Shown piece after piece: positions 1-64,000 of a stretch of DNA of 64,000 nucleotides; within the stretch, counting starts at the first letter, position 1; every line of letters starts with the position of its first letter. The notes under the pieces were generated by a model. The model ran no database searches and had not been told where the DNA came from. It saw only the letters and a program-made list of their open reading frames with translations. Source of the DNA: Spirochaetota bacterium (GTDB taxonomy: Bacteria; Spirochaetota; UBA4802; JAFGDQ01); contig JAZDKB010000047.1 of NCBI GenBank assembly GCA_043803405.1, positions 1 through 64,000 on the forward strand, given 5' to 3'. Both the position numbers and the translations under genes were made by a program.

Positions 1-81
1 AATAAATAATATAATATTTATTATTATAAATTGCTTTTTTAATCCTGAAAAATTATTATAGTCGAAAATTAGGGGGTAAAT

Positions 82-987
82 ATGAAACCTGCACTGCTGA
101 TTTTAGCTGCCGGAATGGGCAGCAGATATGGCGGACTGAAACAAATTGATCCTGTAGGCGAAAACGGGGAAACAATTATCGATTTTTCCGTTTATGACGC
201 GATAAAATCAGGTTTTAGCGCAGCAGTCTTCGTAATTCGCAAGGATATTGAAAAAGAATTTAGAGACATAATAGGTAAAAAATTTGAAAAAAGAATAAAT
301 GTTGACTATGTTTTCCAAAAGCTTGACGATATTCCTGCAAATTTCAAGGTTCCTGATAACAGAACTAAGCCATGGGGCACTGGCCAGGCAATTTTATGCG
401 CTCACTCTGTGATTAAAACGCCTTTTGCTGTTATTAATGGGGATGATTTTTACGGTAGGGACTCATTTCAGGTTTTATCCGATTTTCTAACCAACACTGA
501 TCCAAAATCAAACGAATATGCAATAGCTGCTTATATTTTGCAAAATACATTGTCGGAACATGGTTATGTATCCCGCGGCGTTTGCTCTTTAGAGAACGAT
601 AATTATCTTAAAAATATTACTGAATACACAAAAATCAAAAAACAAGGTGAAAAAGTCCTTTCTTCAGATGAATCCGGAGTGAAACATGAGTTTAGCGGCG
701 CGGAATTTGTATCAATGAATATGTTTGGGTTTACTCCAGGAATTTTTGATCATTTACAACAGCAGTTTCATGATTTTTTACAAAATAAAGCTGATGATTT
801 AAAAGCCGAGTTCTTTATTCCTTCTGTTGTAAGTAATTTAATTCAATCGAAACAGGCAAAGGTCAGGGTGCTGCAGTCAAATAGCGTCTGGCTTGGGATT
901 ACTTATCAGGAAGATAAAGAATTTGTAAAAGAACGCATAAAAGAACTGATAAATAAAGGTGTATATCCGAAAAGTTTATGGAATTAA
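82..987 (+). CDS. Sugar-phosphate nucleotidyltransferase (NTP_transferase family)
   Basis: N-terminal LAAGMGSRYGGLKQ motif; KPWGTG and INGDDFYG; RBS AGGGGG upstream. Confidence 0.9.
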   Translation: MKPALLILAAGMGSRYGGLKQIDPVGENGETIIDFSVYDAIKSGFSAAVFVIRKDIEKEFRDIIGKKFEKRINVDYVFQKLDDIPANFKVPDNRTKPWGTGQAILCAHSVIKTPFAVINGDDFYGRDSFQVLSDFLTNTDPKSNEYAIAAYILQNTLSEHGYVSRGVCSLENDNYLKNITEYTKIKKQGEKVLSSDESGVKHEFSGAEFVSMNMFGFTPGIFDHLQQQFHDFLQNKADDLKAEFFIPSVVSNLIQSKQAKVRVLQSNSVWLGITYQEDKEFVKERIKELINKGVYPKSLWN

Positions 988-1100
988 CGATCATTGTGTC
1001 CGATAAATTTGAATTGTGGTATAATAATGGCAAACTAATATTTCGTTATGTTTTTCAATTTTTGCACAATTGGCTACTATACTTAAATCTGATGAAGTAA

Positions 1101-1250
1101 TAGGGCTCAGACCGTATAAATTCAAATTGATTTTGCCACAGAGGCACGGAGTCACAGAGAAGACAAATTAATTATTTTTTATAATAAAAACCAAGAAAAA
1201 ACTCCGTCTCTTTGTGGCAAAATTTAAAATACTTTTTAAGTCGAAATCAT
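1101..1250. mobile_element. MITE/REP-like element, copy 1 (right end degenerate)
   Basis: About 130 bp near-identical to 58961-59132; starts TAGGGCTCAGACCGTATAAAT; inner GCCACAGAGGCACGGAG...CTCCGTCTCTTTGTGGC inverted repeat; lies between convergent genes. Confidence 0.75.
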
Positions 1251-1259
1251 GTGCTATTC

Positions 1260-2033
1260 TTAATTTAAAAGCCATTTTATGCTTTTAAAAATATAAAATA
1301 CGCCAATAATAACAACTGAGATAGAAAATATTATTTTAACAACCCTATCGGGCAAGTACCTCGAAACGTATGGGCCTATCTGTCCGCCGATTATCACGCC
1401 CACACCTGCAAATATCCATATTTCCCAAATAATTAGACCAGCATGAAGATTTAGTATTGTAATTGCCCAGTCGCCTATTGCTTCTACAAGTATTGCCGTA
1501 GCATTTGCTCTTTTTGTCTTTACATTGAGTCCTTTTTCCAGCACCGGCTGTGCCAGTTCGCAGATTCCGGTTCCGGTAGTTGCTGAAAAAAATCCGCCTA
1601 ACGGAGGTACCCACATATATCCGTAAATATCTTCGATAGGAATATTTTCTTTTTTACCGAACGATCGCTTGAAAGCATTTATCAATTGCATTGTTGCGAC
1701 GCCGAAAATAATTACACCTAGAATAAGTTTTAACAGGTTTTCATTTACTATTAGAAGGGCATAGTTTCCTATAATTACGCCAGGTATTGTAAGCATAATC
1801 ATTGTAAAGCCAATTGGAAGCTCAACCATTTTAAACATTATATAGCGTATTGCCCCGCTTGTCATACCTACGGTTTCTGTCGCAATGCCTGTGGCAATGG
1901 CGTTCGGGATCGGAATATTAAGAACAAGATTATAGATCGGCTGAAATAACACTCCACCCGAAAATCCGGAGGAATTGGCAAGTATTGCGACACAAATCGA
2001 TATTGGCAGCATAAACCAGTATTCAAAAGTCAT
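1260..2033 (-). CDS. Sulfite exporter TauE/SafE family membrane protein
   Basis: Multi-TM protein with two repeated halves (SGFSGGVLFQP / TGTGICELAQP) and GVIIGGQIGP. Confidence 0.8.
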   Translation of the reverse strand: MTFEYWFMLPISICVAILANSSGFSGGVLFQPIYNLVLNIPIPNAIATGIATETVGMTSGAIRYIMFKMVELPIGFTMIMLTIPGVIIGNYALLIVNENLLKLILGVIIFGVATMQLINAFKRSFGKKENIPIEDIYGYMWVPPLGGFFSATTGTGICELAQPVLEKGLNVKTKRANATAILVEAIGDWAITILNLHAGLIIWEIWIFAGVGVIIGGQIGPYVSRYLPDRVVKIIFSISVVIIGVFYIFKSIKWLLN

Positions 2034-2131
2034 TTAAATAGTAATCCTTATGTATTTTTTTATAGTATTTAAGAGTAAATCCCAAAACCTATATAAACAC
2101 AATGTTATTTACAAGACGATAACAATCAATC

Positions 2132-2911
2132 TTAATCATTTCCTACTGTGAAACCGCTGACTGCCTCGTCTATTTCCTTTTGAGAAACTTCAGATTTTAT
2201 TTGATATGTTTTATAAATATTTAAAAATCCCTGCAGTTCCGATAAATCGTCTATAATGCTGGTTAATAATTTAATGACATTTTTTCTCTGTTCTATTATA
2301 TCTTTGAATTCAGATATGTGTAATCGCTTTTCTTTAATAATCTTTTCGTTATTTTTGTCCGGCATTATTTGCGTTATTGAATTATGAATATCGATTAATG
2401 TGAATTTATGCTTGTTGAGCTCATTTCTGACCTGATTGATCATGTCGCTCAGATTTTTGTTCATGTCGTTAATTAAGCTTGCGATAAGGCCGATTTCGTC
2501 TTCCGTCATAACCGGTACTTTTACGGTAAAATCTCCGGCAGCAAGTTTTTTGGTTGCGTTAACGATTCCGTCCATGGGTGAAATGATATCCTTTGTAAAC
2601 AGTATAAACGCGGAAATAATGCTGGCAGAAACGAAAAGCAGGAAGAGTATCATTCTGTTTCTTAATTTATTTAATGGTTCAAATACATTTTCACTGTTAA
2701 CATTTTTTTGTATTTCGGCAATCTGTATTTTTAATCCTGATTTTTGAATTTCATTATAAAATTTATTTTTTATACTGTTTTCCAGCTGTGGTGAACTGAC
2801 TTCCAGAATAATTTCCGCGCTTACCGATATGGATACAATTGCTATAAGCAAAAAATACAGGAGCAGCTTCTTTTTAAGACGCGATATTTTTTTTGAAGAA
2901 TGTAGTTTCAT
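2132..2911 (-). CDS. Membrane protein with 2 TM + HAMP domain (MCP-like, no full signalling domain)
   Basis: Two hydrophobic helices; HAMP signature IISPMDGIVNATKKLAAGDFTVKVPVMTEDEIGLIASLINDM. Confidence 0.75.
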   Translation of the reverse strand: MKLHSSKKISRLKKKLLLYFLLIAIVSISVSAEIILEVSSPQLENSIKNKFYNEIQKSGLKIQIAEIQKNVNSENVFEPLNKLRNRMILFLLFVSASIISAFILFTKDIISPMDGIVNATKKLAAGDFTVKVPVMTEDEIGLIASLINDMNKNLSDMINQVRNELNKHKFTLIDIHNSITQIMPDKNNEKIIKEKRLHISEFKDIIEQRKNVIKLLTSIIDDLSELQGFLNIYKTYQIKSEVSQKEIDEAVSGFTVGND

Positions 2912-3107
2912 TTTATTTCCCTGTTTACTTTAAGTCCAAACAAGCTGCAATTACTGTAATATTTGGCCGACGTAAAAGGTGGAGATAACTGCGATAATTC
3001 ATTGGAAAACACAGTAAATTTTATATAACATTATTACATAAGATTTTAACTTTGTCAAGGAATGGTCTGGATTATCTGTTTTCAGGAAGGTCAAGAGGTT
3101 AAGTGAA

Positions 3108-3797
3108 TTAGCGTAGTGATCCGCTTATCGTTTCAGATTCAAAGTCTCCTTTTGCAATGTTCGGATTACTTGTAATTAATTTCTGATAGTATTCGTTGAA
3201 AGCCTGTGTTAGTTCTGTGTATGGAAGATCCGCAAAAGTACCGCGGTCTTTCAAGTATTCCATATTTTTATTTCCATCCCGGTCGAAGTGCTGGTAAATA
3301 GAATCGTTTCTACCATCAAATTCAAGCGGTTGAACGCCTGAAATTTTACACAGCAGGAGATTAAAAGCCGGTGTAGCTTTTACCCATTTACCGTCAAGAT
3401 ATAACTCAGTATATGCATGATAAATAAATATATCCGTCTGCATCATTTTTAAAAGGCGTTTGCTAGTGAAGTGATTTTTAACATCGGCAAAATGCAGACG
3501 GCTGGGTATTCCCATTACGCGCGATGTAGCTGCAAGAAGAGCTGCCTTGGTAATACAAAAACCGTATTTTTTTTCCAGCGTTGTGCTTGCTTTCATACCA
3601 TAACGGCTTAAATCCAGCCTGTACGGATCGTACTTTATATCGTCGCGCACTGCGTAATACAGTCTAACTGCTTTATCTATATCGGCGCGGCTGTTCCCCG
3701 CGGCCGATCTGGCGTATTCAATCACTTGCGGCGAATCGCTATCGATGAATTCAGTCGGTTTTAGATAAATTGCCAATTCTTTTGTTTTATCAGGCAT
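3108..3797 (-). CDS. Transglutaminase-like family protein
   Basis: GFCITKAALLAA (Cys), HAYTELYLDGKWV (His), YYAVRDDIKYDPY. Confidence 0.85.
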   Translation of the reverse strand: MPDKTKELAIYLKPTEFIDSDSPQVIEYARSAAGNSRADIDKAVRLYYAVRDDIKYDPYRLDLSRYGMKASTTLEKKYGFCITKAALLAATSRVMGIPSRLHFADVKNHFTSKRLLKMMQTDIFIYHAYTELYLDGKWVKATPAFNLLLCKISGVQPLEFDGRNDSIYQHFDRDGNKNMEYLKDRGTFADLPYTELTQAFNEYYQKLITSNPNIAKGDFESETISGSLR

Positions 3798-4205
3798 CTT
3801 TCTTTTCTTTTATTAACCTAGAGTTTTTTAAAATGTAATATTCAAAATAAACTTACTATATTAAGATATTGGTACAGTAAAGGAGCATCCTTTATACTGG
3901 TGTTTCAAAAACTGTAATGATCCTTTGTGATCTGTTAAACACGTTTTTATTGATTTTGTTATTATAGTAATATAGATAATATTTTTATTATATATTTGAT
4001 ATAATCATTAGGAGTTTTAAAATTTGCAGAGATATAATATTTTTTAAAGTTTTTTAAAATAGTATTGAATATTTAGTTTTTATTTATTTGATCTGTAAAA
4101 TACGCAATATTAAGAATTGTAAAAATGCTAACTATCTACGATTTCATTAAACTTTTGTTGCACAACTCATGCCAACTGTATTAGGCTTTCATTATTATAG
4201 CATCA

Positions 4206-4922
4206 TTATTTTTTTTCCCGGTAGCTTTTTTCCATATTAACAAGAATTTTACCAAATTCAATAGAATGTTTTTTCATTGCTTTAAAAGCTGCCTCACCAT
4301 TGCCAGATATAACAGTTTTGACTATATTATTATGCATTCCAACTGGATGTAATTGAGGAGCAGATTCCACTGCTTCTACAACTTTTTTAGTTAAATCCAT
4401 TAAAGCTCTTACAATAGCTTCAAAAAATTTATTGCCGCACATCTCAGCTAAAATAAAATGCATTCTTTGTTTTTTAGCTATATCAACAGATAATGAAGGC
4501 TCAGGAAGTTTTTCGTCGTCCAGTGTATTTTTAAGCATTTGAGCATATTCTGGATTAATGTTTAGAGCTGCCAATCTGGCAACTTCAGGTTCCACGAGAA
4601 TCCTCACTTGTGATAATTCGGGAACAGAAATTTTACCAGTTAAAAATAAATCCAGAAAGACATCTGCTACATGATCGAATGTAATATCTGTAACATATGC
4701 TCCGCCGGTTGATCCCTGGCGTGTTATTATAAATCCGGAATTTTCAAGTTTCCGAAGTGCTTCACGGATTGCTGTACGGCTTACTTTGAATTCTTTAGCG
4801 AGTTCCCGTTCAGGAGGCAATTTATCTGAAGATTTGAAATGACCTAGAAAAATTGATTCCTTTAATTGTTCAGCGACTGTTTCTGAAATACGAGCTTGTA
4901 CAATAGGTTTAAATTTAGCCAT
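4206..4922 (-). CDS. GntR/FadR family transcriptional regulator
   Basis: KLPPERELAKEFKVSRTAIREAL wHTH plus FCD domain; start moved to MAKFKP (ATG at 4922); divergent from the catabolic operon. Confidence 0.92.
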   Translation of the reverse strand: MAKFKPIVQARISETVAEQLKESIFLGHFKSSDKLPPERELAKEFKVSRTAIREALRKLENSGFIITRQGSTGGAYVTDITFDHVADVFLDLFLTGKISVPELSQVRILVEPEVARLAALNINPEYAQMLKNTLDDEKLPEPSLSVDIAKKQRMHFILAEMCGNKFFEAIVRALMDLTKKVVEAVESAPQLHPVGMHNNIVKTVISGNGEAAFKAMKKHSIEFGKILVNMEKSYREKK

Positions 4923-5143
4923 TTTTTTTTCATTTATACAGAGTAAACCTGAAATTTTTACAAATAATTTAAAATATATGAAAACAAAGCAACAATAAAA
5001 AAGTAACACATTACGCTAAAAGATTTTACCGAAAAATAACAAATATTGAGTGTATTTTGCATCGAAACCAACGTAAAAATATTTATTAAATTAACTGAAA
5101 AAGCTACATGTATAGAAAATTTTTAACAGGAGATAAATTTTTA

Positions 5144-5171
5144 TTGACAAAATAAGTGATTGGTCTAATGT
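5144..5171 (+). promoter_or_regulatory. Sigma70-type promoter of the catabolic operon
   Basis: TTGACA (5144-5149), 16-nt spacer, TAATGT (5166-5171); overlapped by operator 1. Confidence 0.6.
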
Positions 5172-5184
5172 TTAGACCAATCAC
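5156..5184. promoter_or_regulatory. FadR-type operator 1
   Basis: Perfect 13-bp arms GTGATTGGTCTAA-TGT-TTAGACCAATCAC; TGGT...ACCA core typical of FadR-subfamily sites. Confidence 0.8.
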
Positions 5185-5230
5185 CACTCTGTGATGACAT
5201 AATCATTGTTTGTTTTAAGAATAATTTTTG

Positions 5231-5266
5231 TAATTTAATTGGTCTAATATTAGACCAATTAAATTA
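5231..5266. promoter_or_regulatory. FadR-type operator 2
   Basis: Perfect 36-bp palindrome TAATTTAATTGGTCTAATATTAGACCAATTAAATTA with the same TTGGTCTAA half-site. Confidence 0.8.
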
Positions 5267-5317
5267 TCATTGTAAAAGATTTTTTTAAATAATATCAATA
5301 ACCATATAGAGTGTACA

Positions 5318-6832
5318 ATGAATATTTCTACTAACTTAGAAAATGCTGCATTCTATTTTCCTAACCGGGTAGCTCTCAGTGATGGCGGACTTGAAATTAC
5401 ATATAAAGAATTTAATGATAAAGCGAACAGAGTTGCAACAGGCCTAGTCGCCTTAGGAGTAAAACCTGGTGAATATATTGGCTTGTTAGCGCCAAATTCT
5501 GCAGATTGGCTTATTTTCTACTTTGGTTTATTAAAAGCTGGTGCTGTGGCTGTAACTTATTCAAGTCAGCTAACTGCCAATGAAATGTCTTTACTGATAA
5601 ATCATTCAAAACCGAAATTTCTTTTTACTTATGATGATAAAATAACTCATCTGCAAAATTTAAAAGCTGAAATAGGTATAGAAACAATAATTTCTCCCAG
5701 TGGAAATATGACACTTAACCAATTAATGGGAAAGGGAACAGGATTATTTAAAGCACTTGATCGTGACCGCAAAGACACAGCTGCAATTCTTTATACTGGC
5801 GGTACTACAGGCATACCAAAAGGAGTAATGCTGACACACGAAAATATCAATGTCTCAAGTCATAATGTTGCATTTTGTGAACATTCTACAGAAGCTGATT
5901 GCGTTCTTTGTTTTTTACCTTTAAATCACGTATTCGGTCAGATGCATATTATGAATGCAACTATTTTAAGTTGCGGATGCTTAGAGATTCTTCCAAGTTT
6001 CAACCTAGATCGCGTTTTGGAAATCATAAAGGTCGGCAGGATAACAAAATTTTTTTCTGTCCCGACCGTATATGCCCGATTACTGACTCTTACTAAATTA
6101 AAAGAGAAATTAGGTAATATTAGATACTGTTTTTCTGCAGCTGCCAGTATGGCTTCTGAAATCGTTCGCGAATGGAAAGAACTGACAGGCCTTACCATTC
6201 ATGAAGCATATGGTATGACGGAATCCGCTTCAATTGTAACTTATAATCATTATTATCCCGATCGTCATGTAATCGGATCAGTGGGAACTCCTGCTCCTGG
6301 TGTTGAAGTTCAGATCAGAGATGAAAAAGGAAATATATTAAAAAATGGTGAAGATGGTGAAATATGCATACGCGGACAAAATATTATGGAAGCATACCTT
6401 AACAATCCTCAGGATACAGAATCTGCGTTTTGGGAAGAAAGTTGGTTTCGGTCCGGTGATCGCGGTCATATCGATGAAAATGGATATTTATATATTGTAG
6501 ATAGAATTAAAGATCTGATAATAACAGGCGGTGAGAATGTATATCCACGTGAGGTGGAAGAATATTTATATGCCAGACCAGAAATAGAGGAATGTACGGT
6601 CATAGGGCTTCCTGATAAAGAATGGGGGGAGCGGGTAGCTGCCTTTATTGTACCTAGAAAGGATAAATGCATTGTGATTGAAGATATTAAAACTTTTCTC
6701 AAGACACATTTATCATCTTTCAAAGTTCCTAAAGAATATTTTATAGTCAATGAACTTCCTAAAAGTCCGGCTGGTAAAATCCTGAAACGCGAATTAAAAA
6801 AACAGATATTGGAAAAAACGAACAAAATGTGA
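5318..6832 (+). CDS. AMP-dependent acyl-CoA synthetase (carboxylate--CoA ligase)
   Basis: YTGGTTGIPKG P-loop, YGMTE, WFRSGD, DRIKDLIITGGENVYP, PKSPAGKILK. Confidence 0.95.
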   Translation: MNISTNLENAAFYFPNRVALSDGGLEITYKEFNDKANRVATGLVALGVKPGEYIGLLAPNSADWLIFYFGLLKAGAVAVTYSSQLTANEMSLLINHSKPKFLFTYDDKITHLQNLKAEIGIETIISPSGNMTLNQLMGKGTGLFKALDRDRKDTAAILYTGGTTGIPKGVMLTHENINVSSHNVAFCEHSTEADCVLCFLPLNHVFGQMHIMNATILSCGCLEILPSFNLDRVLEIIKVGRITKFFSVPTVYARLLTLTKLKEKLGNIRYCFSAAASMASEIVREWKELTGLTIHEAYGMTESASIVTYNHYYPDRHVIGSVGTPAPGVEVQIRDEKGNILKNGEDGEICIRGQNIMEAYLNNPQDTESAFWEESWFRSGDRGHIDENGYLYIVDRIKDLIITGGENVYPREVEEYLYARPEIEECTVIGLPDKEWGERVAAFIVPRKDKCIVIEDIKTFLKTHLSSFKVPKEYFIVNELPKSPAGKILKRELKKQILEKTNKM

Positions 6833-6932
6833 TGAAAACTAAGTAATAAAATAATAGCCTTCGAAAAGGTTGCTGATTTTGTGCGTTAGGCAGCATTAGC
6901 TGCAAAAAATAAAAAAATTAGGAGGGTTATAG

Positions 6933-7958
6933 ATGAAAAGAAAGTTTAATCTTTTGTGCGTATTTATTTATGCAATGATTGGGATTTTCTGCATATCGAA
7001 TTCTGTTTTTACTGAAGAACAAAAGGTGCTTAAGCTAAAATATTCAAATTTCTTCCCGCCGGTACATCCAATCAGTAAACTTGCAGAAGAATGGTGCAAG
7101 GAAATCGAGAAAGCGACCGGAGGTCGGGTAACATTCTCCTATTATCCCGGAAATACACTAATGCCACCCACGCAATCTTATGATGGTGTGGTAAAAGGAA
7201 TTGCTGATTTAGGGGAAAGTCTAATGGCTTACTCAGCCGGACGGTTTCCGCTTTCAGGTGTTTTTGGACTTCCAGTAGGTTTTTCAAGCGGATACCAAGT
7301 TACAAAATGCATTAATGTATTCTACAAAAAATTTCAACCAAAAGAGCTTTCCGATACAAAAGTAATGTATCTCCACGGCCATGGACCAGGTCTTATTCAT
7401 ACAAAAAAAGTAATAGCATCGCTCGATGATATTAAAGGTATGAGGATCAAAGTTAATGCAGAAAATGCAGAAATCGTAAAAGTATTAGGCGGAGCTCCGG
7501 TTACTATGCCTATTACAGAGGCTTATGATGCTCTTTCTAAAGGCCTGCTTGAGGGACTTCAGCTTCCTATGGATACGTTGGAAGGCTGGAAATTCGGCGA
7601 GATTACAAAATGTACAATTATAAATAATGCCATGTCTTATACTGCACCTATGTTCGTAGTAATGAACAAGGAAAAGTGGAATTTAATTTCCAAGGCAGAT
7701 CAGATTGCTATTGAAAAAATTAATGAACGATGGATCGAAAAACAGGCCAATCTGTGGAATGCCATGGATAAATCAGCCGAAAAGTTTGCACTTTCAAAGG
7801 GTGCAAAAATAATAAGAGCATCCAAGGCTGATGTTGCAAAGACAACAGAAAAAATGAAAGCAGTATTTCCTGTTTATCTGAAAGATTTAAAGGTAAAAGG
7901 ACTACCGGGAGATGAAGCTTTGAAGTTTGTCATGGAGTATATCAAGAAGAATCCGTAA
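6933..7958 (+). CDS. dctP: TRAP transporter substrate-binding protein
   Basis: Signal peptide; DIKGMRIK, LGGAPVTMPITEAYDALSKG, VVMNKEKWN; RBS AGGAGG. Confidence 0.92.
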   Translation: MKRKFNLLCVFIYAMIGIFCISNSVFTEEQKVLKLKYSNFFPPVHPISKLAEEWCKEIEKATGGRVTFSYYPGNTLMPPTQSYDGVVKGIADLGESLMAYSAGRFPLSGVFGLPVGFSSGYQVTKCINVFYKKFQPKELSDTKVMYLHGHGPGLIHTKKVIASLDDIKGMRIKVNAENAEIVKVLGGAPVTMPITEAYDALSKGLLEGLQLPMDTLEGWKFGEITKCTIINNAMSYTAPMFVVMNKEKWNLISKADQIAIEKINERWIEKQANLWNAMDKSAEKFALSKGAKIIRASKADVAKTTEKMKAVFPVYLKDLKVKGLPGDEALKFVMEYIKKNP

Positions 7959-7999
7959 AAAAGAATGTATAATAAAATCCCCGGGGTATTCCTCCGTCC

Positions 8000-8039
8000 A
8001 TATGCTAACGCTTCGGGATTGGCCGGAGCGTTAGCATAT
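8000..8039 (+). terminator. Strong intra-operon hairpin after dctP
   Basis: ATATGCTAACGCTTCGG-GATTGG-CCGGAGCGTTAGCATAT followed by an AT/T-rich tract. Confidence 0.6.
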
Positions 8040-8283
8040 ATATTTTATATGAAGGTATTATTGATTAATGAATTAACAAATTGGAACATTTACAATATAT
8101 ATGAATTAAAGATTAAGCCTTGTACAAAAGAGTATTTTTTAAATCCAGTAATATTAATATAAAGTTTATTTAGACGTAAAGGGGGTGGTACACAATAATT
8201 ACTCATGCAGAGGATAAAGGTTATTGTACCATCCGTTATGCACTAACTATATGTTAAATCATGACGGTTACATGGAGGATATA

Positions 8284-8766
8284 ATGAATCGCTTTGCGAC
8301 AATTATATACAAATTAGATATTATCTTTATTTCAATTTCGGGGGTGGTACTTATATTTATGATGATAGTGACCCTGTCCGATGTCATTATGAGAGCATTC
8401 GGAAGACCTATTGTAGGAACTATCGAGATTATTACATTTTCCGGTGCAGTAGTTATTGGCTTTGCCATACCATATTCTACATGGAAAAGGTCACATGTTT
8501 TTGTAGACTTTCTAACTGAAAAGCTTTCCCCATTTTCAAAAAAGATTGTGAATTTTATTACAAAGTCCGCGGCGATTTTGCTCTTCCTATTCATTGCTTA
8601 CAACTTTATAATCTACAGCCTAGACCTTATAAAAACAGGAGAGGTTAGTCCAACTTTTAAGATCCCATTCTACCCAATAACGTTTGGCTTAGTTGTAGCG
8701 ACCCTTCTCGAATCGCTAACTCTATTTTGTGATCTTTTTAGTTCGCTAAAAGGAGATAATAAATGA
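8284..8766 (+). CDS. dctQ: TRAP transporter small permease
   Basis: Four TM; DVIMRAFGRPIVGTIE and HVFVD motifs; start moved to ATG 8284 after GGAGGA. Confidence 0.9.
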   Translation: MNRFATIIYKLDIIFISISGVVLIFMMIVTLSDVIMRAFGRPIVGTIEIITFSGAVVIGFAIPYSTWKRSHVFVDFLTEKLSPFSKKIVNFITKSAAILLFLFIAYNFIIYSLDLIKTGEVSPTFKIPFYPITFGLVVATLLESLTLFCDLFSSLKGDNK

Positions 8767-10067
8767 GTGAAGTCACTGTTGGAATCATAGGACTTATAGT
8801 AATGCTTTTAGTGTTTTTAACTGGTATCGAACTTGCATTTGGAATGGCAATAGTTGGTTTTATTGGATTTGCATATCTTTGCAGTTTTAGTGCGGCTTCA
8901 AATCTCCTTGTTAAAGATGCTTTTGATACATTTACATCGTATGGTTATACAGTCATACCTTTATTTGTACTTATGGGACAGGTTGCATCGCATGCAGACA
9001 TAGCTAAGAGGCTGTACATGGCTGCGCATAAGTTTGTAGGCCATATTCCTGGCGGCTTAGCAATGACTACGGTAGTAGGTGCTACGCTTTTTAAGGCAAT
9101 GTGCGGTTCAACTCTTGCAACTGCTGCTACATTTTCAGGGATCGCTATTCCGGAAATGGACAGGTATAATTATAATAAAAAACTATCTGCAGGAGTTGTA
9201 GCTTCAGTCGGTACACTTGGGATGCTAATCCCACCGAGTATAGTCCTTATTATCTTTGGAATTGTCACTGAACAGTCCATCGGAAAACTTTTTCTTGCAG
9301 GAGTTATTCCTGGGCTTCTTATTTCACTTTTTTTCATTTTAATTATATACGGATGGGTAAAGATCGATCCATCCGTAGCACCTAAGTCCATTAAAGCATC
9401 TTCAAAAGAAAGATTGCATGCCTTACCTGAATTTATCTGGGTAGGTATTATTTTCAGTATTGTAATTGGTGGAATGATGACGGGTATATTCAGTCCAACT
9501 GAGGCGGGTACTATGGGCACTATTGGAGTTTTCATCCTTGCCGGGGTACGTAAAGAGTTAGGTGCGAAAACTCTTATTAAATCCTTTGATGAATCTCTTA
9601 GAGCAGCCTGCATGGTTATTATACTTATCTGGGGATCTGTTGTGCTGGGCCATTTCCTTGCCATTACTGAGATACCATTTGTTGCAGCGAAGTGGGTAAC
9701 ATCTCTGCCCATTCCCAGATTTTTAATAATGGTAATCATTATACTGATATACTTAATAGGCGGATCATTTATGGATGATCTTGCATTTATGATCCTTGCT
9801 ACTCCTATCTTATACCCGGCTGTGATAAAGCTGGGTTATGATCCCATTTGGTTCGGTATAATGGTAAGTATTACAATTATGATCGGCGTTATAATCCCTC
9901 CGGTTGCTATCTGTGTCTTTGTGGTCAAGAATATTACGGGTATACCCTTTAATGTAATCTATAAAGGCGTTTTGCCATTTTTAATTGGTTTATTTTTGTG
10001 CGCCTTTTTGTTGTTTGTGTTTCCGGATATTGCACTTTTTCTTCCGAGGATTTTAATGGGTAATTAG
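8763..10067 (+). CDS. dctM: TRAP transporter large permease
   Basis: IPLFVLMG, GTLGMLIPPS, FSPTEAG, GYDPIWFG; overlaps the dctQ stop. Confidence 0.95.
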   Translation: MSEVTVGIIGLIVMLLVFLTGIELAFGMAIVGFIGFAYLCSFSAASNLLVKDAFDTFTSYGYTVIPLFVLMGQVASHADIAKRLYMAAHKFVGHIPGGLAMTTVVGATLFKAMCGSTLATAATFSGIAIPEMDRYNYNKKLSAGVVASVGTLGMLIPPSIVLIIFGIVTEQSIGKLFLAGVIPGLLISLFFILIIYGWVKIDPSVAPKSIKASSKERLHALPEFIWVGIIFSIVIGGMMTGIFSPTEAGTMGTIGVFILAGVRKELGAKTLIKSFDESLRAACMVIILIWGSVVLGHFLAITEIPFVAAKWVTSLPIPRFLIMVIIILIYLIGGSFMDDLAFMILATPILYPAVIKLGYDPIWFGIMVSITIMIGVIIPPVAICVFVVKNITGIPFNVIYKGVLPFLIGLFLCAFLLFVFPDIALFLPRILMGN

Positions 10068-10664
10068 TGAACGCAGCTTAATATTTTTTATACGGGCAGT
10101 ATATCATCCATTGTTGCTAGGATTGAATTTCCCAAAGGAATCCCCGTGATACACGTTCTAAGCCGCTGATAAACTTTTAGAAATGGCAGTTTAGAAATGG
10201 CTATGAAATCAAACTCGCGGTTAATTAATATTCCGGCACATCAGATGGATGTTGCCAGAGTGATTATTATGGCTAACATTATATTTTTTGCTTTTTAACC
10301 GAGTAAATGATAATCATGAAACGAATTGAAAAGAGATTTAAATTTTGTATAAGGAAGAGTTGATAAATATAGCGTAAATTGATATAATAGGGATAATATA
10401 TGCAGGGAATATGGACAGCAGGACTACCCAGAAAATGACACTGGAAGGATTAAAGGCCATTCTTGCGGATTCGAAAGATGAGTTTGTAAAAAGAGCATTT
10501 AGGAAACGCTTCCATGAATAAGTCTTCCTTATTTTGCCCTTTTGCTTAAATTCAATTAGATTAAGAATGACAAAGAATACCTCCTCTAGTCTCTAGATAA
10601 TGATTCTTTTTTTCTCTGAGGAAATCCTTTCTATAAATTAAGTACAGAATTAAAGGAAAAACAT

Positions 10665-11546
10665 ATGATTGATTTTGAATATTTCAGGCCGCAAACAATA
10701 GGCGAAGCAGTAAGGTTATATAATAAATATGGTGAAAAGGCGAAGCTCCTGGCTGGAGGTACGGAGCTTATGAATGAGTTTCGCTTAGGCAAATCGAAAC
10801 CGGAGCAGGTCATAGATATAAAGCATATAAAAGAACTGGATTTTATCGAACTAACGGCAGATGGATTAAGGATTGGAGCGCTATACCGCCTTTGGGATGT
10901 GGAATGCTCTGAAATATTGCGGAACAGCCCCTTTAACGTATTAAGTTACGTAGCCGGCACAATGGCTTCTCCCCAGGTGCGTAACAAGGCAACCATAGTC
11001 GGAAATGTATGCAGGTCTTCACCATCTGCTGATATGCTCCCTCCGCTCATAGCTCTGGGCGCTAAAGCAAAAATTATCGGGAAAGAAGCTGAAAGAATAG
11101 TTCCTGTTGAAGATATATCAATTGGGCCGGGTAAAACGATATTAAAACCCGGTGAAATACTGACCGAAATACAAATACCGAATTTAGCTGAGTATTCCGG
11201 ATGCACTTACTATAAAGTAAGCCCTAGAAAATCCATGGATCTTGCAGTTGTCGGAGTTGCTGTAATGCTTAGGACTGACCCAGATATGACTGCCTGTATT
11301 GATGCAAGAATAGTGCTGGGGGCAGTGGGGCCTACGGCAATCAGAGCGCGGAAGGCCGAGTCTATGCTTATTGGCAAGAAACTTAATGTATCCGCAATTG
11401 AAGATGCCGGGAAAACTGCAGTGGGAGAATGCAATCCGATAGATGATGTCAGGTCTACAGCATGGTACAGAAAACAAATGATAGCAGTTGGAGTAAAGCG
11501 GACTATCGGATTTTCAATGAAAGAAATTAACAAAAGAAAAAAATAA
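10665..11546 (+). CDS. Xanthine dehydrogenase family FAD-binding subunit (CoxM-like)
   Basis: FEYFRPQT, LAGGT, QVRNKATIVGN, SPSAD, PIDDVRSTAWYR. Confidence 0.92.
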   Translation: MIDFEYFRPQTIGEAVRLYNKYGEKAKLLAGGTELMNEFRLGKSKPEQVIDIKHIKELDFIELTADGLRIGALYRLWDVECSEILRNSPFNVLSYVAGTMASPQVRNKATIVGNVCRSSPSADMLPPLIALGAKAKIIGKEAERIVPVEDISIGPGKTILKPGEILTEIQIPNLAEYSGCTYYKVSPRKSMDLAVVGVAVMLRTDPDMTACIDARIVLGAVGPTAIRARKAESMLIGKKLNVSAIEDAGKTAVGECNPIDDVRSTAWYRKQMIAVGVKRTIGFSMKEINKRKK

Positions 11547-11620
11547 AGAAATGGGGCAAATGAATAGAAAGAAGTGGGAAAAGGCACTGGGAAGAAAAAA
11601 AAATAAGGAGATAAGTTATT

Positions 11621-11839
11621 ATGAACTTTAAATGTCCAGTATGCAAAAAAGAATGGCCCATAAGCATACATGTAGCGAGACATATTTTCGGCACAAACGA
11701 TAAGCCGCATAGAGCCTGGGTTGACGAGCAGGGTAAAGAAGATGGATTTACTTTTGACGATCTTTTAATTCAACAGGTCACCAAGCCGGGCAACGAAAGC
11801 TATATAACCATTGCTAAAATTGTTGAAAAGAACCAGTAA
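11621..11839 (+). CDS. 72-aa protein with C2H2-type zinc-finger spacing
   Basis: C-x2-C-x12-H-x8-H (CPVCKKEWPISIHVARHIFGTNDKPH); strong RBS AAGGAG; inside the operon. Confidence 0.75.
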   Translation: MNFKCPVCKKEWPISIHVARHIFGTNDKPHRAWVDEQGKEDGFTFDDLLIQQVTKPGNESYITIAKIVEKNQ

Positions 11840-11884
11840 TTCTTATAGGGCTGTTGAACGCAAAAAATATTTAAGAGAAAAATA

Positions 11885-12019
11885 ATGAAATTTTCTGGAA
11901 AGTTAAACATATATGCGACTATTGCCATATTGCTGGAAGACATAATATCTACCGCAATAGACAGAAAACAAATGATAGCTCTTGGAGTGGAACGGGCTAT
12001 TGGCTTTTCAATGAAATAA
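11885..12019 (+). pseudogene. Remnant duplicate of the FAD-subunit 3' end
   Basis: Translates ...STAIDRKQMIALGVERAIGFSMK versus STAWYRKQMIAVGVKRTIGFSMK at the end of 10665..11546; nucleotide similarity is visible. Confidence 0.75.
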
Positions 12020-12045
12020 ATTAATATAAGGAAGGATATAATACA

Positions 12046-12558
12046 ATGGGAGCGAATTCAGATATTAAAGCAAAAAAAATTATAAATCTCAAAATCAATA
12101 ATGAAAATCATCAGGTTATTGTGCGGGCGGGAGAATCCCTGTTAGACATACTGCGAAACAGGCTTTATCTTACCGGAACAAAGATGGGATGTAACGAAGG
12201 AGATTGCGGTGCGTGTACGGTAATTATGAATGGCCGTCCTGTGAACTCGTGCCTGGTACTGGCTGTGGAAGCTGATGGAGCGGATATATTGACTATCGAG
12301 GGGCTGGCTCAGGGTTCCAAGCTTCATCCATTGCAGGAAGCATTCATGAAGTACGGTGGGTATCAATGCGGATTCTGCACACCCGGGATGCTGATGTCGG
12401 CAAAGGCATTGCTCGATAAGAATCCGAATCCGACTGAAGAAGAAATAAGAATGGGAATATCGGGCAATATATGCCGCTGTACAGGCTATGTTAAAATTGT
12501 GGAGTCCATTAGAGAAGCCGCTAAAGTTATGAGAGGCGAGGATAAAGCTGATATTTAA
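12046..12558 (+). CDS. Xanthine dehydrogenase family [2Fe-2S] subunit (CoxS-like)
   Basis: GCNEGDCGAC...NSC and QCGFCTPG...CRCTGY. Confidence 0.95.
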   Translation: MGANSDIKAKKIINLKINNENHQVIVRAGESLLDILRNRLYLTGTKMGCNEGDCGACTVIMNGRPVNSCLVLAVEADGADILTIEGLAQGSKLHPLQEAFMKYGGYQCGFCTPGMLMSAKALLDKNPNPTEEEIRMGISGNICRCTGYVKIVESIREAAKVMRGEDKADI

Positions 12559-12634
12559 CCGGCAGATAAAGACGGTTTTTTAAAAAAAATATCATATAAT
12601 AAATCAAATTAAAAAATATCCTGAGGAAAATAAA

Positions 12635-15085
12635 TTGATAGATGAATATAATATGGTTGTAAATCACGTAACTAAAGAATTAGAGGCGACGTCAAAAGAA
12701 TTCAGAGAGGTAGATCCGGATTTGGAAAATAAAAAGAATGAAATAAAAGAGGAAGAAGGCGATCTCGTCGGAGCGTTGGCACATACACAGCATTCGGTTA
12801 TTGGTAAAAGAATAGCTGCGGTTGACGGAACTGAGAAAGTAACCGGCTCTGCATTATATACGGTCGATATATTCCTGCACAACATGTTGTATGGGAAGAT
12901 ACTCCGAAGTCCGCATGCCCACGCAAAGATTCTGAGCATTGACACAAGCAGGGCGGAAAAATTTCCAGGCGTTAGAGCCGTGGTTACAGCGAAAGACACG
13001 ATTGGCAAAAAAAACGGTATATGGCGGCGCTTCCCCGACCTCTGCGATGAAGAAATTCTGTGCAGAGACAGAGTTAACTATATCGGTGATGCTGTGGCAG
13101 CAGTAGCTGCAGTAGATGAAGAGTGCGCAGAAGAAGCGTTGAAGCTGATTGATGTGAAGTATGAAGTTCTACCTGGAATTTTTACTCCAAGGGAAGCAAT
13201 AAAGAAGGGCGCGCAGGTAATTCACGATCATGCCGGAAGGAACATGAATATAACGCGGCATATGGAATGGGGCGATGTGGATGCTGCATTTGAAAAATGT
13301 TATCATGTACGCGAAGACCGCTTTAATTGCTCAAGCCAGTTCCATGCCTGTATGGAAACGCATGCCAGCATCGCAAGCTGGGGATACGATAAAAGGCTTA
13401 CGATTTGGACATCGTGCCAGTCGCAATATTATGTTCAGATATTGCTCGCTGGCATGCTTGGTTTAAAAGAAAGTGATATCAGAGTTATCCGTCCTCATAC
13501 AGGAGGAGGTTTCGGCGGAAAGCTATCCCTCGATTCGACGCAATTCTGCTCTTCTCTGCTTTCAATGAAAGCTGGCAGGCCGGTTAAAATTATAATGACC
13601 CGCGAAGAAGACTGTATCGCAACGAAAAGACGCACGCCGATGGATTATTACATCAAACTGGGGGCTAAAAAGGACGGTACTCTTTTGGCCAAAGAAGTCA
13701 AAGTACTTACGGAAGGCGGAGCTTATACAGGTATGGGTGCGACTGCTCTTTATCTTACCGGTTTCTTTTCATCCTTTCCTTATAAATATCCTAATTACAG
13801 ATACGATGGTTTGCGGACATATACAAATACAGAAGGCACATCCGCAATGCGCGGTTTCGGAGCTCCGCAGGCAATGTTTTGCGGAGAATCACAAATAGAT
13901 ATGATGGCGGAAGATCTTGGTATTGACCCAATCGAAATCAGGCATATAAACGGGATGACTTCGAATTACAGGGTGCCGGGACAGGCAATTATTCAAAGCT
14001 GTGGGCTTCATGAGTGTATAGATTCGATCGATAAATATATAAAAAAGCGCGGCAAACTGCCGAAAAATCACGGCATCGGAATAGCCGCATACGGTTTTAT
14101 GTCCGGCGGTATTTTTAACTGGATAGATACACCATATGCCTTTGCTGCAGCCATTGTAAAGATTAATGTCGACGGCAAAGTGGATCTTTTTACAGGAGCA
14201 GTCGATACAGGCCAGGGTGCTAATACTACACTGTGCATGATTTGCGCAGAAGAGCTAGGCATACATGTCGACGACATAAGGCTTCATGTAGGCGATACCG
14301 CGGTCTGCCCTGTCGATCTCGGGAACTGGGGCAGCAGAACTACTTTGATGAACGGCAATGCTGTAAAAATGGCGGCCGCTGATGCAAAGCAACAGCTTAT
14401 TCATTTTGCCATAGCAAGACTGAGCTCCAATGTCATATACGATCTTGACATCAAGGATCATTGGGTTCATCTTGTTTCCAGACCGGAGCGCGGAGTTTCT
14501 TACTTTGATGTAGTCAAGGACGCGATCAAAGGAACTGAAGGCCAGAATATTATCGGCCGCGGTCATTATACTCCGCATCGCAAGGGTATGATATCGCCGG
14601 CCTACAGCTTTGGAGTACAGGCGGTAGAGGTTAAGGTTGATACGGATACAGGTAAAGTTGACCTTGTACACGTGGCGACAGCACATGAAAGCGGTACTGT
14701 GATCAATCCTATCGGTTTGGAAGGACAACTTGAAGGAGCATTTCATATGGCTGCAGGGTATGCACTTATAGAAGATATAAAGATGAAAGATGGAAAGATA
14801 ATGAACCCCAATTTTCGCGACTATAAATTATTTCTTGCACCGGATATGCCGGAGAACGAAGTACTTGAGATAGACACTTACGAACCTGAAGGACCTTTCG
14901 GCGCCAAGGAAGCCGGAGAGGGATTGACTAATCCAACTGCCGGCGCTATTGGCAATGCTATTTATAACGCTGTCGGCGTGAGGATGAGAGATCTCCCCAT
15001 GACCCCTGAAAAGGTACTCAGGGCGCTTCAGGAGAAGGAAAGTGAGTTAGCCAAAGAGGAAGAAGCATCAGGAGTTGTAGCTTGA
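12635..15085 (+). CDS. Xanthine dehydrogenase family molybdopterin-binding subunit
   Basis: RSPHAHAKI, GGGFGGK, AMRGFGAPQ, GSRTT, GQLEG, GPFGAKEAGE; TTG start after GAGG. Confidence 0.93.
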   Translation: MIDEYNMVVNHVTKELEATSKEFREVDPDLENKKNEIKEEEGDLVGALAHTQHSVIGKRIAAVDGTEKVTGSALYTVDIFLHNMLYGKILRSPHAHAKILSIDTSRAEKFPGVRAVVTAKDTIGKKNGIWRRFPDLCDEEILCRDRVNYIGDAVAAVAAVDEECAEEALKLIDVKYEVLPGIFTPREAIKKGAQVIHDHAGRNMNITRHMEWGDVDAAFEKCYHVREDRFNCSSQFHACMETHASIASWGYDKRLTIWTSCQSQYYVQILLAGMLGLKESDIRVIRPHTGGGFGGKLSLDSTQFCSSLLSMKAGRPVKIIMTREEDCIATKRRTPMDYYIKLGAKKDGTLLAKEVKVLTEGGAYTGMGATALYLTGFFSSFPYKYPNYRYDGLRTYTNTEGTSAMRGFGAPQAMFCGESQIDMMAEDLGIDPIEIRHINGMTSNYRVPGQAIIQSCGLHECIDSIDKYIKKRGKLPKNHGIGIAAYGFMSGGIFNWIDTPYAFAAAIVKINVDGKVDLFTGAVDTGQGANTTLCMICAEELGIHVDDIRLHVGDTAVCPVDLGNWGSRTTLMNGNAVKMAAADAKQQLIHFAIARLSSNVIYDLDIKDHWVHLVSRPERGVSYFDVVKDAIKGTEGQNIIGRGHYTPHRKGMISPAYSFGVQAVEVKVDTDTGKVDLVHVATAHESGTVINPIGLEGQLEGAFHMAAGYALIEDIKMKDGKIMNPNFRDYKLFLAPDMPENEVLEIDTYEPEGPFGAKEAGEGLTNPTAGAIGNAIYNAVGVRMRDLPMTPEKVLRALQEKESELAKEEEASGVVA

Positions 15086-15229
15086 TATGAATGGCTAATA
15101 TTTAAAAAAATATTAATGTGCGGATATTGTTATAGAAGCTATTTTTAAAGATAAGAAATCCAGGATATATCTTTTTGAAAAACTGGATAGAATATGTTCA
15201 AAAAAGACAATCATAGCAAGAGGATCATC

Positions 15230-17101
15230 ATGGCACTCAATCTTCTGGTAGACTCACGGGATGTCCGGTTTGTTCTTTTCGAGATGTTCGAAGCTGATAA
15301 ATTATTGAAATACCCACAGTTTGCTGAACATGATAAAGATATTTTCGAGGATATGCTGAACCTTGCTGAAAGACTAGCTATTAACACTTTTTATCCATCC
15401 TACGCTGAAGGCGATAAAGAAGGAGGAGCAAAATTTGATTCCATTACAAAAGAAGTTAAAACGCCGGAATTAGTAAAAACCGCATGGAATGCCTATGTGA
15501 AAGCCGGGTTTACAAATATGAGAGTTGAAAAAGAATACGGCGGAATGGAAATGCCGGAGATAATTGCCAATTCGTGTAATGAATATTTTCAGGCTGCTAA
15601 TTACAGCATAATGATGTATGCTAATCTGCTTTCCGGTGCATCATATCTTATTAATAAATTCGGAACAGACGAGCAGAGAAAATTATTTTCACAAAGAATG
15701 ACAGCAGGTAAATGGGGCGGCAGCATGTGTCTCACAGAACCGGAGGCGGGATCTGATCTGAGGAATATGAAAACCATGGCTGTTAAGCAAAACGACGGAA
15801 CATATCTTATTACTGGTCAAAAAATATTTATTACAGCAGGAGAGCATGATCTTACTGATAATATAATTCATATAGTCCTAGCAATAATTAAAGGGTATCC
15901 AAAAGGTACTAAAGGCATATCGGCATTTATTGTACCTAAGTACCTTGTAAATCCGGATGGATCAAAAGGGAAGAAAAACGATATAATCTGCTCCGGTATT
16001 GAGCATAAAATGGGAATAAAAAGCAGTGCAACAGCATCTCTTAACTTTGGAGATAACGGGAAATGTACGGGATATTTACTCGGCAAAGAAATGGAGGGAA
16101 TGAGAATCATGTTCCATATGATGAATTCCTCGCGAATTGAAGTTGGCTTTCATGCTCTTGGAGTATCTAGTGCTGCTTATTTGCATGCTGTAACCTACGC
16201 AAGAAACAGAAAGCAGGGGCCTAATATAAAATTTAAGGATCCTGACGCACCGATGGTGCCTATTATAGAGCATCCGGATGTACAGAGAATGCTCCTGTGG
16301 ATGAAATCACATGTCGAAGGCATGCGTATGCTGGGGTATTTTCTGTCCAGATCCTTGGATATTTTCAGGATAGAGAAAGGCGATGAAGCTAAGAAAGCAT
16401 TGGCTATTCTGGATCTTCTAACGCCTGTGCATAAAGCCGGCATTGCAGATAATTCATGGCTAGTAACAGCAGAAGCAATACAGGTTTACGGTGGATATGG
16501 TTATATTAGCGATTATCCAGTTGAACAGTATGCGCGCGATTCAAAAATCATGTCGGTAGTTGAAGGCACAAACGGAATTCAATCAATTGATCTGATATTC
16601 AGAAAGATTTTAAAGAATAAAGATCAATACAATTATACTGTGTGGAAGGATAATGTTAGCGAAACAATAATTAAAGCAAATGGGATCACTGATGAAAAAT
16701 ATATCGGAAATGTAAAGCACGGAATGGATAAACTGGATGATGTTTTGAGATTTTTCATAAAGGCTGTTAAAACCGGCAATGAAGCGCTTGTCTATATGAA
16801 CGCAACTCCATTCCAGCAAGCAATGTATATACAAGTTTTAGCATGGCTTCATTTATGGAGTCTTACTATTACTGTTCCTGCGTTTAAAGTGCTTGCTGGA
16901 GACATGAAAGGAGATGATTTGCAAAAGCTTATTAATAATAATAGTGAAGCAGCATATTATCAGGGAAAAATACTTTCTTCGCAATTCTTTATTGGAATTG
17001 AACTCTATAAAGCTTTCGGCAAAATCGATTCAATTCTAGCAGGGGAAGATGCTGTAATCAAAACTTCTTCAGCTGTTTTTACCGGTGCGCCAGAAGAATA
17101 A
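15230..17101 (+). CDS. Acyl-CoA dehydrogenase (long, about 600-aa type)
   Basis: MCLTEPEAGSD, GQKIFITAGEHD, IEHKMGI, AIQVYGGYGY, EGTNGIQ; start moved to MALNLL after GAGGA. Confidence 0.95.
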   Translation: MALNLLVDSRDVRFVLFEMFEADKLLKYPQFAEHDKDIFEDMLNLAERLAINTFYPSYAEGDKEGGAKFDSITKEVKTPELVKTAWNAYVKAGFTNMRVEKEYGGMEMPEIIANSCNEYFQAANYSIMMYANLLSGASYLINKFGTDEQRKLFSQRMTAGKWGGSMCLTEPEAGSDLRNMKTMAVKQNDGTYLITGQKIFITAGEHDLTDNIIHIVLAIIKGYPKGTKGISAFIVPKYLVNPDGSKGKKNDIICSGIEHKMGIKSSATASLNFGDNGKCTGYLLGKEMEGMRIMFHMMNSSRIEVGFHALGVSSAAYLHAVTYARNRKQGPNIKFKDPDAPMVPIIEHPDVQRMLLWMKSHVEGMRMLGYFLSRSLDIFRIEKGDEAKKALAILDLLTPVHKAGIADNSWLVTAEAIQVYGGYGYISDYPVEQYARDSKIMSVVEGTNGIQSIDLIFRKILKNKDQYNYTVWKDNVSETIIKANGITDEKYIGNVKHGMDKLDDVLRFFIKAVKTGNEALVYMNATPFQQAMYIQVLAWLHLWSLTITVPAFKVLAGDMKGDDLQKLINNNSEAAYYQGKILSSQFFIGIELYKAFGKIDSILAGEDAVIKTSSAVFTGAPEE

Positions 17102-17264
17102 AATATTTCTGGATAAGAGTCAGGCTATTCGCCATACATATGCTTTGCGAATCGATCGTCTCACATCTTCCAGAGAGGATACTGCCCTTTATTTGACGCT
17201 TACGCTTACTCCGCTTACTCTGAGTGTTTTAAGTTTATTTTTTCTGAAATATAAACAAGTGATA

Positions 17265-17292
17265 AAAAAGGCTACCTCTGTAGTTGGTAACC
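17265..17292 (-). terminator. Rho-independent terminator of tRNA-His
   Basis: Minus strand GGTTACC-AACTACAGA-GGTAGCC-TTTTTT directly after the tRNA 3' end. Confidence 0.6.
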
Positions 17293-17299
17293 AAAAATG

Positions 17300-17373
17300 G
17301 GTGGCTGACGGGGCTTGAACCCGCGACAACAGGATCCACAATCCTGGGCTCTGCCAACTGAGCTACAACCACC
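17300..17373 (-). tRNA. tRNA-His(GTG)
   Basis: GGTGGTTGTAGCTCAGTTGGCAGAGC-CCAGGATTGTGGATCCTG-...GGTTCAAGCCC...CAGCCACC; anticodon GTG; encoded G-1:C73. Confidence 0.95.
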
Positions 17374-17479
17374 ATATATTAATAATCACAATCACATTAG
17401 AAATTGCTGAAGTCAATTAATGCAATTTACATCTAATAAAACTAAATCTTTAAATAGTGTCAACTTAATTTTTCGGTTA

Positions 17480-17548
17480 ATTTATTTGCCACAGAGAGAC
17501 TGAGATATAATAGTTTCTAATGCGTCTCAATATCTCCGTGGTATAAAT
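17480..17548. repeat. Stand-alone GCCACAGAG-type inverted repeat
   Basis: GCCACAGAGAGACTGAGA...TCTCAATATCTCCGTGGT; similar to the inner part of the elements at 1101 and 58961; just after the htpG stop. Confidence 0.6.
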
Positions 17549-17560
17549 TGATTTAATTTG

Positions 17561-19432
17561 TTATTTCAGCGCTTTCTCCGTAATGGCATTCAGCCTCTTT
17601 ACGAACTGCGTTGTGTCTTTTATTTCGACGCCTTCTATTAAGAGCGCCTGTTCCAGCAGGAGCCTGCTTATGTCCTCAAAGAGAGCATCGTCCTGAATGT
17701 CCGCAAGCTTTTTTACTATCTCGTGATTGGGATTTATCTCGAGAATCGGCTTGACTTCAGCAAGATTTTTCTGTCCCATCGCTTTCATCATCTCCTGCAT
17801 CTGAACGGTCGGGTCTGTTACATCGACTACTACACACGACGGCGAATCGGACAACCGGGTGCTTGCCTTAACGTCTTTAACATCATCTCCCAGAACCTGT
17901 TTTATGCGTTTGATTATTGGTTCAATTTGCTTTTCTTCTTTTTTATCTTCTTCTGTTTTAAGGTCTTCGGCCGCATCGCTCTTGTTTATTGATTTAAGTT
18001 CAAATTCCTTATACTTATGAATTGAAGGCATTACGATCTCATCGACTTTATCATCAAGAATAAGCACTTCAATGTCTTTCTTCCTGTACATTTCAAGAAG
18101 AGGGGATTTCCTTAGTACTGCTTCTTTTTCTCCTGTAATGTAATAAATGGACTTCTGATCCGGCTGCATTCTCAGCTGGTAATCGGCAAAGCCGGTATAG
18201 CCCTCAGCTTTGGTTGATTTAAAGCGTACCAGCTCCAGCAATGTATCCCTGTTTTCGTAATCCTGGAAAAGCCCTTCTTTAAGCGGATTGCCATACTCTT
18301 TTATAAAGGTTGTATATTTCTCTTTATCTTTGGCAAGGTGGCCGAACTCGCTTAAAAGTTTTTTTACGGATGATGATTTTATCTTCATCATAATGTTGTT
18401 TTTTTGAAGGATCTCCCTGCTCACGTTTAACGGCAGGTCCTCGGAGTCTATTATGCCGCGGACAAAACGCAGGTAAGTCGGAAGCAGTTCCTTGTTGTCG
18501 TCTGTAATAAATACCCGTTTCACGTAAAGCTTAACGCCCGGCCTGTAATCCGCGTAATACATATCGAACGGAGCTTTTGCAGGCACGTAGAAAAGGGTAG
18601 TGAAATCCATAGTTCCCTCTGCCTGGGTATGAACATAGAACATTGGGTCTTCGCTTTCGTGTCCGATCGTCCTGTAGAACTCTTTGTAGTCTTCGTCCTT
18701 AAGCTCGCTTTTCGATCTCTTCCATATCGCCCTGGCATCATTAATTATTTCAGTTTTCTGCTCACGGATTTCTTTTTTATCTTTATCCTCGCCTTCGTAT
18801 TTTACATCTTCATAATGAAGTATGATGGGGAAGGGGATATGATTCGAATATTTTTTTATGACAGTCTCAATTTGCCACCTGCTTGCGAATTCCTTTCCTT
18901 CATCGTTTAAATGCAGGATGACGGTTGTGCCGGAAGAATCTCTTTCAGCGTCCGAAATATTGTATTCGCCCTTGCCGTCGCTTTCCCATTTATAGGCTTT
19001 TTCTTCACCTGCTTTTCTGCTGATGACTTCAACCTTTTCTGCGACCATAAAAGCTGAATAGAAACCCACGCCGAACTGACCAATCAGATTGGAATCTTTT
19101 TTAGCGTCGCTGCTCAGTTTCTCGACAAAGCTTTTTGTGCCCGATTTTGCGATAGTGCCTATCTGTTCTATCAGGTCTCCTTCGTTCATGCCTATACCTG
19201 TGTCGCTAATTGTTAGCGTATTGCCGGCTGAATCAAAGCTTATGTCTATTTTAGGATCGAACTGGATGTTTTTAAATTTTTCATCAGTAAGGGTCAGGTA
19301 TTTCAGTTTATCCATGGCATCGGAGGCGTTTGATGCAAGCTCTCTTAAGAATATCTCTTTATGAGAATAAAGCGAATGAATTATGAGGTAGAGTAATTGA
19401 TTTACTTCTGTTTCAAATTTTCTGGTTGTCAT
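17561..19432 (-). CDS. htpG: Molecular chaperone HtpG (Hsp90)
   Basis: SLYSHKEIFLREL, DTGIGM, IGQFGVGFYSAF, DLPLNVSRE, ILEINPNH. Confidence 0.98.
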   Translation of the reverse strand: MTTRKFETEVNQLLYLIIHSLYSHKEIFLRELASNASDAMDKLKYLTLTDEKFKNIQFDPKIDISFDSAGNTLTISDTGIGMNEGDLIEQIGTIAKSGTKSFVEKLSSDAKKDSNLIGQFGVGFYSAFMVAEKVEVISRKAGEEKAYKWESDGKGEYNISDAERDSSGTTVILHLNDEGKEFASRWQIETVIKKYSNHIPFPIILHYEDVKYEGEDKDKKEIREQKTEIINDARAIWKRSKSELKDEDYKEFYRTIGHESEDPMFYVHTQAEGTMDFTTLFYVPAKAPFDMYYADYRPGVKLYVKRVFITDDNKELLPTYLRFVRGIIDSEDLPLNVSREILQKNNIMMKIKSSSVKKLLSEFGHLAKDKEKYTTFIKEYGNPLKEGLFQDYENRDTLLELVRFKSTKAEGYTGFADYQLRMQPDQKSIYYITGEKEAVLRKSPLLEMYRKKDIEVLILDDKVDEIVMPSIHKYKEFELKSINKSDAAEDLKTEEDKKEEKQIEPIIKRIKQVLGDDVKDVKASTRLSDSPSCVVVDVTDPTVQMQEMMKAMGQKNLAEVKPILEINPNHEIVKKLADIQDDALFEDISRLLLEQALLIEGVEIKDTTQFVKRLNAITEKALK

Positions 19433-19663
19433 TGTTGAACTCCCTAATTGAAAAAATAAATTTTTTAATCATTAATATAATAAATTATTTTTAAATTGTA
19501 AAGTGGTTTGTCTTATGCTTAAAGCAATTTTTTTTGGCAAGTAAGTTTTATTAAATATTTTATTTACTTAAATTGTGATCAGGTGTATATTAATAGTGAA
19601 GATATTAGTTAATGATTTGCCTGCTTCTATTTTAAATTTGTTTAATATAAAAGGAGGTGTCAT

Positions 19664-19840
19664 ATGAATATCGAACTAACCAAAGAAGATCGTGAGTTTC
19701 TTGTTCTCTTACTGGAAAGAGAGTTTAAAAGCGCTCTTGTGGAACAGCATCACACTACTCATAATGATTACAAGCAAGTGGTAAAAGCAAAGATCAATGA
19801 ACTTGAAGCTTTGATTGTGAAAATGAAAAAAGCTGCATGA
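19664..19840 (+). CDS. 58-aa helical hypothetical protein (not in the ORF track)
   Basis: Perfect RBS AAGGAGGTG; MNIELTKEDREFLVLLLEREFKSALVEQHHTTHNDYKQVVKAKINELEALIVKMKKAA. Confidence 0.75.
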   Translation: MNIELTKEDREFLVLLLEREFKSALVEQHHTTHNDYKQVVKAKINELEALIVKMKKAA

Positions 19841-19960
19841 TCTGCGGACGTAGAAGAATATGTTCCAGTTGCAATTCGATTCACAGCAGGTATAATAAAT
19901 ATTATACAGGATTGTAAAAAAAGAGGGCGTGAAAAAATGCTGCGGACAGATTCAAAATTC

Positions 19961-20053
19961 AGCCGGTGTGGAAGGAAATTTCAATTCAGCGAAAAGGTTC
20001 TTTTCCTCTCTGGTAAACATCTTGTTCACCACACCGGCCTCCAGAGAATGTTT
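19961..20053 (-). ncRNA. Candidate structured RNA, class unknown
   Basis: 10-bp GCCGGTGTGG/CCACACCGGC stem, inner hairpins and a crossing CTCTGG/CCAGAG helix; a G-U pair favours the minus strand. Confidence 0.35.
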
Positions 20054-20237
20054 CTAAAATAACCTTTCAGTGCTACTGTATAATCCATAATAATCCTTCT
20101 TAATGATTCTAATGTATTTTAAACTATTCGGTTAATCAATTCAAATATTCTTGACTTTTGGAATTTTAAATTAATGTTCCTAACTGTATTACTTTATATT
20201 TTTTAAATAATATTAGTATTTGCTATCAAAGCATTAT

Positions 20238-21143
20238 ATGAAAACATCACAATATAAGCATATTCTGATTATTGCCGATATTGAAGGGAGTTCCGGCTGC
20301 TGGACCTACGAGGCGTCAAGATTTCGAACGCGGGAATGGGCGTTTGCGTGTCGAATGATGAGCGAGGATATTGCCGCAGTAGCAAAAGCGCTTTTTGAAT
20401 GCGGTGTTGAACGTGTTACCATAAAGGACTTTCACAGAACGGGCTTTAATATTCTGCCCGAAATGATAGATCCGCGCGCGCGGCTTGTTTCAGGCTACAT
20501 TAAAGGCCCGGTGCCGGGCATTGGAGATCCCGAAGGAGCGGACGCCGCGATGTTCATAGGTATGCACGCTGCATCCGGGACAGGCGGATTTCTCGCACAT
20601 ACGCTCACCTCGCGCATCACGAGCCTCGAAGTTAACGGAGAGCCTGTAACTGAACTCGAATTGTTCGCTTCGTCGCTTGCCCCGTACGGTTTAACACCGA
20701 TATTTTTCTCGGGCTGCCCGGTTGCATGTGATCAGGCGCGAAAAGTAGTCAAGAATATCATTACACATCAAATCGATAAAACAAAAAAACGAGATAATTT
20801 CAATGCTGCGGCCTGGCGTGTATCCCTTGCAAAAAAAGCAGCTGGGTCTCTTACAAACAGATTGTGCAGGTTCAGTGCTCCTGTCGGCCCTTTCCGCGTT
20901 ACTGTAAGTATGCGCGATGGCGAAAAGATTGCCAAGAAGCTGTCGAAGAGATGGGGAATGCGCAATTCAGGAAGCGACATTCTGTTCGAGGCCGGAGATA
21001 TGCACACAGTCTATATGCAGCTTATAAGGATATGCTATCTTACTCCTCTCATTGAAAAATATTCGGGTGCCGGCCTTTTTCTTTATAATATATACGGCCG
21101 CATTGGTCGCGTATACGTACGCCGGATATTAAAACAGACTTGA
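20238..21143 (+). CDS. M55 family metallopeptidase (DppA-like D-aminopeptidase)
   Basis: IADIEG, IKDFH, FIGMHA, FLAHT, VTELE metal-ligand pattern. Confidence 0.85.
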   Translation: MKTSQYKHILIIADIEGSSGCWTYEASRFRTREWAFACRMMSEDIAAVAKALFECGVERVTIKDFHRTGFNILPEMIDPRARLVSGYIKGPVPGIGDPEGADAAMFIGMHAASGTGGFLAHTLTSRITSLEVNGEPVTELELFASSLAPYGLTPIFFSGCPVACDQARKVVKNIITHQIDKTKKRDNFNAAAWRVSLAKKAAGSLTNRLCRFSAPVGPFRVTVSMRDGEKIAKKLSKRWGMRNSGSDILFEAGDMHTVYMQLIRICYLTPLIEKYSGAGLFLYNIYGRIGRVYVRRILKQT

Positions 21144-21290
21144 GTTGATTATCATATATTATATTTTGAATGCTTTTATAATTTGAATATTAGGTTGCAG
21201 GATAAATAAAAAAGTTAAGCACAAAAGGCGCTGCATGGCTTAAGGTTACACGCTTTAATTGCATGTGAACGGATAGGCTGCGCTATACTA

Positions 21291-23711
21291 TTATTCAACG
21301 AATTCGTACGGTCCCCGGTCGACTTCGCTTCCCAAACGTCTCTCATTCCCATCCAAATCTGTGAAAGCGCCTGTTATGCTAAGATCATCGGTTGTAATGC
21401 TGTTGCTGTTTAAATCGACATTTATTGGATAGGTACCGGTTTCCTTATAGGCAGCAGGGTCTCCTGTATTTGTCGCTGGTCCTGATGAACCGAGATGAAG
21501 GTCGAAGCCTGATTCATTAATAAATTGCGGATCACTGTCGTTTGATGAATTGCCGCTGAAATTAATCTCAGTTGAATCGGTTAAATTTCCGGGAGTTCCG
21601 GTTGCGTAAACAATGGAATTATGAACGAGATGCTGGCCAGTAAATAAACTATTTGTTTCATATATCTGGTATTCGCCATTTATATTTGAACCTGTTGATC
21701 CGTTACGCAGGTTTTTCCAAAGTATGTTGTTGTAAAGATACGTAGTAGTACCAGTGTTTTCGGTATATAACACCAAACCTGACGGAGTTGTCAGTGAGGT
21801 GTCCGCGCTGTCATTTCTGAATAAAAGCGAGTTGATAAGGAAGAAATGATGCGGGTAAGTGCTATACTCCTCATGATAAATTGCTCCACCGAAGTTAAAT
21901 ACTATGCTTGTGATTCGATTTCTGATAAAGGATGAACTTATAATTGCGGTAGTTGGCTCTTGAGGTGGACTTGTCAGGCTGGTTAATAAATAAATTGCGG
22001 AGCCTCCATTGCCTGCTGAATTATTGTCAAATATTGAGTTGCTGACAAGCGTTGCTATTGTATTGTCGGTTATGTAATTGCAAATAGCGCCTCCAAAGAC
22101 AGAGGCCGAATTGTTCCGGAAGGTGCATCCTATCACAGTAGTTTTTTTTCCGCCGTATATATAAATTGCCGCGCCGCCTTGCGCGGAATTATCCGTAAAG
22201 CTACAGTTAGTATAAACTTCTCTTAACGAATTATTATAGCTGTAAACGCACCCGCCATTAGTAGTAGCTACACTGTCCACAAATGTGCATCCGGTGAATA
22301 ATAATTCGAAATTACCGGAAGCATAACAAGTCCCGCCCCAATTGCTGGAACTCTTTGAGAATGTGCAGTTAGTATATTCCTCTTTAACTGCATAGTTTGA
22401 ATAAGTTACCCCTCCGGCGTTGACTGCGTTTGAATGGCTGAATAAACAGTTCTGAAATAAAAGATAATTTACCGAACTTGACCGCACTGCGCCTCCCTGA
22501 TCATTTGCATAATTATGATCAAAAGTACAATCAACAAAGGATTCCGGGAACACAGTAGTAAAAGAAAAGACCGCGCCACCGTCACTGGCAGAATTATATT
22601 TAAAGAATGAATTCCTGAATATTGACCTTGATGAGGCTTCGTATACCCCGCCGCCGGATAACGCGTTATTCTGCCTTATGACGCAGTATTCTATAGTTGG
22701 AGAGGCACTGGCATTGTTTATCGCTCCCCCTGAATATGTCGCGGACGCCCCGCCTGTTATAGTGATCCCATTCAGGACAGCCGAATTATCAAGGATAATG
22801 CCGGAATTGTTTATTACGCACTGTGCGTTATCGCCTGCGGATATCCTGTAGCCGTTTGCTGTAGTTGCGGCTGCACCGCTCCCGTCTGGCTGCGTGTTAA
22901 ACGTATCGTCATTATCAAGGTCGCCGTCAAAGATCGTCTCGTTTGCAAACTCCCATGCTTCTGCAGTGCCGTTGCTGTCCCTGTCCGATTTTGCCCTGCC
23001 TGCAGGCGCTGTTTCTGTTCCTGCGAATCCGCCGTAAATCTGTACATAAGGCCTCATGCAGAAATGACGTTCTGTATCCAGTGTTCCAGATATATTTGGC
23101 CATCCGTTGATCGTATCAGTTGAGGGTATATAGCGTCCTGCCATTATCCATACATAGACAACGGCATTGCCGTTGGCAATAGAACAGGCGCGCGCATCTT
23201 CGATCGCTTCCTGCGGTTCATTGTATGCTGCGTAGTCGAACCAGCCCCCGCCGCTGCCGGATGTACCAGTAGGAGATACGAAGAATATTCCATAAGCCCC
23301 GTTCTGAATAACGCCCGCGCTCTCGCTACTTCCTTTGACTGTGCGGATAGTGAAAGTATATACGTCGCCGATTGTCACGGAAGTAAGTGTGTACGTACCG
23401 GTACCTGTGCCTGTACTTGCTAAGTATGAATCGCCGGTAGCTGCTCCTGAATACGAAACATGAATCTGATCGTAATCGCCTGCTGGTTCTGTCCATTCAA
23501 GTGTTATTTGGCTTGGTACTATGGTTGATATCACATTCGTAATGGTTACGTCCGGCATTCCGTTACCGGTTATCTCATTTTTCCACAGGTCGTTCTGGTT
23601 ACAGGAAAAGGCAAAAAAGAGAATTATCATGATGAATTTCTTTATGAATAAACTGCCTGCATATTTATTGTGTAAATCTGGTTTATTAAAATACTTTAAG
23701 ATAAAGGACAT
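21291..23711 (-). CDS. Surface lipoprotein with FN3-like domain and right-handed beta-helix (GGA[I/V], FxxN repeats)
   Basis: Lipobox FFAFS-C; ITLEWTEP...YTFTIRTV; about 10 FxxNxAxxGGA[IV] repeats; C-terminal DLDGNERRLGSEVDRGPYE; likely start ATG 23711 with GGAG upstream. Confidence 0.8.
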   Translation of the reverse strand: MSFILKYFNKPDLHNKYAGSLFIKKFIMIILFFAFSCNQNDLWKNEITGNGMPDVTITNVISTIVPSQITLEWTEPAGDYDQIHVSYSGAATGDSYLASTGTGTGTYTLTSVTIGDVYTFTIRTVKGSSESAGVIQNGAYGIFFVSPTGTSGSGGGWFDYAAYNEPQEAIEDARACSIANGNAVVYVWIMAGRYIPSTDTINGWPNISGTLDTERHFCMRPYVQIYGGFAGTETAPAGRAKSDRDSNGTAEAWEFANETIFDGDLDNDDTFNTQPDGSGAAATTANGYRISAGDNAQCVINNSGIILDNSAVLNGITITGGASATYSGGAINNASASPTIEYCVIRQNNALSGGGVYEASSRSIFRNSFFKYNSASDGGAVFSFTTVFPESFVDCTFDHNYANDQGGAVRSSSVNYLLFQNCLFSHSNAVNAGGVTYSNYAVKEEYTNCTFSKSSSNWGGTCYASGNFELLFTGCTFVDSVATTNGGCVYSYNNSLREVYTNCSFTDNSAQGGAAIYIYGGKKTTVIGCTFRNNSASVFGGAICNYITDNTIATLVSNSIFDNNSAGNGGSAIYLLTSLTSPPQEPTTAIISSSFIRNRITSIVFNFGGAIYHEEYSTYPHHFFLINSLLFRNDSADTSLTTPSGLVLYTENTGTTTYLYNNILWKNLRNGSTGSNINGEYQIYETNSLFTGQHLVHNSIVYATGTPGNLTDSTEINFSGNSSNDSDPQFINESGFDLHLGSSGPATNTGDPAAYKETGTYPINVDLNSNSITTDDLSITGAFTDLDGNERRLGSEVDRGPYEFVE

Positions 23712-24038
23712 AAGCAGCTCCGGTAATAAAAAGTAATTTAGTAAATAAACATAATAATTATCGGCTAATTTGCGTACAGTTATTATAACTATCATTGATC
23801 GGACACTGGACAGATATAACAATTATTTCAATAATCAGTCAAGTTTTATAGTTATTCTATTAAAAATTATAGATATTTATTAAATTATTTGCTTGCAAAT
23901 ATCCAAAGCCTGTGTTTATACTGCGGGATTTTGTAAATTCTTGTCTATCAAATACGCAGTTTGAAATAAATCAAATCTGTTTAACTCACATTCCTGCAAA
24001 ATCAAATCTAATAAAAATAATATTTGGAGGTAATTATT

Positions 24039-24515
24039 ATGCCCCAACAAAATCTTGTTTCAGTTGGTTTTTCAGAGGAAGAAGCCGCGACAATAAACGC
24101 GGCGATTCTTTCACTCAAGGAAACGCTTCTTCCTAAACTAAAGACAATCAATGCGGATGAAAAAAAGGACATCCCCAAAATGGGGGATAAGACAGTGGCA
24201 TTCGTGCAAAAGGCTCTTGAACAGTGCGAAGCCAATCCCGAACTTGTCCCTCCGTTTCTTGATGTTAAAGAGTTCAAAGCCGATTTTGCGGCTGTAGAAA
24301 ATCTGCGTCAGATAGCCGCTTCACTTGGGCAGATCATTGATGGATGTCTGGACACAATAACTCTTGCAGGCAGTGATTCTTTTTCAGCTGCGCTTATGTT
24401 CTATGATGCCATCAAGTCGGCTAAAAAGACAAACGTATTAAAAGCGGGCGCGATATATGAAGATCTTTCCACCAGGTTCCCGGGCGCCAGAAAAAAGACA
24501 CCGGTAGCAGTCTAA
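24039..24515 (+). CDS. Uncharacterised all-helical protein (PKMGDKTVAFVQKAL...AGSD...AALMFY type)
   Basis: RBS GGAGG, 158 aa, followed by a terminator and a periodic array. Confidence 0.85.
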   Translation: MPQQNLVSVGFSEEEAATINAAILSLKETLLPKLKTINADEKKDIPKMGDKTVAFVQKALEQCEANPELVPPFLDVKEFKADFAAVENLRQIAASLGQIIDGCLDTITLAGSDSFSAALMFYDAIKSAKKTNVLKAGAIYEDLSTRFPGARKKTPVAV

Positions 24516-24528
24516 AGAGACTCTTACA

Positions 24529-24569
24529 TTGCCCCTGCAGGTGATTTTATACCTTCAGGGGCGACTTTT
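24529..24569 (+). terminator. Rho-independent terminator
   Basis: GCCCCTGCAGGT-GATTTTAT-ACCTTCAGGGGC then GACTTTT. Confidence 0.7.
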
Positions 24570-24613
24570 ACTATTTAAATACACATAAAAAAAATTCAAA
24601 CTGATATGCAAAC

Positions 24614-24908
24614 AGAGGGATTTCCCTGTTTTATATGGAAAACCGGGTCTCAGAGAAAGGAAAGGCTCTCTTCTATATCCGAATCCGGGTCTCCGGAAGG
24701 GAGCATTCCCTGATTTACAGGGAACGCTGATATTCTTAATAGAGAAATTTCCCTGTTTTATAGAGAATGCCGGTTATCCGAGAGAGGAATTTTCCTGTTT
24801 TACAGGGAAATTTGATTCTCTGAGAGGGAGCATTCCCTGTTTTATAGAAGACTTCGACTCTCTGAGAGGGAAAGCCGGCTCTTCGATAGGGAACATCCCC
24901 TGTTTTGT
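24614..24908. repeat. Degenerate 21-bp periodic array (14 units, mostly alternating A/B)
   Basis: Units mostly start AG(A/G)GA; A units AGGGAGCATTCCCTGTTTTAT, B units AGGGAAAGCCGGCTCTTCGAT-like; (C/T)CCTG core at 24624, 24708, 24751, 24793, 24835, 24898. Confidence 0.85.
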
Positions 24909-25163
24909 ACTCACCGTCTATACTCAGTGACTCAAAATCGGGTATATTTTATTCAAGTTCGGTAATCAGAGAAAGAAAAGGCCTCTATTTTACAAGGAAT
25001 TTAAGGTTTTATAACCGGAATTCATTATATTTTAAATTATCTTTCAATATAATTATTTTAGTTGCTATGTAATCAACTAATTTATATATTCTAATTAGCT
25101 TCAGATGATACATATATATAATTTCATCTGTTCATACAGGAGAACAAAATCCTGTCCCATAAT

Positions 25164-26054
25164 ATGAAAAATATTTCCAGAAGAATTGCAGAAGCTGTTC
25201 CGGATGATTTATTTAAGCATTATTCCGGAGAATTCATCGTTCCCGAACTGGAGGAAGCATTCCAGAAGAATGCATGGCTGACCTATAAGAAGACTTCCCA
25301 GATCAGTTTGCTGTTTGGCGGGATTGTTCTAATATTCTTCGGGATCCTGGATTTTCTAACACAGAAAGACAAATGGCAGCTTCTGGAATTGATAGCCGTG
25401 CGCTGGATTAGCGGCATATTTCTTATTCTTTCATATATGTACATCCGCAAAGCCAAAGCTTATTTTGACGGTTTTCATATATTATCTTTTACTAATACTA
25501 TTGTTGCTGCCGCTGCCATAATATTATTAGGCATTATGTTAAAACTTTCTTTCATTCAGAATATCTTACACGGATTCCTGTTAACGCTTGTCTTTTACCA
25601 GTTTGTTCATAATCGTTTCAAATATATTATTTTCGGATGCGCTTTTTACCCGGCTGTATTACTGGTTTTCTATTTATATACTAACCAGATCGATTCCGTT
25701 AACCTGGTACGTTTTATCCTGTATTTCAGTTCTGCCAACGCTCTAGGCGTTTTAATTCTTCGTTCCGTGAACAGGATACAGCGGACAAATTATATGAATC
25801 ACATAAAAAAAGAATCACTGAACGAAGAGCTCAAAAATGCGATTGATAAACTTATCAAAACGCGGCAGGAGGTTAAGGTGCTGCAGGGGCTCATCCCCAT
25901 TTGCGCAAGATGCAAAAAGATACGCGACGACAAAGGGTCATGGAATCATCTGGAAGCTTATATACAGCGCCATTCGGAAGCAAAATTCAGCCATGGCATT
26001 TGTCCCGAATGCGCCAATCAGCTCTACCCGGAAATGCAATTGTTTGATAAATAA
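25164..26054 (+). CDS. Multi-TM sensor-like protein with coiled coil and C-terminal Cys/His metal-binding domain
   Basis: About 6 TM; C-terminal GLIPICARCKKIRDDKGSWNHLEAYI...FSHGICPEC, a domain I recall from deltaproteobacterial response regulators. Confidence 0.8.
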   Translation: MKNISRRIAEAVPDDLFKHYSGEFIVPELEEAFQKNAWLTYKKTSQISLLFGGIVLIFFGILDFLTQKDKWQLLELIAVRWISGIFLILSYMYIRKAKAYFDGFHILSFTNTIVAAAAIILLGIMLKLSFIQNILHGFLLTLVFYQFVHNRFKYIIFGCAFYPAVLLVFYLYTNQIDSVNLVRFILYFSSANALGVLILRSVNRIQRTNYMNHIKKESLNEELKNAIDKLIKTRQEVKVLQGLIPICARCKKIRDDKGSWNHLEAYIQRHSEAKFSHGICPECANQLYPEMQLFDK

Positions 26055-26250
26055 GGCAGGATAATATTTTACAATACATGAATTGTAAAGCGCGTTCTCT
26101 GCAGATGAATTTGCGAAGATATTCAATTGTAAAAGCCGGCGTGCAATGCGCGGCATTTGCTGCTTTGAAGATGAATAGCGGTTCTTATTTCAAGGCGTAA
26201 TATCCCGACGCTTGCGTCAAGGATGTAAGCCAATCGGTTTGCGGGGAATT

Positions 26251-26694
26251 TTATTTCTCTCCGAGCATTTCAATATCGGCTAAATCTTTAAATCTTCCGA
26301 GCTTCTTCTTGTTTTTAATATAGACATCCTTTCCAATGAAATATACTTTGTTTTTCCCCAGTTCTCCGGCGATTTTGCTGTTCCAGACTTCTTCTTTTGT
26401 TACACCGTCAAGGACAGTAAGTAAATCTATACGCACGGGAGCATAGCCGAGCTGTATTACATTACCGGATATAATATCCTGCAAAGTTAAATTCAGGGAT
26501 GAAAAACCGAATTCTTTAATTGCGGATAAAACATTTTTGGCGTTTTTCTTTTCAGGCTTTATCCAGATGTCGATATCGCCTGTTGCCCTGGGCTGGCCGT
26601 AGAAGAACAAGGCAAAGGAACCGACAATGACGTATTCGACTTTGTGTTTATTCAATAAAGAAATAAAATCATCAAAATCAACGTGAATTTTCAT
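26251..26694 (-). CDS. Pol-beta superfamily nucleotidyltransferase
   Basis: VIVGSFALFFYGQPRATGDIDIW and GRFKDLADIE. Confidence 0.85.
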   Translation of the reverse strand: MKIHVDFDDFISLLNKHKVEYVIVGSFALFFYGQPRATGDIDIWIKPEKKNAKNVLSAIKEFGFSSLNLTLQDIISGNVIQLGYAPVRIDLLTVLDGVTKEEVWNSKIAGELGKNKVYFIGKDVYIKNKKKLGRFKDLADIEMLGEK

Positions 26695-26884
26695 AGCGAG
26701 TCCTTATGGTGATTGCTTTTTCTATTCTTGGTAATTCGGTATGGCCGCTGATTATATAAAAGTGATTGCGAAGTTCTTCTGCTGCGTTAAAACGTTCTTC
26801 CGGTGTTTTTGACTGCCAGTATGCAAGCTCGTCCGTGCTTTTATCTCTCGGCACTATTTTTATATGCAGGTTTCGCTTTTTCAT
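26678..26884 (-). CDS. Small partner protein of the nucleotidyltransferase
   Basis: 68 aa, YWQSKTPEERF motif; 17-bp overlap with the downstream NTase. Confidence 0.7.
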   Translation of the reverse strand: MKKRNLHIKIVPRDKSTDELAYWQSKTPEERFNAAEELRNHFYIISGHTELPRIEKAITIRTRYENSR

Positions 26885-27013
26885 GTGTTAATTGTTTCAG
26901 CTTTATTAATAAAATCAATAAGAAAAATATAAAAGACGGCCTTTATTCCTTCGGCTCCCTAATCCCGTGCGAAGCCTCCCATTGAGACGAAGAGCAGGGC
27001 TGCCTTATGCTAA

Positions 27014-27154
27014 GACCCCTAACCCCAGCCCCTTCCCCCTTAATAAGGGAGGAAGGGGTGGAAAACGAATTAATTTCGGTATTATCGGATTAATTCCATT
27101 AGTTCACCCCCTTTCCCCTAACCAAGGGGAAAGGGGGATGGGGGAATAGGGGTC
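27014..27154. repeat. C/G-rich cruciform REP-like element
   Basis: Outer GACCCCTA/TAGGGGTC enclosing hairpins CCCCTTCCCCCTT-AAT-AAGGGAGGAAGGGG and CCCCCTTTCCCCT-AACCA-AGGGGAAAGGGGG. Confidence 0.75.
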
Positions 27155-27256
27155 AAAAGCGCTATGAAAAATTAGCGTGAGGCAGCCGAAGCGATCCTGG
27201 GGATTCCCCAATTAAAATCTTGACAAACCCTGCGTATTGATAAATTTGCAGTCTCA

Positions 27257-30200
27257 ATGATCCTGAACCAAGTCACACATATATTCGAGAAATCGAAAGA
27301 AGCAGCAGAGCTGTTCCGCGATATTAAAGGAGGGAAAAAGATCTCGGTTGAAGGCATAACCGAGTCCTCGTTTTCGCTCATTATATCCGCGGTATATGAC
27401 AGGCATCCTGAACAGATGCTCGTAGTTGCAAAGAACCCGCAGACAATGCAGGAGGTGTATCTTGACCTGTCCTGCTTTATTGATCCCGATAAAGTCGTAA
27501 TGCTCCCTCCGTGGGAAACACTGCCGTACGAATTCGTATCGCCGTCGGAAAGGGTTGAGCGCGAGCGCATAGCCGCTATCTACAAAATACTGAAAGGCGA
27601 CCCGCTTGTTGTTGTAACAACTGTCGAGTCCCTCATCCGCGCGGTACCCTGCAAAGACTTTCTGCTGAAAAAAGGCGTAACCCTGAATACGGGCGAGGAA
27701 TACCCGTTCGACGACATACTGGAGCTCCTTGTAAGCTACGGGTACTCGCGCGAGTACAAAGTGGAATCATTCGGCCAGTTCTCGCAGAAAGGCGGGATCA
27801 TAGACGTATTTTTGTCATCATACCAGAATCCGCTGCGACTGGATTTCTTCGGCGATACGCTGGAGTCCATAAGAGAGTTCGACGCGGAGAACCAGATATC
27901 GTATTCGAAGTTTGAGTCGGCTGTAATTTACCCGCGCAAAGAGCTTATTCTGTTTAAAAGCGAAAGGGAAATCCTGCTTAAAAATCTTATTGAACAGAAA
28001 ATGAAGAAGCAGGAGATACCTGACAAAGTGATCGAGTATCTTGAGAAAGGCGACCACCTTGCGGAGATATCCGGCGTGGAGGATATTTTCCCGCTCGCGA
28101 TACAAGCAGATACTCTTCTGTCGTATTTCAATAAAAAGCGCAAAATATTTTTCATAGAAACACTCGACCTCTCGATTGAGAAGGACCGCCTTGAACATAC
28201 CTTCAGGGAGCTTTATAAAAGAAAGTCCGCAGGCATTTTCGCGCTTCCGCCGGAAACGCTTTTGCACACAGAAGCGTTTAGCGCTGCAAGGGATGAGTCG
28301 ATCGAACTTCGCGTGTTCACCACCTCCGCGGATTCGCTAAGGCTGGATATACACGGCATACCCGGCTTTCACGGGAAAGTAAAAACCGTTCGCGAGGAAT
28401 TATCCAGTAAAATTGAAAATAAATGGAAGATAATTATCTGCACGCAATTCGAAGGACAGGCAAGGAGGCTTTACGACCTTTTCAGCGAATTCGATCCGAA
28501 CAGCCATTTCGAAAACATGTCTCCGGATAATTCCCTGAACATTTTAATTGCTCCGCTTAAGGCCGGCTTCGAGATCGAATCTTTAAAATTGCTTGTCCTG
28601 ACTGACCACGATATATTCGGAAAGGCATACAGAAAAAAGAAGCAGTTCAAGCGAAAGTCCTCCAAGCCTATAGAATCTTTCCTTGACCTTAAAGCCGGCG
28701 ATTATGTTGTGCACCTGAATCACGGCATAGGCATATTCAAAGGCATAGAGAGAATGTCCGCAGGCGGAGTTGAGCGGGACTTTCTGATAATCAATTACGC
28801 GGACAATGACAAGCTGTACGTATCACTTGACCAGATAAATATGGTGCAGAGATACGTTGGCCTGGACGGCAAAACGCCGCGCATAGACTCGCTCGGCAAA
28901 AAGTCGGCATGGAACAGGATACGCGACAAGGTAAAGGAATCGGTAGAAGAGATCGCAAAAGACCTTATAGAAATATACTCGAAAAGGCAGGCTTTGCGCG
29001 GATTCCCGTTCCCGCCCGACACCCTGTGGCAGGAGGAATTCGAGTCAAAGTTCGAATACGAAGAGACGCAGGACCAGATCACGGCCATCGAAGACGTAAA
29101 GGACGACATGGAGTCGCAGCTCCCCATGGAGCGTCTTATTTGCGGCGATGTTGGCTTCGGAAAGACCGAGGTCGCGATACGGGCAGCGTTCAAAGCTGTA
29201 ATGGCCGGGAAGCAGGTAGCAATTCTGGTGCCTACTACAGTTCTTGCGATGCAGCATTTTTCCACATTCAAAAAGCGTTTTATAGATTATCCCGTAAATA
29301 TAGAACTTATATCCAGGCTGCGTACAAGGACAGAGATAAATAAATCCAAGGCAAAAATGAAAACAGGCGAAGTGGATATTGTAATAGGCACGCACGCGCT
29401 TCTCGCGAAGGACATACTGTTCAAGAATCTCGGCCTGCTAGTAATAGATGAAGAGCAGAGATTCGGGGTTCAGCACAAGGAGCGCTTAAAGAAACTCCGC
29501 ATGCTTGTAGACGTGCTTACGCTCTCCGCTACGCCGATCCCGCGCACTTTGCACATGGCGCTCGCGGGCATACGCGAGCTTTCAATGATAACAACGCCTC
29601 CCGAGAACAGGCAGTCAATAGACACGTACGTGCTGGAGGAAAACCCTGACATTACGCGCATGGCTATATTAACAGAGATAGAGCGCGGGGGACAGGTGTT
29701 CTTTGTGCACAACCGGGTGCAGACGATAGAAGGCGTAGCAGAGAGCCTGCAAAAATTAGTGCCCGAAGCGGCATTCTGCGTGGCGCACGGCCAGATGCAC
29801 GAACACGAACTGGAAGATATCATAATAGAATTCGTGGACGGCAAATACGACTGCATGATCTGCACTTCGATAATAGAATCCGGCCTCGACATGCCTAACG
29901 TGAACACCATAATAATAAACCGGGCGGAGACATTCGGGTTGTCGCAGCTTTACCAGCTGAAGGGCAGGGTAGGCCGGTCGAGCGTAAAGGCATGCGCCTA
30001 TCTCTTTTATCCGCGGCACATACCGCTAACCGAAATACAGCAGAAGCGGCTGCAGGTTATATCCGAGTATTCCGAGATCGGGAGCGGGTTCAAAATAGCG
30101 ATGAAGGACCTCGAGATTCGTGGGTCAGGAAACATTCTCGGGAGGGAGCAGTCTGGGAACATCATGGAAGTCGGGTTCGACCTTTACTGCCAGATGCTGG

Positions 30201-30700
30201 AGGACTCGGTGCGCAGGCTTAAAGGAGAAAGGCCGGTGTCGCTTTTCCGTACGCCTGTGTTCCTAAAGACGAACTTCTTTATTCCGGAAACGTACATAAC
30301 GGATGAAAAGCAGAAGATCGAGTTTTACAAGAGATTCGAGGCTTGCGAACTCGTAGAGGAGGTCGCCCAGCTTGAGCAGGAGCTCCTGGACAGGTTCGGG
30401 CCTCCGCCGGACGAAGTGAAGATACTGATCGAGCTTGAGAAGATCAGGGCGCTCGCTTCCTCGCTCGAGATCGAGGAGATCATCGAGGACTCCAAAGCGA
30501 TTAAGATCAGGATGTCGAAGAATACGCGCATTGATCCCAATGTGATCGTCTCCATCATACAAAAAGATAAAAGAATTGTCTTTGACCGCAAGGATAAAGA
30601 TATTTTGATATTTAATCCTAAAGCAACCCAGGAAGAAAAAAGGCTTGATGAGCTAAAAAAATGGTTGCAACAATTGTCCGCGCCTAATAACAACAACTAA
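27257..30700 (+). CDS. mfd: Transcription-repair coupling factor
   Basis: UvrB-like N-terminus, CarD/RID domain ([12 protein letters not shown]), [30 protein letters not shown] motif [12 protein letters not shown]. Confidence 0.98.
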
Positions 30701-30769
30701 AATTTGTTAAATAACTCAGACAGGATGATCTCTTTCAAAATAATTCGTAATCATTCATTGTGATGTCCG

Positions 30770-30905
30770 ACAAATGTCATAATAATCAGCAATTTTAAGG
30801 CGGCAGGATGCCGCCGCAAGCCGCTTCTTACAGGCGCAGTACTGAGCGCAGCGCAGTAATGTATGCATTAGCGGCGGGAAAATTGCTGATTATTATGACA
30901 TTTGT
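30770..30905 (+). repeat. Long-stem element with CAGGATG-loop hairpins, copy 1
   Basis: Perfect 27-bp terminal arms; inner GGCGGC-AGGAT-GCCGCC and GCCGCT...AGCGGC; core shared with 56063-56180. Confidence 0.8.
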
Positions 30906-30982
30906 TATTCTTAAGATTATATTAATTTTAAAAGAGCAGGCCGGATTGAGTAAATAATTAAAATTTCCAAAGGATAAACGAA

Positions 30983-31738
30983 ATGAAAATAAAAAAATCT
31001 TCAATCGTATTTTGCATTGTTATTTTTGCTGCTGCACTGTGTTTTTCATACATCGCATGCGGTGGCGACGGCGGTAAATGGGTTGCCAAAATAAAAGGCG
31101 ACGAAATAACCCTCGGCCAGCTTAATTCGCTTTATTATGCGCAGCAAAAATCATTATATAACGACGCAACAAACGCCGAAATCGACAAGCGCGCGGAGAA
31201 TCCGGAAGAGCTTTCAAAAAATCCCACACTGGATAAAAAAGAATTCCTTGAAAACGTAATCAGACAAAGACTTGTGTATAATAAAGCGATTGAAGACGGG
31301 ATACAGAAGAACAAGGAACTTGAAGCACTGATCCAGATGGCAAAGGAAGCCGTTGTTGTAGGCTTTTACGTAAAGGAAAAATTCAAGGATCAGATCAATG
31401 TAACAGACCAGGAAATAGCAAAAATATACTCCGACCAAAGAGCCCGGTTCAAAGGCGCACCGATAGACCAGGCAGAGCAGTATATCCGTCAGCAGATGAT
31501 GCAGCAGAAGCTTCAGATGAAACTGAGGGAATTTGTTGAAGCACTTAAAGAAGAAGGCGGAATAAAGAGAAATCTTGATGTGCTTGCGAAGAAAGATGAT
31601 TTTTCTAAAAAAGAAAATAAGGATAACGCGGTAAAGAAAGAAGCGGCTCCGGACAAGGACAAAAAGGACGCAGCAGTTAAAGCAGTAAAAGAACCTGTTA
31701 AAGAAGTTGCTCCGGTTAAAGTTGAACCAAAGAAATAA
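30983..31738 (+). CDS. Lipoprotein, LipL31 / SurA N-terminal-like foldase
   Basis: Lipobox SYIA-C; WVAKIKGDEIT, FLENVIRQRLVYNKAIEDG, VTDQEI; K/D/A/P-rich tail; follows mfd as I recall for Leptospira lipL31. Confidence 0.75.
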   Translation: MKIKKSSIVFCIVIFAAALCFSYIACGGDGGKWVAKIKGDEITLGQLNSLYYAQQKSLYNDATNAEIDKRAENPEELSKNPTLDKKEFLENVIRQRLVYNKAIEDGIQKNKELEALIQMAKEAVVVGFYVKEKFKDQINVTDQEIAKIYSDQRARFKGAPIDQAEQYIRQQMMQQKLQMKLREFVEALKEEGGIKRNLDVLAKKDDFSKKENKDNAVKKEAAPDKDKKDAAVKAVKEPVKEVAPVKVEPKK

Positions 31739-31794
31739 AAAGCTGATTGCTGTTAAAATTTAATTATTGATTCTATATGCGTAATATACTGAAA

Positions 31795-31824
31795 AAAATG
31801 TCCCTTCGGCCGGAGGGACATTTT
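31795..31824. terminator. Bidirectional terminator
   Basis: AAAATGTCCCTTCGG-CCGGAGGGACATTTT between convergent genes. Confidence 0.8.
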
Positions 31825-32059
31825 ATGTTTTATGGCGATTATATATTTCCTTTCTTACAGGGCAGCTGCATATTATGGAGTCTCCAAAATAAGTAATGTA
31901 ATTACATGTGGTTCTGGATTTATTATTAATAAAATGGATTTTATCGGATATAACACGTTCTATTTTACATAGATTATGAGCATCACTCTTTAAGCATGAA
32001 AAACTGGCATTGCATTTAATGGTAGCTTTAATTGTTTCGTCTTCTATTGTAAAGTTCAT
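31823..32059 (-). CDS. Small Cys-rich hypothetical protein
   Basis: 78 aa, six Cys, ending ICSCPVRKEIY. Confidence 0.7.
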   Translation of the reverse strand: MNFTIEDETIKATIKCNASFSCLKSDAHNLCKIERVISDKIHFINNKSRTTCNYITYFGDSIICSCPVRKEIYNRHKT

Positions 32060-32167
32060 ATTTGTTTCTTAAATCAATTATGTCTCACTGATTAAAAAGC
32101 TTAGCACATCAATGCAAAATAATAAAGAAAAATAAAAAAATTTTTAAATTATTAATTAAGTACTAAT

Positions 32168-32845
32168 GTGAATAAAATAAATCAAAAAAGTAATGAAGAA
32201 TTTATTGAAGAATGGGACTGGGAGAAAGCCGTACCCACAGGCAGGGCAGTTGAAAGAAACATTGCTCACAAAAACGGGATTGCCCATGAGGGCGTACATC
32301 TCTGGGTGCTGAGAATAAATGAGAAACCGGAACTCTTGTTCCAGCGAAGGTCAAAAGACAAAAATACATTCCCCGATTGTCTGGACATTACAGTCGGCGG
32401 CCATGTACCGTTCGGTATGAATGAAAATAAAATCCAGAAAGAATCCTTTGAAGAAATCGGGATATCGCCGCCTGATGAGTCATTGATAGATCTCGGCTGG
32501 TACAGATACGAAGAAAAATCTTACGGATTATTCCACCGCGAATTCCAGCAGGTGTTTTTACTCACAGATAACCGCGAGCTTAATCAATACACATTTACCG
32601 ACGGCGAAGTAACAGCTATTTTTGCCATTCCCATAATTGACCTGGAATTATTATTAAAAAAAGATTTTACTTTTTCCGTACAAGGTTATGAAAAATGCAG
32701 GTTGACTGAAAAGAAAGTTTCGAGAAAGGATTTTCATCCGCTGTTATTTAGCGATTCCATGAAAGAATATATGAAAGTGATAATTCAGGCTGCCAATGAC
32801 CTGGCTTTAAATAAAAAAACTACAGTAAGAATGCCGGGTATATAA
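32168..32845 (+). CDS. NUDIX hydrolase (IDI-like subgroup)
   Basis: AHEGVHLWV, LFQRRSKDKNTFPDCLDITVGGHV, KESFEEIGI Nudix box. Confidence 0.85.
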   Translation: MNKINQKSNEEFIEEWDWEKAVPTGRAVERNIAHKNGIAHEGVHLWVLRINEKPELLFQRRSKDKNTFPDCLDITVGGHVPFGMNENKIQKESFEEIGISPPDESLIDLGWYRYEEKSYGLFHREFQQVFLLTDNRELNQYTFTDGEVTAIFAIPIIDLELLLKKDFTFSVQGYEKCRLTEKKVSRKDFHPLLFSDSMKEYMKVIIQAANDLALNKKTTVRMPGI

Positions 32846-32846
32846 T

Positions 32847-35054
32847 ATGAATTTTTTTAAAATTTTAAAAGATATAATTTCACGTCTGCTCACGGCGAAA
32901 TTTTATTATCTTCCTGGCGTAATAATATTTTTCATTCTGTTCCTGATAAGCACATTTATGAATTTTGATTTTACGTATATGGGCAATAAAAATGAAAAGG
33001 TCATTGATCTTGTGATAGGCCATTATATCTTCACCGTCATTATGCAAAGCGTAAAAATTTTAACTCTATACCTGCTGATCGGCACTACACTGAATATTAT
33101 TTTTTATATCGCGGTTAAAGAAATACAGAGACGCTTTAAGCTGTTTAAAAAAAGCGAAGAAAAATATATATTGCTGTACACCATTATTCTTATTATTCTT
33201 TATGTATTTTTTACTTTTTCTCAAAAGCTGATACAGAATCCGCAGCCTTATGTTGAAAATTTCGCTTCTCATGCGGCTCTCTTTAAAAGTTATTTGTTTC
33301 TGTTAACCGACAAAGTCAATCCTGTTATATTTAATATTCTTACATATCTGATTTTAATTTCAGCATTGTCGTTTATTATTATATCAATTAACTGGAAAAT
33401 ATTTTTAAATATATTTAATGCATCACATTTCAGGAATTCCGGGCAAATAATTTTTCTTATTGCCGCACTAGGCATATTTGCTTTTCTTTACGCAGAAGAT
33501 ATTATTCTTTTCAATCATTCAAAAGATAAACCGAATTTACTTGTTTTATCATCCGACGCTCTAAGGCCGGATCACATGAGCTTTAACGGCTACAGGAAAA
33601 ATACAACTCCCAACATTGATGCTTTAGCCAAAGAATCAATCCAGTTCAGGAAAGTTTTTACAGCCCTGCCAAGGACTTTTCCTGCCTGGGTCAGCATTCT
33701 GACTTCCAGATATCCGATGACACACGGAATAAATCACATGTTCCCGCGTACAAGGGATAGATACGTAAAGCTCGATACGGCAGTCGATTATTTTAATGAA
33801 CGCGGCTACAGAACTGCGGTAATATCGGATTTTGCGGGCGATATATTTCCCAGAATAGATCTTGGATTTGCAAAAATAAAAGCGCCGGAAATGAATATGC
33901 CTGTATTGATAAAACAAACCCTGCTTGAGAAACAGACATTTTTGCTGCCGTTCATTTCCGGAAAATTAGGCATGATTATTTTCCCGGAAATGAGGGACAT
34001 GTCGAAACTCTCATTCCCGGAATTCATGACTGATGAAACAATAAGCGAGATCAATTCATGCAGGGGCGAGCCATTCTTTATTACAACATTTTTTTCGATA
34101 ACTCATTTCCCATTTTCAGCACCTTATCCCTATTATAAGAAATATGCAGTCCCGGGATATGACGGCCCATATAAATATTTTAAAGACAGAATAATCCGGG
34201 CCGATAACAGTAATTCTTCATCGCAGGATGTTACTTCAAAAGATAAAGAGCAGGTAAATGCTTTATACGACGGATGTTTGAATAATCTTGACAATGAAAT
34301 CGGCAGAATAGTGGATTTTTTGCGAAAGAAAAAAATTCTGGATAACACAATAATAATAATTACTTCGGATCACGGGGAAAATCTTTACGAAAAGGAATTC
34401 GGGATGGGACACGGCGAGCATCTCAAAGGAAATTATTCGCTGGAGATCCCGTTTATTGTATATTACTCGAAACTGAAAGATAAGGGGAAGACTATAGAAA
34501 CAGCATCGAGCGCCATAGATATTATGCCGACTGTTTTTGATGTTGCGGGATTGAAAGAAAAGCCTGCGTATTTTGACGGGATTTCTATTCTGAAAAAACT
34601 TAAGGATGCCGGCAATGCTTCCGCGAGCCGGTTCCCTGACGCGTATTGCGAAACCGGTATGTGGTTCGATAACGATAAATCGTCGCCTCTTTTCTTTCAT
34701 CACCAGAGAATTGATTATCCGGACATATCCGGGGTATCCGAAATAGATTTCAGCTATAAAGATGAAGTCGTGATTTCGCAGAAGTATCAGAACATTGTCA
34801 ACGGAGCGAAATACAGGGCAATTTATTCCGGCAGATACAAATTGATCTACATACCGCTTGCAACCGGACCCAGATTTGAACTGTACGATTACAAGAGCGA
34901 TCCGGATAACGAAAGAGATTTATCAGTTGAAAGAAACGATGTTCTTAATATTTTAAAAACAAAATTTTATGAGTTTATGGATGAAAAAAGTGCGGGAAAT
35001 TTTATCATCAAGAACGGTCTTCTTTTCCCGGCTTATGCAGATCCTGTGTTCTAG
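32847..35054 (+). CDS. Membrane-anchored sulfatase/alkaline-phosphatase superfamily protein
   Basis: About 5 N-terminal TM; PNLLVLSSDALRPDH, PRTFPAW, THFPF, ITSDHGE. Confidence 0.85.
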   Translation: MNFFKILKDIISRLLTAKFYYLPGVIIFFILFLISTFMNFDFTYMGNKNEKVIDLVIGHYIFTVIMQSVKILTLYLLIGTTLNIIFYIAVKEIQRRFKLFKKSEEKYILLYTIILIILYVFFTFSQKLIQNPQPYVENFASHAALFKSYLFLLTDKVNPVIFNILTYLILISALSFIIISINWKIFLNIFNASHFRNSGQIIFLIAALGIFAFLYAEDIILFNHSKDKPNLLVLSSDALRPDHMSFNGYRKNTTPNIDALAKESIQFRKVFTALPRTFPAWVSILTSRYPMTHGINHMFPRTRDRYVKLDTAVDYFNERGYRTAVISDFAGDIFPRIDLGFAKIKAPEMNMPVLIKQTLLEKQTFLLPFISGKLGMIIFPEMRDMSKLSFPEFMTDETISEINSCRGEPFFITTFFSITHFPFSAPYPYYKKYAVPGYDGPYKYFKDRIIRADNSNSSSQDVTSKDKEQVNALYDGCLNNLDNEIGRIVDFLRKKKILDNTIIIITSDHGENLYEKEFGMGHGEHLKGNYSLEIPFIVYYSKLKDKGKTIETASSAIDIMPTVFDVAGLKEKPAYFDGISILKKLKDAGNASASRFPDAYCETGMWFDNDKSSPLFFHHQRIDYPDISGVSEIDFSYKDEVVISQKYQNIVNGAKYRAIYSGRYKLIYIPLATGPRFELYDYKSDPDNERDLSVERNDVLNILKTKFYEFMDEKSAGNFIIKNGLLFPAYADPVF

Positions 35055-35070
35055 TGCTTAGACCGTATGA
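35051..35070 (+). mobile_element. Solo terminal repeat of the 1101/58961 MITE family
   Basis: CTAGTGCTTAGACCGTATGA; its TAG is the stop codon of 32847..35054. Confidence 0.55.
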
Positions 35071-35093
35071 TCTTGATTTAAAAAGTATTTTAA

Positions 35094-37571
35094 ATGAATT
35101 TAAAAAGAAAACATAAAATAATATTTTTAATCCTGCTTGTTTTTATATTATTCTTATCTGCGTTTTACATCTGGCAGGCTTTTATTTTTTTTCCGAATGA
35201 TTATAAAATAACAAAAGAAGAAGCGCAAAAGACAGAAGATGTACCCGGGTCGCAGGTGATCGCATTTTCTTTGATCGACTTGCTGGGCAATGCAGAGATC
35301 AGCGGATACAACAATCAAAAAACCCTTAAGATTTTAAATACCCTGAAAGATAATAATTATCTTATAAAAGATGATCCTTTCATTAAAAACGCACAGCGGA
35401 ATCTTTGCTTCAGGGCAGGCACAGGTTTTCCGGGGATATGGATTGACGAAAGATCCTCTATTATTATACCCGATAAAGCGGCAATTGCTTTTTACTTAAA
35501 TCCGGATAAAGCTCCAATGCTGGAATTCTCCGCAATATCATTGCTTGAAGGAGGCTCCGTCAATATAGAGGTATCAGCATTAAACGGCGAAAAAATAACG
35601 CATTCTTATAACATTAAAAAATATGAACATAAATATTCGTCTAAAGATGCTGCGATTAAATGGAGCAATATAGGCTATAAAAAAGCAAGGGAAGATACAG
35701 GCTGGCAGGAATTCAGAATTGATTTGAAAAAATTTTCCGGATTAAGCACGAAGATCTTATTTTCTTTCAAATCGGATAAAGATGATAAGGGAGTCGTATT
35801 TCTTGCTAATCCCAGAATATTCAAAATATCGGAAAAGAGACGTTACAATGTAATATATCTTGTATTTGACGGTGTTTCCACAAGGCACTGGAGTTTTTAT
35901 AATGAGCGTTCAAATCTCACTCCCTATATGAAAAAAATAGCTGAAAAAGAATTCGTCGTATTCGACAATATGTTCAGCCTGGGCAACAAAACGCGCATAT
36001 CAACTGCCGGGCTTTTTTCTTCAGTACTGCCTTATAACACAAGGCACGGTATAAACAGAAATTATATTCCTGAAAATGAAAAGGAAAATTATTACAAATT
36101 AGTCCGATCGGGAGCGCTTGCTTCGATGCCGGATGTATTCAGAAAGAACGGATATATTGCGGAGCAATTCGGCAACAGCGGCTTCACTGTGCACCTACTT
36201 TCAACCGGCGTGGATTACGGCTTTGAAAAGTCTTATGAGTTCTCATATAACCCGTATGATTCTTACGGAATCTCGCACAATCTTTTTAAGTTTTTAAGAA
36301 AAAATAAAAGCAGGGAATTCTTTTTGTATCTTCATTATAATACTCCTCATAAGCCTTTTTATGCCCCGATCAATTATTTTTTCACCGGGTTTATTAATGC
36401 TCCGTTTGAATGTTTGTGGCGGCCTGATTTTATGGGATGTATAAGTTATACGGACGATGTATTCAAGAATATTTATTTAGCTTTAAGAAGCAATAACCTT
36501 CTTGAAAATACGATTTTAATTGTCGCAACAGATCATGGAGCGGGCTATGATATTAAAAAATTCGACAGCGGATTTATGTATAATGATTACACCAGAATGA
36601 CATTCATGATGCGGCTGCCGGAGAAATTAAAAAAGAATTATAATATAAATGAAAAACGCATAGCAACATATATCTCTTCGATTAATACAGCGCCGACACT
36701 GGTCGATCTTTGCGGATTAAATAAAGTACAGGCATTTAAAGGCAGGAGTTATTTAGATGTTTTAAACAAAACATATTCAAAACAATTTTTTGATAATGAG
36801 ATATGGTGCTTTGACAGAAAGGCAGTTTCGGTTATTACAGACGATATGTACAAATATATCTTAACTTTTCCCGACGGAAACAGGATGGTAAAATGGGAGA
36901 ATGGTTTCTGGGGAGAGCAGAAAGAGATACCTTATGAAGAGATTTATGATTTGAAGAGCGATAGTGAAGAAACGCGCAATTTAATTCATAAGAACAAACC
37001 AATACTGAAAAAGTTCCGAAATATTTATTTTAGTAATGATATACATCATCCGGAAAGGACAGTTCTATATTTTTTAAACAATAATAAAGATAAGTCAAAC
37101 ATTGAAGTAGATATATTTAGTCAATCGAAACTTACAGATGTCTCATTATATACGGAAAAACTTCAGAAACTGGATACGCTAAAAATTCTGATGTCGGGTG
37201 CGACCACCCGGCTGGCATTTGAACTGGATGCAAACCCTTTATATCTTACTTTCGAAAACGAAAACGACAGGTCTCCGTTATCCGTATTAATTAAATCCGA
37301 CGGCAGGCTTTTGGACAAGAGCCAGATATATGCTACTTATTTAAATCTGAATATATTCGGGAACCCAGTAAATCTGGCTGATAAAAAGGATTTTTTTCTG
37401 CTTAATGAAACTCGGCTTGCTTCAAAAACTGATTTAATTATCAAAAAAAATCTGTCTGTAAAAATTTCCAGGATTGACCTTCACAGGTGGATTGACATCG
37501 GGAATCTTGAAACTTCCGGCATTTCTGCCGGTATGAAAGAGACATTAAAATCCTGGGGCTATATTCAGTAA
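35094..37571 (+). CDS. Sulfatase/alkaline-phosphatase superfamily protein with N-terminal anchor
   Basis: YNVIYLVFDG, NKTRIST, HYNTPHKPF, VATDHG; C-terminal ETLKSWGYIQ. Confidence 0.82.
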   Translation: MNLKRKHKIIFLILLVFILFLSAFYIWQAFIFFPNDYKITKEEAQKTEDVPGSQVIAFSLIDLLGNAEISGYNNQKTLKILNTLKDNNYLIKDDPFIKNAQRNLCFRAGTGFPGIWIDERSSIIIPDKAAIAFYLNPDKAPMLEFSAISLLEGGSVNIEVSALNGEKITHSYNIKKYEHKYSSKDAAIKWSNIGYKKAREDTGWQEFRIDLKKFSGLSTKILFSFKSDKDDKGVVFLANPRIFKISEKRRYNVIYLVFDGVSTRHWSFYNERSNLTPYMKKIAEKEFVVFDNMFSLGNKTRISTAGLFSSVLPYNTRHGINRNYIPENEKENYYKLVRSGALASMPDVFRKNGYIAEQFGNSGFTVHLLSTGVDYGFEKSYEFSYNPYDSYGISHNLFKFLRKNKSREFFLYLHYNTPHKPFYAPINYFFTGFINAPFECLWRPDFMGCISYTDDVFKNIYLALRSNNLLENTILIVATDHGAGYDIKKFDSGFMYNDYTRMTFMMRLPEKLKKNYNINEKRIATYISSINTAPTLVDLCGLNKVQAFKGRSYLDVLNKTYSKQFFDNEIWCFDRKAVSVITDDMYKYILTFPDGNRMVKWENGFWGEQKEIPYEEIYDLKSDSEETRNLIHKNKPILKKFRNIYFSNDIHHPERTVLYFLNNNKDKSNIEVDIFSQSKLTDVSLYTEKLQKLDTLKILMSGATTRLAFELDANPLYLTFENENDRSPLSVLIKSDGRLLDKSQIYATYLNLNIFGNPVNLADKKDFFLLNETRLASKTDLIIKKNLSVKISRIDLHRWIDIGNLETSGISAGMKETLKSWGYIQ

Positions 37572-37741
37572 TCAGTGAATTAGTTGCATCAACAGCTGGC
37601 TATAAATATGAAAAATATTTATTGACTTTACAATTAATTTAATAATATAGTAATTATCGTATTTAATACTTTTAGAGCATATCCTAAAATAAATACATTC
37701 AATATGCACTTATAATAATATAGTCATAAGGAGGATCATCA

Positions 37742-38314
37742 ATGAAAAAGTTTGCATTATTGTTATCACTGGCATTTTTAATTACAGCGTGCGGCGGAGG
37801 GACTCAATACAGGGACCCTGCAAAAGACAAAGGATCAGCTGAATTCGGACCAAAAGAAATAAAGATGACAGTCAACAAACTGGCCGGCTCAATGTATGTA
37901 TTTCTAAAGGATGACTGGAAACAGGCAGCATTTCTGCAGGTGAAAAAATTCAGGAACAAAACTTCCGATCACAGCATCGACACTCAGCTTATATCAAATG
38001 AAATTGCTGAATATTTAATTAAAAAAAGAATATATTTCATTGATGATTCATTAACAAAAGAAGCTATAGAAGAAATGCAGAAAGGCATGACCGGCCTCAT
38101 AGATCCGGAAGCAGCGATTCCGGTCGGCATGATGAAGTCGCCTAATCTGTATCTCACAGGCGAAGTAAATGACAACAACAGGACAGTTGACGGAAAAAGA
38201 CTTCAGTACCTTGTTATTTCCATGAAATTGGTTAACGTTAAAACAGGCGTAGACGTATGGCGCGATAAACAGGAATTTCTTAAAGCTACATCGAAAAATA
38301 AAGTATCTTTTTAA
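37742..38314 (+). CDS. LpoB/YcfM-like lipoprotein
   Basis: Lipobox ITA-C; FRNKTSDH-IDT; MKLVNVKTGVDVW; RBS GGAGGA. Confidence 0.75.
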   Translation: MKKFALLLSLAFLITACGGGTQYRDPAKDKGSAEFGPKEIKMTVNKLAGSMYVFLKDDWKQAAFLQVKKFRNKTSDHSIDTQLISNEIAEYLIKKRIYFIDDSLTKEAIEEMQKGMTGLIDPEAAIPVGMMKSPNLYLTGEVNDNNRTVDGKRLQYLVISMKLVNVKTGVDVWRDKQEFLKATSKNKVSF

Positions 38315-38339
38315 CTAAGTCAGTACAGGGACAATATAA

Positions 38340-39740
38340 ATGAAGAATGGAATAATGCGCAGTATTCTGTTTGTAATTATATTTGCAATTGCCGGATGTT
38401 CGACAGATTACAATACTTTAATAAAGGATTCCGAAAACGAATTCAATAAAAATAATTACATGAGAGCGGCAGAGAAAATGCTCCCGTACATTAATAAAGA
38501 AGATAACAACCAGCTTCTGTATATGATGGAATGCGGATTAATGCTTCATGCTGCGGGCGAATACGAAAAGAGCAATAAGATATTTATTGAAGCTGCTAAA
38601 CTGGCTAACAGAATCGCGACCAGTTTGCGTAAAGAAGCGGCAGCTCTTTTGCTTAATGAGACAAAGACGAATTATAAAGGAGAGGATTTTGAAGTTGTCC
38701 TGATCCACATGTATATGGGCATAAATTATCTCATGCTTAATAATGCCGATAACGCGCGTATTTCATTTAAAAAAGTAAATGATTTGCTCAGGGAAATAAA
38801 TCTAATTTCAGGAAAGGATTACAAGCAAAATTTGATGGCAAAGTACCTGACAGCAATAGCTTTTGAATTGTCCGCAAAAGTAAATAAAGATGAGAACGAT
38901 ACTGAATTTGCTTATATCGAATATAAACAAATTCATGAACTTGATCCTAAGCTTGAAATGGTTTACGGCGATCTGCAAAGACTGGCTCTTATGCTTGGCG
39001 ATAAAGATGACTATAATAAATGGACTGCCAAATTCGGAAAAAAATATAATACGCCGAGAGATGCCGGGGAGCTGATTGTTTTCTTCCAGGCAGGACAGGG
39101 CGCAATAAAGGCTAGCAGAGGATCGCTTCTTAGTGACGCGAAAATGAAGAACGGAGTTACCGTATCATTAAATGGCATGCCTTTAAAAGCCGGTGTTACA
39201 GTCGCAGGTGCTTTAATTGCATTAAAAATAGCGGAACACCCCATACCGGTATTTAAAAAAAGGTCCAATAAAATAAGACAGCTAGCTATAAATTTGAATG
39301 GCTACGATATGGTAAGCACCCTTATGCTTGAAGATATTGAGAATACAGCGTTAAAAAATATGGAAGATGATTATTCCAGGATGTATATGAAAGTAGCTGC
39401 GGGCATTGCTGTTAAGGCAGCGGCATCTATTGCTGCCGGAATCGCAGCAAAAGAGGCTGCAGAAAGATTCAAAAAAGCAAGCCCGTATGCTGGTGTCATA
39501 GGATTAGTTGTGGGAGCAGGGACGGGCAGTGCTCTTGCCTCTCAGATAAAGCCCGACCTTCGGTGCTGGCACAGCCTGCCTGCCAACCTTCAAATCGGCA
39601 GACTTTTCCTGAAACCCGGAGTGTACAATATTGCTGTTAAATATATTGACTACAACGGAAAAATAAACGATACCAGGACAAATAAAATCGAAATTAAAAA
39701 GGGTGAAAAAGCTTTCCTTAATTACAGGACTGTGTATTAA
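38340..39740 (+). CDS. COG3014-type TPR-like lipoprotein
   Basis: Lipobox IAG-C; YKGEDFEVVLIHMY; PDLRCWHSLPANLQ; the usual neighbour of LpoB-like genes. Confidence 0.75.
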   Translation: MKNGIMRSILFVIIFAIAGCSTDYNTLIKDSENEFNKNNYMRAAEKMLPYINKEDNNQLLYMMECGLMLHAAGEYEKSNKIFIEAAKLANRIATSLRKEAAALLLNETKTNYKGEDFEVVLIHMYMGINYLMLNNADNARISFKKVNDLLREINLISGKDYKQNLMAKYLTAIAFELSAKVNKDENDTEFAYIEYKQIHELDPKLEMVYGDLQRLALMLGDKDDYNKWTAKFGKKYNTPRDAGELIVFFQAGQGAIKASRGSLLSDAKMKNGVTVSLNGMPLKAGVTVAGALIALKIAEHPIPVFKKRSNKIRQLAINLNGYDMVSTLMLEDIENTALKNMEDDYSRMYMKVAAGIAVKAAASIAAGIAAKEAAERFKKASPYAGVIGLVVGAGTGSALASQIKPDLRCWHSLPANLQIGRLFLKPGVYNIAVKYIDYNGKINDTRTNKIEIKKGEKAFLNYRTVY

Positions 39741-39932
39741 TATCCTATCCAAACCTGGACAAATAATTAAGCTTGAAAAGCAGTCCTGTTCTTTAATTAT
39801 AATTAGTCCTTGACATAAACAAAAACAAATTTTTAGTCTAAGCCTCACTGGAAACAATCTTGATTTTGCCTCTCATTTCAAATAAATAAATAGTTTTAGT
39901 TTGCACTCTAAATTATTTCAATATAATTCATT

Positions 39933-40634
39933 ATGAATAAAGACATTAAAACAATGATAGACCTTCAGCGATATATGGATAATATATTACGAGGTAAAAA
40001 CGGCATTGAAAAAAATGAAAAGTCGATTTTATACTGGAAAAAAGAGCAGGAAGAAAAAAAGAAAGAAATACTAATTCTTGAAGAGAATATAAAAGAATTA
40101 AAGATTACGATTAAACAAAAGGAAATTGATCTCTCTGAAAAGGAAGAGCAGCTAAAAAAGCTGGAGAAAAGAAAAGATATTGTAAAAAATGAGAAAGAAA
40201 TGACAGCTCTGGAACACGAGTACAGCAAAGTTAAAGCCGATAAAGATATTCTGGAAAACGACACACTTGAGATGATGGATTTTATTGAACAAAAACAATC
40301 AAAATGTGATCTACTTGATTCCGACTTAAATAATTTTACAAAACAATTTACCCTTGATATCAGGAATCTTGAAGAAAAGATAGAGGATTTAAAAAAAATA
40401 ATTACTGAAAATCAGCAGAATTTTGACGGATGCACAGATCAATTGTCGCCATCTGTAAAAGCAAAGTTTTTAAAATTAATTAAATCACAAAATGGCAAAG
40501 CAATCTCTTCAATCGAAGGAGAAAATTGCAGCATTTGCAATTTCCAGGTTCCTTTTAATGTAATTCAGGATTTGTCAAAAGAAAATATGATTGTCAATTG
40601 TACAAATTGCGGCAGATTTTTATATAAAGAATAA
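39933..40634 (+). CDS. Coiled-coil protein with C4 zinc ribbon (COG1579-like)
   Basis: Long coiled coil; CSIC...CTNCGRFLY. Confidence 0.88.
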   Translation: MNKDIKTMIDLQRYMDNILRGKNGIEKNEKSILYWKKEQEEKKKEILILEENIKELKITIKQKEIDLSEKEEQLKKLEKRKDIVKNEKEMTALEHEYSKVKADKDILENDTLEMMDFIEQKQSKCDLLDSDLNNFTKQFTLDIRNLEEKIEDLKKIITENQQNFDGCTDQLSPSVKAKFLKLIKSQNGKAISSIEGENCSICNFQVPFNVIQDLSKENMIVNCTNCGRFLYKE

Positions 40635-40660
40635 TTTTTTTTGTGAGAAATGAGGAATAA

Positions 40661-41353
40661 ATGCTTTTAAGTATTGATAGGGTTTTACAGCTGTTATCCG
40701 AAGGAAAAGACGTTAAAAAGATAGCTGAAATGTCCAAAGCGGGCGAGGACGATGTATGTAAAGTAATTGAAGAAGCAAGAAAACTGTTGCATAATCAGGA
40801 AGGAGCAAAATCAAGAAAAAAAGTCATTTTTAAAAAGAAAGGATCCCAAAATTTTGACATTTTACCGTCAGCAAATAATAGTTCAGCCGGGGAAGGCGAA
40901 GAAATTGTTGCGGAAGAGATATTTGAGGGAGCAGAGCTCTCGGCAGTACCGCTCGGATCATATTTGCTGATGTATACGGACGGGGCTTCAAGCGGGAATC
41001 CCGGCCCTTCGGGTATTGGAGTAGTAATAAATGACAGGGAAGACAGAACAGTAGGAAAAGTTTCCTGTTTCATAGGAATAAATACGAATAATTTTGCGGA
41101 ATATTCGGCTATAATACGGGCGTTACAAATAGCGATTTATTTTAAAACCAAAGATTTAAAAATAAGAACTGATTCGGAATTAGTTGTAAAACAGTTAAAA
41201 GGTGTATATAAAGTAACCAGTGATAACATAAAGCCTCTTTATGAAAAAGCACAAAAACTTAAAAGAAAAATTAATAGTTGCAGAATAGAACACATTCCCA
41301 GGTCGCTTAATGATAAAGCGGATTATCTTGCAAAAAAAGCAGTTTCAGAATAA
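40661..41353 (+). CDS. rnhA: Ribonuclease HI with N-terminal extension
   Basis: YTDGASSGNPGP, TNNFAEY, TDSELVVKQ, NDKADYLA (D-E-D-D). Confidence 0.88.
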   Translation: MLLSIDRVLQLLSEGKDVKKIAEMSKAGEDDVCKVIEEARKLLHNQEGAKSRKKVIFKKKGSQNFDILPSANNSSAGEGEEIVAEEIFEGAELSAVPLGSYLLMYTDGASSGNPGPSGIGVVINDREDRTVGKVSCFIGINTNNFAEYSAIIRALQIAIYFKTKDLKIRTDSELVVKQLKGVYKVTSDNIKPLYEKAQKLKRKINSCRIEHIPRSLNDKADYLAKKAVSE

Positions 41354-41372
41354 AAAGTGAAACATAATATCT

Positions 41373-43427
41373 ATGAAGTCAAATTGGCTCACAAAAACGA
41401 TTGACGAAGAAACAATAAACGAGTTTTCGAGTGTACTTGGAATAGATAGATCATTAGCATCAATTCTGCTGGTAAGAGGAATCACAAATATTAAAGAAGC
41501 ACACCGTTTTCTGAATCCGAGATTATCCGGCCTTCATAGTCCGTATTTAATGAAAGGCATGTACGATGCGGTAATGCGTATCCGGAAGGCAATATCAGGG
41601 AATGAAAAAATAGGCATTTTCGCGGATTCCGACCTGGATGGTTTGACGTCACTGACAGTATTAACGAATCTTCTGGAAAATTTTGGAAATAAACCGCATT
41701 ATCGCTTTGCTGTGGACGATGAAGAATACGGGCTGAGAAAAGAAGTCATTGATGAAATGATTGATAACAAAATAACGCTTCTAATAACGCTGGATTGCGG
41801 CATCAGGGATATTGAAGAGATCGGCTATGCAAAAGAACTTGGAATTGATGTTATTGTATGCGATCATCATGAACAAAAAAACGAACTGCCGTCTGCAATT
41901 ATAATAAATCCGAAATTATGGGACTCTGAATATCCGTTCAAGGAACTGGCCGGTGTCGGAGTTACCTTTAAATTTTGTCACGCTATTCTGATGAGCTACC
42001 TGCAAAGCTTCAATAAATTATTTATTATTATAATTAAAGATGAAAACTCAATATGTTTATCTTTCATAAAAAACGGAATAGTCGAAAGGATTGAAAAAAT
42101 AAAAGAAGTTTCTGAACTAAAGCCGGAAAATATCGGATCCGCTGATGAATGCAATATAATTATATTCGATACTGAAGACAATGCCGAATTAAAGAGAATC
42201 TTTAAAGATTATAAAATTTTTTATTTTAACAATCTGTTAAATGTAATGCCGGGTAAAAAAGTATTGCCAAATGCAGGGCTTGACGAATTATGTAAAACAT
42301 TTTCAATAAATAGAAAAATTTTCAATAATAAATGCGACATTATTAATATAATTTTTTCGGAAATCGAATACAATAATTCCGAAAAAGTAATTAATTTTTT
42401 AAATTCAATTATTGACCTGGTTTCAGTCGGCACAGTTGCGGATATTATGCCGTTATCGGGTGAGAACAGGATCATCATTCATCATGGTTTAAAATCACTT
42501 AACTCAACCAGCCATCCGGGTTTATCCATCCTGGTAAAAAAATTGTCCAGCAAAATGACGGCAAAAAAGATAGCATGGGATATTTCTCCGCTTCTAAATA
42601 CACCCGGACGATTCGGGAAAACACATTTAATAGCTAAATTTTTTCTGGAAAAAGACAAAGAAAAATTAACACAGGTTATTAGTGAAATCAATAAGTTGAA
42701 TGAAAAAAGAAAAGCACTAATAGCTGAATTATTTAATATCTTTTATTCGGAAATATCGGAAGGTAAACATATTTCCGCGGAAAAGCTTGTTTTCATAACA
42801 TCGGAGAAAATACCTGAGGGGCTGTGCGGTTTACTGGCCAACAGGATTGCGGATATTACAAATAAGCCTGTAATTATAATATCGCTGTACGGCAATAAAG
42901 AAATGGTTAAAGGATCGGGCAGGGCAGTAGGAAATTTTAATTTTTTTTCAATAGTAGAAACACATTCCGATCTTTTTGAAAAAATCGGGGGACATAAGCA
43001 GGCTTTTGGTTTTACAGTCAGTAAGGACAATATCGAAAAATTAAGAAAAAAAGTCGTAGAATCAATTGAAAATCGCTTCATAAAAAAGACAGATTATAAT
43101 ATTGATCTTAATATACCCATTGAATCAATTAATTATAATTTTATAAACAGTCTGGATTTGTTTGAACCATATGGATATCGCAACGAAGAATGTCTTTTCC
43201 TTACCAGAAATGTTGAATTAAGCGATTTTAGAAGATTCGGGCAGAACATGAATCATGGTAAATTCTTTTTTAAAAAAAATAAATACGTTGAAGCAATCGG
43301 TTGGGACATGGCTGATACTATGGAAGAATACATGCGCAATAAAAAAGTTGATATAATATATAAACTGGAGAATAGCACATATAATGGACGTATATTCCCC
43401 CGGATGCTGGTTGTGGATTTAAGTTAG
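41373..43427 (+). CDS. recJ: Single-stranded-DNA exonuclease RecJ
   Basis: DSDLDG, TLDCGI, CDHH, LAGVGV, GTVADIMPL, GSGR, GGHKQAFG, FEPYGYRN. Confidence 0.93.
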   Translation: MKSNWLTKTIDEETINEFSSVLGIDRSLASILLVRGITNIKEAHRFLNPRLSGLHSPYLMKGMYDAVMRIRKAISGNEKIGIFADSDLDGLTSLTVLTNLLENFGNKPHYRFAVDDEEYGLRKEVIDEMIDNKITLLITLDCGIRDIEEIGYAKELGIDVIVCDHHEQKNELPSAIIINPKLWDSEYPFKELAGVGVTFKFCHAILMSYLQSFNKLFIIIIKDENSICLSFIKNGIVERIEKIKEVSELKPENIGSADECNIIIFDTEDNAELKRIFKDYKIFYFNNLLNVMPGKKVLPNAGLDELCKTFSINRKIFNNKCDIINIIFSEIEYNNSEKVINFLNSIIDLVSVGTVADIMPLSGENRIIIHHGLKSLNSTSHPGLSILVKKLSSKMTAKKIAWDISPLLNTPGRFGKTHLIAKFFLEKDKEKLTQVISEINKLNEKRKALIAELFNIFYSEISEGKHISAEKLVFITSEKIPEGLCGLLANRIADITNKPVIIISLYGNKEMVKGSGRAVGNFNFFSIVETHSDLFEKIGGHKQAFGFTVSKDNIEKLRKKVVESIENRFIKKTDYNIDLNIPIESINYNFINSLDLFEPYGYRNEECLFLTRNVELSDFRRFGQNMNHGKFFFKKNKYVEAIGWDMADTMEEYMRNKKVDIIYKLENSTYNGRIFPRMLVVDLS

Positions 43428-43574
43428 ATTATAATATTATTTTAAATAATATTTGACTTTATTTTGAAATATATAATATAATATAAAACAAGCTTAAAAT
43501 CATAAAAAATTGATAATATATATACAGAACGAATTATCATATTTAATAATGCATCAATAATCAAGGAACAATAT

Positions 43575-43874
43575 ATGGAGATTGCAATAAATAAAAATAG
43601 CGATTTGGTAACAATAGCGATTACTGGCGATATTGAAATGATGTCTATAAAGGATTTTAAAACACAGTTACTGAATATCGGACAGGATGAAGATAAAGAT
43701 ATTGATCTGGATTTATCAAAAGTTAATTATATTGATTCGTCGGGAGTTGGAGTCCTTATTAGTTTATTAAAATTACAGAAAAATAAAGGTAAAAAGTTAA
43801 AAATAGCAAAAGTAAGCCCCAAAGTATTAAATGTATTAAAATTGAGTTCTCTAGCCGATATTTTCAATTTATGA
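43575..43874 (+). CDS. STAS-domain anti-sigma factor antagonist
   Basis: LDLSKVNYIDSSGVGVL. Confidence 0.92.
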   Translation: MEIAINKNSDLVTIAITGDIEMMSIKDFKTQLLNIGQDEDKDIDLDLSKVNYIDSSGVGVLISLLKLQKNKGKKLKIAKVSPKVLNVLKLSSLADIFNL

Positions 43875-44067
43875 TGTATGTTCGTGCTTTTTTTTAAATA
43901 ATCAATTTTTACTTTATAAAAAATATTTGCCTCATTATTTTACTCATTTTATACCTCATGTTGATAAATCATTTGACGATAATTTTAAATTATATTTAAT
44001 TGAAATTGAACACATGCAGAATTATTATTCTTTATGAATAATTATTTATTAATTGGAAAATGTAATT

Positions 44068-44961
44068 ATGAGAATTGTTACCAGGCCGGATTTTGATGGT
44101 GTAGTATGCGCAGTGCTGCTTATGGACGTAATGAATATTTCCGAACCGATTAAATGGATTGAACCCTATGAAATGAGATTTGGAAACGATGATATTAGGG
44201 ATGGGGATATAATTACAAATCTTCCGTATGTTGAGAATTGTTCCCTCTGGTTTGATCATCACTATTCCAATAAAACTGATAAATCATTTAAAGGAGCTTT
44301 CGAAATAGCACCTTCTGCAGCCGGGATTATATATAATTATTACCTTAAAAACTTTTCTAAAGATTTTAGCGAGCTTGTTAAGGAAACCGATAAAATCGAT
44401 TCCGCAACTTTCACTTTAGATGAAGTTCTTTTTCCCGAAAAATATCCTTATTTAAAACTGTATTTCACATTATCCGGCAGGAATAAGGCCGATGAAACTT
44501 ACTGGAATAAAATAGTAAAACTTCTCAGCAGGTATAATATTACCGAAATAATCTCAGATCCTGAAGTGAAAAAGAGATGTAATATAATTCTTGAACAGGA
44601 TAGAGAATATAAAAATTATTTGAAACAATATACTTTCGTTAAAAAACACTTAACCATAACCGATTTCAGATCCATGTCTCAGGAGCCAAGAGGCAATCGC
44701 TTTCTGGTTTATTCTATATTTCCCAATTCCCTTGTTAACTTAAAAATCCGATATGATAACGTTAATAGAGAAAAAGTGATTATAAGCCTGGGACAAAACA
44801 TTTTTAACAGGCAAAGCAAAGTTCATCTTGGACATTTAGTTTCTCAATATGGAGGAGGCGGGCATTCGGGAGCCGGTTCCTGCCATTTTCATATAAGCGA
44901 GGCAGAAGAAAGAATAACTGAAATTATTGATATTTTGCTGCTTGATAAGGCAATAAATTAA
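44068..44961 (+). CDS. DHH-family phosphoesterase (exopolyphosphatase-like)
   Basis: MRIVTRPDFDG, WFDHH, APSAA, DKIDSA, YGGGGHSGAG. Confidence 0.85.
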   Translation: MRIVTRPDFDGVVCAVLLMDVMNISEPIKWIEPYEMRFGNDDIRDGDIITNLPYVENCSLWFDHHYSNKTDKSFKGAFEIAPSAAGIIYNYYLKNFSKDFSELVKETDKIDSATFTLDEVLFPEKYPYLKLYFTLSGRNKADETYWNKIVKLLSRYNITEIISDPEVKKRCNIILEQDREYKNYLKQYTFVKKHLTITDFRSMSQEPRGNRFLVYSIFPNSLVNLKIRYDNVNREKVIISLGQNIFNRQSKVHLGHLVSQYGGGGHSGAGSCHFHISEAEERITEIIDILLLDKAIN

Positions 44962-45101
44962 ATAATTATAAATTTAACCTCTTATATTTAGGCTTTCCTG
45001 ATAGTTTTTAAATTAAATATTTGTTGACATTAATGGAGAAAATACAAAAAAAATTTGTTATGCTTTTATAACAAAACTATTGTTAGAGCGGGAGCCTTTA
45101 C

Positions 45102-46541
45102 TTGTATAAGAGTAAGCAAAAACTGATTACTTTAATTCATACTATCCTGGATGTCAGTCTTGTAATTTCAGCTTTTGTAGCCGCATATTTTTTAAAAAAT
45201 TTTGTTCTTCCTTCTCCATATATTGGTCTGGATATAACTCCTAATTATTACCTGGTTCTTCTCATATCTCTTATCGCGATGTATCTTTCTTTTAACTTCT
45301 ATAATCTTTATGCTCCTTTACCTGGGAAAAAATTTTCGGAAATATGCCTTGATATGATCAAAGCAGTAAGTACAGGAATGTTCATACTTATTTCCATGCT
45401 TTATATTTTTAAAATAGGAGCCGTCAGCCGTATGTTGCTCGGTATATTTTATATTAATTTAATTTGTTTACTGACTTTAAGTAAGGGATTAATATTTTAC
45501 ATTACCCGTGCGTATGAGAATAATATACATAATATAAAAAATATTTTAATAATCGGCAGTCATCAAAGGGCGGGACAGGTAATTGACCTTATTATTTCAT
45601 CGAGATCGAATATTAAAATTATCGGCTGTCTTGAGGTAGATCCGGCAAAAGTTGGGCAGGAGGTGAAAAACGGCATTAGAGTGCTGGGCACAATGGAAAA
45701 TTTAAAAAATATCGTGCTAACCGGGGTGGTAGACGAAGTTATTTTTGCAATGGCGCTGGCTAAAATCGATAATGTTGACAAGTATATGCTCCTGATCGAA
45801 GAAATCGGTATACATGTTCGCATTATTCCTGACTGGCATATACATTCGCTGTTATATAAACCCAGATTTTCCAAGATTTTATTTGATGACTTTTACGGAA
45901 TGCCTACCATGATAGTGTCCCCTACGACTTCAATGCACAGGGAATTATTCATTAAACACATGATTGATCATGGCAGCGCAATACTTTCGTTAATTCTTTT
46001 ACTTCCTGTTTTTATACTGATCGGAACGGCCATTAAAGTTTTTTCATGGGGGCCTGTATTTTTTAAACAGGAACGTCTAGGTCTGAACGGTAGAAAATTT
46101 TATCTGTATAAATTCAGAACAATGGTGCCTAATGCCGAAAAACTTATAGATAAATACAAGCATCTGAATGAAGCGGACGGGCCTGCATTTAAAATACAAA
46201 ATGATCCGAGAATTATTCCGATAATCGGAAAAATATTAAGAAAAACCAGCCTTGATGAATTGCCGCAATTAATCAATATTATGAGAGGCGAAATGAGTCT
46301 TGTAGGGCCAAGGCCTCCAATACCATCCGAGGTTGAACAATACGATGTTTGGCAAAGAAGACGTCTTTCAATGAAACCGGGGTTAACCTGTATATGGCAG
46401 ATCGCTCCAAAAAGAAATGATATTGACTTTAATCAATGGATGGAAATGGATCTTGATTATATAGATAACTGGTCATTGAAACTCGACATTAAAATTTTCT
46501 TTACAACTTTTAAAGTTGTTCTTGCCGGACATGGCAGATAA
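45102..46541 (+). CDS. Polyprenyl-phosphate priming sugar transferase (WcaJ/WbaP-like)
   Basis: N-terminal TMs; KFRTM, DPRI, LRKTSLDELPQLINIMRGEMSLVGPRP, KPGLT, DLDYI. Confidence 0.92.
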   Translation: MYKSKQKLITLIHTILDVSLVISAFVAAYFLKNFVLPSPYIGLDITPNYYLVLLISLIAMYLSFNFYNLYAPLPGKKFSEICLDMIKAVSTGMFILISMLYIFKIGAVSRMLLGIFYINLICLLTLSKGLIFYITRAYENNIHNIKNILIIGSHQRAGQVIDLIISSRSNIKIIGCLEVDPAKVGQEVKNGIRVLGTMENLKNIVLTGVVDEVIFAMALAKIDNVDKYMLLIEEIGIHVRIIPDWHIHSLLYKPRFSKILFDDFYGMPTMIVSPTTSMHRELFIKHMIDHGSAILSLILLLPVFILIGTAIKVFSWGPVFFKQERLGLNGRKFYLYKFRTMVPNAEKLIDKYKHLNEADGPAFKIQNDPRIIPIIGKILRKTSLDELPQLINIMRGEMSLVGPRPPIPSEVEQYDVWQRRRLSMKPGLTCIWQIAPKRNDIDFNQWMEMDLDYIDNWSLKLDIKIFFTTFKVVLAGHGR

Positions 46542-46690
46542 TAAAAAGGCTAATTTTGTAAGTATTCCAATCTATCGAATATAAAACTTAATTTTGAGAT
46601 GACTTGTAATATTAATAATATTATAGCAGAAAAATCATTGAAATATTTTATAGAATAATGCAGTTTAGATCGCAGGGTATTACATGATTT

Positions 46691-46763
46691 GCGCCTGTAG
46701 CTCAGTGGATAGAGCAATGGCCTCCGAAGCCGTGTGTCGCACGTTCAAATCGTGTCAGGCGCA
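46691..46763 (+). tRNA. tRNA-Arg(CCG)
   Basis: GCGCCTG acceptor/CAGGCGC; anticodon arm ATGGC-CTCCGAA-GCCGT; GTTCAAATC T-loop; CCA not encoded. Confidence 0.93.
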
Positions 46764-46791
46764 AATATAATTAACATAAGGAAGACTATTT

Positions 46792-47268
46792 ATGGCTTTT
46801 AATTTTAATGCAGAAGAAATTTTTAGAATTGCCGAGCAGATAGAGAAAAACGGTGCCGACTTCTACAAAAAAGCTTCGGAGAAAATTTCCGACTCGCATT
46901 TTAAAAAATTACTGGCTGATCTTTCCTCGATGGAAACTGAGCATTTGAAAATATTTACAACGATGCATTCTTTGCTTACTGAGAAAGAAAAAGAACCTAC
47001 CGTGTTTGACCCGATGGATGAATCACTATTATATCTAAAGTCACTTGCGGACATGGAAGTTTTTTATAAAAAAGAACTCGATTTTTCATCAATGAAAACA
47101 ATTTTAATGACTGCGATAGATATGGAAAAGGATTCAATTGTTTTCTATGCCGGTATGAAAGATCTGGTTCCGGAACAACTGGGAAAAGATAAGCTCGATA
47201 ATATTATCGGCGAAGAAAAGAAGCACGTCAGGTTGCTTGCCGACCAATTAAAAAATTTCAAAAAATAA
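46792..47268 (+). CDS. Rubrerythrin/ferritin-like protein
   Basis: E...FY...ETEH and EKDSIVFY...EEKKH diiron pattern. Confidence 0.88.
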   Translation: MAFNFNAEEIFRIAEQIEKNGADFYKKASEKISDSHFKKLLADLSSMETEHLKIFTTMHSLLTEKEKEPTVFDPMDESLLYLKSLADMEVFYKKELDFSSMKTILMTAIDMEKDSIVFYAGMKDLVPEQLGKDKLDNIIGEEKKHVRLLADQLKNFKK

Positions 47269-47281
47269 TTGTTCGAAAATA

Positions 47282-50200
47282 TTATTTCTTTGATTTTTCT
47301 CCGAGCGAGACAAGAGCCTCGTGCAGATCTTTTTCGTGTTTTCTGCTTTCAAAGCGGCTCAGCAGGCTATAAGCGCATGGAACAACAAAAAGCGTAAGCA
47401 CTGTTGAAAAAATGACACCGCCAATAACAACAATTGCCATAGGTCTCGTTGTTTCTGCACCGGGTCCTATTGCAAATGCCGGCGGCACTGCGGCCGCTAT
47501 TGTAGCAATCGATGTCATTATAATAGGACGCAGCCTGACCGGGCAGGCATCGAGCAGCGCTTCTTGTACATCCATCCCGGAGTTACGGCGTTTATTAGTA
47601 AAATCCACAAGCAGTATCGAATTCTTTTTAACGATACCCATTAGTAAAAGCAATCCGATCATGCTGTATATATTAAGAGAATTGTCTGTTATCCATAAGG
47701 CAAAAAAAGCTCCTGTAATACTGAATGGCAGGGCAAGCAGTATGGTTACAGGATGCAGGAAACTGTTAAACTGTGAACCAAGCAGCATATAAGCAACAGC
47801 AATTCCGAGTATTAAAGCAATGATAAGGCTTTGATAAGATTCCTGAAAGGTCTGCGAACTTCCGGAAAAAACTATATGATAATTCTGAGGAAGTATTTTT
47901 GATGCGGTATCCTGTATGAAATTCATTACATCCGATTGCGATTTTTTTGGAGCTATGTTGGCGAATATATTTATAGCTCTTTCCCTGTTGTAGCGCGTTA
48001 TAGTCAGAAGTGTCGGGCTCTCTTTCATTGAGACAACTTCGGACAGATTCACCATTTCGCCTGCAATGTTTCGGACTTTTATACGGCGAATATCCTGCGG
48101 ATCACGGTTGTATTTATCAAGCAGCTTGACGCGGATATCGTCCCTCCGCCCGGATTCATCAGTATATTTGCCGATAGCAAGACTTCCCACCATTGCGCTG
48201 ACCGTGTTTGCTATATTTGTTACACTGATTCCCCTGTCCCTGGTTTTATTTCTATCCGGAATTATTTGCAGTTCAGGCTTGCCTGATAAATAATCCGTAT
48301 CCACATCCGTTACCAGGCCGGACGCGTTCATGGAATCCATTATTTGTTTGCTGTACAATGCAAGTTTTTCCCAGTTTGGTCCCTGCACAGAGAACTGAAC
48401 AGGGAATCCGCGTTTTGCACTAAATCCGGAAAGAGACAAGTCCAGCATTGCAGCTTTATAAACCCCTGGAATTTTTTTTATTTCATTACGGATAAATCCC
48501 ATGAATTCCTGCTGGCTGGGTCTGGATTTGAAAGGCGGAGCCACAGGACGTTCCGATGGTTGTTTCATGTTGATATTTAAAGTGCCCTGATTTACCAGCC
48601 CGCCTCCGTAGCCGCCGACTATTGCAAAATAAGATGCGACCTCAGGCCTTGAAGCAATAATCGCTTCCGCTTTCTTAATAACCTCATCGGTCTTTTTCAT
48701 CGATGAATCAATTGTTGTCTGAATTGTTGCAATAAAACGGCTTTGATCCTGAGGGGGTACAAACTCTTTACGGATGAAAGACACGAAAAAAATAGATATT
48801 GCAAAAATCAGGGCAGATAGCCCTAATACTTTCCATCGATTATTAAGGCATACAGCAAGCAGTTTTTTATAGCGGACGGATACATATTCCATAATAATAT
48901 CCATCCTGTTCCCAAGCCTGGTTTTTTTCTTTTTGGTCATAAACTGCGAGAGACGCATCGGAGCTAGTGTTAATGCTTCAAGAAGCGAAAGCATTACTGC
49001 AACAGACATTGTAATCCCGAACTGAAAAAAGAATTTACCTATTATGCCTTTCATGAAAACGACAGGGATGAAAATAGCGAGTATGGCAAGGGAAGCAGCG
49101 ATAGCAGGGGTTGTAATTTCCCTGGCGCCGATAATCGAAGCCTTTACGCGGCTTACTCCGCTTTCAAAATGCCTTATGATATTTTCCATTACCATTATGG
49201 CATCGTCTACAACAATCCCAATCGACAGTGAAAGACCCAGAAGAGTAAATGTATTAAGGGTAAATCCGAAATAATATAGAACAATAAATGAGCCTACCAG
49301 AGATACCGGGATAGCAAGAATAACATTAAGCGCTGAACTCCATGATCCGAGAAAAAGCCAGCATACAAGCGAAGTAAGTATTACAGATAAAACAAGAGTG
49401 AAAAGCAGATCAAGTGTTGAATCTTCGATAAATCTTGTGCTGTCCCAGATGATATCTGTTTTAATGTAATCTGGTAAAATATTTTTAAGGTTTTTTATTC
49501 TTTCTTTGACGGCATGTCCAACAGCTACGGCATTCGATCCGCGCTGTTTTATTATGCCGAGCCCGACAGCCTGCTTTCCGTTAATGCGCGAGATGCGCCT
49601 GATATCTGCAAGGCCTTCTTCGATTTTTGCTATATCTCCAAGCTTTAACGGAGTCCAGATCGGCTCTCCTTTCCGGTTGGAGATTATTATATTCTCAAAA
49701 TCTTTTTTTGTCTGGGCTTCGCTCATCACCCGGACATTAAGCTCTTTAGGCTCTTTATCGATAAATCCGGAAGGAGTGAGTATATGCTGGCTGTTAACTG
49801 CCGCTATTACATCGTCGACGGTTATTTCATTGCGGGACATGGCATCCAGGTTAAGCCATATTCTCATGTTGGGATTAACGTACCCGCCCATAATTACATC
49901 CCCGACTCCTTCAATAGTTGTCATGTTGTCTTTCAGACGATCCCTTACCAGGATTATCATTTCTCTCAGACTGGATGAACCGCTAATAGCAGTAAACATG
50001 ATCGGCTGATCTTCCGGATTGGATTTTGTAACAATGGGCGTGTCAATATCGTTCGGAAGATTCCTCTGAGACTGAAGGATTTTACTTTGAACTTCCTGTA
50101 GCGCTGTATCTATGTTGCGGTTAAGTGCAAATTCAATTGTAATAGTAGTAAGCCCTTCCTGAGAGATGGAACTGATATTGTTGATCCCTTCAACGCTCAT

Positions 50201-50413
50201 TATTGAATCTTCCAGAACGTCCGCGACTGCGGTTTCCAGGGTCTGCGGAGAAGCACCAGTCCACGTTACCCTGATTGTAAGCACCGGAAAATCCACGTCT
50301 GGAAGCTGGCTTATGCCCATTCGTGATAAACTGATCGCACCGAAAAGGATAAGCCCGAACATAAGCATCCATGCGAAAACAGGATTTTTAATTGAGATGT
50401 CGGATAATGTCAT
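47282..50413 (-). CDS. RND efflux permease (AcrB/MdtC-like)
   Basis: 1043 aa; LPDVDFP, GIVVDDAIMVMENI, GIVKKNSILLVDF, RLRPIIMTS. Confidence 0.95.
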   Translation of the reverse strand: MTLSDISIKNPVFAWMLMFGLILFGAISLSRMGISQLPDVDFPVLTIRVTWTGASPQTLETAVADVLEDSIMSVEGINNISSISQEGLTTITIEFALNRNIDTALQEVQSKILQSQRNLPNDIDTPIVTKSNPEDQPIMFTAISGSSSLREMIILVRDRLKDNMTTIEGVGDVIMGGYVNPNMRIWLNLDAMSRNEITVDDVIAAVNSQHILTPSGFIDKEPKELNVRVMSEAQTKKDFENIIISNRKGEPIWTPLKLGDIAKIEEGLADIRRISRINGKQAVGLGIIKQRGSNAVAVGHAVKERIKNLKNILPDYIKTDIIWDSTRFIEDSTLDLLFTLVLSVILTSLVCWLFLGSWSSALNVILAIPVSLVGSFIVLYYFGFTLNTFTLLGLSLSIGIVVDDAIMVMENIIRHFESGVSRVKASIIGAREITTPAIAASLAILAIFIPVVFMKGIIGKFFFQFGITMSVAVMLSLLEALTLAPMRLSQFMTKKKKTRLGNRMDIIMEYVSVRYKKLLAVCLNNRWKVLGLSALIFAISIFFVSFIRKEFVPPQDQSRFIATIQTTIDSSMKKTDEVIKKAEAIIASRPEVASYFAIVGGYGGGLVNQGTLNINMKQPSERPVAPPFKSRPSQQEFMGFIRNEIKKIPGVYKAAMLDLSLSGFSAKRGFPVQFSVQGPNWEKLALYSKQIMDSMNASGLVTDVDTDYLSGKPELQIIPDRNKTRDRGISVTNIANTVSAMVGSLAIGKYTDESGRRDDIRVKLLDKYNRDPQDIRRIKVRNIAGEMVNLSEVVSMKESPTLLTITRYNRERAINIFANIAPKKSQSDVMNFIQDTASKILPQNYHIVFSGSSQTFQESYQSLIIALILGIAVAYMLLGSQFNSFLHPVTILLALPFSITGAFFALWITDNSLNIYSMIGLLLLMGIVKKNSILLVDFTNKRRNSGMDVQEALLDACPVRLRPIIMTSIATIAAAVPPAFAIGPGAETTRPMAIVVIGGVIFSTVLTLFVVPCAYSLLSRFESRKHEKDLHEALVSLGEKSKK

Positions 50414-50416
50414 GTG

Positions 50417-51796
50417 TTATTCCGTTTTTAATATGCCGATATTTTTGCCGGACAGTTCAGTTGCGGCTACTGCAAGTTTTATCCTGTTGAGTTTGTGCTG
50501 CAACATGCTTCTTTCGTAATCATCTTTAGCGGTTTGTAGTGATTTAAGCGAAGTGATCAGGTCAAGAATTGTTACAAGATTTAGTCTATATTCATTATTA
50601 ACCATTTTATAGTTTTCTTCTGCTGAATCCAGGGCCTTCTTAAATGCTTCATATTCATTTTTTGAACTTACCCAGTTTTGAAATGAGTCGATAATATCTT
50701 CTTCAGCAAAACGAATAGTTCTTGAAAGGTCTAATTCTGACTGGCGTTTTATTGACCTGGCCTCTTTTATTTTTGCAAAAGTAATACCGCCATTAAAAAT
50801 AGGCAGTTCCGCACCCATTGAAAAATAATAATCGCGTGAATTTCCACCTGATGATGTGCTGTTCTTTTCATAATACAGCAAATATGTTGCGTCAGCATAA
50901 ATTGAAGGCAGATTCCCTCCGTATGCCGATAAAACCCTTGCCTTGGCCTGTTCCACTGTTTCTAAGGCGGTTTTTATATCCCATCGTCTTTCTGTAAGCG
51001 TCTTTAGCCCTTCAATTTTATAATCAGGATCCGGAATTTCGGCGCCTTCTGTCAATTTTAAATCATCCTTTGCGCCTGTAATGGTTTTAAGCGCGAGCTT
51101 TGCGCGCGTCAGATTGTTTTGAAGCGTTTTCCGTTCGGCTTCCAGTTTGTATAATTCAGTGATAGTCCTTTGTACTTCGCTTTTGCGGCTGCGTCCTATT
51201 GCTGCCCTCCGGTTTAATTCGTTTAACGTCCTTTTATAAAGATTTATAATTTCCTCACCGGTTTTAATGCTTTTTTCGATTTGAATAACATTGTAGAAAC
51301 TTGAGGAAACATCCAGAAGCAGTTGTAAAATATTATTATTTAAATTATATTTTTTAATTTTAATGTCAGATAGCGATGCCTTGAAGGCGGAAAATTCTTC
51401 CAGCCCGGTCATTATCGGCTGTCTGGCATAAAGAGCTATAGTGTCGCGCTGGCTACTGGAGCCTAATTTGTATTTTTCCGCGAAATATTTGTTGGCGCGA
51501 AGATAGACTTTTGGCAGGAATGCTCCATAGGCTTGCTGACGTTTAGCTTCGGACTGAATTGAACTTTCACCTTCAATCGCGAGTCTTTCGGTATTTTTTA
51601 CGGCAAGGGCATATACGTCAAATAAAGTAACCGCTTTCTTTTGTGAAGCAGTAACCGCATCGTTATCTGAAATGCCGCTCGCTTCGGTAATCATTTTTTT
51701 TACATCATCATCAACAGCAAATGCATTTATATTTAATAAAAGATAAGCAATAACAAAAATAGATAACCTGAACTTTGATAGTATTTCTAATATCAT
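50417..51796 (-). CDS. TolC family outer membrane factor
   Basis: Signal peptide; two OEP repeats (AFLPKV; NLPSI...ELPIFNGG). Confidence 0.88.
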   Translation of the reverse strand: MILEILSKFRLSIFVIAYLLLNINAFAVDDDVKKMITEASGISDNDAVTASQKKAVTLFDVYALAVKNTERLAIEGESSIQSEAKRQQAYGAFLPKVYLRANKYFAEKYKLGSSSQRDTIALYARQPIMTGLEEFSAFKASLSDIKIKKYNLNNNILQLLLDVSSSFYNVIQIEKSIKTGEEIINLYKRTLNELNRRAAIGRSRKSEVQRTITELYKLEAERKTLQNNLTRAKLALKTITGAKDDLKLTEGAEIPDPDYKIEGLKTLTERRWDIKTALETVEQAKARVLSAYGGNLPSIYADATYLLYYEKNSTSSGGNSRDYYFSMGAELPIFNGGITFAKIKEARSIKRQSELDLSRTIRFAEEDIIDSFQNWVSSKNEYEAFKKALDSAEENYKMVNNEYRLNLVTILDLITSLKSLQTAKDDYERSMLQHKLNRIKLAVAATELSGKNIGILKTE

Positions 51797-51996
51797 AATA
51801 TGCTTTGCGGTCGATCAATTATTTAAAATTAAGGTCAGATATTAAACCGATTATTTTGTATCACAACAACTTTTCTTTTTAATTATATATTTTCACCAGA
51901 TTGAAAAGTGCTTGAAGGATTTTAAGCGTTATTTATTCTGTTGGGTTGCGCATACTTTTATGAAAAACAGATATAAATAAGGTTTTAGATAATTAA

Positions 51997-52647
51997 ATGA
52001 ACATACTTTTTGATAATATTATTGTTAAAGGCGGATGGCTTATGGTACCCATTATTCTGGGTTCCATACTTGCTCTGTGTATTACTATTGAACGCGGTAT
52101 ATTTTTTTGGAGAAACAAGTTAAATGTAAAAGAATTTACGGATGATATTTTCTTCCTTGTTGAAAAAGGCGAAATTGAGCGCGCTATTGAGCAATGTAAA
52201 CGAGTCAGCCATCCTATAGGCGCTGTTTTCAGCACCGGACTTGAGCAGATAGAGAATGAAATAACCGAAGTTGAACGCGCTATGGAACGCGAAGGGAGCA
52301 GGCAGGTCGGCATTCTTGAAAAGAATTTTAATTATCTTCTGTCAATAGTCGGCCTGGAGCCGATGCTTGGATTTCTTGGTACAATTATAGGGCTGATACA
52401 GGCTTTCATGGCATGGGAAAAATTTTCCACAACAGTTACCGTTGACCGGCTGGCGGCAGGTATTTACCAGGCGATGATCACTACTGCGGCCGGGCTCATT
52501 GTGGCAATACCGTTTTATATAGTGTATAATTTACTTACACATAAAGTCAACCTGATTACTCATGATTTAAACTATTACGGCGATAAAATGATAAGCATAT
52601 TCAATAAAAGAAAAGGACATTCAAATGAAAATCAAAAGCCAGCGTAA
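51997..52647 (+). CDS. exbB: MotA/TolQ/ExbB proton channel protein
   Basis: GGWLMVPI, PMLGFLGTIIGLI, GIYQAMITTAAGLIVAIP. Confidence 0.9.
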   Translation: MNILFDNIIVKGGWLMVPIILGSILALCITIERGIFFWRNKLNVKEFTDDIFFLVEKGEIERAIEQCKRVSHPIGAVFSTGLEQIENEITEVERAMEREGSRQVGILEKNFNYLLSIVGLEPMLGFLGTIIGLIQAFMAWEKFSTTVTVDRLAAGIYQAMITTAAGLIVAIPFYIVYNLLTHKVNLITHDLNYYGDKMISIFNKRKGHSNENQKPA

Positions 52648-53053
52648 ACCGTTCTTTTCATTTGAATCGATTGCTATGACTGATATTATAATGAATATGT
52701 TTATATTTTTCTTTGTAAGTTTTAGTCTTCTGTATACGTTCAATCCTTATCAGGAGTCAAAAATAAAAGTAAATCTTCCGCGAGGCGCAACAAATGTACA
52801 GACTAAAGGCGAAACTCCGCTCGTCGTTTCGGTTACTTCTAAAAATGAAATCTTTATCGGAGCAAATAAAATATCACAGCAGGCATTGCTGAAGGAGCTG
52901 TCCTCGTATTCGAAGACAGCAAAACAAAGCGGTCTCATTGTTAAGGCGGACAGGCAGGCTTCAGTAGATTATTTTGTTAAAGTTCTGGATGCTGCCAAGC
53001 AGGCAGGTATTGACAAGCTCGGAGTTTCGATAGAACTTCAGGGGAAAAATTAA
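52625..53053 (+). CDS. exbD: ExbD/TolR family protein
   Basis: AMTDIIMNMFIFF TM with Asp; VNLP; VKADRQA. Confidence 0.88.
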   Translation: MKIKSQRKPFFSFESIAMTDIIMNMFIFFFVSFSLLYTFNPYQESKIKVNLPRGATNVQTKGETPLVVSVTSKNEIFIGANKISQQALLKELSSYSKTAKQSGLIVKADRQASVDYFVKVLDAAKQAGIDKLGVSIELQGKN

Positions 53054-53073
53054 AAATATTACAGGAATTTAAA

Positions 53074-54546
53074 ATGGTATTGATAATATTTATTTATATC
53101 ATATTCTTTTCAGCAGCTCCGCTTTTCTCGGATGAAATTAAATCAACTCAAATAGCCAGGCAGGCTACAGTGCGGATAACGAAGACATATATTGAGCCTA
53201 ATTATTGTGTGCCATGGAAAATGAAAAATTATAATACTGCCGTAGGCTCCGGCGCCATTATAAAAGGCAAGCTGATCCTCACTAACGCGCATGTCATTTC
53301 CGATGCAACCTTTATACAGGTACAGAAGGAAAACGACCCGGTGAACTATGAAGCAGAAGTTTTGTACGTGGGGCATGACTGCGATCTGGCATTGCTAAAG
53401 GTTAAGGATAAAAATTTTTTTGAAGGCACAATAAGCCTTGAACTGGGGGGCATACCCGATCTTAAAAGCATAGTCGCTACTTACGGATATCCTGTAGGTG
53501 GAGAGCGCATCTCGATTACCGAAGGAGTGGTGTCAAGGATAGAGATAGGCCTGTATTCCCACAGCAAGAAAGCGACCCTGCTCATGATTCAGACAGATGC
53601 GGCTATTAACGCCGGCAACAGCGGCGGGCCGGTTATGCAGGAAGGCCGCATCGCCGGGATCGCCTTCCAGGCAATGGCAGATTCCAGCAATATAGGTTAC
53701 ATGATCCCGACTCCCATTATACAGCACTTTCTTGATGATACCAAAGACGGGAAATACGACGGTTTTCCGGATATCGGAATATTTACCGATACTTTAATAA
53801 ATGCCGCTTACAGGGAATATCTCGGTATGGATAAAAACCAGACAGGGATTATAGTGACACATGTGATAAAAAATTTAAACACTGAAAATAAACTTAAAGA
53901 AGGCGATGTACTTTTAAGCATTGACGGAAATAAAATAGCCAATGACGGCACTATTTCGTACAGAAACGGAAGGATACTATATTCGATAATTGTTGATCAA
54001 AAGCAGGTCGGTTCTGTCGTAAACATGGAAATATTAAGGGACAAACGCTTAATGAAAGTCCCTGTTGCCGCGGGCCAGGTTGTTGCGCGAATTCCCTGGT
54101 ATGACGAATTTGAAACTCTCCCCAGGTATTATATCTTCGGAGGCATTGTATTTCAGCCGTTGAACAGGGAGTTCCTGGAATGCTGGGACAAGTGGTGGTT
54201 CAAGGCAGACCGCCGCATGCTTTATAATTTTTTTTATTCGGACAAAGATAAAATTCATTCCGAAAGATCCGAATTCATTATTATTAACCATGTGCTTCCG
54301 GACTCGGTAAATACGTATATATCAGATATTCATGATCTCATAGTCGACAGGATAAACAGTAAAAAAATAACAAAACTTGAAGATGTTATTGAAGCATTCA
54401 AAACGCCTGCCGGGCTATATCATATCATAGAAGTTGAAGGGTATAATAAACCCATAATCATAAGCGCATCCGGGATTGAAGACACTAATTTACGCATATT
54501 AAAAAAGTACGAGATACCATCGGACAGAAGACTGGGATCCAAATGA
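53074..54546 (+). CDS. Trypsin-like serine protease with PDZ domains (Deg/HtrA S1C)
   Basis: ILTNAHV, DCDLALL, DAAINAGNSGGP triad intact. Confidence 0.93.
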   Translation: MVLIIFIYIIFFSAAPLFSDEIKSTQIARQATVRITKTYIEPNYCVPWKMKNYNTAVGSGAIIKGKLILTNAHVISDATFIQVQKENDPVNYEAEVLYVGHDCDLALLKVKDKNFFEGTISLELGGIPDLKSIVATYGYPVGGERISITEGVVSRIEIGLYSHSKKATLLMIQTDAAINAGNSGGPVMQEGRIAGIAFQAMADSSNIGYMIPTPIIQHFLDDTKDGKYDGFPDIGIFTDTLINAAYREYLGMDKNQTGIIVTHVIKNLNTENKLKEGDVLLSIDGNKIANDGTISYRNGRILYSIIVDQKQVGSVVNMEILRDKRLMKVPVAAGQVVARIPWYDEFETLPRYYIFGGIVFQPLNREFLECWDKWWFKADRRMLYNFFYSDKDKIHSERSEFIIINHVLPDSVNTYISDIHDLIVDRINSKKITKLEDVIEAFKTPAGLYHIIEVEGYNKPIIISASGIEDTNLRILKKYEIPSDRRLGSK

Positions 54547-56018
54547 AAAATAAAATTATTTTAATAACATTATTAATTTTTATCTTTTCCGGCACAGGTA
54601 CGGATGCGAAAACCGAAAAGTTCGCAAAAAATGTTGTAACAATTACTGTTGCCAGCCAGAGATACGATTATAACGCACCGTGGCAGAAACTTGCTGTACA
54701 GAGAGAAGTAATAAGCGGAATTGTATTAAAGGGCAACAGAATTCTGACTCTTTCGTATAAACTGGCCGATCACGTTCTTGTCGAAGTATCAAAGTTCGGG
54801 GCCTATCATAAATATCCTGCAAAAGTCATTTTAAAGGATTATCACTGCGGCCTGGCTTTATTGACTGTGCCTGATGTTTCATTTTTTAAGGACTTAACCC
54901 CTGTTGAATTTAATTCGGAAGGCATTTCAAAAGAAACAAAATTATCGATAGTCAGGTGGGACAGTAACGGCATACTTAAAGAACATTCGGCTGATTACCA
55001 GAAATCCGCTGTTGAATTTTTCGAGTCTTCCGGAGCAGTGCTGATACATCAGATTACTTCCGAGATCGACTCCGGCGGGAAAGGCGAGCCGGTCTTTGTT
55101 GACGGCGCCCTTTCCGGGATTACGTCATGGTATTATCCGAATACGAAAACACTTAAAGCAATCGATATAGATGTCGTAGCGCGTATGTTGAAGGATTTTG
55201 ACAGCGGGAATTATAAGGGTATGCCGAATTTTTTTGTTGAAGACGCGGCGCTGGAAAACGATGAAAATTTACGCAATATACTCGGGATGGAATCCGAGGA
55301 CAATGGCATTCTAATAAACAATGTCCCTCCGCAAACCAGCGGGAGCGATATTTTAAAGAAAGGGGATGTGATTTTAAATATTGACGGCACTGATCTTGAC
55401 GATAACGGAATGTATGTCTCTGAAAAATACGGCAAACTTGCTTATTACGGACTTATATATCTTAACCATTTTGTCGGAGATAATGTGAAAATGAACATTA
55501 TCCGTAATCGAAAGAAAATGGAGATCAGCTTTGCGTTAAAGCCGTTTTCCGAAGACTGTTTTCTTATTCCGACAATCAGCAACGGCAATCCTCCCAGGTT
55601 TTATATTATAGGCGGGCTGGTATTCCAGGAGCTGTCAAGAGATTATCTGCAGACATGGGGCAAGGAATGGATAAGCACTGTGGATAAAAGACTTATGTAT
55701 TATTATGATAATTTTACGAAATATCCGACTCCTGACTTAAAAAGAATTGTCATTTTAAGCCTTGTGTTGCCTTCTTCCGTTAATACCGGGTATCATAATT
55801 ACAGGCACATGATTCTGCATGATGTAAACGGACAAAAGATTAAAGACATCAATCATGTTAAAAACATAATCGATAAATCCGGCGAAAAATTTTTAAATTT
55901 CAGCTTTATCGGTGGGTCGTCTGTAATTCTTGACTGCAATGAAGCAAAGAAAAGCAATGCGGAAATTATACAGAAATATAAAATTCAGAGTCAGTATTAT
56001 CTGGGAGAAATTAAATAG
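54543..56018 (+). CDS. Catalytically dead paralogue of the Deg/PDZ protease
   Basis: Same architecture, but ILTLSYKL, HCGLALL and IDSGGKGEP replace the H/D/S motifs; start overlaps the upstream stop (ATGA). Confidence 0.85.
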   Translation: MKNKIILITLLIFIFSGTGTDAKTEKFAKNVVTITVASQRYDYNAPWQKLAVQREVISGIVLKGNRILTLSYKLADHVLVEVSKFGAYHKYPAKVILKDYHCGLALLTVPDVSFFKDLTPVEFNSEGISKETKLSIVRWDSNGILKEHSADYQKSAVEFFESSGAVLIHQITSEIDSGGKGEPVFVDGALSGITSWYYPNTKTLKAIDIDVVARMLKDFDSGNYKGMPNFFVEDAALENDENLRNILGMESEDNGILINNVPPQTSGSDILKKGDVILNIDGTDLDDNGMYVSEKYGKLAYYGLIYLNHFVGDNVKMNIIRNRKKMEISFALKPFSEDCFLIPTISNGNPPRFYIIGGLVFQELSRDYLQTWGKEWISTVDKRLMYYYDNFTKYPTPDLKRIVILSLVLPSSVNTGYHNYRHMILHDVNGQKIKDINHVKNIIDKSGEKFLNFSFIGGSSVILDCNEAKKSNAEIIQKYKIQSQYYLGEIK

Positions 56019-56062
56019 CAGACGAATTAGAATACCTGCAAAGTTATAATTTATGAGAGCGC

Positions 56063-56180
56063 TAAACATCGAGACAATAAATCATTAATTTTCCAGCCGC
56101 TAATGCTTACATCCTGTAAGAAGCGGCATACGGCAACATCCTGTTGCCTGAAAATTAATGATTTATTGTCTCGATATTTA
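56063..56180 (-). repeat. Long-stem element with CAGGATG-loop hairpins, copy 2
   Basis: 31-bp arms with one G-U pair on the minus strand; inner GGCAAC-AGGAT-GTTGCC and CTTAC-AGGAT-GTAAG. Confidence 0.8.
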
Positions 56181-56211
56181 CAACGCATTTTCACTTATAA
56201 TAACATCGCTT

Positions 56212-56754
56212 CTATGGTATTTGCACCGGATTGCCTGGCTCGCTCACCTCTATAATCTGATATTGTGTTCCATCCCACAAACACAAATAAGACCGCATTG
56301 TAAACCAATTCCCGGAAATCAAATTAGTCGGTAAAAGCACTTTTGCCAGGGTATATATATTTGAATTATAATCGATAGTAGCCGGAGCGGTTTTACTCGT
56401 AAACAATATCGCTATCCGGGCATTAATCCCGTCCGCCGGATTATATGGCAAAGTGCTCTCGCCATTTGCCAGTCCCAATACATAGTCTGCATCTGTTCTA
56501 TTTGTCATTTGTAAAACAATTGCTTGATCTGCATCAATAAAAATAAAAAATCCTCCGAATTTGGTATTGGCATTGTTTGCTGAGCGGAATAATAATAAAT
56601 AATCGTCAATATATGCTCCGCCGTGATTTCCTGCTGTTAGCTTAACAAGATTAATGTCCATGGGAGGATTAGCAGGGTAGTATATTATTTCTTCAGGTGT
56701 ATCGCATGAAATAGAAAGAATAAAAATAAAGAGAATATATGTAAGCTTTTTCAT
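56212..56754 (-). CDS. Hypothetical lipoprotein
   Basis: MKKLTYILFIFILSIS-C lipobox; start moved to ATG 56754, adjacent to the upstream stop. Confidence 0.75.
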   Translation of the reverse strand: MKKLTYILFIFILSISCDTPEEIIYYPANPPMDINLVKLTAGNHGGAYIDDYLLLFRSANNANTKFGGFFIFIDADQAIVLQMTNRTDADYVLGLANGESTLPYNPADGINARIAILFTSKTAPATIDYNSNIYTLAKVLLPTNLISGNWFTMRSYLCLWDGTQYQIIEVSEPGNPVQIP

Positions 56755-56755
56755 A

Positions 56756-57256
56756 TTATTTAACAAAAGTAATGGATAAATTATCGTTGCTCGCTGCATC
56801 TACGGTAACATGCAAAAGCTGATGATATGAGCACATCAGCACATAGTATGTGGTACCGTTCACAAACGTGCATGGCAAGGCCGAATTGTCGCTGCACCAG
56901 TATTGTCTTACTTTAATAGTCCGCAGCAGAGCCGGGTTATAATCGTCCGGGCTTAAAGGGTAAGACGGCACTGCGGAAGCGCAGTCGGGTTCATCGACCT
57001 CTACCGCTTTATATTCATATATATGGGTCCTCAGCAAAGGTTTGTCGGAAACATATACATTATATCCCTGAAAATAGTATTCTTTGTTATAGCCCCGGAA
57101 GTTTATATAAATATGTTCCGTATCACCTGCCTTCTGCTCAAGGCTTACAATAACAGGAGGAACAAGATAGTCGAACGCATCTTCGGGCACATCAAATGCG
57201 CAGGAAGCTGTGAAGAGAAAAAAAGCCAGAGTTATATACTTTAGAATATAATTCAT
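56756..57256 (-). CDS. Hypothetical lipoprotein (FN3-like beta content)
   Basis: Lipobox FTAS-C; FQGYNVYVS; GTTYYV. Confidence 0.75.
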   Translation of the reverse strand: MNYILKYITLAFFLFTASCAFDVPEDAFDYLVPPVIVSLEQKAGDTEHIYINFRGYNKEYYFQGYNVYVSDKPLLRTHIYEYKAVEVDEPDCASAVPSYPLSPDDYNPALLRTIKVRQYWCSDNSALPCTFVNGTTYYVLMCSYHQLLHVTVDAASNDNLSITFVK

Positions 57257-57384
57257 AATTGTTTGTGTAACTTGTTAAGTTCCTATTTCCTGTAAAGAAA
57301 AAGGCAGGCTGATTATTTACAGTCCTGTCCGGGGTCCATCCGGCTGCGTTACCGCGCAACCGGAGCAATCGTTTGCCGGATTTT

Positions 57385-58827
57385 CTACTTCAGTTTAAAC
57401 TTTTTCTTTAATTTTTCCGACGCCTTATCTTTTGCTTTATCCGCTGCTTCTTTTGTTTCTTCTTTTGCTTTTTCCTTAACCTGGTCTTTTACAACGTCCT
57501 TTACGTCCCCGGAAGATCCTTTTACAATGTCGGATATTGAAGAGAGCTTAGGACTGATCAGCTTTGTTTTGGGATCGTTCAGTTTGCCTGTAACCTCAAA
57601 TTTAAGCTCTACTTTGCTGTCTTTGTTTAGAATGCTTTTCATCGCAATGTCCGTAACGGTTTCGGCTTTTATATATTTGGCTGCCTTTGCGGGAATAGCT
57701 TTCTTAACGTTCTTCTCTACACCCGAACGTATGGACTTTTCATGTTTGTCCGCAAGCAGCATGTCCATATCGAGATCAACAGCTTTTGTGACTAAATGTG
57801 TCTGCCCGGCGTATGTGAGCGCATAATCGTCCGTAGGTATTTTCCCTTCTTTCAGTTTTACGAGATTGTTCTTGTACCATACGTTTACATAAGCATCTTT
57901 CCATTTAATATCTTTCTTTAGAAATTCAAGCTTTCCGCAGTATTTATCCAACTGTTCAACGGATTTAATTTTTTCAAATATCTGCAATCCTGTCATGGTT
58001 CCGTAAGGGAGCCCCATCTTTAGATCTATTTCCGGATTAAGTATTCTTGTCTTTTTATCAAACGGAATGACAGTTCCTTTAATATCAAAGCCGATATCGA
58101 AAGATTTTACAGAGCCTGTCTTTACTTCTCCGATGGTCTTTACTCCCATTGTTACAGTCAGGCCGACGGAGTCTTTATTTGCCAGATCTTTCGGGTCTAT
58201 TTTTATTGAGTGAACAAGAGCAGTTAAATTATATACCTGGAAAGTCTGTGCGAGCCCCTCGTCCACATACTTTACATTGCCTTTTTCCATCCCGATTTTG
58301 CCGACGCTGATCTCAAGAGGCAGATCGTCCGCGGTGAATGGCTTGGATGCTTCCTTTGTTTTCTCCTTTTCCTCTTCTTTCTTTGCTCCGGGTTTCGGCT
58401 TTGTCAGGTCGTCAAAATTGAATACGCCTTTTTTATTTTTAACTATGTTAATAACAGGTTCGTAAATAACAAGTTCGTCAAGGACTACTTTCCCGCTAAA
58501 AAGTTTAATTAGCTTTATTTTAAAATTAAAGGCTTTCATTCCTGCGAACAGGTCTTTGTCCGGAACAGGCTTATTTTTCAGCAATTCCAGTTCTTTCTTT
58601 GTCTTAAAGTTGGATATTCTCACATCCCGGACTTCTATACCGGATGCCACTGCGAAAACGCCAACGCTCAGTTTCTTGATTGTAACATGCCTGTTGAGCG
58701 CATTTTCCATCTGCGACGCTACCATTTTTTCGTCAACTAAAAGCATTAAAACAACGCTGGCTGCAATTATTAAAACTATAATAGCACCAATAACTATGCC
58801 GAACCATTTTAGAATTTTTTTAATCAT
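57385..58827 (-). CDS. AsmA family protein
   Basis: N-terminal TM; ENALNRHVTI, EPVINIVKNKKGVFNFDDL, FEVTGKLNDP; K/E-rich tail. Confidence 0.85.
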   Translation of the reverse strand: MIKKILKWFGIVIGAIIVLIIAASVVLMLLVDEKMVASQMENALNRHVTIKKLSVGVFAVASGIEVRDVRISNFKTKKELELLKNKPVPDKDLFAGMKAFNFKIKLIKLFSGKVVLDELVIYEPVINIVKNKKGVFNFDDLTKPKPGAKKEEEKEKTKEASKPFTADDLPLEISVGKIGMEKGNVKYVDEGLAQTFQVYNLTALVHSIKIDPKDLANKDSVGLTVTMGVKTIGEVKTGSVKSFDIGFDIKGTVIPFDKKTRILNPEIDLKMGLPYGTMTGLQIFEKIKSVEQLDKYCGKLEFLKKDIKWKDAYVNVWYKNNLVKLKEGKIPTDDYALTYAGQTHLVTKAVDLDMDMLLADKHEKSIRSGVEKNVKKAIPAKAAKYIKAETVTDIAMKSILNKDSKVELKFEVTGKLNDPKTKLISPKLSSISDIVKGSSGDVKDVVKDQVKEKAKEETKEAADKAKDKASEKLKKKFKLK

Positions 58828-58960
58828 TTTAAAATCTCCGTCAAAAAAATTATAAATACCCCGAAATAAAAAAATTAATCAAAGCTTAATAAATTTATTA
58901 CAGTAAATTGAATATTTTAAAAAAATGCAAGGATTTTATTATGTGTGATTTGTTAATAAA

Positions 58961-59132
58961 TAGTGTCTAGACCGGATAAATTCAAAATGATTTTACCACA
59001 GAGGCACGGAGTCATAGTGAAGACAAATTAATTATTCCTATAATAAAAACAAAGAAAAAACTCAGTGTCTCTGTGACTCTGTGGCAAAATTTAAAATACT
59101 TTTCAATTCAAATTCATACGGTCTGGGCACGA
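58961..59132. mobile_element. MITE/REP-like element, copy 2 (both ends present)
   Basis: Left TAGTGTCTAGACCGGATAAAT, right ATTCATACGGTCTGGGCACGA (16/21 complementary); inner CCACAGAGGCACGGAG...CTCTGTGACTCTGTGG. Confidence 0.8.
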
Positions 59133-59166
59133 GTACTAAAAGAGTTCCCTGATAAACTATATCGAG

Positions 59167-60255
59167 TTACCAGACTATGCCTGCGGATAAGCCGAGGGAA
59201 AAGCCTGCTTCCATATAATATACGGCAAACGGGATGTCTATTTTAACAACGCTTAAGTTAAGCCCTATGCCTGCAGTTACTTTGGGATTTATAGTAGTCG
59301 GCTTCTTTTCTTTAGTGCCGCCTTCTATAGTGATGAACCCCGGTTGACTGAGCTCAGAAGCTGTATAATCAGTTGTAACAGGTCCGGCAGCTTGTAATTT
59401 AATTTCCGAAGAACCAAAGTTAAAATCAACTCCTGTGCCAAGCGAAATATTAAGGACGCTGAAAAAAACAAATGCAGTGGAAATATCCACGGGTACCGTA
59501 ATTGTTTCGGAAATAGTTTGAATTTTAAATGATGGATCTATTGTTAAAGTATAAGTAGTATCAACAGTTTCTTGAATTGTTGATTTAAGTATTTTAATTG
59601 CATTTTCGGTTTTACTATAATAAAAGCCTGCTCCTATTGCGAGTCCTCTCCATTTGAAAAGCCCCGGAATTTTGCGCGGCCAGAATATGATCTGGTTTAC
59701 TCCGGCGCCAAGAAGCAGTTCCTTATATGAAAAGCCTTCCATTTCGCTGTTAATATTTTCAAAATTGATAGCGACCTGGCCGTATTTTAAATTTATATAA
59801 AGCCCGGGGAAAATAAAGCCCGCGTTTACTCCTGCGTTTACTGTTGCTATCCCCGCGCCTACACCAAGATACGCGTCGCCATCCCTTTCGATCTTATAGC
59901 GCATGTCTGTAACATAATCCTTATTGTATGCGAACGCAGGAACCTGAAGGCTGACCATCGCACCTGTCATTAAAGCGAACAGAGAATAATCCTGATAACC
60001 TTCAAGTGTGGCAACATTTGTAGAATACGTATTAGCATTTGCAAAACCCTTTGCGAGTTTTTCCTGATTATCATATTTGTCCAACTCAGCCTTAACATTA
60101 GCAAGCATTGTATTCCAGACACCGCTTATTGCAATGTTAAGAGTTCCCGCGCCAACATATTGTGGATATTGGCCTCCTACCGTTACTGCTCCGGCATTTG
60201 TCGCCAGAAGGCAGGCTATGGTTAATCCCGCTAAAGCCCCGAGCAGACTTTTCAT
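59167..60255 (-). CDS. Probable outer-membrane beta-barrel, Lsa36-like paralogue B
   Basis: Signal peptide (AGA); amphipathic strands; C-terminal GLSAGIVW; shares LAKGFANAN, GYQDY and FKWRG with 60718..61830. Confidence 0.7.
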   Translation of the reverse strand: MKSLLGALAGLTIACLLATNAGAVTVGGQYPQYVGAGTLNIAISGVWNTMLANVKAELDKYDNQEKLAKGFANANTYSTNVATLEGYQDYSLFALMTGAMVSLQVPAFAYNKDYVTDMRYKIERDGDAYLGVGAGIATVNAGVNAGFIFPGLYINLKYGQVAINFENINSEMEGFSYKELLLGAGVNQIIFWPRKIPGLFKWRGLAIGAGFYYSKTENAIKILKSTIQETVDTTYTLTIDPSFKIQTISETITVPVDISTAFVFFSVLNISLGTGVDFNFGSSEIKLQAAGPVTTDYTASELSQPGFITIEGGTKEKKPTTINPKVTAGIGLNLSVVKIDIPFAVYYMEAGFSLGLSAGIVW

Positions 60256-60459
60256 AAATTACCCCGGATGAATAATTATTTATATTTTCAGGTGTATAAA
60301 TACGTATTTTTCTTTTTAGAAATAAATCTTTATAAGATAACAATTTTTTGGTGAATAATCAAGGAATAGAAAGAGAAAATTATAATTCAAGCAGAATTTT
60401 TTTGGTCACTTTCCCGTTAGGATTATAAAAGAGATATAGGGATGGATTTGCGGATTTTA

Positions 60460-60710
60460 ATGAGCCTCCGGGTCGCTTAGGAGAGCCTCGGAGGTGGTCG
60501 GGAGCGTCTCCGAGGCTCTCCGGAATGTTAATTGCCACTAAAGAGTGTCTCCGAGTCACTCCGGAGTGTGATTTTCACACTAAAGAGTGTGTCCGAGACA
60601 CTTCGGAGTGTGAATTTGCCATTAAAGAGCGTCTCCGAGACACTCCGGAGTGTGATTTTCTCTCTAAAGAGTGTTTCCGGGACACTCTTTAGAGCCTTTT
60701 TGCTCTAAAT
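60460..60710. repeat. 21/42-bp periodic palindromic array
   Basis: TAAAGAG at 60539, 60581, 60623, 60665; A units GAGTGTCTCCGAGACACTCCG alternate with B units GAGTGTGATTTTCACACTAAA. Confidence 0.9.
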
Positions 60711-60717
60711 TAGCCCT

Positions 60718-61830
60718 TTACCACACAACGCCCGCAGTTAAACCGACTGCGAATGCGTTATCGAACGGGTAGATTATTACAGGAACGTCTATCTTTACTG
60801 CCCAGATGTTTAAGCCAACGCCTGTTGTAATTCGTTCGCGTACCCAGGATGGCTTCTTGTTTTTTGTAGTTGCATCGACTGTATAATTACCCGGTGTAAC
60901 AGTAGGAGCTCCAGCTCCACTTAAATTAGCAGAGACACTTCCATCTGATTCTAATTTTATATCTGTTGATCCAAAGTTTAAGTCAACACCTAGACCGAGA
61001 TTAAAATTAAGCGCCCATAACACTCGTACAGATGTTGTTACGTCAAAAGGAATGGAGTATGTATGCGATTCAACCCCAATAAGAAAAGAGGGATTTAAAA
61101 CTACATTTCCTGTGATTGGTCCTACCGGAGTAATATCTTCCTGAATAGGATCCATATCGATTTTAAGATCAGTTTTATTATAACTATAAATAAAGCCAGT
61201 CCCAAATGATATTCCACGCCATTTAAATAATCCTGCCAAAAATGAAGTTGTTTTAATCCAGGAATAATTAGCTCCAATGCCAACTAAAGTAGTTTTTGTA
61301 GATAGGCCATCAACCAGAGAACTATTTGAAAAATAACCGAATTTCGCATTTAAATAAAGATTGGGATAGATAAATCCTGCGTTAATGCCAACATTTAACA
61401 ATGCAAGGCTTGCGCCAACCCCTGCGTATAAGTCACCATCTTTTTCAACTTTTTTATCTAAGTTTTCGTAATAATCTTTATCATGACTAGGAAGTTGAGC
61501 ACCTACCATTGCGCCTGCTGTAACTGCAAATAATTTATAATCCTGGTACCCCTGAAGAGTACCAGCTTGCCCTGCATAAGCGTTTGCGTTTGCGAATCCT
61601 TTTGCTAAATCAGGCAGGTCGCTGTATTTAAATAATTCATTATATGCTCTATCTATTGCGTCATTGAATTGTAGTTGTAACTCATCATTAACAGTTGTAT
61701 TACTTGTAGTTGGTGGGTTACCGCCTACTGTTAAACCGCCTCCACTTACAGTATACGTATAAGCCTCTACTGTACTAATAGAAAACCAAAGAACCGAAAT
61801 AACTATAAGAATCTTTACCAAACTCTTCAT
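60718..61830 (-). CDS. Probable outer-membrane beta-barrel, Lsa36-like paralogue A
   Basis: Start MKSLVK after GGAGGA; signal peptide (VEA); C-terminal GLTAGVVW. Confidence 0.72.
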   Translation of the reverse strand: MKSLVKILIVISVLWFSISTVEAYTYTVSGGGLTVGGNPPTTSNTTVNDELQLQFNDAIDRAYNELFKYSDLPDLAKGFANANAYAGQAGTLQGYQDYKLFAVTAGAMVGAQLPSHDKDYYENLDKKVEKDGDLYAGVGASLALLNVGINAGFIYPNLYLNAKFGYFSNSSLVDGLSTKTTLVGIGANYSWIKTTSFLAGLFKWRGISFGTGFIYSYNKTDLKIDMDPIQEDITPVGPITGNVVLNPSFLIGVESHTYSIPFDVTTSVRVLWALNFNLGLGVDLNFGSTDIKLESDGSVSANLSGAGAPTVTPGNYTVDATTKNKKPSWVRERITTGVGLNIWAVKIDVPVIIYPFDNAFAVGLTAGVVW

Positions 61831-62018
61831 AAATTCCTCCTGTTTAATAAAATAAAACATCTTTCTATTATATAATTTATTGGCCTGATAATCAAATAAT
61901 ACAAGAAAAAAATTATAATATTACTTTACTTGTATTTATTTTATTATAACTTATGGGAAATATTTCAATAATTATTTTAAGTGCATTGTTAAATATCATC
62001 AGGAATAAAAGTTAAATA

Positions 62019-64000
62019 ATGCTTAAATCGCTCTTTATTTCACTTCTGCCTGTACCGGTCTTTTATTTAATATATTATCGTCATTTTATCGGCTACTACC
62101 GCTCGGAAGGAAAAAAAGCTGCGTATCTTAAACATCTGGAAGCGTTTCTTTCCGGAGCGGCTGTCGCGCTCGCGATCGTTTTGTTTTCATCATACCTTGA
62201 AAAAATATTCCCATCCTCATCAATTATTTACGAAGCGTTCATAAAAGCCGCATTAATCGAGAAAGCCGGAGCCTTTGTGATTATTTTTATTATACAGAGG
62301 AATTATCCGGGCTTCAATATGCTCGAAGCTGTCGTATCCGGGATACTTGTTGGTACAGGCTTTTCCCTGGTCGAGAACGTTTTATACAGTCTTAATTACG
62401 GGAATTCCGTAATACTGCCTAGAGTTTTATTCTCTGCCCCTTTGCACATAACAACATGCGGATTAATAGGATATTTTACAGGCCTTTTTAATTTGAGTTC
62501 AACGGGATTATACCGTATCTCGAATATTTTAAAAGCGCTGATATTTCCTTTTATTTTACACGGACTGTATGATGTATTGCTCCTGAACGGCGGATCGGTA
62601 TTATACCTGGTAGGTCCCATAATAATAGCAATTGCGGGAATACTGGAGCTTTATATTTCCTGGTCCAAGGTCGTTCCTTCGCGCGAAGCGCTTGCTCTGC
62701 AGAATCTCCGGTTTGAGGACTGGAAACTGAAACAAAGGCAGCCGCGCTACGAAAGATGGATACTTAATTCAATGGGAACTTCCTCCAGCGTTATTGTGCC
62801 GTTCTTTTCGCCTTACCGCGGAAAGCTGCTTTGGACTTTTGTGATCATCTTTTTTGCCGCAGGCGGAATATTCTTTCCGCTAAGGCACGAGATTGCGGGG
62901 CTGATAGGCAACCTTAAACCGGAGGAGGAAATACTGATCGCATCCATATTTCCCGTTTCAATAGGATTTATTCTGTCTATTGTCGGAAGCGTAAACTCAA
63001 AATTTTTTACCAGCAGCGTTGTGAGCCTTCCGGTTATTTTTGATGTTGTGATGCGGGATAAAGATTCCGAGCAGTATTTTGCTACTTTTGATATCACGCA
63101 TGCAAATGCTTTTTTAATAACATTTGAACCAATAAATTTCGCTAATGGTGCCGAACTATATTTCGAAATGCCCGGTTTAAAATCGATAAACATAAAATTT
63201 AAAGTTATCTGGGAGAATCATCATAATAAAGAAGGAGAACCGGCCGGTTCTATTATTGAGATTTTAGATCCGGGGATAAAATTTTATTTATTTCTTATAA
63301 GATATTATCTTTTCAGGTTTAGAAAGGGTATAGTCTATAATCTTAAGCTTCCGGGGTTCCAGGCAATACGGCGGCTGTTCCTGCATCCATCCACAGTAAT
63401 GCAGAGGGAAATAATTTACAGGCCAGGTACAAGGGTATTCAGCCAGGGCGATGAAGTAAACACGTTTTATTACATAAAAAAAGGTAAGGTGGATATATAC
63501 AAGGAACTTGTCTCAGGTAAAAGGATACATATTGACACAATGGAGGCAGGGCAGATCTTTAATGAAATGGCCCTCCTTGGAGACAAGCGCAGATCCGTTA
63601 CCGCAGAATGTCAGACAGTGTGCATACTTGCGGAAGCGGACGTGGATAACCTGGAAGCCCTTATACGGTACAATCCGGACTTTGCCTGCGCCCTTGTAAA
63701 AAAACTGGCGCAGCGGGCTGACCAGACCCAGGAGTATTTAACGCAGACAATAGAATATCTTCAGAGCCTTGTTGAGATCAATACAAGGAAATCCCAGAAT
63801 GTATCGATCCTCCTTGCTTTAACGCTGGGCAATATTCCGCTTAAAGACAGAAAAAGCTTTGAATTTGAAGTAGATGCAGACGCAGTGTGCCGTGATTTAG
63901 ATTTGAAGCCAGCAGAAATAATCGATTATATAAATTCTTCATTATCCTTTAGAGAAAATAATCAGAACATGATCAGCGCCGCCAAAGCCGCTCAACTGGA
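62019..64000 (+). CDS. PrsW-family intramembrane protease fused to a cyclic-nucleotide-binding domain (3' end outside the window; missing from the ORF track)
   Basis: From ATG 62019: AALIEKAG, GFSLVENVLY, SAPLHITT, LHGLYD; later VFSQGDEVNTFYYIKKGKV...GQIFNEMALLGDKRRSVTA. Motif segments were translated by hand; the whole frame was not checked codon by codon. Confidence 0.85.
   Translation, partial: MLKSLFISLLPVPVFYLIYYRHFIGYYRSEGKKAAYLKHLEAFLSGAAVALAIVLFSSYLEKIFPSSSIIYEAFIKAALIEKAGAFVIIFIIQRNYPGFNMLEAVVSGILVGTGFSLVENVLYSLNYGNSVILPRVLFSAPLHITTCGLIGYFTGLFNLSSTGLYRISNILKALIFPFILHGLYDVLLLNGGSVLYLVGPIIIAIAGILELYISWSKVVPSREALALQNLRFEDWKLKQRQPRYERWILNSMGTSSSVIVPFFSPYRGKLLWTFVIIFFAAGGIFFPLRHEIAGLIGNLKPEEEILIASIFPVSIGFILSIVGSVNSKFFTSSVVSLPVIFDVVMRDKDSEQYFATFDITHANAFLITFEPINFANGAELYFEMPGLKSINIKFKVIWENHHNKEGEPAGSIIEILDPGIKFYLFLIRYYLFRFRKGIVYNLKLPGFQAIRRLFLHPSTVMQREIIYRPGTRVFSQGDEVNTFYYIKKGKVDIYKELVSGKRIHIDTMEAGQIFNEMALLGDKRRSVTAECQTVCILAEADVDNLEALIRYNPDFACALVKKLAQRADQTQEYLTQTIEYLQSLVEINTRKSQNVSILLALTLGNIPLKDRKSFEFEVDADAVCRDLDLKPAEIIDYINSSLSFRENNQNMISAAKAAQL

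Follow-up and report, generated by a model that had tools for sequence, protein, structure and literature searches.

A 158-residue protein encoded in the window, by which we mean the whole 64,000-nt stretch of spirochaete DNA analyzed here, belongs to an unnamed family whose genes are commonly followed by an array of 21-bp imperfect palindromes. We propose that this protein is a sequence-specific double-stranded DNA-binding dimer that tiles its own array, and that gene and array form a patchily distributed selfish cassette that spreads. We assign this reading as a whole a probability of roughly 0.6. One component, the sequence-specific binding of the dimer to its own array, appears considerably firmer and is quite probable. 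The window contains the following features.

23893–23922, + strand: candidate sigma70-like promoter (TTGCAA-18-TATACT), proposed solely from its conservation
23926–24005, + strand: 5′ leader with complementary ends (GATTTTG...CAAAATC), common to the paralogs in the same genome and locus L005
24026–24030, + strand: ribosome-binding site GGAGG, 8 nt 5′ of the ATG
24039–24515, + strand: gene for the 158-aa all-helical protein of the unnamed family, from its ORF and predicted structure
24529–24564, + strand: GC-rich hairpin, likely an intrinsic terminator, from its fold energy
24621–24957, no strand assigned: 16 phased 21-bp imperfect palindromes, from A/B alternation, a +1 slip at 24747 and the family grammar
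60466–60704, no strand assigned: gene-less 21/42-bp array that starts 13 nt after a stop codon and is a sister of a paralog's array

A preliminary description of this region had proposed a gene with a strong ribosome-binding site, then a terminator, then the array. The position of GGAGG bears out the first of these. The terminator stands in part: the hairpin is strong (−22.1 kcal/mol, z = −5.9) and has a modest U-rich tail, but it was not among the matches of a consensus terminator scan, and we consider its assignment as an intrinsic terminator likely. Sequences resembling the promoter candidate lie 5′ of three of the four paralogs in the same genome, and sigma70-like matches occurred at chance frequency in the promoter scan. 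The leader, which follows a promoter-like sequence in the loci that share it, folds weakly (z = −1.6) and was not found by eye in the remaining family loci, is possibly a lineage-specific regulatory RNA. The neighbors of the gene in the window encode a surface protein and a membrane protein; the former, divergently oriented at 21291–23822 (− strand), has 843 residues with an FN3-like domain and repeats like those of Chlamydia PMP proteins.

Autocorrelation of positions 24590 to 24990 yields an identity of 0.515 at lag 42 and 0.397 at lag 21, compared with 0.257 ± 0.023 at lag 21 in 1000 shuffles of the same segment, in which no lag exceeded 0.354. The excess at lag 42 over lag 21 confirms the alternation of A and B units noticed originally. 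Phasing resolves six units (24621–24746), a +1 slip at 24747, which had been placed near 24740, and ten further units (24748–24957), after which a second slip and two to three weak units extend to about 25020. Thus, the initial count of 14 units is right as far as 24908, but the array is longer. Used as a query, the array DNA gave no match in five relatives, and the DNA contigs of two runs did not extend over it.

The association between gene and array extends well beyond this locus. The preliminary description had stated that the family is often trailed by periodic tracts, and when lags of 6 to 70 were compared over the 500 nt 3′ of the stop codon, the best lag was 21, 42 or 63 in 65 of 78 genome loci and in 55 of 65 metagenome loci. 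Identity of at least 0.5 at these lags was found downstream of 67 of the 78 genome loci, one of which (L007) is inflated by Ns, and upstream of only 3 of 78; the corresponding metagenome values are 57/65 and 5/70. Loci with short downstream DNA or without a stop codon were left out, as were L003 and L004 (reverse orientation) from the 78-locus count. For more distant sets of falling score, lags of 21, 42 or 63 were best in 38/55, 16/32 and 7/19 loci, and in 77/120 of a further set; these sets include some loci counted earlier. The link between gene and array weakens in distant family members.

Family arrays start a median of 75 nt after the stop codon and have a median length of 232 nt, and a hairpin lies 3′ of the stop codon in 53 of 79 family loci. 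The view that the period is held while the sequence drifts is well supported, since 584 of 600 unit steps are exactly 21 and the unit sequences differ greatly from locus to locus. At a few Bacteroidota loci (L037, L051), a 21/42-bp array is located 5′ of the gene instead of 3′.

A period of 21 nt equals seven codons, and one plus-strand frame is free of stops over most of the target array, features that would fit a decayed gene for a heptad-repeat protein; the array might otherwise be an unrelated, hitch-hiking minisatellite. As had been observed at the outset for the heptad frame, however, the unit-register frame of the target array is interrupted by a TGA and by the slip, and the ORF list holds no frame of at least 70 aa with a start codon in the array. 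Mismatches in the family arrays carry no codon-phase bias (p = 0.55), arrays without any open frame (20/54) occur at the chance level of 18.4 ± 2.9, and slips of ±1 or ±2 are tolerated. These results uphold the proposed constraint at the level of nucleic acid and count against a decayed gene, which, like an unrelated minisatellite, is also contradicted by a palindromic grammar that is kept across proteins of 30–50% identity and by the residue–base covariation presented below. We regard these explanations as largely refuted and exceedingly improbable.

Before counting, arrays that scored below 25, contained N or had fewer than six units were left out, as were proteins more than 80% identical. 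The units are imperfect palindromes, in that 43 of 54 arrays lie above a column-permuted null. Palindromy of this kind could serve either DNA or RNA. If the transcribed array formed duplex or multi-hairpin RNA that is bound or processed by the protein, the pair might resemble a type III toxin–antitoxin pair in reverse or a guide array, and gene-less (solo) arrays would be retrocopies. The target array does fold well as RNA (z = −3.6 versus shuffles), as any palindromic array would, and the available text of a report on Bacillus coagulans satellites describes these as transcribed (PMC8625621). On the sense strand, however, G-T exceeds A-C in 37 arrays and the reverse is true of 29 (p = 0.39), so there is no G-U excess. 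Compensation within units is marginal at one dyad (3598 versus 3551 ± 27, p = 0.04) and absent at the junction dyad (3407 versus 3410 ± 30). Moreover, a hairpin usually separates gene and array, and Rfam returned a single, chance-level match (E = 0.68). We therefore interpret the repeat unit as a double-stranded site of two-fold symmetry. With the covariation of a protein residue and an array base added to the missing G-U excess and the marginal compensation, a DNA binding lattice is favored over a multi-hairpin RNA, a distinctly improbable alternative; base-specific readout of a duplex also suits DNA better than RNA.

When 66 non-redundant arrays were centered by their dyads alone, a common pattern emerged, NTYSnWnYTY-N-RARnWnSRAN, with T(−2) in 53, A(+2) in 55, T(−9) in 44 and A(+9) in 46 of the 66. 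Leave-one-out fits to this grammar were obtained for 56 of the 66 arrays, and all four paralog arrays of the target's own genome conform. Fits fall to 19/38 for more distant arrays, and a divergent subfamily has a motif of its own, which is the same in this spirochaete as in two genomes of the Marinifilum breve order. Arrays beside three other helical genes in the same genome do not fit (p = 0.44–0.99). An array at C19:331775–332007 of this genome fits weakly (p = 0.03).

Of the evidence available, the covariation of protein residue 43 with array base −3 points most strongly, if indirectly, to a protein that reads its array. In a mutual-information scan of 66 loci, residue 43 ranked top (p = 0.12 under a cluster-aware null). 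Among 8721 tests on 103 loci, the pairing of Gln43 with T(−3) ranked first (21/25 versus 17/78, p = 3.6e-8), and His43 coincided with C(−3) in 16 of 18 cases. This rule was taken post hoc from all 103 rows, from which L123, a misaligned long branch, was left out here and in everything later. The Gln/T prediction was then written down before new data were considered, namely 35 fresh loci less than 80% identical to the earlier ones. It held in 9/11 versus 7/24 (p = 0.005), and in 7/9 versus 7/20 among fresh loci below 65% identity (p = 0.04); His43 accompanied C(−3) in both fresh instances (2/2). Independent pairs drawn from a 138-row tree, by which the influence of kinship is reduced and still present, gave 8.1 for and 1.1 against (median p = 0.039).

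Residues 33–53 form a putative recognition segment, with residue 43 as its candidate specificity position. Contacts of Gln with A and of His with G are textbook examples, and the two pairings would match them, as T(−3) and C(−3) place A and G, respectively, on the opposite strand. Partial-Mantel peaks at residues 33–53 and 141–154 are small (r = 0.07–0.09), and other windows rank above them in the held-out set. Two other candidate rules failed in the fresh loci: hydrophobic-43/A(−5) held in 1/3 and Gln43/G(−4) in 4/11.

Structure prediction combined with a Foldseek search, as suggested in the preliminary description, provided a confident all-helical model but no fold match. The AlphaFold2 monomer has five helices, one of 55 residues, and no strands (pLDDT 89.7). 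Prediction of a homodimer gave an ipSAE of 0.75, whereas the highest value among three controls was 0.00; the pLDDT was 86, and runs agreed in at least 96% of contacts. This mark was attained by 20 of 30 solved homodimers, as against 1 of 23 monomers, figures to be taken only as a rough guide here. The long helices lie antiparallel in the predicted dimer, with residue 89 contacting 103–107, and 56–62 and 79 contacting 115–122. Because of this arrangement, each end of the dimer pairs the N-terminal ERxxLPKMGDK region of one chain with C-terminal helices from its partner. It is in these two regions that the conserved basic residues are found, together with Tyr122, which is 98% conserved. The protein is thus predicted to be an antiparallel, rod-shaped homodimer with two-fold symmetry. 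Neither PDB Foldseek nor BFVD returned a fold match, which leaves room for a remote fold and is no proof of a new one, and the best hit of a VIA-wide fold search (Z = 6.2, rmsd 2.7, 48 aligned) amounts to no match.

Considered together, the predicted dimer and the symmetric unit suggest how binding might occur. One dimer would occupy each 21-bp palindromic repeat as double-stranded DNA. Each dimer end, composed of residues of about 42–62 from one chain and 115–150 from the other, would read a half-site in the major groove, and the conserved residues at this putative reading end are R42, K47, K51, K58, K126 and R146. From 38 helical residues, we estimate that the two heads would be ~55–60 Å apart, and because of this spacing we place the center of the dimer at the unit junction. 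By this length estimate, the dimer would probably span the junction and read positions +3 and +18 (15 bp, about 51 Å), and neighboring dimers would abut at the on-base dyad. The length of the dimer would then hold the period to two helical turns even as unit sequences diverge. Coated arrays would likely pair and then either recombine or convert, such that units are shuffled and solo copies are seeded, with DNA cutting performed either by the protein itself, perhaps through the near-invariant Tyr122, or by host enzymes. The protein-coated array would likely be a selfish element copied to new intergenic sites.

The target's genome (G000, 3.98 Mb), a spirochaete-like one whose nearest named protein hits belong to Spirochaetota, contains 44 tracts at lags of 21/42, whereas other lags of 15–30, or twice those values, give 1–17. 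Of these 44 tracts, 32 fall outside long ORFs. Its four family paralogs are each followed by their own 21-periodic tract, and one of them (C18) is N-terminally deleted, with roughly 63 codons missing from its start. A gene-less sister of the target array lies at C15:125614–125941; the two arrays have exact in-register matches as long as 23 nt, and their units are ordered differently. Likewise, the array of a second paralog (C6:97630–98148) has sisters at C7:56662 and at 60466–60704 of the window. The latter is absent from the orthologous spacer in two genomes of the same genus, where other hairpin repeats are present instead. The window's spacer separates tandem paralogous genes (59167–61860; 362 and 380 aa) of secreted or outer-membrane appearance, the 362-aa one without a Pfam match.

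Four further genomes, each queried with one gene-linked array, all contained extra copies. Solo copies of a gene-linked array were found in four of the five genomes checked (G000, G219, G221 and G834), and the fifth (G833) has a 5′-truncated cassette. The fetched flanks of 13 of the 14 copies examined contain no family gene, and the remaining copy, the only G833 copy examined, retains the 3′ end of the gene. Cassette relics include L452, with the 3′ end of the gene, and L456, with the hairpin. Gene loss can thus also make solos, and it explains some of them; from the sequence relationships described, copying of arrays to new sites is likely as well. In G834, all four aligned solos share a distal end with the gene-linked array and differ in proximal extent, a pattern that would suit an RNA-level process but is missing in the target/C15 pair. 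Across three gene/solo sets in G000, solo and gene-linked copies have no common terminal repeats or flanks, and no target duplications are evident.

The same linkage, dimer and covariation data would fit a role that benefits the host, architectural or regulatory, in which dimers bind arrays as nucleoid-organizing, anchoring or transcription-roadblock sites and solos are selected rather than selfish. Solos are intergenic and often lie shortly 3′ of stop codons, and the accessible text of a study of constant-length repeats suggests nucleoid roles for them (PMC8161180). The distribution of the family argues otherwise: it is present in 4 of 41 relatives, reaches up to 10 matches per genome, includes decayed copies such as C18, and has no conserved neighbors. 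We consider a host-beneficial role rather unlikely and prefer a selfish cassette. A stand-alone, patchy, multi-copy cassette might also act as a defense tripwire, wherein the array sequesters a toxic or signaling protein that is freed when a phage degrades host DNA. PADLOC, however, gave no match for three family members, and the protein has neither a recurring neighbor as partner nor a recognizable effector domain or nuclease family match, which makes a tripwire very unlikely.

The family is large and unannotated. A profile search recovered 4013 clusters at 50% identity. Its loci are spread over Spirochaetota, Bacteroidota, Bacillota, Pseudomonadota, Verrucomicrobiota, Planctomycetota and others, and no match was found in Pfam (148 members), NCBIfam, PHROGs or named Atlas clusters. 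Members are near neutral (median net charge −1), which counts against the binding model. Within the phylum, 5 of 201 genomes carry the family, the target's own included; in four genome groups centered on Bacteroidota loci, the counts are 27/201, 28/201, 8/151 and 22/61. The 103 nearest proteins fall into 91 clusters, none of which recurs as a partner. IMG/VR viral contigs and 50,697 phages contained no match, and 72,556 plasmids contained one weak match. A suspected link to HagB/DUF6261 is unsupported by Pfam matches and the literature. Among 8000 candidates scored, no longer or fused forms appeared (weak evidence). At L196:881–3405, the family gene is fused in frame to an upstream 480-codon ORF, and nearby are an apparent ATP-grasp enzyme and a repeat-containing precursor peptide that we take to be microviridin-like.

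Centromere-binding proteins of plasmids and their centromeres, of which ParR/parC is one example, offer an instructive comparison. As described in the accessible portions of reports on SopB/sopC (PMC2910045), TubR (PMC6009700) and ParG/parH (PMC3130281), a small dimeric protein is encoded beside its own phased sites, as here, where the dimer is predicted. Likely cooperative coating is probably how the array pair works as well. Unlike those systems, the present family has no conserved partition ATPase/GTPase neighbor (ParA/ParM/TubZ), is almost absent from plasmid and phage collections, and has dispersed solo arrays. As for an RHH or HTH fold, the model has no strands and found no counterpart by Foldseek or the VIA-wide search, which leaves room for a remote one.

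In REP/BIME sequences with their RAYT (HUH tyrosine) transposases, cognate palindromic repeats flank an autonomous gene and also occur without it at scattered intergenic sites; these systems are patchy, with several paralogs per genome that each have their own motif. The family resembles them in its patchy cassette and dispersed, gene-less cognate repeats. However, its protein is all-helical and has no near-invariant His, the Pfam matches of 148 members include no Y1_Tnp, and its repeat units are strictly phased in tandem and lack the G-U signature of single-strand hairpins. The arrays of type III toxin–antitoxin and TIGR-Tas systems are located upstream of a nuclease gene and function as structured or guide RNA. 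These likewise combine one gene with a tandem non-coding array and a hairpin between them, whereas the arrays studied here are downstream and have no G-U bias, no variable spacers and no nuclease match.

The arrays themselves have a known counterpart. Non-coding tandem repeats of constant length (20–21 nt) occur in Bacillus, with variable sequences, several species-specific families per genome and a length that the authors noted to equal two helical turns (Subirana & Messeguer 2021, PMC8161180, accessible text). The arrays studied here are alike in their non-coding character, fixed 20–21-nt period, variable sequence and multiple families per genome; the accessible text mentions neither a linked gene or cognate protein nor a palindromic grammar or specificity residue, and it calls such fixed-length, variable-sequence satellites an open puzzle. 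The literature search, which mostly lay outside supplements and subscription journals, found no description of the gene/array pair. Thus, 20–21-nt satellites were known, and the dimer prediction, the grammar, the specificity residue and the solo copies are new here.

For that puzzle, the family offers a candidate for the cognate protein, an explanation of the period from geometry and a switch of specificity at a single residue. If binding is true, the family would add a new fold to those that bind DNA sequence-specifically, and its many protein/site pairs, orthogonal by nature, could serve as scaffolds that tile DNA or as roadblocks; repeats might also have a new way of spreading through bacterial genomes. 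A more far-reaching proposal, with the odds somewhat against it, is a new class of minimal selfish element, in which a helical dimer with a new DNA-reading fold and a simple residue-to-base code would polymerize on its own 21-bp lattice and, possibly through Tyr122, copy or recombine the arrays into new chromosomal sites. It would be one of a larger group of helical protein/array pairs that account for the fixed-length 21-bp satellites of bacteria.

Three small predicted-helical genes in G000 without a family match (C45:2719–3420, C9:161307–162440 and C2:39556–40400; 119, 243 and 127 aa) each adjoin their own 21/42/63-bp array outside the family grammar, and the array beside the C9 gene has a solo sister at C30:31369. 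These pairs may represent further protein/array families. A common superfamily with the 119-aa C45 family is unsupported by sequence, as profile comparison gave a probability of 0.2%. Three more 21-bp array families had no linked gene in the assembly: one at C26:10178, C33:40934 and C6:47181, a second at C10:141610, C20:103591 and C44:26782, and a third at C15:16503, C9:160613 and C9:221734. Finally, C7:56295–56860 combines an IS200/RAYT-like tnpA fragment, a hairpin and a very homogeneous 21-bp array related to that of the C6 paralog, which makes it possible that HUH transposases are involved in moving arrays.
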